Notes under the pieces: generated by a model
Database searches by the model: none
Seen by the model: the letters and a program-made list of their open reading frames with translations, nothing else
Told to the model about the DNA's origin: nothing
In this document: positions 1-25,871 of the stretch, piece after piece
How the letters are laid out: each line of letters opens with the position of its first letter
Numbering within the stretch: the first letter of the stretch is position 1
Source of the DNA: a virus
Taxonomy: Duplodnaviria; Caudoviricetes
Length of the DNA stretch: 25,871 bases
Virus record (IMG/VR): IMGVR_UViG_3300027798_000198
Coordinates: 1-25,871 of that record
Direction: 5' to 3' (one strand)
Position numbers and translations under genes: made by a program

Positions 1-2
1 GG

Positions 3-1085
3 GATAGCAATTTTTCAGATAGAGCGCAGAACTGGGCGCAACGCAAAATTGATGCTCTGAATGCAGAAGCAGAATCAAGGAGAGAAATGAAAAAGATTGA
101 ACGCCGCACTTATACAGTAAAAGATGTTCAGGCAAGATCAGCCGAGGATGGCACAATGCGCCTTGCTGGTTACGCTGCTGTATTTAATGAATCAAGTGTG
201 CCACTACCATTTAAAGAATCAATTGCGCCAGGAGCATTTCGTAAAACATTAACTGAAACTCCAGATGTGCGTTTACTTATTAACCACGAAGGTTTGCCAC
301 TAGCACGATCAAAGAATGGCACATTGAAATTAAATGAGGATGATCGTGGATTATATTTTGAGGCTGAGTTAGCAGATACAACTGAAGCCCGCGATATTTA
401 CAAACTGGTTGAGCGTGGCGATGTAGATCAAATGAGTTTTGGTTTCAGAGTTATCCGCCAAAAGTGGAGCGATGATCGTAGTCGTAGAGTTCTAACTGAG
501 GTTTCATTAGCCGATGGCGATGTATCAGTAGTAACTTATCCAGCCTATCCAACTACAACTGTTGAGGCTAGAGAAAAAATTGCTAAAGCACTTGAGGCAG
601 CAAAATCAGGGCGAGATGTTAGCCCAGAGGATATGGCAGTTCTGCAAAGTGTATTTTCAGATTTAGATGAAGGCCACGAATATATTATGAGAGCCTTTGA
701 AGTTATGTCTAGTTTCATTGGAGCAGATACTTCTAGTTACCACGATGAGGATGATGAGGATATGCGGGCCACTGATGTAGTCGGCGATTTTGTCGAATGG
801 GATTCAAGTGGTGGAACTGCAAGAGGCAGAATTGTTCGAGTGTTGCAAGAAGGTGTATTAAATATACCTGATTCAACCTTTAGCATTACTGCTGAGGAGA
901 ATGATCCAGCAGTTTTGATTAGACTTTACAGAGAATTACGCGATGGTTATGTTGCAACTGAAACTTTAGTTGGGCATAAGAGAAGTGAGTTAAGAAGTAT
1001 TGCACCTCTTAAAGAACCATCAGATGAGGCAAGCCGTAAGATTTCATTGCGCCTAGCCCAAGCAATAATCAATAATACAAAATAA
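3..1085 (+). CDS. HK97-family prohead protease, multidomain; frame open to the window edge (5'-truncated), possible internal start at 87
   Basis: Motifs LAGYAAVFN, LLINHEG (His), QMSFGF (Ser), DVSVVTYPAY. No stop between 3 and ATG 87 (DSNFSDRAQNWAQRKIDAL...). AAGGAG precedes ATG 87. C-terminal acidic linker plus VGDFVEWDSSGGTARGRI small beta domain. Lies upstream of the capsid gene. Confidence 0.9.
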   Translation, partial: DSNFSDRAQNWAQRKIDALNAEAESRREMKKIERRTYTVKDVQARSAEDGTMRLAGYAAVFNESSVPLPFKESIAPGAFRKTLTETPDVRLLINHEGLPLARSKNGTLKLNEDDRGLYFEAELADTTEARDIYKLVERGDVDQMSFGFRVIRQKWSDDRSRRVLTEVSLADGDVSVVTYPAYPTTTVEAREKIAKALEAAKSGRDVSPEDMAVLQSVFSDLDEGHEYIMRAFEVMSSFIGADTSSYHDEDDEDMRATDVVGDFVEWDSSGGTARGRIVRVLQEGVLNIPDSTFSITAEENDPAVLIRLYRELRDGYVATETLVGHKRSELRSIAPLKEPSDEASRKISLRLAQAIINNTK

Positions 1086-1088
1086 ATT

Positions 1089-1167
1089 TCTGTTGTAAAA
1101 ATACAGCAGATGAAGTCGGAGCGAACTGCGCACCCTTTAGCGCCGCGCAAGGTATCGCCACCACCTC
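1089..1167 (+). promoter_or_regulatory. Structured leader upstream of the major capsid gene
   Basis: Hairpin TCTGTTGTA-AAAA-TACAGCAGA (1089-1110). Nested stems GCGA 1121-1124/TCGC 1155-1158 and TGCGC 1127-1131/GCGCA 1145-1149. GC-rich island in an AT-rich context. Confidence 0.5.
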
Positions 1168-1196
1168 AAAATTCAACCAACCAAGGAGTTAAATTA

Positions 1197-2537
1197 ATGT
1201 CTTACTTAGACAAAGTAATTGAACGCCGCGATGCAGTGAAGGCAGAGATGGATGCAGTTCTTGAGGCAGTAGCCGCAGAGAATCGCACCGATCTAACTGC
1301 TGATGAAACAACTAAGGTAGATGCTTTAGTTGCAGAATCACGCTCGCTAGATACAAAGATTGAAAACCTAAAGACCCAGGCAGATGCAGATGCAAAGGTT
1401 GCAGAAGTTCGTGCAGCAGTTGCAGATGTAGCAATGCCAAAGTCTGGTGGCGCAAAGGTAACCCGCGAGGAGCGTACCTATACTGCTCAATCAGGAGCAT
1501 CATTTATTAAAGATGCTTTTAATGCACAATTCAAGCAAGATTTCAGTGCTTCAGATCGTCTTGCTCGCCATATGCGCGAGGAAGAAGTTGAGCGTCGTGA
1601 TGGAACAACTGCAAACTTTGAAGGTTTAGTAGTTCCTCAATACTTAACTGATCTTGCTGCACCATTGGCTCGCGCAGGTCGCCCAACAGCAGACTTCGCA
1701 ACCAATAAGATCGCACTACCAGCGGCTGGAATGACTTTAAACATTAGCCGTATGACTACTGGTACATCAACAGCAATTCAACAAACTCAGGCAACTGATG
1801 TTTCTGAAACTGATGCTGATGATACTTTGCTAACTGTAAATGTTCGCACTATCGCTGGACAGCAAGACCTATCACGCCAAGCAATTGAGCGTGGAACAGG
1901 TATTGATTCCTTCGTAGTTGGCGATCTAATTCGTTCATGGCACACAACATTGAACTCACAGATTATCAATGGTGCTGGAACAAACGGAACTATCAAGGGT
2001 ATTCGTGCCTCTGGTGGAAACGCAATCACCTTCACTGCAACAACTCCAACTGTTGCACTTCTATATCCAAAGTTGGCTGATGCGTTGCAGAAAGTTCAAA
2101 GCAATGTATTTACAACTCCAACACATTGGATTATGCACCCACGCCGCCTAGCATTCTTGCTAGCAGGCGTTGATGGTTCAAATCGCCCATTAGTAGTTCC
2201 ATCAGCAAACGGCGTAATGAATGCCGTTGCAACAGGAGCAGGCGTTGCGCAATATGGAAACTCAGGTTATTCACTACTTGGATTACCAATTATTGCAGAT
2301 GCTTCAGTTCAAACTACTTTAAGCACTGATCAAGATGAAATCTATTTGGTTGATTCACGCGAGATGCACCTATTCGAGCAACCAGGATCACCATTCTCAC
2401 TTCGTTTTGAGGCAACAGGCGCAAGTAACCTAACTGTTAAAACAGTTGTTTATGGTTATGCAGCCTTCACCGCAGAACGCTATCCATTAGCCGCATCAAT
2501 CATTAGCGGAACTGGCTTAGCAGCACCATCCTTCTAA
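1197..2537 (+). CDS. Major capsid protein, HK97 fold, with N-terminal coiled-coil delta domain
   Basis: AAGGAG at 1183-1188 favours ATG 1197 over 1110. Helical N-terminus, GLVVPQYL, IINGAGTNG, WIMHPRR, SLLGLPII. Position after the protease. Confidence 0.92.
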   Translation: MSYLDKVIERRDAVKAEMDAVLEAVAAENRTDLTADETTKVDALVAESRSLDTKIENLKTQADADAKVAEVRAAVADVAMPKSGGAKVTREERTYTAQSGASFIKDAFNAQFKQDFSASDRLARHMREEEVERRDGTTANFEGLVVPQYLTDLAAPLARAGRPTADFATNKIALPAAGMTLNISRMTTGTSTAIQQTQATDVSETDADDTLLTVNVRTIAGQQDLSRQAIERGTGIDSFVVGDLIRSWHTTLNSQIINGAGTNGTIKGIRASGGNAITFTATTPTVALLYPKLADALQKVQSNVFTTPTHWIMHPRRLAFLLAGVDGSNRPLVVPSANGVMNAVATGAGVAQYGNSGYSLLGLPIIADASVQTTLSTDQDEIYLVDSREMHLFEQPGSPFSLRFEATGASNLTVKTVVYGYAAFTAERYPLAASIISGTGLAAPSF

Positions 2538-2558
2538 ATTAGAAGGTAATTAAGAACT

Positions 2559-2617
2559 GTTTAGGTGGCTTAACCTCCCCCGATTAAGCCACCTAAACTC
2601 CTAAGTAGTTCGGGGGA
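2559..2617 (+). promoter_or_regulatory. 15-bp hairpin with loop complementary to the downstream RBS (putative pseudoknot attenuator)
   Basis: GTTTAGGTGGCTTAA 2559-2573 pairs perfectly with TTAAGCCACCTAAAC 2584-2598. Loop TCCCCCGA 2576-2583 is the exact reverse complement of TCGGGGGA 2610-2617, just before ATG 2621. Confidence 0.7.
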
Positions 2618-2620
2618 ATT

Positions 2621-3304
2621 ATGAAAAGCGCACATAAAGTAACAATAGGTTCTTGCGATTCAGGCCAAGTAAATGGATCGTTTGCCTACACATTAATTCA
2701 ATTAGCCCAATCAAGATCATCAAGATTAGGGCCATTTGTAAGAGTTAAAGGTTCAGGATTACTTTCTAAGATTCGTAATCAAATAGTTAAACAATTTTTG
2801 GATAGTACAAAATCTGATTGGCTTTTGATGGTGGACAGCGATCAGCAACTAGGTGTTGCAACTTTTGATAAGTTGATTGATACAGCCCACGATTTAGAAC
2901 GGCCAGTTGTAGCAGGATTGGTATTTGCTGCTTTTAATGATGGCAAGAGTGAATATCCAAAACCAGTTCCAGCAATATTCCAAGATGCACCAGAGGGATT
3001 CTTACCTCTCTATAAATATGATGAGAACAAAGTTTTTGAAATAGATGCCGCAGGTACAGGTTGCCTTTTAATTCACCGCAGCGTTCTTGAAAAGATGCGT
3101 GAAACAGCCGATTCTAGTATGGGTAAAAATTGGTGTTGGTTTTGGGATGGCCCAGTAAATGGCGAATGGATAGGCGAGGATTTACTTTTCAGCCGTCGCA
3201 TTCGTTCCCTTGGATTTCCAATATATGTGCATACAGGGGCAATTTTGCCTCATCAAAAATCATACTGGCTAGATGATAGGCACCATAAATTATGGAAAAA
3301 TTAA
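2621..3304 (+). CDS. Glycosyltransferase, GT-A fold (GT2-like)
   Basis: RNQIVKQFL, WLLMVDSD (DxD), AAGTGCLLIHRSV, GEDLLFS, H-x-K near the C-terminus. Confidence 0.85.
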   Translation: MKSAHKVTIGSCDSGQVNGSFAYTLIQLAQSRSSRLGPFVRVKGSGLLSKIRNQIVKQFLDSTKSDWLLMVDSDQQLGVATFDKLIDTAHDLERPVVAGLVFAAFNDGKSEYPKPVPAIFQDAPEGFLPLYKYDENKVFEIDAAGTGCLLIHRSVLEKMRETADSSMGKNWCWFWDGPVNGEWIGEDLLFSRRIRSLGFPIYVHTGAILPHQKSYWLDDRHHKLWKN

Positions 3305-3417
3305 AAAAGATTTTTAATAAAAGAATTAAACCTAAAGAAACGGCTACTGCCCAGCCGCAACTTGAAAGAGCGATTTTACCTAAAGCGGAAAGAAGGATAA
3401 AGCGTGGCAATAACTAA
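3292..3417 (+). CDS. Small hypothetical protein (41 aa, basic)
   Basis: MEKLKKIFNKRIKPKETATAQPQLERAILPKAERRIKRGNN fills the gap, overlapping both neighbours. Not in the ORF track. Confidence 0.55.
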   Translation: MEKLKKIFNKRIKPKETATAQPQLERAILPKAERRIKRGNN

Positions 3418-4012
3418 TGGCTACTGCACATTGGCTGAATTAAAAGCCTCATTAAATATCACTGATTCAGTAGATGATACTGCTTTAGAGGCTGCTATTA
3501 CTTCGGCTAGTAGGATGATTGATGATTATACTGAGCGTTTCTTTTATGTTAATGGAACAACTCAATCAACAGTAACTCGCTATTACACTCCAGTTGATCC
3601 ATATACAGTAAACATCGATGATATAATAACAGTTAGTGAAATTGCTACTGATGATAATTTTGATTTTACCTATGGAACTGTTTGGGCAACTAGCGATTAT
3701 ATGATTGAGCCAATAAATAACCCAATTAAATCTTGGCCTTACAATAGAGTTTTAGCAATTGGCAGTTATATTTTTCCTTATCAATTACCTCAATCACTTA
3801 GAATTAAAGGTGTTTGGGGATTCTCAGCAGTACCACCTGAAGTAAATATGGCTACTCTGATTCAATCATCACGCTTATTTGGTCGCAGGCAATCACCATT
3901 TGGAATTGCTGGTAGCCCTGAAATGGGAACTGTTAGATTGTATTCTCGCCTTGATGCTGATGTTGAAGTTCTACTTCGCCCATTCCGCAAGAATGGCGGC
4001 TTGGCTAAGTGA
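3404..4012 (+). CDS. Head-tail connector/adaptor protein (gp6/gp15-like)
   Basis: YCTLAELKASL...LEAAITSASRMIDDYT, WGFSAVPPEV, DVEVLLRPFR. GTG start. Position after the head genes. Confidence 0.8.
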   Translation: MAITNGYCTLAELKASLNITDSVDDTALEAAITSASRMIDDYTERFFYVNGTTQSTVTRYYTPVDPYTVNIDDIITVSEIATDDNFDFTYGTVWATSDYMIEPINNPIKSWPYNRVLAIGSYIFPYQLPQSLRIKGVWGFSAVPPEVNMATLIQSSRLFGRRQSPFGIAGSPEMGTVRLYSRLDADVEVLLRPFRKNGGLAK

Positions 4013-4407
4013 TCCCAAGCAATGTTAGAGATGGTTTAAAAACTCGCCTTCAAACAATTACTGGGCTTAGAGTGTATGATTTAATTCCAGATACTGTTAG
4101 CCCGCCAGCAGCGATTGTTGGCCAATTAGATTTCACCTTCGATATAAACAATGCGCGAGGTTTAGACCAAGCCAATTGTGATGTCTTGGTGATTGTTCAA
4201 CGCCTATCAGAAAGAGTTGCCCAAGATAAGTTAGATGCTTTTCTAGCAGGATCAGGGGCTGGCTCAATTAAGGCTGCTATTGAAGGCGATAGAACTTTAG
4301 GTGGTGCAGTAAACACACTTAGAGTTATTAGCGCTGAAGGTGGCACTTATGATTCTGCTGGCAGTTTATTCCTATCTTATAGATACCGCCTCACACTTTG
4401 GGGTTAA
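4009..4407 (+). CDS. Tail terminator/neck protein
   Basis: 132 aa, RLQTITGLRVYD, AAIEGDRTLGG. Position before the tail tube genes. GTGA overlap. Confidence 0.65.
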   Translation: MIPSNVRDGLKTRLQTITGLRVYDLIPDTVSPPAAIVGQLDFTFDINNARGLDQANCDVLVIVQRLSERVAQDKLDAFLAGSGAGSIKAAIEGDRTLGGAVNTLRVISAEGGTYDSAGSLFLSYRYRLTLWG

Positions 4408-4416
4408 GGAGAAAAA

Positions 4417-4593
4417 ATGTCTTATGTAATTACCTCAGAAGTAGAGGTTTGTAATAAAAAGAAAGGTGAATCAATCACCGAAAAAGAATTGCTTAATGCA
4501 GGAGCCAACATCGAAGCATTGATTACTGGCAATCACATTAAGGCAACTGGGGGAACAACCAAACCAGCAATCCAAGAAGGAGCCGATAAATAA
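4417..4593 (+). CDS. Small hypothetical virion-region protein (58 aa)
   Basis: AAGGAG RBS. MSYVITSEVEVCNKKKGESITEKELLNAGANIEALITGNHIK...; TAATG overlap with the next gene. Not in the ORF track. Confidence 0.7.
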   Translation: MSYVITSEVEVCNKKKGESITEKELLNAGANIEALITGNHIKATGGTTKPAIQEGADK

Positions 4594-5003
4594 TGCCAAG
4601 ATTAGTATTAACAAATGCGAAGGTTACGATAAATTCAGTTAATTTATCTGATCACATCGCAAGCGTTACTTTAAGTACCAGTGCTGATGTAGTGGACACA
4701 ACAGGGTTCTCATCAACAGCAGCAAGAAGCCGTGTTGCTGGTTTGTTAGATAATTCTGTAACTCTTGAATTTCATCAGGACTTTGCAACATCAAATGTTG
4801 AACAAACAATTTATCCGCTGATTGGAACTACAACTACTGTTGTTGTTACTCCAGTTGATACAACAGTAGGTGCAACTAACCCTTCCTATACATTTTCTGC
4901 ATTAGTTGCAGAATGGCAACCATTATCAGGCGCAGTTGGCGAATTAGCCACTGCATCTGTTACTTGGCCAATTTCAGGATCAATCACTAAGGCGGTCGCA
5001 TAA
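4593..5003 (+). CDS. Tail tube (major tail) protein, copy 1
   Basis: S/T/V-rich beta protein, DVVDTTGF, ARSRVAGL, NPSYTF, GAVGELATASVTWP. Precedes chaperone and tape measure genes. Confidence 0.8.
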   Translation: MPRLVLTNAKVTINSVNLSDHIASVTLSTSADVVDTTGFSSTAARSRVAGLLDNSVTLEFHQDFATSNVEQTIYPLIGTTTTVVVTPVDTTVGATNPSYTFSALVAEWQPLSGAVGELATASVTWPISGSITKAVA

Positions 5004-5410
5004 TGGCAAGAATCGTATTAACTAACGCTTCAGTTACTTTCGCAAGCACTGATGTTTCAAGTTATGTAAGTTCAATAACTTTAAGCACCTCACTAGATGT
5101 AGTAGATACAACATCTTTCGGAAACACCGCACGCACTAGAGTTGCGGGATTAGCAGATAATCAGGTAACAGTTGAATTTTTCCAGGATTTCGGTTCTGGA
5201 CTTCTTGAATCAATTATTTACCCTACAATTGGAACTTCTGCTGCAATGGTAATTAAGCCAGTAGCAGGAAGTACAACTGCAACAAATCCATCATATTCAT
5301 TCAATGCTTTAGTTTCAGAATGGCAGCCACTATCTGGTGCCGTTGGAGAACTAGCAACAGCAAGTGTTACCTGGCCAATATCAGGTGCAATAACAAAAGC
5401 AACATCATAA
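5003..5410 (+). CDS. Tail tube (major tail) protein, copy 2
   Basis: About 65% identical to copy 1 by manual alignment (88 of 136). TAATG coupling. Confidence 0.8.
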   Translation: MARIVLTNASVTFASTDVSSYVSSITLSTSLDVVDTTSFGNTARTRVAGLADNQVTVEFFQDFGSGLLESIIYPTIGTSAAMVIKPVAGSTTATNPSYSFNALVSEWQPLSGAVGELATASVTWPISGAITKATS

Positions 5411-5429
5411 CTAACTAGGGGGAAATAAA

Positions 5430-5708
5430 ATGGATGGATTATCACTAAAGATCAAAACTAACGATGGTGTAGATAGCGTTTTTTCACTACGCCCTCGCAC
5501 CATCGTTGCTTTTGAACAAAAGTTTGGTAAAGGATTGGCAAAATTGTTTGCAGAGGATCAAAAGATGGAACACATCTACTACCTCGCTTGGCAATCTTTG
5601 AAAGATAATGGCCGAGTTGTAAAACCTTTTGGCCCAGAATTTTTAGATACGCTGGAATCTGTTGAAATGATTTCAGACCCAAATTCAGAATCCACCGAGA
5701 TAGCCTAA
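5430..5708 (+). CDS. Tail assembly chaperone (gpG-like)
   Basis: GGGGGA RBS, IVAFEQKFGKG, between tail tube and tape measure genes. Slippery heptamer near the 3' end. Confidence 0.75.
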   Translation: MDGLSLKIKTNDGVDSVFSLRPRTIVAFEQKFGKGLAKLFAEDQKMEHIYYLAWQSLKDNGRVVKPFGPEFLDTLESVEMISDPNSESTEIA

Positions 5709-5839
5709 CCTTTGCAATTGCAACGGCCTCGGTGGAGTTGGGCATCTCTCCTATTGATTTGATAGATGCCCCTGATGGTGTCTTAGAAGCAATGTTCGCC
5801 TATCTAAAGGAAAGAGCAAAGGCAAATAAATATGGCTGA
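5678..5839 (+). CDS. -1 frameshift extension of the tail assembly chaperone (gpGT-like)
   Basis: C-CCA-AAT at 5678-5684 fits X-XXY-YYZ in the correct phase. The -1 frame is open: FRIHRDSLTFAIATASVELGISPIDLIDAPDGVLEAMFAYLKERAKANKYG, stop 5837-5839. Confidence 0.75.
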   Translation, partial: PKFRIHRDSLTFAIATASVELGISPIDLIDAPDGVLEAMFAYLKERAKANKYG

Positions 5840-6386
5840 TGAGGTTATCGTTTTAACAGGTATCAAAGAAACGCAAGATGCCTTAAAACAATTTGATAAA
5901 GCAGCGGCTAGAAAATTTAACAAAGTAATTAATGACGCATTAACTAGCGCTGAAAGATCAGCAGATAACTTAGTAGTTCAATTTACTAATCCTGTTTATG
6001 GAACTCCGATGCGCGGCTGGCGTAAAACTTCAGCCGCTAATCCAAGAACTCGCGGTGGCGCAGGCTGGCCAGCGTGGGATGTTAGTGAAATTCAAACAGG
6101 CATTGTAAAAAGCAGAGCGCAAGGTAAAGTTCGTGGTGATTACACCACTAGCGCTGGTGCGTTAATTAATAAGAGTGCTGCTGGTGCAATATTTGAAGTT
6201 GCAGGCAGGCGTGGCAACGCATCAAGAAATCAATTTATTAGATATTTAAGCAATTCATTTGGCAAAGCCTCCCGCCTTATTTGGGCAGTTGTTGATAAAG
6301 ACAAAGATGAAATTCAAAGGCGAGTTGCAGCAGCCTTAGAGGATGCTAAAAAAACATTACAAACTAATTTGAATGGTAGGAGTTGA
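5832..6386 (+). CDS. Putative tail completion/neck protein (HK97 gp10-like)
   Basis: N-terminal LTGIKETQDALKQFD, basic, AGAIFEVAGR, RLIWAVVD. Located in the tail module. Confidence 0.55.
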   Translation: MADEVIVLTGIKETQDALKQFDKAAARKFNKVINDALTSAERSADNLVVQFTNPVYGTPMRGWRKTSAANPRTRGGAGWPAWDVSEIQTGIVKSRAQGKVRGDYTTSAGALINKSAAGAIFEVAGRRGNASRNQFIRYLSNSFGKASRLIWAVVDKDKDEIQRRVAAALEDAKKTLQTNLNGRS

Positions 6387-6387
6387 G

Positions 6388-8427
6388 ATGGCCGTTGGCG
6401 CAGTAATTGCAAGGATCATTACTCAATACTCTGCTAAAGGTTCAAAGGCTGCTCAAAAAGATATAGCCAAACTTGGTAAAGATTTTGATAAATTTGCTAA
6501 AAGATCAGCATTAGCATTTGCCGCAGCAGGCGCTGCCGTTGGTGCGTTCACTGTTAAAGTAGGAACTGATGCAGTTCGTGCTGCTATGGAGGATCAAAAG
6601 AGCCAGGCATTGCTTGCCTCTACTTTAAGAAATACTGTTGGTGCAACAGATGCAGTTATTGCAAGCACTGAGGAATACATAACTTTATTACAAAAAGAAG
6701 TTTCTGTTGCCGATGATGAATTAAGGCCAGCGCTGGCTACCCTAGCCAGGGCAACTGGTGATGTTGCCTCTGCTCAATCTTTATTAGGCACTGCTTTAAA
6801 TATTTCTGCTGGAACAGGAAAAGATTTAGCCTCTGTTTCTTTAGCATTAAGTAAAGCGGTAAATGGCAACCTTGGCGCTCTTACTCGGCTTGGTGTTCCA
6901 CTTGATGCCAATACAATTAAATCAAAAAACTTTAATAAAGCACTTGATGTTTTAAATGATACTTTTAAAAATCAGGCTGATATTCGTGCCAAAACTTTAG
7001 AGTTTAGATTAAAAGGTTTAAATATTGCCTATGGTGAAGTTCTTGAAACCCTTGGTTATGCCCTTTTACCAGTTATTGAAAAATTTGCTGATGTAATTAC
7101 TACAAAAGTTTTACCTAAATTAGAGGAATGGATTGCCGCTAATAAAGATAAATTAGCATCAAGTTTAGATACAATCCTAACAAAACTGCCTGCACTACTA
7201 ACTCAAGTTTTTAATTTATTTGATTATATTCAGCGCAACTTAGGAACTATCAAGGCTCTAAGCGGTTTATTAATTGCTACCTTTGCATCGGCAAAAGTTT
7301 ATGCTGGAATTGTTGCTATAACTGGTGCTATCAATATTCTAACTACCGCCTTCGGGCGCCAGGCAGCGGCAGCCACCGCAGCAGGAGTTGGTACCGCTTT
7401 TGCAACAGGTGGAGCCTCAGCCTTAGCCGCAGCAGGAGCAATTGCTACATTTACAACAGCGGGCTTAATTGCCTATAAGCAATTAACTAAAAACAATGAT
7501 GCAATTGATGCTCAGAATGTAAAGATCAGGGCATTAACTCCTGGCTGGGGAAATGTTTATGGCGCACCTGGAGCAAAGACCGCTGAAAAAGTTGCTAATG
7601 CTACTGGTAAAGTTTTAAGTAATACTACCAAACTAACTGCTGAGCAAAAAAAGCAAGCGGCAACTCAAGAAGCCTTAAATAAATTAAAGGCAATGGGTGT
7701 TACACCTACATCTGAAACTGACCCAATTCAACTTGAGGCAGTTAGATTAAACCTTCTTAAAGAACAAAACCTTGCTCAAAAAGCAATGTACAATCAATTA
7801 CTTGCTAATTATGAGGCAACTAATCGTATGAATATTGCAGCGCAAAGATACGCCGATATTTTGATGGTTATTGCTGATGAGAAAATTTCAACTGAGGAAG
7901 TAAACCTTCTCGCTAGTAAATGGAATTTAACCAACATTGAAGTTCTTAAATACATCGCCTCAGTTACTGGCAATGTTGAACTTGGCAAGGGTTGGGATGC
8001 GGCAGGTTATGCAGCAGGTGAGAGTTGGAAATTAGCACTTAAAGAATTAAATGCTTATCTTGCAGCCGTTGGCAAAGGTGCCTTTGTTGCTCCTGTAAAT
8101 GTGCCAACCGCTGCCACTGCCGATCCTTTTGCAGCAGATAAGGCTAGATTGGCTGCTTCAAAACAAACCATTGAGGATTTATTAGCAAAGGTGCAAGCAA
8201 CAAAGAAAATCCCTGATACACCTACCGCAAATACATTTGGGCAATCAATGACTACATTACCTGATTATCTAGCCTATCGTGCTGGTGAGCGTGCCTCAGT
8301 AAATGTAACTGTTAATAATGCTGGTAATGCAATCGTGCAGAGTGATTTGCAAGAATCAATCAGGAATGGTTTGTTAGCAGGTCAAACTTCAGGCAGGGCA
8401 ATCAACGCTAGAGTTTTGGATTTGTAA
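6388..8427 (+). CDS. Tape measure protein
   Basis: Longest tail ORF, Ala-rich helical, DDELRPALATLARATGD, ALTRLGV, C-terminal VNVTVN. AGGAG at 6378-6382 favours ATG 6388. Confidence 0.88.
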   Translation: MAVGAVIARIITQYSAKGSKAAQKDIAKLGKDFDKFAKRSALAFAAAGAAVGAFTVKVGTDAVRAAMEDQKSQALLASTLRNTVGATDAVIASTEEYITLLQKEVSVADDELRPALATLARATGDVASAQSLLGTALNISAGTGKDLASVSLALSKAVNGNLGALTRLGVPLDANTIKSKNFNKALDVLNDTFKNQADIRAKTLEFRLKGLNIAYGEVLETLGYALLPVIEKFADVITTKVLPKLEEWIAANKDKLASSLDTILTKLPALLTQVFNLFDYIQRNLGTIKALSGLLIATFASAKVYAGIVAITGAINILTTAFGRQAAAATAAGVGTAFATGGASALAAAGAIATFTTAGLIAYKQLTKNNDAIDAQNVKIRALTPGWGNVYGAPGAKTAEKVANATGKVLSNTTKLTAEQKKQAATQEALNKLKAMGVTPTSETDPIQLEAVRLNLLKEQNLAQKAMYNQLLANYEATNRMNIAAQRYADILMVIADEKISTEEVNLLASKWNLTNIEVLKYIASVTGNVELGKGWDAAGYAAGESWKLALKELNAYLAAVGKGAFVAPVNVPTAATADPFAADKARLAASKQTIEDLLAKVQATKKIPDTPTANTFGQSMTTLPDYLAYRAGERASVNVTVNNAGNAIVQSDLQESIRNGLLAGQTSGRAINARVLDL

Positions 8428-9692
8428 TGCCAGGTACTCCAGTTCTTGGTGTTTCGATAGATTTCCAAAACGGCCCCGCCTTTGGCAATCCCCTTCTGCT
8501 CGATGATCCAACTACTCCGCTTGGCATTGGTATTTTAGCCGATGCACCTGGCGATGTAGTTGATGTTTCAGATATTGCCTTGCAAGTAAATATTCGCCGA
8601 GGCAGAAACCGCATTCTTAATAAATTTGAGGCTGGTGCTGCAACTGTAATTTTGGCAGATAACAATGGTGATTGGTCGCCCGCTAACACATCCTCTCCCT
8701 ATTATGGCAAATTACTACCACTGCGCAAGATTCGTGTGTTTGCAGATTATGATGATGGTGGCGGAACTGATCGCTACTATCTTTACTCTGGTTATATTAC
8801 CGCCTACAACAGCACCTATGGTTTAGGTATAGATGAAACCTCTAAGATTACCTTGCAATGTGTTGATGGTTTTAGATTGCTAAATAGTATTGGCATTAGC
8901 ACTGTTGCTGGCGCTGGCTCACCTCAATTAAGTGGCGATAGAATTAATACATTGCTTGATGTTGTAAATTGGCCAGAATCTCAGCGTGATGTAAATTCTG
9001 GCAATAGTTTGCTTCAAAGTGATCCTGGCACATCTAATAGAGATTTGCTTACAGCGATTCAATTGGTCGAAAGTTCAGAGTTTGGCGGATTTTTTATTGA
9101 CGCCGAAGGCAACGCAACATTTTTATCTAGGGATACAATTAGTAAAAAGGCAGATGAAACTCCAACAGTATTTGCCGATGATGGTTCTGCAATTACCTAT
9201 CAACAAATTGAGTTTGCCAACGATGATACTTTGTTGGTAAATGATGTAACAGTTACTCGCCTAAATGGAACTAGCCAAAATGTTTTTGATCAAACCTCGA
9301 TAGATACCTACTTTCTACACTCTGGCAAGCGTGATGGAATCCTAGTTCAAACCGATGCTGAGGCTTTAGATCAGGCTCAAACTCTATTAGTAGCCCGAAA
9401 AGATACAACTGATCGTATAGATTCAATGACTATAAATCTCCTAGATTCCTCAGCACCTACCAAAATTGTGGCTGGGTTAAGTCTTGAAATCTTTGATCTA
9501 GTTAATGTTACAAAAACTGTTCCAGGTGGTTCAATCATTACTAAGGAACTATTTGTTCAAGGCGTTCAGCACGATATAACTAACACAATGTTCACTACAA
9601 AAATACTAACCGCAGAACCTCTAATTCAGGCGTTTATCCTTGATAGCACCACCGATCAAGGCCGCTTGGGTTCTGGTATCTTAAGTTACTGA
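8427..9692 (+). CDS. Minor tail protein (distal tail/hub)
   Basis: Follows the tape measure gene with TAATG overlap. IRRGRNR, GGFFIDAEGNATF, NDVTVTR. Confidence 0.7.
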   Translation: MPGTPVLGVSIDFQNGPAFGNPLLLDDPTTPLGIGILADAPGDVVDVSDIALQVNIRRGRNRILNKFEAGAATVILADNNGDWSPANTSSPYYGKLLPLRKIRVFADYDDGGGTDRYYLYSGYITAYNSTYGLGIDETSKITLQCVDGFRLLNSIGISTVAGAGSPQLSGDRINTLLDVVNWPESQRDVNSGNSLLQSDPGTSNRDLLTAIQLVESSEFGGFFIDAEGNATFLSRDTISKKADETPTVFADDGSAITYQQIEFANDDTLLVNDVTVTRLNGTSQNVFDQTSIDTYFLHSGKRDGILVQTDAEALDQAQTLLVARKDTTDRIDSMTINLLDSSAPTKIVAGLSLEIFDLVNVTKTVPGGSIITKELFVQGVQHDITNTMFTTKILTAEPLIQAFILDSTTDQGRLGSGILSY

Positions 9693-9705
9693 CTAAGGAG
9701 CAATA

Positions 9706-10605
9706 ATGTCGAAGCAAACCTTCACCACTGGGCAGGTATTGACCGCAGCCCAAATGACTAGCCTACAACAGACGGCAATGTTAGGCGGCGCAGCAAGTGC
9801 AAAAGTTGCATCTTATGTATTAGTTGCCGCTGATGCTGGCGATGCAATAACAATGAGCAATGCTGGTGCAACAACAATTACTGTTAATACAGGATTATTT
9901 GCAACAGGCGATATTGTAACCATCATTAATCTTGGCGCTGGAGCAACAACTATTACTGCTGGTACTGCAACAGTTGCAACATCAGGATCATTAGTTTTGG
10001 CAACAAATCAAGGTGGAGTTTTACGATTTACTAGCCCTAGTGCTGCTATCTTTTTCCAATTTGCAACACCAGCCTCTGGAGATATTGAAGGCGTAACTGC
10101 TGGAACTGGTATTTCAGGTGGTGGAACATCTGGAACTGTTACTATCACAAACTCTATGGCAACCGCAATAGATGCCAAGGGTGATCTTGTTGTAGGTACT
10201 GGAGACGATACCTTCAGTAAACTCACAGTGGGGGCAAACGGCACCACACTCGTAGCGGATAGTGCGGAAGCAACTGGACTTAAATATGTGGCTGGAGTTT
10301 CACTAACCCTTAATGCCCAAACTGCTGCCTATACCTTAGTTGCTGGAGATGCTTTTAAATTAGTAACTGTTAGCGATACTGTTTCAAGAACTGTAACAGT
10401 TCCACCTTCAGTTTTTACAACTGGTCAAGTAATTAATGTTCAACGCATTGGCACTGGTGCAGTTCCATTTGCTCAAGGTGCTGGCGTAACTATCACCTCA
10501 ACTGGTGCTACTGCATCTGCTCCAACTTTAAGAGCGCAGTACTCTGCTGCCTCAATTGTCTGCACTGGTTCAAATACTTTTACAATTCTAGGAGATATAT
10601 CTTAA
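9706..10605 (+). CDS. Tail fibre protein with an internally duplicated domain
   Basis: FTTGQVLTAAQM start, G/T/A-rich. Two related units (SYVLVAADAGDAITM... and AYTLVAGDAFKLVTV...) joined by IDAKGDLVVGTG...LVADSAEATGLKY. Confidence 0.75.
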   Translation: MSKQTFTTGQVLTAAQMTSLQQTAMLGGAASAKVASYVLVAADAGDAITMSNAGATTITVNTGLFATGDIVTIINLGAGATTITAGTATVATSGSLVLATNQGGVLRFTSPSAAIFFQFATPASGDIEGVTAGTGISGGGTSGTVTITNSMATAIDAKGDLVVGTGDDTFSKLTVGANGTTLVADSAEATGLKYVAGVSLTLNAQTAAYTLVAGDAFKLVTVSDTVSRTVTVPPSVFTTGQVINVQRIGTGAVPFAQGAGVTITSTGATASAPTLRAQYSAASIVCTGSNTFTILGDIS

Positions 10606-11390
10606 TGACTTTATTAGGAATTGTTGCTAGTCAAAATTATCCAAGAACAGTTTCACCACCAGTTTCGGGCTTTTCATTTTGGTTAGATGCTGATGATGCA
10701 ACAAGTTTTACTTTTAGTTCAAGTAATGTTGTAAGTGCTTGGGCTGATAAAAGTGGTAATGGAAATAATGCAACACAAGCCACAGTTGCAAATCAACCAA
10801 CAAAAGAATCCTCTGTTTTAAATGGCAAGCCTGGTGTAAGGTTTAGTGCAAATGCTGATAAATGTTTAGGATTAGGAACTCAAATTGGCGGCACAACTCA
10901 AACAACTTTTATGGTTATCAATACGCCAAGCGGTTGGACAAACTCAACTGGCGGTTTTGCAATGATATTTAGTAGCAATGCTTTGGGAGTTCCAGGTAAT
11001 AGCGGCCTTGTTGGCGGAAGTTGGACAGGTGGTTTCGCAAATGAAAGAATTTTATGGTACACACAAAGTAGTGGCAATCAAAGTATAGGTATTGCTCAAA
11101 ATGGTTCAAATATAAGTTCAGGCGGTCATATTTTATCTATTGATCACACAGCAACAGGAAGCAGAGATATAAAATTAGATAATGTATCACAATCAGTTAC
11201 AAGTTCTGGTAATTGGTCTAATTCTCTCTACCCTGGAAATTACGACAGGATTGGTAATTATGATGTTACTGGTGGCGGTTCAGGATTTATTGGTGATATT
11301 TGTGAAGTTATTTTGTATCCAAGTCAATTATCATCAGGAGATATAACATTAGTATATGACTATTTAAAAACAAAGTGGGGTACTCCGTAA
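10605..11390 (+). CDS. Putative receptor-binding/tail-tip protein, LamG/concanavalin A-like
   Basis: FWLDADD...VSAWADKSGNGNNATQ...NGKPGVRF...FIGDICEVILY...YLKTKWG pattern. Confidence 0.7.
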   Translation: MTLLGIVASQNYPRTVSPPVSGFSFWLDADDATSFTFSSSNVVSAWADKSGNGNNATQATVANQPTKESSVLNGKPGVRFSANADKCLGLGTQIGGTTQTTFMVINTPSGWTNSTGGFAMIFSSNALGVPGNSGLVGGSWTGGFANERILWYTQSSGNQSIGIAQNGSNISSGGHILSIDHTATGSRDIKLDNVSQSVTSSGNWSNSLYPGNYDRIGNYDVTGGGSGFIGDICEVILYPSQLSSGDITLVYDYLKTKWGTP

Positions 11391-11644
11391 TGTGGGCAAG
11401 ATTTGAAACGCTTGAAGCGTTTAATATATGGCACGCACAAATTAAAGAGCAATTAGGTATTCCATTACCTGATGGTATTTCAACAGAATATACAAATGCA
11501 CAATTAACACCTGATGGCAGTTATTCCGCTTGGGTTGAGCCTAAATATTTTGATGGCTTGATTGAAGGGTTACAGCCAATATCAAAAAGATTACAACAAA
11601 GCACAATCTTTCAGGATTTACAGGCTCTAGGCCTTCAAGCATAA
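11390..11644 (+). CDS. Hypothetical protein (possible tail fibre chaperone)
   Basis: TAATG coupling at 11390, 84 aa, follows the LamG-like gene. Confidence 0.6.
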   Translation: MWARFETLEAFNIWHAQIKEQLGIPLPDGISTEYTNAQLTPDGSYSAWVEPKYFDGLIEGLQPISKRLQQSTIFQDLQALGLQA

Positions 11645-11662
11645 TCCCTCAAAATTATGCTT
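11599..11662. repeat. Imperfect 20-bp direct repeat; second copy is part of a 9-bp inverted repeat with an 8-bp spacer
   Basis: AAGCACAATCTTTCAGGATT 11599-11618 vs AAGCATAATCCCTCAAAATT 11637-11656 (15 of 20). AAGCATAAT-CCCTCAAA-ATTATGCTT 11637-11662. Confidence 0.6.
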
Positions 11663-11734
11663 TACGATTTCCCAGATATAACAAAAAGCATCGATGATGC
11701 CGTCGATGCTATTGAGGATTCGGGGCTTATTTAA
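11657..11734 (+). CDS. Possible 25-aa acidic peptide
   Basis: MLYDFPDITKSIDDAVDAIEDSGLI fills the gap. No clear RBS. Contains hairpin AGCATCGATG/CGTCGATGCT. Confidence 0.35.
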   Translation: MLYDFPDITKSIDDAVDAIEDSGLI

Positions 11735-11742
11735 GGAGAGAT

Positions 11743-11997
11743 GTGCCAATAAGTTCAAGCCAAACAACAGTTACTACTGCCGCAACTTTATTAGTAGCAG
11801 GAGATGCTCAGGCTGAGGAAGTTCACTTTCATTCATCATCAGGCATAATTTATTTAGGTGATAGCAATGTAACTTCATCAACTGGATACAGAATGGATAA
11901 TGGCGACAAAGCAGTTTTTGCTAATCACGAAAACGCAATATATGGCATTACTTCAACAGGTACCGCATTAATGAGTGTGTTGGTAATTACCAAATGA
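11743..11997 (+). CDS. Small hypothetical, probably virion-associated beta protein
   Basis: AAGGAG RBS, GTG start, TTVTTAATLL...IYLGDSNVTSSTGY. Confidence 0.65.
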   Translation: MPISSSQTTVTTAATLLVAGDAQAEEVHFHSSSGIIYLGDSNVTSSTGYRMDNGDKAVFANHENAIYGITSTGTALMSVLVITK

Positions 11998-12209
11998 CCG
12001 CTAACGAATGGGCTTCAATCGCTGTTGCGGTTGGAACCTTAACTGGATTTTTAGTTGCAGGTGTAAGATTTTTAGTTAAGAGTTATCTTTCCGAACTTAA
12101 ACCCAATGGTGGAAACTCGGTTCGAGATCGCATTGATAGTATAACCTGCCAAGTTGATCGGCTAGAGGCCAGAATAGATGAAATTTACAGATTGTTAGTT
12201 AAAAAATAA
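11994..12209 (+). CDS. Membrane protein, one TM helix plus coiled coil (lysis cassette)
   Basis: WASIAVAVGTLTGFLVAGVRFLV then ELKPNGGNSVRDRID. Directly upstream of the endolysin. Confidence 0.7.
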   Translation: MTANEWASIAVAVGTLTGFLVAGVRFLVKSYLSELKPNGGNSVRDRIDSITCQVDRLEARIDEIYRLLVKK

Positions 12210-12219
12210 AAGGGGTGTT

Positions 12220-12678
12220 ATGAGCAAAGTAGTTGAGATAGCCAAAGCACAAATTGGCTATAAAGAGAGTGGCAACAACAATACTATTTTTGGTAAATGG
12301 TATGGCGCTAATAATCAACCTTGGTGCGCTACCTTTGTTTCCTGGTGTTTTAATGAGGCTGGTTTAATATCTAATATTGCAGCACAAAGTAAAAAAGGAT
12401 TTGCCTCTTGCGATGCTGGCCTTAAATGGTTTGCTAAAAAAAACAAAGTAATTCCAATAGGTCAGGCTCAGGCTGGAGATATTGTATTTTTCCAGTTTGA
12501 TGATGATGCTCAACCTGATCATGTCGGAATCGTAAAATGGAACAATACTGCGCTAAAATACCTGCAAGTTATCGAAGGTAATACCTCAAGTGGTAGTGTA
12601 GGAAGCCAATCAAATGGAGATGGTGTGTATCTTAGGAAACGCTCCTACTCCCTGATAATGGGCGTAGTTCGCCCTTAA
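12220..12678 (+). CDS. Endolysin, CHAP-family amidase/peptidase
   Basis: PWCATFVSW (Cys), AGDIVFF, DHVGIV (His), IEGNT. Confidence 0.88.
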   Translation: MSKVVEIAKAQIGYKESGNNNTIFGKWYGANNQPWCATFVSWCFNEAGLISNIAAQSKKGFASCDAGLKWFAKKNKVIPIGQAQAGDIVFFQFDDDAQPDHVGIVKWNNTALKYLQVIEGNTSSGSVGSQSNGDGVYLRKRSYSLIMGVVRP

Positions 12679-12687
12679 AGGATAAAA

Positions 12688-12900
12688 ATGAAAAAGTTAA
12701 TCGCTAAATTAAAAGACCCTAAAACAATTTCTGCTTTTAAATCTTATGCAAGAGCAGTTCTAGCATCAGCGGTAACAATGGGAATTGCACTGGCTGCTGA
12801 TCTTGCTCCTCAATATGCAATTTTAATTGGTTCAATCGCTGGCCCAGCCGCTAAGTGGGCAGATAAAACAGAGCAAGAATACGGCCTAGGCTCTAAGTAA
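12688..12900 (+). CDS. Putative holin
   Basis: 70 aa, two hydrophobic segments, basic N-terminus, follows the endolysin. Confidence 0.65.
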   Translation: MKKLIAKLKDPKTISAFKSYARAVLASAVTMGIALAADLAPQYAILIGSIAGPAAKWADKTEQEYGLGSK

Positions 12901-12904
12901 ATAA

Positions 12905-13171
12905 ATGAATCGGGGGAAAATTTTAGATGAAGCCAAGAGGCTTACTCACACCGACAGGCAAGATGATTATGGAACGCCTGCTATTAACTTTAATCGTATC
13001 AGCAGGCTTCTATCTGCTTATCTTGATTGCGAGATAACACCAGAGCAAGGCGCTATGATTTGCGCACTAATCAAGGTGGCAAGATCAATGGAAACCTATA
13101 AGGCTGATAATTACATTGATGGCGCTGCTTATTTTGCGATAGCGGGGGAGTTAGCAAATGGTAAAGAGTGA
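12905..13171 (+). CDS. DUF6378-like phage protein
   Basis: ILDEAKRL..DRQDDYG.P..NF.RI, IKVAR, DNYIDGAAYFAIAGE. Confidence 0.75.
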   Translation: MNRGKILDEAKRLTHTDRQDDYGTPAINFNRISRLLSAYLDCEITPEQGAMICALIKVARSMETYKADNYIDGAAYFAIAGELANGKE

Positions 13172-13832
13172 TCTAGTAGTTTTAATTCCAACTCGCGGGC
13201 GGCCAGATAATGCCATTGCCTTAGAGCAGGCTTTTGTAGAAACAAATACAAAGGCTGCAAGATTTTACATAGTAGATTTTAATGATGAAACTCGAAATGA
13301 GTATTCCTGGAAACTGCCAGTTGAATCTGTAATTATGATTCATAATGAAACTGGTGGGATGGCTTACCCATTAAATTACATAGCCCGCCAATTTATAGGC
13401 GAGTTTGATAACTTTGCATTTATGGGTGATGATCACCGCCCAAGAACTGCTAACTGGGATGAAAAGTTTGTCGAGGAACTTTATACAGGCTCAGATATTG
13501 TTTATGGCAACGATCTATTCCAAGGCTCAGCGCTACCAACTGCGGTAGCGATGTCTGCTCAAATAGTTGAGCATCTGCGAGGAATGGTTCCTGATACTCA
13601 GCGCCATTTATACTTAGATAACTTTTGGTTAAAACTAGGGCAAGATTTAGGCAAGATTAAATACCTACCTGATGTAATCATTGAGCATTGCCACGCCTTC
13701 AATGGCAAGGCGCCAATGGATGATAATTACGCCAGGGTAAATGCTCCTGAAGTTTACTCAGCCGATAAGGTTGCCTTTGATGCTTATATGGCTGGTGCAG
13801 AGTATCAAGATTTATTGGCAAAATTAAAATGA
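13158..13832 (+). CDS. Glycosyltransferase, GT2-like
   Basis: VVLIPTRGRP, FAFMGDDH, IVYGND, HLYLDN, IIEHCH. Confidence 0.8.
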   Translation: MVKSDLVVLIPTRGRPDNAIALEQAFVETNTKAARFYIVDFNDETRNEYSWKLPVESVIMIHNETGGMAYPLNYIARQFIGEFDNFAFMGDDHRPRTANWDEKFVEELYTGSDIVYGNDLFQGSALPTAVAMSAQIVEHLRGMVPDTQRHLYLDNFWLKLGQDLGKIKYLPDVIIEHCHAFNGKAPMDDNYARVNAPEVYSADKVAFDAYMAGAEYQDLLAKLK

Positions 13833-14419
13833 AAATAAATGATCTTTTTGATGCAGTAATTGTAGTTAATTTGGATAGACGCCCTGATAGGTTAAAAGGT
13901 ATAACACATCAATTAAGCAAATTACAAATAACTTGGCATAAATGGCCAGCCATTGATAATTTAAATACAGATATGAGCCCAATATTCTGCAATACAATGA
14001 ATTGGCTTAATAGGCTTTTTTATTCTCAATATAAAGAATATAAAAGTGTTTTATTTTTAGATGATGATTGTGAGTTTGTGGATAATTTTTATGAAAAACT
14101 AGAACAAGTTTGGCCTGAAATTCCTGATGATTGGGATACAGTAAGTTTTGGTGATCATTTAATCAAATCAACTAAAATTACTGATAAAATTTACAAAATA
14201 GATGAATCTTATGGCGGCCATGCCACAGCATTGAAAATTAATTGCATTCCTACTATTTTTACTGGATTAACTGGTAAAAATTTTGGGGATATTGAAATGA
14301 ACTCATTAAGTAATAAATTAAATAGATATGCAATTGAACCTGGATTAATAGGGCAGGGTCGTTATGAATCAGATTTAGTTGGCGGTATTAGGCCTAATAT
14401 TTACAATTTGTGGCAATAA
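13829..14419 (+). CDS. Glycosyltransferase family 25-like
   Basis: VVNLDRRPDRL, VLFLDDDCEF, PDDWD, GGHA. Markedly AT-rich. Confidence 0.8.
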   Translation: MKINDLFDAVIVVNLDRRPDRLKGITHQLSKLQITWHKWPAIDNLNTDMSPIFCNTMNWLNRLFYSQYKEYKSVLFLDDDCEFVDNFYEKLEQVWPEIPDDWDTVSFGDHLIKSTKITDKIYKIDESYGGHATALKINCIPTIFTGLTGKNFGDIEMNSLSNKLNRYAIEPGLIGQGRYESDLVGGIRPNIYNLWQ

Positions 14420-15282
14420 TGAAAATTCTAATTACAGGCGATGAAGGATTTGTAGGTAGAGCCTTTCATAGAGCGCTAGATACAAAGAATAATGAAGTAG
14501 TTGGCTTTGATATTAAATCAGGCATTGATGCTCGCAAATTCTTTGCAGCCGATAACACTTACTTTGATGTTGTAATCCACTTAGCCGCCGTTGTCGGTGG
14601 CAGAGCCACCATTGAAGGTAATCCTTTGGCAGTTGCCACTGACCTGGCGATTGATTCTGACCTATTCCAATGGGCGCTTAGAACCCGCCCTGGGCGAATA
14701 GTTTATTTCTCATCCTCTGCTGCTTATCCAATTATGTTGCAGCGAGCAAGATTTAAAGCAAGATTATCTGAGCAAGATATAAATTTAGAACACATTAGAA
14801 CTCCTGATCAAACTTATGGTTGGAGTAAATTAACTGGTGAGATGCTGGCGCAGTACGCCAGAGATGAAGGCTTAAAGGTAACAATCCTTCGCCCATTTTC
14901 AGGATACGGCGCAGATCAATCTTTAGATTATCCATTCCCATCATTTATTGCTAGGGCTAAGGCGAAAGCATCACCATTTAAAATATGGGGATCAGGTCAG
15001 CAAGTAAGAGATTTTGTACATATTGACGATGTAGTTCAAGCAACTTTTGCAGCCATTCTTAATGGCGTTGAAGTTATGAATATCTGCTCTGGTAGGGCAA
15101 CCTCTTTTATTGATTTAGCAGAAATGATGATGTTATCTGCTGGATATTTAGCACCAATCCAAACTGATATAACTGCGCCAGTTGGCGTTGAGTATCGTGT
15201 TGGTAACCCAAGATTTATGAATATGATTTATGAACCAAAGATTTCCTTAGAGCAGGGTATAGCGCAAGCGCTAGCCCAATAA
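14419..15282 (+). CDS. NAD-dependent nucleotide-sugar epimerase/dehydratase (extended SDR)
   Basis: MKILITGDEGFVG, VIHLAA, FSSSAAY, YGWSK (YxxxK), LRPFSGYG, RDFVHIDD. TAATG coupling. Confidence 0.9.
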   Translation: MKILITGDEGFVGRAFHRALDTKNNEVVGFDIKSGIDARKFFAADNTYFDVVIHLAAVVGGRATIEGNPLAVATDLAIDSDLFQWALRTRPGRIVYFSSSAAYPIMLQRARFKARLSEQDINLEHIRTPDQTYGWSKLTGEMLAQYARDEGLKVTILRPFSGYGADQSLDYPFPSFIARAKAKASPFKIWGSGQQVRDFVHIDDVVQATFAAILNGVEVMNICSGRATSFIDLAEMMMLSAGYLAPIQTDITAPVGVEYRVGNPRFMNMIYEPKISLEQGIAQALAQ

Positions 15283-15333
15283 AAAATCCCTACCTCGCCA
15301 GCCGTCGGCGGAGGTAGGGATTTTTTTCTTTTT
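15281..15333. terminator. Bidirectional rho-independent terminator
   Basis: AAAAAATCCCTACCTC 15281-15296 / GAGGTAGGGATTTTTT 15311-15326 with A and T tracts, between convergent genes. Confidence 0.9.
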
Positions 15334-15335
15334 AA

Positions 15336-15566
15336 TTATGCTTTTATTAATTCACCTTTGATGCCTGCAAGTTTTGGGTAATATCCAAAATCAATATCAT
15401 TTTGAATATGTGTAACAACTTGCCCTGCGGTGTCGTACCACTTATCCATTGCGTGATTAGTGTTGGTAACTTCGCCATCTTTAAGTATTTGATAACTCAT
15501 ATCATCATTTACTTTTATTGCAAATGAACCATCTTTACTGATCCATTCTTTTATTACTCTAGCCAT
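15336..15566 (-). CDS. Hypothetical protein (76 aa)
   Basis: MARVIKEWISKDGS... preceded by the repeated leader AAAAGGAAGGCACCAAATG. Confidence 0.75.
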   Translation of the reverse strand: MARVIKEWISKDGSFAIKVNDDMSYQILKDGEVTNTNHAMDKWYDTAGQVVTHIQNDIDFGYYPKLAGIKGELIKA

Positions 15567-15608
15567 TTGGTGCCTTCCTTTTCTATTGAGGAGTTTCCTC
15601 AATTCTAT

Positions 15609-15836
15609 TTAGTTACTTGCCTGCCAAGTATAATGGTGTGCATCCCATTTGTGCGCTTCTACTTCTCTTTGTACGCAAGCCTTAATTGCTCCACCAGTTC
15701 TTGATTCCCAACCGCAAGAACATTTAACATCCCAAGCATTATGTTGAAAACCTTTATTGTTACGCATTTTTGAACCATCGTGCAAAATTGCAAACCATTG
15801 AATCTTTACTGTTTCTGTTGTTGGTACTAACTTCAT
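15609..15836 (-). CDS. Hypothetical protein (75 aa) with CSCG...H putative Zn site
   Basis: MKLVPTTETVK...WDVKCSCGWES...EAHKWDAH. Leader AAAGGGAGGCACCAAATG. Confidence 0.75.
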   Translation of the reverse strand: MKLVPTTETVKIQWFAILHDGSKMRNNKGFQHNAWDVKCSCGWESRTGGAIKACVQREVEAHKWDAHHYTWQASN

Positions 15837-15879
15837 TTGGTGCCTCCCTTTATTTGGAACCTTTTGTTCCGATGGCATA

Positions 15880-15938
15880 AGTGTATAGGCGATTGTCTAT
15901 ACACGCAAATCTAGTCCAATAAATCTTTCGGCGTGTCG
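15880..15938 (-). promoter_or_regulatory. Sigma70/SigA-type promoter with overlapping palindromic operator and upstream CGACACGC box
   Basis: TTGCGT (15908-15903), 17 bp, TACACT (15885-15880). Inverted repeat GTGTATAG/CTATACAC 15881-15904. GCGTGTCG 15931-15938. Confidence 0.75.
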
Positions 15939-16144
15939 ATCTTGGCAAAAGCCCGCTTAGCCTGGCTCTGGTAGCCCAGATTAAGCGCCCAGGATGGCAC
16001 TGGCCGCAGCGGGCGCTGGCGGCTGAGGCAGGCAATGCCCAAGGCCACCCAACCTCCCATAAAGCCCAGGATTGCCCAAGGCAGGGGCCGCCTGCCCTTG
16101 CCGACGGCCACTATCGCCGTTAATACTGCCCAAAGGATTCTCAT
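15911..16144 (-). CDS. Small membrane protein (77 aa), GC-rich gene
   Basis: MRILWAVLTAIVAVGKGRRPLPWAILGFMGGWVALGIACL, two hydrophobic segments. ATGA overlap with the RHH gene. Confidence 0.65.
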   Translation of the reverse strand: MRILWAVLTAIVAVGKGRRPLPWAILGFMGGWVALGIACLSRQRPLRPVPSWALNLGYQSQAKRAFAKIDTPKDLLD

Positions 16145-16272
16145 TTGATGTAATCCTTTAAACAATCATTGATTACCTCAGAGGCGGTTTTGCCCTCCGC
16201 TGCTGCCTTGATTCTTACCTTATTCCAAATTGCATCTGCAATTCTTACTGATCGTTGCGGTTTCGTGGCCAT
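16141..16272 (-). CDS. Ribbon-helix-helix (Arc/CopG-like) DNA-binding protein, 43 aa
   Basis: MATKPQRSVRIADAIWNKVRIKAAAEGKTASEVINDCLKDYIK: beta strand RSVRI plus helix-G-x-T/S-helix. AGGAG RBS. Not in the ORF track. Confidence 0.8.
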   Translation of the reverse strand: MATKPQRSVRIADAIWNKVRIKAAAEGKTASEVINDCLKDYIK

Positions 16273-16439
16273 TATTCTCCTGTTAGTGTTTTTAGATGCG
16301 GATTTAAAACTTTCATACTTACATAGATAGCCCTAGCCATTTCATCAGGATCGCTGCTATTGCTAGCAGTAATTAGAACCTCAGCCGATGCCAGCATATC
16401 CATTTGCATTTCTGTAAATAATGCTTTCATTGCGCCCAT
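16272..16439 (-). CDS. Hypothetical protein (55 aa)
   Basis: MGAMKALFTEMQMDML...KTLTGE, GGAGGTG RBS, TAATG coupling to the RHH gene. Confidence 0.7.
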   Translation of the reverse strand: MGAMKALFTEMQMDMLASAEVLITASNSSDPDEMARAIYVSMKVLNPHLKTLTGE

Positions 16440-16443
16440 TGTT

Positions 16444-16587
16444 TCACCTCCCTTTCATCATAATATTGGAATGTAAAACATCGCACTTCGGGCAGACTAA
16501 GCATTGGAACTGCTCGCCATTATCGTATTGATACCAGCGGCGAACTAAGTTGCCGTTAGGGTTTTCACACATTTGGCAGTTTTTCAT
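16444..16587 (-). CDS. Small Zn-finger protein (47 aa)
   Basis: MKNCQMCE...CLVCPKCD, AAGGAAGGT RBS. Confidence 0.7.
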   Translation of the reverse strand: MKNCQMCENPNGNLVRRWYQYDNGEQFQCLVCPKCDVLHSNIMMKGR

Positions 16588-16770
16588 TTTACTTACCTTC
16601 CTTTAAACATTCATTGCAAATTGGTAAATAACCATGCCTAACAATTAAAGCAGTAACTGCTTGATTACCACATGGGTTCATAATGTTTTTCTGGCATTTT
16701 TGCTCAATGATTTCATCATAGAAATCCATAAAAGAAAAATCCTTTTGTTTCATTTACTTACCTTCCTTTA
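16588..16770. repeat. 18-bp exact direct repeat flanking one small gene
   Basis: TTTACTTACCTTCCTTTA at 16588-16605 and 16753-16770. On the minus strand it encodes KEGK-stop plus the RBS of the next gene. Confidence 0.85.
16589..16753 (-). CDS. Small Cys-containing protein (54 aa)
   Basis: MKQKDFSFMDFYDEIIEQKCQKNIMNPCGNQAV...LPICNECLKEGK. Confidence 0.65.
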   Translation of the reverse strand: MKQKDFSFMDFYDEIIEQKCQKNIMNPCGNQAVTALIVRHGYLPICNECLKEGK

Positions 16771-16918
16771 GGTAACAATTATCCATTGAGCCGAAGCAGT
16801 AGCCGTCGGCGGTGTAGTTAATATGAGTTGCCAAGAAATAAATCGTGGCCAGCATTAGTAGCCAGAAACTTATCCTGGCTACCTTGCGAACTTGCAGATA
16901 CTTTTTAGAGCGCTGCAT
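16754..16918 (-). CDS. Small single-pass membrane protein (54 aa)
   Basis: MQRSKKYLQVRKVARISFWLLMLATIYFLA...YCFGSMDNCYLKEGK. TAATG coupling. Confidence 0.7.
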   Translation of the reverse strand: MQRSKKYLQVRKVARISFWLLMLATIYFLATHINYTADGYCFGSMDNCYLKEGK

Positions 16919-17253
16919 TAGAATTTTCCCAAACAATCATCTCCCCAAATTTCCCATGCTTTGGCACGGGCTTGGTCTAAAACATCGCTTGTTGGTTTCA
17001 TTAAATTATTAAATGATTCCATTACTGCATTATATTCTTGTTCGAATTCCGCTTGAATTTTTGCAATTGCCTCATCACGCTTTTTTTCTAAAGCATCAAT
17101 AACACTATCTCGTGGTGGGCAAAAACTATCTAATGCTTTTACCCAAGCATTATATTCAGATGCAACCATTTCATCTTTTGCTATCCACGCTTTATTTATT
17201 CTGCGTGTGCGTGCTGCTTTTTCTGCTGGTGTTAAATTTGTTGCTGTATTCAT
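16918..17253 (-). CDS. Hypothetical helical protein (111 aa)
   Basis: MNTATNLTPAEKAARTRR... after leader AAAAGGAAGGCACCAAATG. Confidence 0.75.
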   Translation of the reverse strand: MNTATNLTPAEKAARTRRINKAWIAKDEMVASEYNAWVKALDSFCPPRDSVIDALEKKRDEAIAKIQAEFEQEYNAVMESFNNLMKPTSDVLDQARAKAWEIWGDDCLGKF

Positions 17254-17300
17254 TTGGTGCCTTCCTTTTATTGGATTACCTTTTGCAACCCATTGAGATA

Positions 17301-17360
17301 AATGTATAGACAATTGACTATCGGGTCAAGTACCTGCAAATCCAACCCCTCAGCGTGTCG
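17301..17360 (-). promoter_or_regulatory. Sigma70/SigA-type promoter with operator and upstream CGACACGC box (copy 2)
   Basis: TTGACC (17329-17324), 17 bp, TACATT (17306-17301). Near-palindrome ATAGACAATTGACTAT. GCGTGTCG 17353-17360. Confidence 0.8.
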
Positions 17361-17442
17361 GCCCACTTGCCCCCGCAAAAGTCAGTTATGTGTGCCACAC
17401 TTACGCCTAAGCCCAAACCTGGGCGTTAAAAGGGGGTAAGGA

Positions 17443-17595
17443 ATGGAAATAGCAATAATGATAGGTGCAGCAGGTTTAGCCCTAGTAGGGGCTTCTCTTG
17501 CCAGCATCCTGACCAATGGCACCGATGATTGGGCAGGTCAGGTAAAAAAGGCAGAACGCAGCCGCGCCAAGATGAAAAAGGCGTTAAGCAAATGA
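17443..17595 (+). CDS. Small membrane-anchored protein (50 aa)
   Basis: MEIAIMIGAAGLALVGASLASILT...KKALSK, AGGGGG RBS, ATGA overlap with the next gene. Not in the ORF track. Confidence 0.65.
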   Translation: MEIAIMIGAAGLALVGASLASILTNGTDDWAGQVKKAERSRAKMKKALSK

Positions 17596-17924
17596 GTGAT
17601 AACTGGAGTGAGATTTTTAGAATCTTTATTTCTAATGATGGCTCCTACTATTTGTATTTAGAGGAGCGGGAAGCCTGCGTTGATTTGATTGAAAATATCA
17701 GCGATGAAATTGAACTCAGTGATTTTGCCGAAATTAAAAAGGCATCCAAGGCTGATCTGCGTGATGATTTTGCAACAATGCGATTGGATAATGTTCGCAA
17801 GAATTTACCGCCAATGGCATTAAAGGTTGCAAAACTTACTGAGAGAGAGTTGCTCGATTTAGCCCAGGAGATAATTCAAACAGTTCAAGATAAAAACAAA
17901 ATCCGATTGGAGATTGTTAAGTAA
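17592..17924 (+). CDS. Hypothetical protein (110 aa)
   Basis: ATGA-coupled start MSDNWSEIF, TAATG coupling downstream. Confidence 0.7.
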   Translation: MSDNWSEIFRIFISNDGSYYLYLEEREACVDLIENISDEIELSDFAEIKKASKADLRDDFATMRLDNVRKNLPPMALKVAKLTERELLDLAQEIIQTVQDKNKIRLEIVK

Positions 17925-18271
17925 TGGCTAACCCAAATGGTAGAAAGGGTGCTGCTTTTGAAACGGCAGTTCTAAGATTCTTTCGCGCTGCTGGTGTTGT
18001 AGCAGAGCGTTTGACCAAGGCGGGCGCAAGAGATGAAGGCGATTTAGTTGTAATCATTTCTGGTGCTACCTATATTTTAGAACTTAAGAATCGAAAGAAG
18101 TTAGACCTACCTATCTTTTGGGCTGAAGCACAAATTGAGGCTGAGAATTATGCAAGAGCAAGAAATTTAGATTTTATTCCCCCTGCTTATGTGATTGTTA
18201 AACGGCGCAATGCAGGTATCGAAAAATCTTGGGTGATTCAAGATTTAACTCAATGGCTTTCTGATAAATGA
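17924..18271 (+). CDS. Holliday junction resolvase, PD-(D/E)XK (Hjc-like)
   Basis: RKGAAFE, RDEGDL, ILELKNRK. Confidence 0.8.
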   Translation: MANPNGRKGAAFETAVLRFFRAAGVVAERLTKAGARDEGDLVVIISGATYILELKNRKKLDLPIFWAEAQIEAENYARARNLDFIPPAYVIVKRRNAGIEKSWVIQDLTQWLSDK

Positions 18272-18744
18272 GGCCCATTGACTTCCTATCTGATTCCCCC
18301 AAATTTTCCAATGCGCTTTGTGCAAAATTGGAAAACAAAGACTATTTCTTTCCTGATGGAAAGATACTTGAGGCAGAGCGCCTCCCAGAGTTGCAATCGA
18401 TTTGTAACATCTGCATACATAGAAAGGAATGCTTGGAGTACGCGATAAAGGAGAAAATCCGATTCGGCATTTGGGGTGGAACTACTGGCGAGATGCGTAG
18501 GAGATTATTTAAAAAACAATCTCTGTTCGTGGAACGCAAGGGTAAAGCCAAAACTGTTCGTAAAATGCACGATGAAGGAAGTACTCCTCAACACATAGCA
18601 TCATTTCTGCAAGTGAATCTGCCTTATGTAAAGGAGATGATTCGCAGGTATGAAAAGGTGAAAATGAAAGGAGCAATCCAATCAAACCTGAATATAGAAA
18701 AGTTAGCCAAAGAATTGCGCTCATCATCGGGGTTAGCGCAATGA
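18268..18744 (+). CDS. whiB: WhiB-family Fe-S transcription factor with C-terminal HTH-like extension
   Basis: C...YFFP...CNIC..RKECLEYA...FGIWGGTT: four Cys plus the GIWGG turn. Confidence 0.9.
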   Translation: MRPIDFLSDSPKFSNALCAKLENKDYFFPDGKILEAERLPELQSICNICIHRKECLEYAIKEKIRFGIWGGTTGEMRRRLFKKQSLFVERKGKAKTVRKMHDEGSTPQHIASFLQVNLPYVKEMIRRYEKVKMKGAIQSNLNIEKLAKELRSSSGLAQ

Positions 18745-19106
18745 CTTCTTTATTAGTTCAAGCAGTTGCACCAGATCGGGTTAGCCCACTATCTACTCAG
18801 CCTAAAATGCTGATTAATCAAGTGGATGCTAGAGATTTGGCAAAGGAACTATTGAACAATAAAGATTTCAAATGTTGGGATCAACTAATGACTAAAGAAA
18901 GCCATTGGAACGATACCAAGAATCCAATTAGTTCAGCCGAAGGAATTGGCCAATTACTGGATGGAACTATGGAGAATCTTGGGATGAAACGCTCAGATGC
19001 TCCAGCAGCGCAAATGGTTGCAGCCCTTGCCTATCTTGGGCGGCATTATGGTTCAGGCGGTGCTTGCAAAGCCTGGAATCATTGGTTAAAGCACAAATAC
19101 TGGTAA
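18741..19106 (+). CDS. Lytic transglycosylase (SLT/lysozyme-like); possible upstream non-AUG start at 18681
   Basis: CWDQLMTKESHWN (catalytic Glu), AEGIGQLL, Q...L.Y...HYG...CKAWNHW. Confidence 0.75.
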   Translation: MTSLLVQAVAPDRVSPLSTQPKMLINQVDARDLAKELLNNKDFKCWDQLMTKESHWNDTKNPISSAEGIGQLLDGTMENLGMKRSDAPAAQMVAALAYLGRHYGSGGACKAWNHWLKHKYW

Positions 19107-19126
19107 ACAAATAAGGGGGTAAATCA

Positions 19127-19447
19127 GTGAGTGTAGAAATTGAAAAAGGTGTTGTTGATTTTGATAACAACGCCGCTGCTTGGCTAGAGAACTATAAAAA
19201 TGCTCTAGCCAAGATCAAAGAATGGCAAGAGGTAGCAGATGTAGCCAGAGCGCACATCGAGCAATCTCTTGGCGATGCTGAAGTTGGTATGTATCAAAAT
19301 CGGCCAGTAGTTCGATGGAGTTTTATCGAAACTAGGCGTTTTGATATAAAGCGTGCTAAGGAAATTTTACCTGCGCAGGTTTTAGATACCTTAGAAGTTA
19401 TTTCAAACTCTCGGCGTTTCTCAATCGTGGAGCAAGATAATGAGTAG
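19127..19447 (+). CDS. Hypothetical protein (106 aa)
   Basis: AAGGGGGT RBS, GTG start, coiled coil plus beta region ending SRRFSIV. Confidence 0.75.
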   Translation: MSVEIEKGVVDFDNNAAAWLENYKNALAKIKEWQEVADVARAHIEQSLGDAEVGMYQNRPVVRWSFIETRRFDIKRAKEILPAQVLDTLEVISNSRRFSIVEQDNE

Positions 19448-19529
19448 TATCATTCCTGCTCCAACGATTGATACACCGCCATTTAATCCAATTACACCAG
19501 ATGAATATGATGATGAGGATGATGAATAA
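19440..19529 (+). CDS. 29-aa Pro-rich/acidic peptide
   Basis: MSSIIPAPTIDTPPFNPITPDEYDDEDDE overlaps both neighbours by 8 nt. Confidence 0.5.
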   Translation: MSSIIPAPTIDTPPFNPITPDEYDDEDDE

Positions 19530-20259
19530 CTTAGTAGCACCAAATAAACCAAGCAAGCAAATGGCAATGGATATTGCAAAAATCATTACCGATGCTGGCA
19601 CTTGGACACCTAGAAGCAAGCAAGTATCTATTGGCCCATCTGAAATCGGCCACGAATGCTTGCGCCGTTTAGCCTATAAGTTAATTGATATTCCAAAGGC
19701 TAATGAAGGCTCTAGTGGTAATTGGGCTGCTCAAGTTGGAACTGCAATTCATTCTCACTTAGCGGAAATATTTGAAAAAGTTGAAGGTTTTCAAGTCGAA
19801 CAAAAAGTTACGATCAGAGGCGGATTATCTGGCACCATTGATTTATATGATGAAGTTCGTGGAATCGTAATGGATTGGAAAACAACAGGTGCTAGTGGAT
19901 TAAAAGAACGCCGCAGCAGTGGCGCTACCACTCAGCAACAAATCCAAGTTCAATTATATGGTTATGGCTTAGCCCAGATGGGCGCAGTTGTAAATAAAGT
20001 TGCTTTAATCTATTTACCAACATCAGGTGGAATAGATGATATGCACATTGAACTTTATGATTATGATGAAAAGATTGCTTTGGCGGCCCTTGAGCGATTA
20101 GATAATTTATATGCGCTGCTTACATCAATTGATGTTGAGCAGTTTCCGTCGATGTGGGCAGTTATACCAAAGGTGAGCAGCCGCCTTTGTAATTACTGCC
20201 CATATTTCCAACCATTTAGTAAAGATGAATCAGTTGCTTGCGCTGGAGATACTGCATGA
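19522..20259 (+). CDS. Cas4-like/RecB-family PD-(D/E)XK exonuclease
   Basis: GPSEIGHECLRR, GTAIH, GTIDLYD, MDWKT, QVQLYG, CNYCPY...C (1+3 Cys). Confidence 0.85.
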   Translation: MNNLVAPNKPSKQMAMDIAKIITDAGTWTPRSKQVSIGPSEIGHECLRRLAYKLIDIPKANEGSSGNWAAQVGTAIHSHLAEIFEKVEGFQVEQKVTIRGGLSGTIDLYDEVRGIVMDWKTTGASGLKERRSSGATTQQQIQVQLYGYGLAQMGAVVNKVALIYLPTSGGIDDMHIELYDYDEKIALAALERLDNLYALLTSIDVEQFPSMWAVIPKVSSRLCNYCPYFQPFSKDESVACAGDTA

Positions 20260-20384
20260 GTCTTGATGAAGCAACTATAAATGATTTAAAAAAGTTGAAG
20301 GAGGAGTTAGAATCAAATCTAATTCATCAACAACAAATGCAACACCCAATCCAAACCACAAACCAAACAGAAAAGGGGGAATGA
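20256..20384 (+). CDS. Small hypothetical protein (42 aa)
   Basis: MSLDEATINDLKKLKEELESN..., ATGA overlaps at both ends, GGAG RBS. Confidence 0.55.
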   Translation: MSLDEATINDLKKLKEELESNLIHQQQMQHPIQTTNQTEKGE

Positions 20385-20845
20385 GAATGACCTTCTCACC
20401 ACCATCAATGAGTGAAAGCGGCCCAAAGGTTGCTGATCTAGCAGGACAATTACTAATCATTACTCCAACTGATTACAAAGTCGGCATTAAAACAATTCAT
20501 GGCGACGCTGAAGCAGTTGAAGTATCTTTAGTTAATCTTGATACCAATAAATCTTACGATAGCGTTTTATTTTTTAATGTTGCACTACGCAACTCTCTGA
20601 AGCAAAAGATCGGCCAGAAGGTTCTAGCCCGCATTGGGCAGGGAACTGCAAAGCCTGGTAAATCTGCGCCTTGGATTTTATTAGATGCAACCACTGATGC
20701 TGCTGCTCTTGCTAAAGCAAATGCTTATTTAGGAACAGCCTCGGCTCCTGCCCCTGCGGTAGCAACGGCAGTGCCTGCGGCGAACGGCACCATCACACCT
20801 GAAGTTGCAGCCTTACTGGCACAATTAGGGGCTAAACCAGTTTAA
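20381..20845 (+). CDS. Putative ssDNA-binding protein (start 20381 or 20387)
   Basis: Beta-rich core (GQLLIITP, VLARIGQGTAKPGKSAPWIL), Ala/Pro tail, next to the exonuclease. Function inferred from context. Confidence 0.5.
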   Translation: MRMTFSPPSMSESGPKVADLAGQLLIITPTDYKVGIKTIHGDAEAVEVSLVNLDTNKSYDSVLFFNVALRNSLKQKIGQKVLARIGQGTAKPGKSAPWILLDATTDAAALAKANAYLGTASAPAPAVATAVPAANGTITPEVAALLAQLGAKPV

Positions 20846-20850
20846 AACAT

Positions 20851-20886
20851 TCTTGGCAATTTTAACCTTCCTTTTAATTGCCAAGA
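20851..20886 (+). other. Stem-loop after the putative SSB gene
   Basis: TCTTGGCAATT / AATTGCCAAGA 11-bp inverted repeat, pyrimidine-rich loop, no U-tract after the stem. Confidence 0.6.
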
Positions 20887-20888
20887 TA

Positions 20889-20943
20889 GCAAGCGCCTGG
20901 CGGCTTTCCTGGGGGAAAAGTTGGTTCGATTCCAACGCTTGCA
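20889..20943 (+). ncRNA. Minimal tRNA-like element (acceptor stem plus T arm, no proper D arm)
   Basis: GCAAGC 20889-20894 / GCTTGC 20937-20942. T arm GTTGG-TTCGATT-CCAAC 20920-20936. Small TTTCC/GGAAA hairpin between. Confidence 0.55.
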
Positions 20944-20974
20944 CTACACAAACTTTGATTGGTGGGTGAGATAA

Positions 20975-21142
20975 ATGCGTGATGGCAGTTGCATCCACAT
21001 CTTTAGCATCATTAACAAAAATACCTGCGATCTTTGTAATCAGCCAACAAATGAAATAAATTGGCAGAAACAAAATGAGATGAAAGAGGAGTGGCATAAA
21101 GATAATCCTGATGCAAAATATGGCGGATGGGTGAGTATATGA
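20975..21142 (+). CDS. Small hypothetical protein (55 aa, CxH...CxxC)
   Basis: MRDGSCIHIF...TCDLCNQPTNEINW...GGWVSI, ATGA overlap. Confidence 0.6.
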   Translation: MRDGSCIHIFSIINKNTCDLCNQPTNEINWQKQNEMKEEWHKDNPDAKYGGWVSI

Positions 21143-21240
21143 ACGAAGGAACAGGATTTAGCGAAACTTGGCTAGATGATGATGATTTTAAATATGGATC
21201 AGGTACCACGCTGGTACCATTTTTTTCTAGGGGGCGCTGA
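21139..21240 (+). CDS. Small acidic peptide (33 aa)
   Basis: MNEGTGFSETWLDDDDFKYG..., coupled at both ends. Confidence 0.45.
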   Translation: MNEGTGFSETWLDDDDFKYGSGTTLVPFFSRGR

Positions 21241-21380
21241 TGATAAAATTTAGATTACCTTTTTACTTCGAACAAACAGGCAAGCCCTACATCTTATTAA
21301 ATTGTTATCACTGTTCTAAACCACTTTTTATTGCTAAAGATAATATTCGCAGCAATAACTATTGCGGTACTTGCAAATGA
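21240..21380 (+). CDS. Small Zn-ribbon protein (46 aa)
   Basis: MIKFRLPF...NCYHCSK...YCGTCK, AGGGGG RBS, ATGA overlap with the primase gene. Confidence 0.65.
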   Translation: MIKFRLPFYFEQTGKPYILLNCYHCSKPLFIAKDNIRSNNYCGTCK

Positions 21381-23452
21381 ACGATATTTACCTATCAGCG
21401 CTGCAATTAGCCAAAGAAGGAATCTCAGTAGTTCCTGTTTCACTCGATGGTTCCAAAAAGCCTGCGCCATTTACTTGGCGCAAATATCAAGAGGAACGCC
21501 CTACAACTCAAGAGTTAGTTGATTGGTTTAGTAAAGGAACTCAGCAAGGTGTCGGCGCTATCTGCGGAGCAGTATCAGGTAACTTAGAGATGTTAGAACT
21601 TGAAGGTAGAGCAGTAGCAGCCCAAATTCACATTCAGGCAAAAGATATGGCAGAAAACTCAGGGCTAGGTGAGATTTGGCAAAAGATTCAAGATGGCTAT
21701 TGCGAAGTTACACCATCGGGTGGAATCCATTGGCTATACCGAATTAAAGATGGATTAGTTCCTGGCAATCAAAAACTTGCAAGGCGGCCAGGTGAAAACG
21801 GCGGCGTTGATGTACTTTGTGAAACTAGAGGTGAAGGTGGCTTTGTAATCCTGGCTCCATCAGCAGGTTCCTGCCATCCATCAGGTGAGCCTTGGAAAAT
21901 GTTAAGCGGCTCAATTGCAACAATTCCTACTATTACACTCGCAGAGCGTGAAGCCCTGTTTTCAATCTTTAAATGCTTTGATGAGATGCCAAAGGTTGAA
22001 AACATTGCGCAAGAAATTAAAAGCCGAGAGGTCAATCTTTCCTTACCAGGAGATGATTACAACTCTAAAGTTTCTTGGGATCAAATTCTTACACCCCTTG
22101 GCTGGTCAAAGGTTTACACTAAGAATGATGCAACAGCCTGGCGCCGCCCAGGAAAAGATGAAGGCATCTCAGCAACAACAAACTTTAATGGCAAAGATAA
22201 TTTGTATGTTTTCACTACATCAACAATATTTGAATCAGAGCATTCCTATTCTAAGTTCGCAGCCTACGCAACATTAGAACACAATGGCGATTTCAAGGCT
22301 GCTGCATCTGCCTTGCGAAGCCAGGGCTACGGCAAGCCAATAGAACTTAACACTCTTGCAAACTTACAAACTCACTCACCATCCCTAGTTACCTTGCGGG
22401 ATGAGAATGAGGAGGTAACAACCTCAACTTGGATTCCAGATTTTATTAACGCCGACAATATTTTTGATGAACCAGAGCCATCAATTCTTGCTCGCCTTGA
22501 TGGGCATTGTATTTTCTACGCTGGCAAGATCAACGCACTATTTGGTGAATCTGAATCAGGCAAAACTTGGGTAGCACTTGAGGCAGTTCGCCAAGAGTTA
22601 GATAAAGGCAACACTGTTTTTTATTTAGACTTCGAGGATTCAGTTCGAGGAATCTATAATCGCCTAAAGACGCTAGGGGCTGATTTAAGACACTTTAAAA
22701 GTTTTCTGTATAGTAACCCTACTGAAGCGCTAACGGCAGGTGCTAGGGAGGCTTTGCTGACCAAAATCGATGAGTATAAACCCTCTCTTATCGTTGTTGA
22801 TGGAGTAAACGCTGCAATGAACATAATGGGATTAGATTTAGAAAAGAACAAAGATGCCACCTCATTTAGCCAAGAGGTACTGCGCCCGCTGCGATTGCAT
22901 AATGCAGCGATCATTACAATCGATCATGTTACTAAATCTAAAGATAATCGTGGAAATTACGCGATCGGCGCCCAAGCAAAGCGTGCTGATATTGATGGTT
23001 GCGCAGTAGCAGTTGAGGTTGAGATTGCATTTGGCAGAGGCATTGACGGCGCCCTAGCGCTAAAGGTTACTAAGGATCGCCCTGGCTATGTCAGGGCCAT
23101 TTGCCAGGAGGGTAAGAACCTTGGCGTTGCAAATATCAAGGCACTGGCAACTGGAAATATAAAGATAACTATTGAAGGTGCCACCGCCGAGGTTATGAAT
23201 ATCGAAAAGAAAATGGAGCAGGTTTCAACCTTTATGGCAGAGCATGGGGTTGAGATGGGTAAAAATGAGATTGCAACTAGATTGCGAAAAGATGGGCATT
23301 CTATTGGCAATGATAATATGAAAGTAATTTTAGAATCCTTGGTAAATCGTAGGTGCCTATCGGTTCGCAGGGTTGGCCAGAAGTCTTTGTATCAATATGA
23401 AATGCAATATTTGGCCAATGATTTAAAGAGTTTGCCTGTGGATAACTTATGA
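21377..23452 (+). CDS. Bifunctional primase-polymerase (Prim-Pol) fused to an AAA/RepA-like helicase
   Basis: GISVVPV..DGSKKP, TPSGGIHWLY, ETRGEGGFVILAPS. Walker A GESESGKT, YLDFED, Walker B IVVDG, IDHVTK, KDRPG. Confidence 0.9.
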   Translation: MNDIYLSALQLAKEGISVVPVSLDGSKKPAPFTWRKYQEERPTTQELVDWFSKGTQQGVGAICGAVSGNLEMLELEGRAVAAQIHIQAKDMAENSGLGEIWQKIQDGYCEVTPSGGIHWLYRIKDGLVPGNQKLARRPGENGGVDVLCETRGEGGFVILAPSAGSCHPSGEPWKMLSGSIATIPTITLAEREALFSIFKCFDEMPKVENIAQEIKSREVNLSLPGDDYNSKVSWDQILTPLGWSKVYTKNDATAWRRPGKDEGISATTNFNGKDNLYVFTTSTIFESEHSYSKFAAYATLEHNGDFKAAASALRSQGYGKPIELNTLANLQTHSPSLVTLRDENEEVTTSTWIPDFINADNIFDEPEPSILARLDGHCIFYAGKINALFGESESGKTWVALEAVRQELDKGNTVFYLDFEDSVRGIYNRLKTLGADLRHFKSFLYSNPTEALTAGAREALLTKIDEYKPSLIVVDGVNAAMNIMGLDLEKNKDATSFSQEVLRPLRLHNAAIITIDHVTKSKDNRGNYAIGAQAKRADIDGCAVAVEVEIAFGRGIDGALALKVTKDRPGYVRAICQEGKNLGVANIKALATGNIKITIEGATAEVMNIEKKMEQVSTFMAEHGVEMGKNEIATRLRKDGHSIGNDNMKVILESLVNRRCLSVRRVGQKSLYQYEMQYLANDLKSLPVDNL

Positions 23453-23638
23453 AAAACAACCGATCCGCCGATCCGCAACCGATCCGCCGAACCTGCGGAT
23501 TCCTGCCATATAACCGATCCGCGCCTTCCCCCCCTTATAGGGGGGAGGCGGATCGGTGGTTCGGTATGCGTAGAGGATCGGTGCTATGAACTATTTAGAC
23601 TTTAAACCTATAAATTGCAGAGCCTGTGGAAAACTTAT
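23434..23638. repeat. Putative replication origin: CCGATCCGC iterons, C/G hairpin, flanking DnaA-box repeats
   Basis: CCGATCCGC at 23460, 23468, 23479, 23514, inverted at 23548-23556. C-tract-TTATA-G-tract hairpin. GCCTGTGGA(T/A)AACTTAT at 23434-23450 and 23622-23638. Confidence 0.7.
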
Positions 23639-23939
23639 TTGGGCAGGTCATTCATCTGCTGGTTTCCCAACAAAACTTGATATAGAGCGGCTCAACATTT
23701 TAGAGGAGATAGTTAAGAAGGTTAGCCAGATTAGAACCTATGAAGCCCATCGAACTTTAGTTAGTTTTGAGGTTACCCCAAGAATGGGTGCTTATGTGAT
23801 TGGATCAGAATTTAAACCAGAGAGAGTAATTCTGGCTGAACATAAATGCAGCACATTTACCTTATTTGAAACTGAGCCACCTGATTACTGGAATCGCAAC
23901 ATCAACCACAAACCAATACTAGAGGAGATACCCTTCTAA
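23586..23939 (+). CDS. Hypothetical protein with CxxC...HxC Zn motif
   Basis: NCRACGKLIW...AEHKC...EEIPF. Confidence 0.7.
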   Translation: MNYLDFKPINCRACGKLIWAGHSSAGFPTKLDIERLNILEEIVKKVSQIRTYEAHRTLVSFEVTPRMGAYVIGSEFKPERVILAEHKCSTFTLFETEPPDYWNRNINHKPILEEIPF

Positions 23940-24685
23940 TGAACTGCCAAGTATGTAGCAGAACTACTCAGGTTGAAGGTGCCTGCCGAGTTTGCTTTAT
24001 GAAAGTTAAATCCTCATTGGTTGAAATACCTGACCTACACTTTGAAGCCCAGATGTTTATTACCCCAGGTAGGAGTGGTTCAGGCAAGGCTAGCGCTGAG
24101 AGAAGCATTGGGGTAAATGTTGCAGCCCTAGATTTTTCAGTGGCTACTGACCTACTGCGAACCCTGCATTCTTGGGAAGTAATCATTAGATCAGATAGGA
24201 AACTAACCCCACCTGCGCTGGTACCCAAAGAGCCAACTATTGATGCTGAGGTGCAGGCAACAGTGGATTTCCACTGCTCCCACTTAGAATGGAGCCTTAG
24301 CCAAGAATGGGCGGTAGAATTTGCTAGTGAGGTTTATGGCCTCCATGCTAAAGGCAGATCAGCCGCAAAAAGATTTACAGAACAGGCAAGAAGGATTCCT
24401 TGCCCAACTGATGATTGCAAACGATTTGTTGTAATTGATGTAGAAAATCTTATGGATGATGTTTCTTGCTTCGGATGTAAACAGAGTTGGTCAGTACTTA
24501 GGTTAATAGCCTTAGCAATGAGCAACCCTGATAGAAAGTTTTATTTAGATGTTGAGGCAATAGCGGCTTGGATGGGAACTACCGAAAGAACTGTTTACAA
24601 TTTAATAAAAACTCATAAGGTAGAAAGGCGAGGTAGTTTGTATGATCTCTCTGCAATCATCAAAGCCAAGAACTCAACACTTTAA
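23939..24685 (+). CDS. Zn-finger plus C-terminal HTH protein, putative transcription regulator
   Basis: CQVC..CRVC, CPTDDC...CFGC, DVEAIAAWMGTTERTVYNLI (HTH). Confidence 0.65.
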   Translation: MNCQVCSRTTQVEGACRVCFMKVKSSLVEIPDLHFEAQMFITPGRSGSGKASAERSIGVNVAALDFSVATDLLRTLHSWEVIIRSDRKLTPPALVPKEPTIDAEVQATVDFHCSHLEWSLSQEWAVEFASEVYGLHAKGRSAAKRFTEQARRIPCPTDDCKRFVVIDVENLMDDVSCFGCKQSWSVLRLIALAMSNPDRKFYLDVEAIAAWMGTTERTVYNLIKTHKVERRGSLYDLSAIIKAKNSTL

Positions 24686-24709
24686 TTTGCATAAGTTTTC
24701 ACTCTTTTG

Positions 24710-24780
24710 TGTTACACTTGCGTTAGCAGATTTTACTATCTCTGCGAAAGCCCTAGCCAAATTGTCTAGGGTTTCTTTAT
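24710..24780 (+). promoter_or_regulatory. Putative extended -10 promoter followed by two hairpins
   Basis: TG-T-TACACT 24710-24718, GCAGA/TCTGC hairpin, AAGCCCTAG/CTAGGGTTT plus T-rich tail. Confidence 0.45.
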
Positions 24781-24794
24781 TGGTTGGAAAAGTT

Positions 24795-24953
24795 ATGAAT
24801 GGAGAAGTTGAGGATTTAACCGAAATAGATGAAGCCCTTATTCATGCTTCTCGCACTCGTAATGATCCAGCCTTTACACATCGCCAACGCGAAATAGTTA
24901 ATAAGTTTATTGATGATCTATTAGATTCCAGATCAGAACTTACAAAATGCTAA
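24795..24953 (+). CDS. Hypothetical protein (52 aa)
   Basis: MNGEVEDLTEIDEAL...FIDDLLDSR. The longer track ORF crosses the regulatory region. Confidence 0.65.
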   Translation: MNGEVEDLTEIDEALIHASRTRNDPAFTHRQREIVNKFIDDLLDSRSELTKC

Positions 24954-25162
24954 GCATCAGAATAAAGATACTTGATATAGCAACTGAAATAGAAACTGAT
25001 CAAAACTTATCATTTGATGCAATTGATTCTTTATTAAATCGGGCGGTGCAATCAACACTGCAATCATATCTATCGTTACCAGAGAGTGATCGCCTTGCGC
25101 CATATAAACTTTACACACCTGAGCATGACGATATAGATGATGATGATGAGGATTCAGAATGA
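24947..25162 (+). CDS. Hypothetical acidic protein (71 aa)
   Basis: Overlaps both neighbours, acidic tail. Confidence 0.65.
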   Translation: MLSIRIKILDIATEIETDQNLSFDAIDSLLNRAVQSTLQSYLSLPESDRLAPYKLYTPEHDDIDDDDEDSE

Positions 25163-25520
25163 TCTGCAAAATTGCAGGCATTGTAAATTAGATTTACCAT
25201 TACATAGATTCCACAAAGATCGCAAGAAACCAAATGGTTTATATCATACTTGCAGGAGTTGCCGCAGTAAGTATCGCAGGCTTATTGATCTATCGGATGC
25301 TGAATACAAAAAGATACTTGAATCGCAAAACAACCAATGCGCTATATGTGGCACAAATGCTTCGGAATATAAATCATTATTAAATGTAGATCACGATTAC
25401 AAAACTAAAAAGATTCGTGGATTACTTTGTACCAATTGCAACATGGGATTAGGACACTTCAAAGATTCACTGAGTAATTTACATCGTGCCTTGATGTACA
25501 TAGCCAGGCACAATGTTTAA
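25137..25520 (+). CDS. Endonuclease VII-family (His-Me finger) protein with N-terminal Zn finger; start uncertain (25137-25146)
   Basis: CRHC...CRSC, QNNQCAIC, VDHDY...RGLLCTNCNMGLGHFKD. Confidence 0.85.
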   Translation: MMMMRIQNDLQNCRHCKLDLPLHRFHKDRKKPNGLYHTCRSCRSKYRRLIDLSDAEYKKILESQNNQCAICGTNASEYKSLLNVDHDYKTKKIRGLLCTNCNMGLGHFKDSLSNLHRALMYIARHNV

Positions 25521-25812
25521 GTTGCCTCGGCCTTGCGTTGATTGCCAAGTGATTACCAGGTCAGCAAGATGTGTTAGTTGTAAAAGAATAAAAGATAAGC
25601 AAAGACCGACACCAACTCAGCGCGGCTATGATTCTAAATGGCGTAAATTATCCAAGGAATTTAGAACTGTTTATCCTTACTGTTTTAAATGCGGATCAAC
25701 AAAAGATTTAACAACTGACCACATAGTCAGTAAGAAAAACGGCGGCCAATCCATTTGGTCAAACCTGCAAACGCTTTGCCGCATTCACAATTCAGAAAAA
25801 GGTTCGGGCTAA
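25513..25812 (+). CDS. HNH endonuclease, probably packaging-associated (HK97 gp74-like)
   Basis: RGYDSKWRKL, CFKCG, TDHIV, NLQTLCRIHNSEKG. Last gene before the expected terminase. Confidence 0.85.
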   Translation: MFKLPRPCVDCQVITRSARCVSCKRIKDKQRPTPTQRGYDSKWRKLSKEFRTVYPYCFKCGSTKDLTTDHIVSKKNGGQSIWSNLQTLCRIHNSEKGSG

Positions 25813-25871
25813 CCCCCGCCCAGGCATTATCGGGTACGGCATATAAGTTCAGGCAGCGTGCGGCTAGATAC

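Follow-up and report, generated by a model that had tools for sequence, protein, structure and literature searches.

The stretch between the major capsid protein gene and the glycosyltransferase gene that follows it in a 25,871-base virus record (the window, i.e. the whole stretch of DNA analysed) holds a real, conserved and apparently uncatalogued phage RNA element. We consider it probable that this element acts in cis as a constitutive pseudoknot that lowers translation of the glycosyltransferase on read-through mRNA, with its stem also bounding the capsid mRNA. The features are as follows.

1197..2537, + strand: major capsid protein gene (PF05065, E 6.9e-16; stop codon TAA at 2535-2537)
2530..2546, + strand: hairpin across the capsid stop codon (7 bp, 3-nt loop)
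2559..2573, + strand: 5′ arm of the long stem S1 (perfect 15-bp pairing, 100%)
2574..2583, + strand: loop of 10 nt with a conserved CCCCCGA core, anti-Shine-Dalgarno-like
2584..2598, + strand: 3′ arm of the long stem S1 (perfect 15-bp pairing, 100%)
2599..2609, + strand: linker from stem to target (11 nt; in relatives the distance to GGGGG is about 3-16 nt)
2605..2622, + strand: hairpin P3, with GGGG as its tetraloop (-4.8 kcal/mol; at least 4 bp in 54 of 78 elements)
2610..2617, + strand: loop target, the exact complement of loop positions 2576-2583
2621..3304, + strand: GT-A-type glycosyltransferase gene, predicted to be braked (PHROG 34859, E 1.7e-31; PDB 2c0n A197, E 4.6e-5)

The genes in this region run in the order prohead protease, major capsid, glycosyltransferase, head-tail adaptor, tail terminator and two major tail genes. 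The capsid reading frame is open from 1110, its likely start being ATG 1197 with an AAGGAG site upstream, and its product is 34-38% identical to mycobacteriophage major capsid proteins. Together with a WhiB gene, this identity suggests that the host of the phage is actinobacterial. A preliminary description of this DNA had called the gene after the capsid a glycosyltransferase, and the match to PHROG 34859 bears this out; homologues of 2621..3304 carry GT2 names in their source annotation, and a Pfam profile search gave no match. From the position of the gene we infer that the enzyme modifies the capsid or virion, as PMC11256854 likewise suggests for a mycobacteriophage. In phages Omega and Porcelain, too, glycosyltransferases adjoin the capsid gene. 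A fusion of the two products by readthrough or frameshifting at the capsid stop is ruled out by stops in both frames, an in-frame TAA at 2547-2549 and a TAG at 2540-2542 in the glycosyltransferase frame.

Three observations in the preliminary description hold in the window: a perfect 15-bp stem lies beyond the capsid stop (2559-2573 paired with 2584-2598), it has no U-tract, and eight bases of its loop exactly complement the Shine-Dalgarno region of the next gene (2576-2583 against 2610-2617). The likely Shine-Dalgarno site itself is GGGGG at 2612-2616, 4 nt upstream of ATG 2621-2623. The folding z-score of the region is -4.31, and none of 200 shuffles was equally stable. By chance, an 8-mer complement of the loop occurs in 92 of the 25,841 30-nt windows of the genome (0.36%). 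GGGGG is a common ribosome site across this genome, so the target half of the match is unremarkable on its own. A terminator search called no U-tract terminator on the + strand at the element and flagged the minus strand only; relatives carry a short pyrimidine run 3′ of the stem. A canonical intrinsic terminator was thus rejected, since the sense strand lacks a U-tract and offers only this short run. A scan of the + strand of the element for sigma-70-like promoters, a model that does not cover phage late promoters, gave none, and a search of the window for further copies of the element found none beyond its own site (next best E 1). An Rfam 15 search of 2530-2623 with E values up to 10 gave no match, in agreement with the earlier remark that the structure belongs to no named RNA family.

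Conservation was analysed within the window's own clade, defined as 135 distinct loci whose capsid C-terminal identity is at least 60%. The CCCCCG loop is kept in 134 of them. The exception, locus L633, has a remodelled loop, no GGGGG and no glycosyltransferase directly downstream; directly 3′ of its capsid element lies an ORF similar to a 41-aa basic ORF found in the window at 3292-3417 (+), which overlaps the end of the glycosyltransferase gene and the start of the head-tail adaptor gene. The 134 loci collapse into 78 distinct elements, among which 51 different 5′ arms occur, and the loop is invariant although the stem sequence turns over. All 78 elements have the GGGGG ribosome site, 3-7 nt upstream of the glycosyltransferase start.

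For the stem, 45 matches (44 sense, 1 antisense) were fitted to a model; six distant loci were also offered to the alignment and none matched. Both sides have changed at 15 of the 17 pairs, and 99.1% of alignment cells are paired, against 34-54% in slid controls. Covariation as high was reached in 0 of 500 shuffles, a test that sequence kinship inflates. Across 138 distinct stems, with symmetric scoring, there are 108 internal G·U pairs against 8 A·C pairs. The 15-bp stem is therefore a real sense-strand RNA helix, and the same count disfavours a role for the minus strand or for a DNA cruciform. Covariation of stem 1 on the sense strand, as in an H-type pseudoknot over the Shine-Dalgarno site, is thus present.

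The conserved match between loop and ribosome site is CCCCC:GGGGG, i.e. 5 bp. Of the 78 elements, 76 retain the loop GA, yet the target can pair with it in only 54; what they share is thus a core of 5 bp, with extension to 8 bp optional. The full 8-bp pairing proposed earlier is accordingly not conserved as such, whereas its 5-bp core is retained in 78 of 78 clade elements. Retention of GA where it has no partner points to another constraint on the loop; the base of the stem, like the loop GA, is conserved in sequence. Because the C5:G5 core is invariant, the covariation between loop and Shine-Dalgarno site that had been suggested as a check gives no signal within the clade; it is seen in distant lineages, as 27 distinct pairs. 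A pattern scan for CCCCCGA followed by TCGGGGG found a hairpin of at least 8 bp around the loop in 13 of 120 loci, 10 of which are capsid-glycosyltransferase elements, and hence the CCCCCGA hairpin is no general repeat. Near-identical TCGGGGGA sites also sit behind UUCG-type hairpins that have no matching loop (L469, L477).

Beyond the clade, 650 loci were gathered, and capsid end plus downstream sequence was available for 446. A long hairpin is present in 98 of 110 distinct regions downstream of the capsid gene. Scoring as positive those with at least seven Watson-Crick pairs between the loop and the next 30 nt, 35 of the 98 hairpins match the start region of the next gene, through 27 distinct loop/target pairs such as TTCCATTC/GAATGGAA, TTGGGATG/CATCCCAA and TCCACGG/CCGTGGA. 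When loops and targets were crossed between loci, 64 of 702 combinations matched. Between near relatives, one-position compensations are found (L453/L563, L577/L586 and L286/L305). With capsids clustered at 80% identity, where the window's clade counts several times, 22 of 54 cognate combinations are positive against 4.0% of non-cognate ones, and 20,000 permutations reached at most 10; at 65%, 7 of 24 clusters are positive (3 of them from the window's clade), where permutations gave no more than 5, and the energy test is marginal, its mean energy being reached by one permutation.

The remaining 63 distant hairpins have no loop match, including cases before glycosyltransferases (L283, L373, L375, L466). 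The cultured mycobacteriophages Omega, Bipper, Porcelain and Typha (L201-L204) have the hairpin and no 7-pair loop match; in Typha, the loop match consists of 5 Watson-Crick and 2 G·U pairs, and Omega and Porcelain apparently, by eye, carry a local hairpin over the ribosome site. Prophage searches found this capsid type in 3 of 401 and 10 of 301 genomes, and a loop match occurred in none of the 11 prophage loci analysed (the G413 locus was left out). For 18 distant loci, Rfam searches stayed below threshold, with 6C (E 0.63) and mir-1322 (E 0.45) as the sole hits.

On a quick-search capsid tree of 83 rows, the positives fall into the window's clade, one separate clade (23 of 31 rows) and L468. 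In the separate clade the stem is often framed by YAG..GC and accompanied by an additional 5′ hairpin; the window element has neither this hairpin nor the YAG joint. Several members of that clade precede HNH or endonuclease VII genes; distant elements found before such genes are L371, L457 and L586. Since the covarying elements lie on other branches of the capsid tree, several of them before such nuclease genes, we take them as support for the design and not as proven homologues; the loop-3′ pairing, invariant in the clade, covaries in 27 pairs from these other lineages, whose elements may be of convergent origin. A long, enzyme-sized gene follows in 20 of 20 positive against 10 of 30 negative clusters; this association is not counted as support, because many loci were fetched via their glycosyltransferase, kin are non-independent and four positives with a short next gene were not cluster representatives.

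Two further arrangements were seen among the distant loci. L449, L378, L363, L371, L455 and their kin have a two-hairpin element (first hairpin, YAG joint, long stem, GC, target) that follows the capsid stop and precedes glycosyltransferases, methyltransferase-like genes, nucleases or a peptidase; these elements have no Rfam match. In L286, L305 and L367, the loop target is present in 2-3 tandem copies, about 25-60 nt before the glycosyltransferase start and running towards the ribosome site.

Near-identical sequence is present in lake RNA libraries, whose contigs give neither transcript ends nor levels and may include DNA. The capsid gene is covered by contigs in 8 of 8 runs; among the contigs listed, ends fall at 2521-2568 in at least 5 of the 8 runs and contigs bridge into the glycosyltransferase gene in at least 2 of the 8. 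This is a weak hint, fitting partial stopping combined with read-through.

These data bear on an alternative in which the stem serves as a U-poor terminator or decay barrier of the capsid mRNA and nothing else, the C-rich loop being kept for another reason, e.g. contact with a protein, and the GGGGG match being incidental. The abundance of long hairpins after distant capsid genes, mostly with no matching loop, would fit such a role, as would the loop GA that persists where it has no partner and the frequency of GGGGG sites in the genome. However, it does not predict that loop and target covary in other lineages, nor that the clade loop stays fixed while the stem around it turns over; plain hairpins are moreover mostly short-looped (5 nt or fewer in 39 of 61), and the bridging contigs cross the element. 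We therefore regard this alternative as unlikely.

From a single transcript, a late phage operon has to yield capsid subunits by the hundred but enzymes only in traces. According to the pseudoknot model, the late transcript would continue past the capsid gene into that of the glycosyltransferase, and the long stem would fold first. The stem is likely also the 3′ boundary of a capsid-only mRNA, acting as a U-poor terminator or decay barrier. On the read-through mRNA, the loop would capture the ribosome site, with 0-3 bp fraying at the base of the stem where the linker is short, and if the knot opened, a weak local hairpin would still cover the site in two thirds of elements. The result would be a fixed, low ratio of enzyme to capsid, set by a rheostat and not by an on/off switch. 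In this way the element likely keeps the glycosyltransferase scarce during bulk capsid synthesis. The pseudoknot of the preliminary description is thereby kept in its conserved stem and in a loop able to pair with the ribosome site of the next gene, and is given up as a switch.

Geometry and energetics were estimated using model lengths of 2.8 Å per base pair and 6.5 Å per linker base. Linkers are often 3-6 nt for stems of 12-16 bp, with a median of 5 nt for a median stem of 13.5 bp (38 elements), and these short linkers imply a strained pseudoknot. A rough estimate of geometry and stacking, which ignores the cost of stretching the linker, predicts fraying of 0-4 bp and gives a favourable net balance for each of the 38 elements (median -7.7 kcal/mol). 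In the window, where an 11-nt linker serves a 15-bp stem, the rough model requires no fraying. The loop-target duplex is predicted at -16.5 kcal/mol, while pairing of the 16S rRNA tail to the same target reaches -8.6 kcal/mol.

Such strain would be avoided if the loop acted in trans, with the abundant capsid mRNAs that end at the stem binding G-rich ribosome sites on other molecules in the manner of the actinobacterial 6C RNA; the proposed targets are read-through copies, other phage genes and host genes. Passages of PMC6486639 describe C-rich loops of 6C that bind G-rich ribosome sites without a chaperone. The window holds four 8-mer complements of the loop, and three of them coincide with translation starts (2610, 12910, 13143), the 12910 site being kept in 62 of 62 and the 13143 site in 54 of 62 related loci. 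However, the 12910 and 13143 sites are accounted for as ribosome sites on which overlapping frames impose a constraint, distant loops track the adjacent target base by base, as action in cis predicts, and the sole 6C match is the sub-threshold one in a distant locus. A purely trans-acting loop is thus rather improbable. Less probable again is a combined form, in which the 3′ end of the capsid mRNA would be a chaperone-free, 6C-like anti-Shine-Dalgarno RNA that brakes the adjacent glycosyltransferase and also binds the 13143 and 12910 sites in trans as late mRNA accumulates; if true, it would tie capsid output to virion modification and to the timing of lysis.

The regions around these two sites hold features of their own. 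Nested in the +1 frame of the DUF6378 gene (12905-13171) is an ORF at 12927-13037 (+) for a hydrophobic product of 36 aa, preceded by a separate GGGGG site at 12912. The 36-aa frame is open in 61 of 62 related loci and accounts for two invariant rare codons. It lies near a CHAP endolysin gene (12220), and our guess is that its product is a lysis-related membrane peptide. A second sugar-modification cluster occupies 13158-15282, with two more glycosyltransferases and an NAD-dependent epimerase; the ribosome site of its first glycosyltransferase (13143) complements the capsid hairpin loop.

Hairpin P3 offers a local cover for the ribosome site, and its flanks change together (AGTTC/GAACT, GATTC/GAATC, GAATC/GATTC, TAATC/GATTA). 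P3 and the extended loop-target helix are mutually exclusive, which would allow the loop to activate translation, by breaking P3 or by holding the start region open, much as the pseudoknot of repZ does according to passages of PMC8383071. In L378, L286 and L305, moreover, the targets end 15-17 nt before the start, upstream of a purine-rich site. In most distant positives, though, 5-11 nt separate the end of the target from the start, and in the clade there is no Shine-Dalgarno-like run besides the target, so that loop pairing occupies the ribosome site; activation is very unlikely.

Two small structures in the preliminary description had suggested a two-state switch. An 8-bp inverted repeat over the stop codon is present as two 8-nt arms with a 1-nt spacer (2530-2537/2539-2546), although it folds as 7 bp with a 3-nt loop. 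A stem of at least 5 bp occurs in 72 of 78 distinct stop regions, whereas shuffled controls give 29.7; these stems comprise 31 arm pairs, and the stop hairpin has no overlap with the long stem S1. The alternative pairing of GAACT 2554-2558 with AGTTC 2607-2611 was correctly placed, but it is weak (-4.6 kcal/mol) and conserved in only 11 of 78 elements; AGTTC closes P3 instead, over the same ribosome site, and there is hence no evidence for an on/off switch. A regulated switch, with a phage protein or a ribosome on the capsid stop codon as its trigger, might draw on the frequency of the stop-codon hairpin and on the sequence conservation of stem base and loop GA, but with a stop hairpin that leaves the stem untouched, a rarely kept alternative pairing and a ribosome site covered in both predicted states, it is highly improbable.

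Among known systems, RNA helices over the ribosome site reduce translation of T4 genes (passages of PMC2988022 and PMC3014915). The hairpins of T4 and its relatives (I-TevI/II/III, segB, mobE, e, soc), as far as these sources describe them, resemble the model for the window in placing a helix over the Shine-Dalgarno site on a longer transcript, but there the site lies inside a simple stem and is relieved by a late promoter within the structure, whereas here it would be captured by the loop of a separate hairpin, and the sigma-70 scan found no such internal promoter on the + strand. The T4 gene 32 operator, like the knot predicted in the window, lies in a phage mRNA upstream of a start codon, folds as a pseudoknot and takes part in repressing translation (excerpts of PMC3014915); unlike the predicted knot, the gene 32 knot lies about 67 nt upstream, excludes the ribosome site and nucleates gp32 binding. 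In repZ of the IncI-alpha plasmid ColIb-P9, whose layout resembles that proposed here, a knot next to the ribosome site controls translation, but the portion of PMC8383071 that deals with it describes activation, blocked by an antisense RNA, whereas in the window the target is the ribosome site itself. The 6C sRNA (RF01066) is likewise actinobacterial and sets C-rich hairpin loops against G-rich ribosome sites, though it is, in the same passages of PMC6486639, a host-encoded, trans-acting, stand-alone RNA with two loops, while the window has one C-rich loop adjoining its own target. Identity with 6C was rejected on this single loop and on the lack of an RF01066 match in the window.

One catalogued motif may be the same hairpin, to which we liken it by table description and not by sequence: DNAVirus_1157 (Fremin et al. 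2023, PMC10690425), a palindromic motif of 56 nt from tailed phages, with 44 sequences, 40 of them freshwater. The tables of that paper list one Glycos_transf_2 gene within 25 nt of it, in rows that give no function. A literature search found no description of the element; the supplements of PMC5737381 and PMC10690425 (files 1-2), which lay outside that search, may hold the motif, and in the main text of PMC5737381 neither 'capsid' nor 'gpT' occurs.

Hiding a ribosome site in RNA structure is an already established principle, and the surprise is moderate. If the pseudoknot model is right, the element would be a compact, testable RNA solution to the problem of capsid and enzyme dosage in a common lake phage clade. 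A similar design recurs after the capsid genes of other lineages with many loop/target pairs, and this natural series could serve as a test set for long-stem, short-linker cis pseudoknots as tunable translation brakes.

Several other features of the window were seen. The prohead protease at 87-1085 has a fused C-terminal Hva1 Tudor-like domain. Tandem major-tail-protein paralogues of PHROG 4574 lie at 4593-5003 and 5003-5410, and the contig depth in the RNA libraries is apparently mainly over the first of them, in contigs that are unable to rank genes. Behind these, at 5430-5832, a 92-aa ORF is followed by a gap until the next long ORF, at what we take to be the usual site of the tail-chaperone frameshift. 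A perfect 16-bp hairpin with A and T tracts at 15281-15326, between converging genes, resembles a bidirectional terminator. Finally, 3′ of the primase-polymerase gene, 23455-23565 holds repeated ACCGATCCGC units and a strong C7/G6 hairpin, a possible replication origin.
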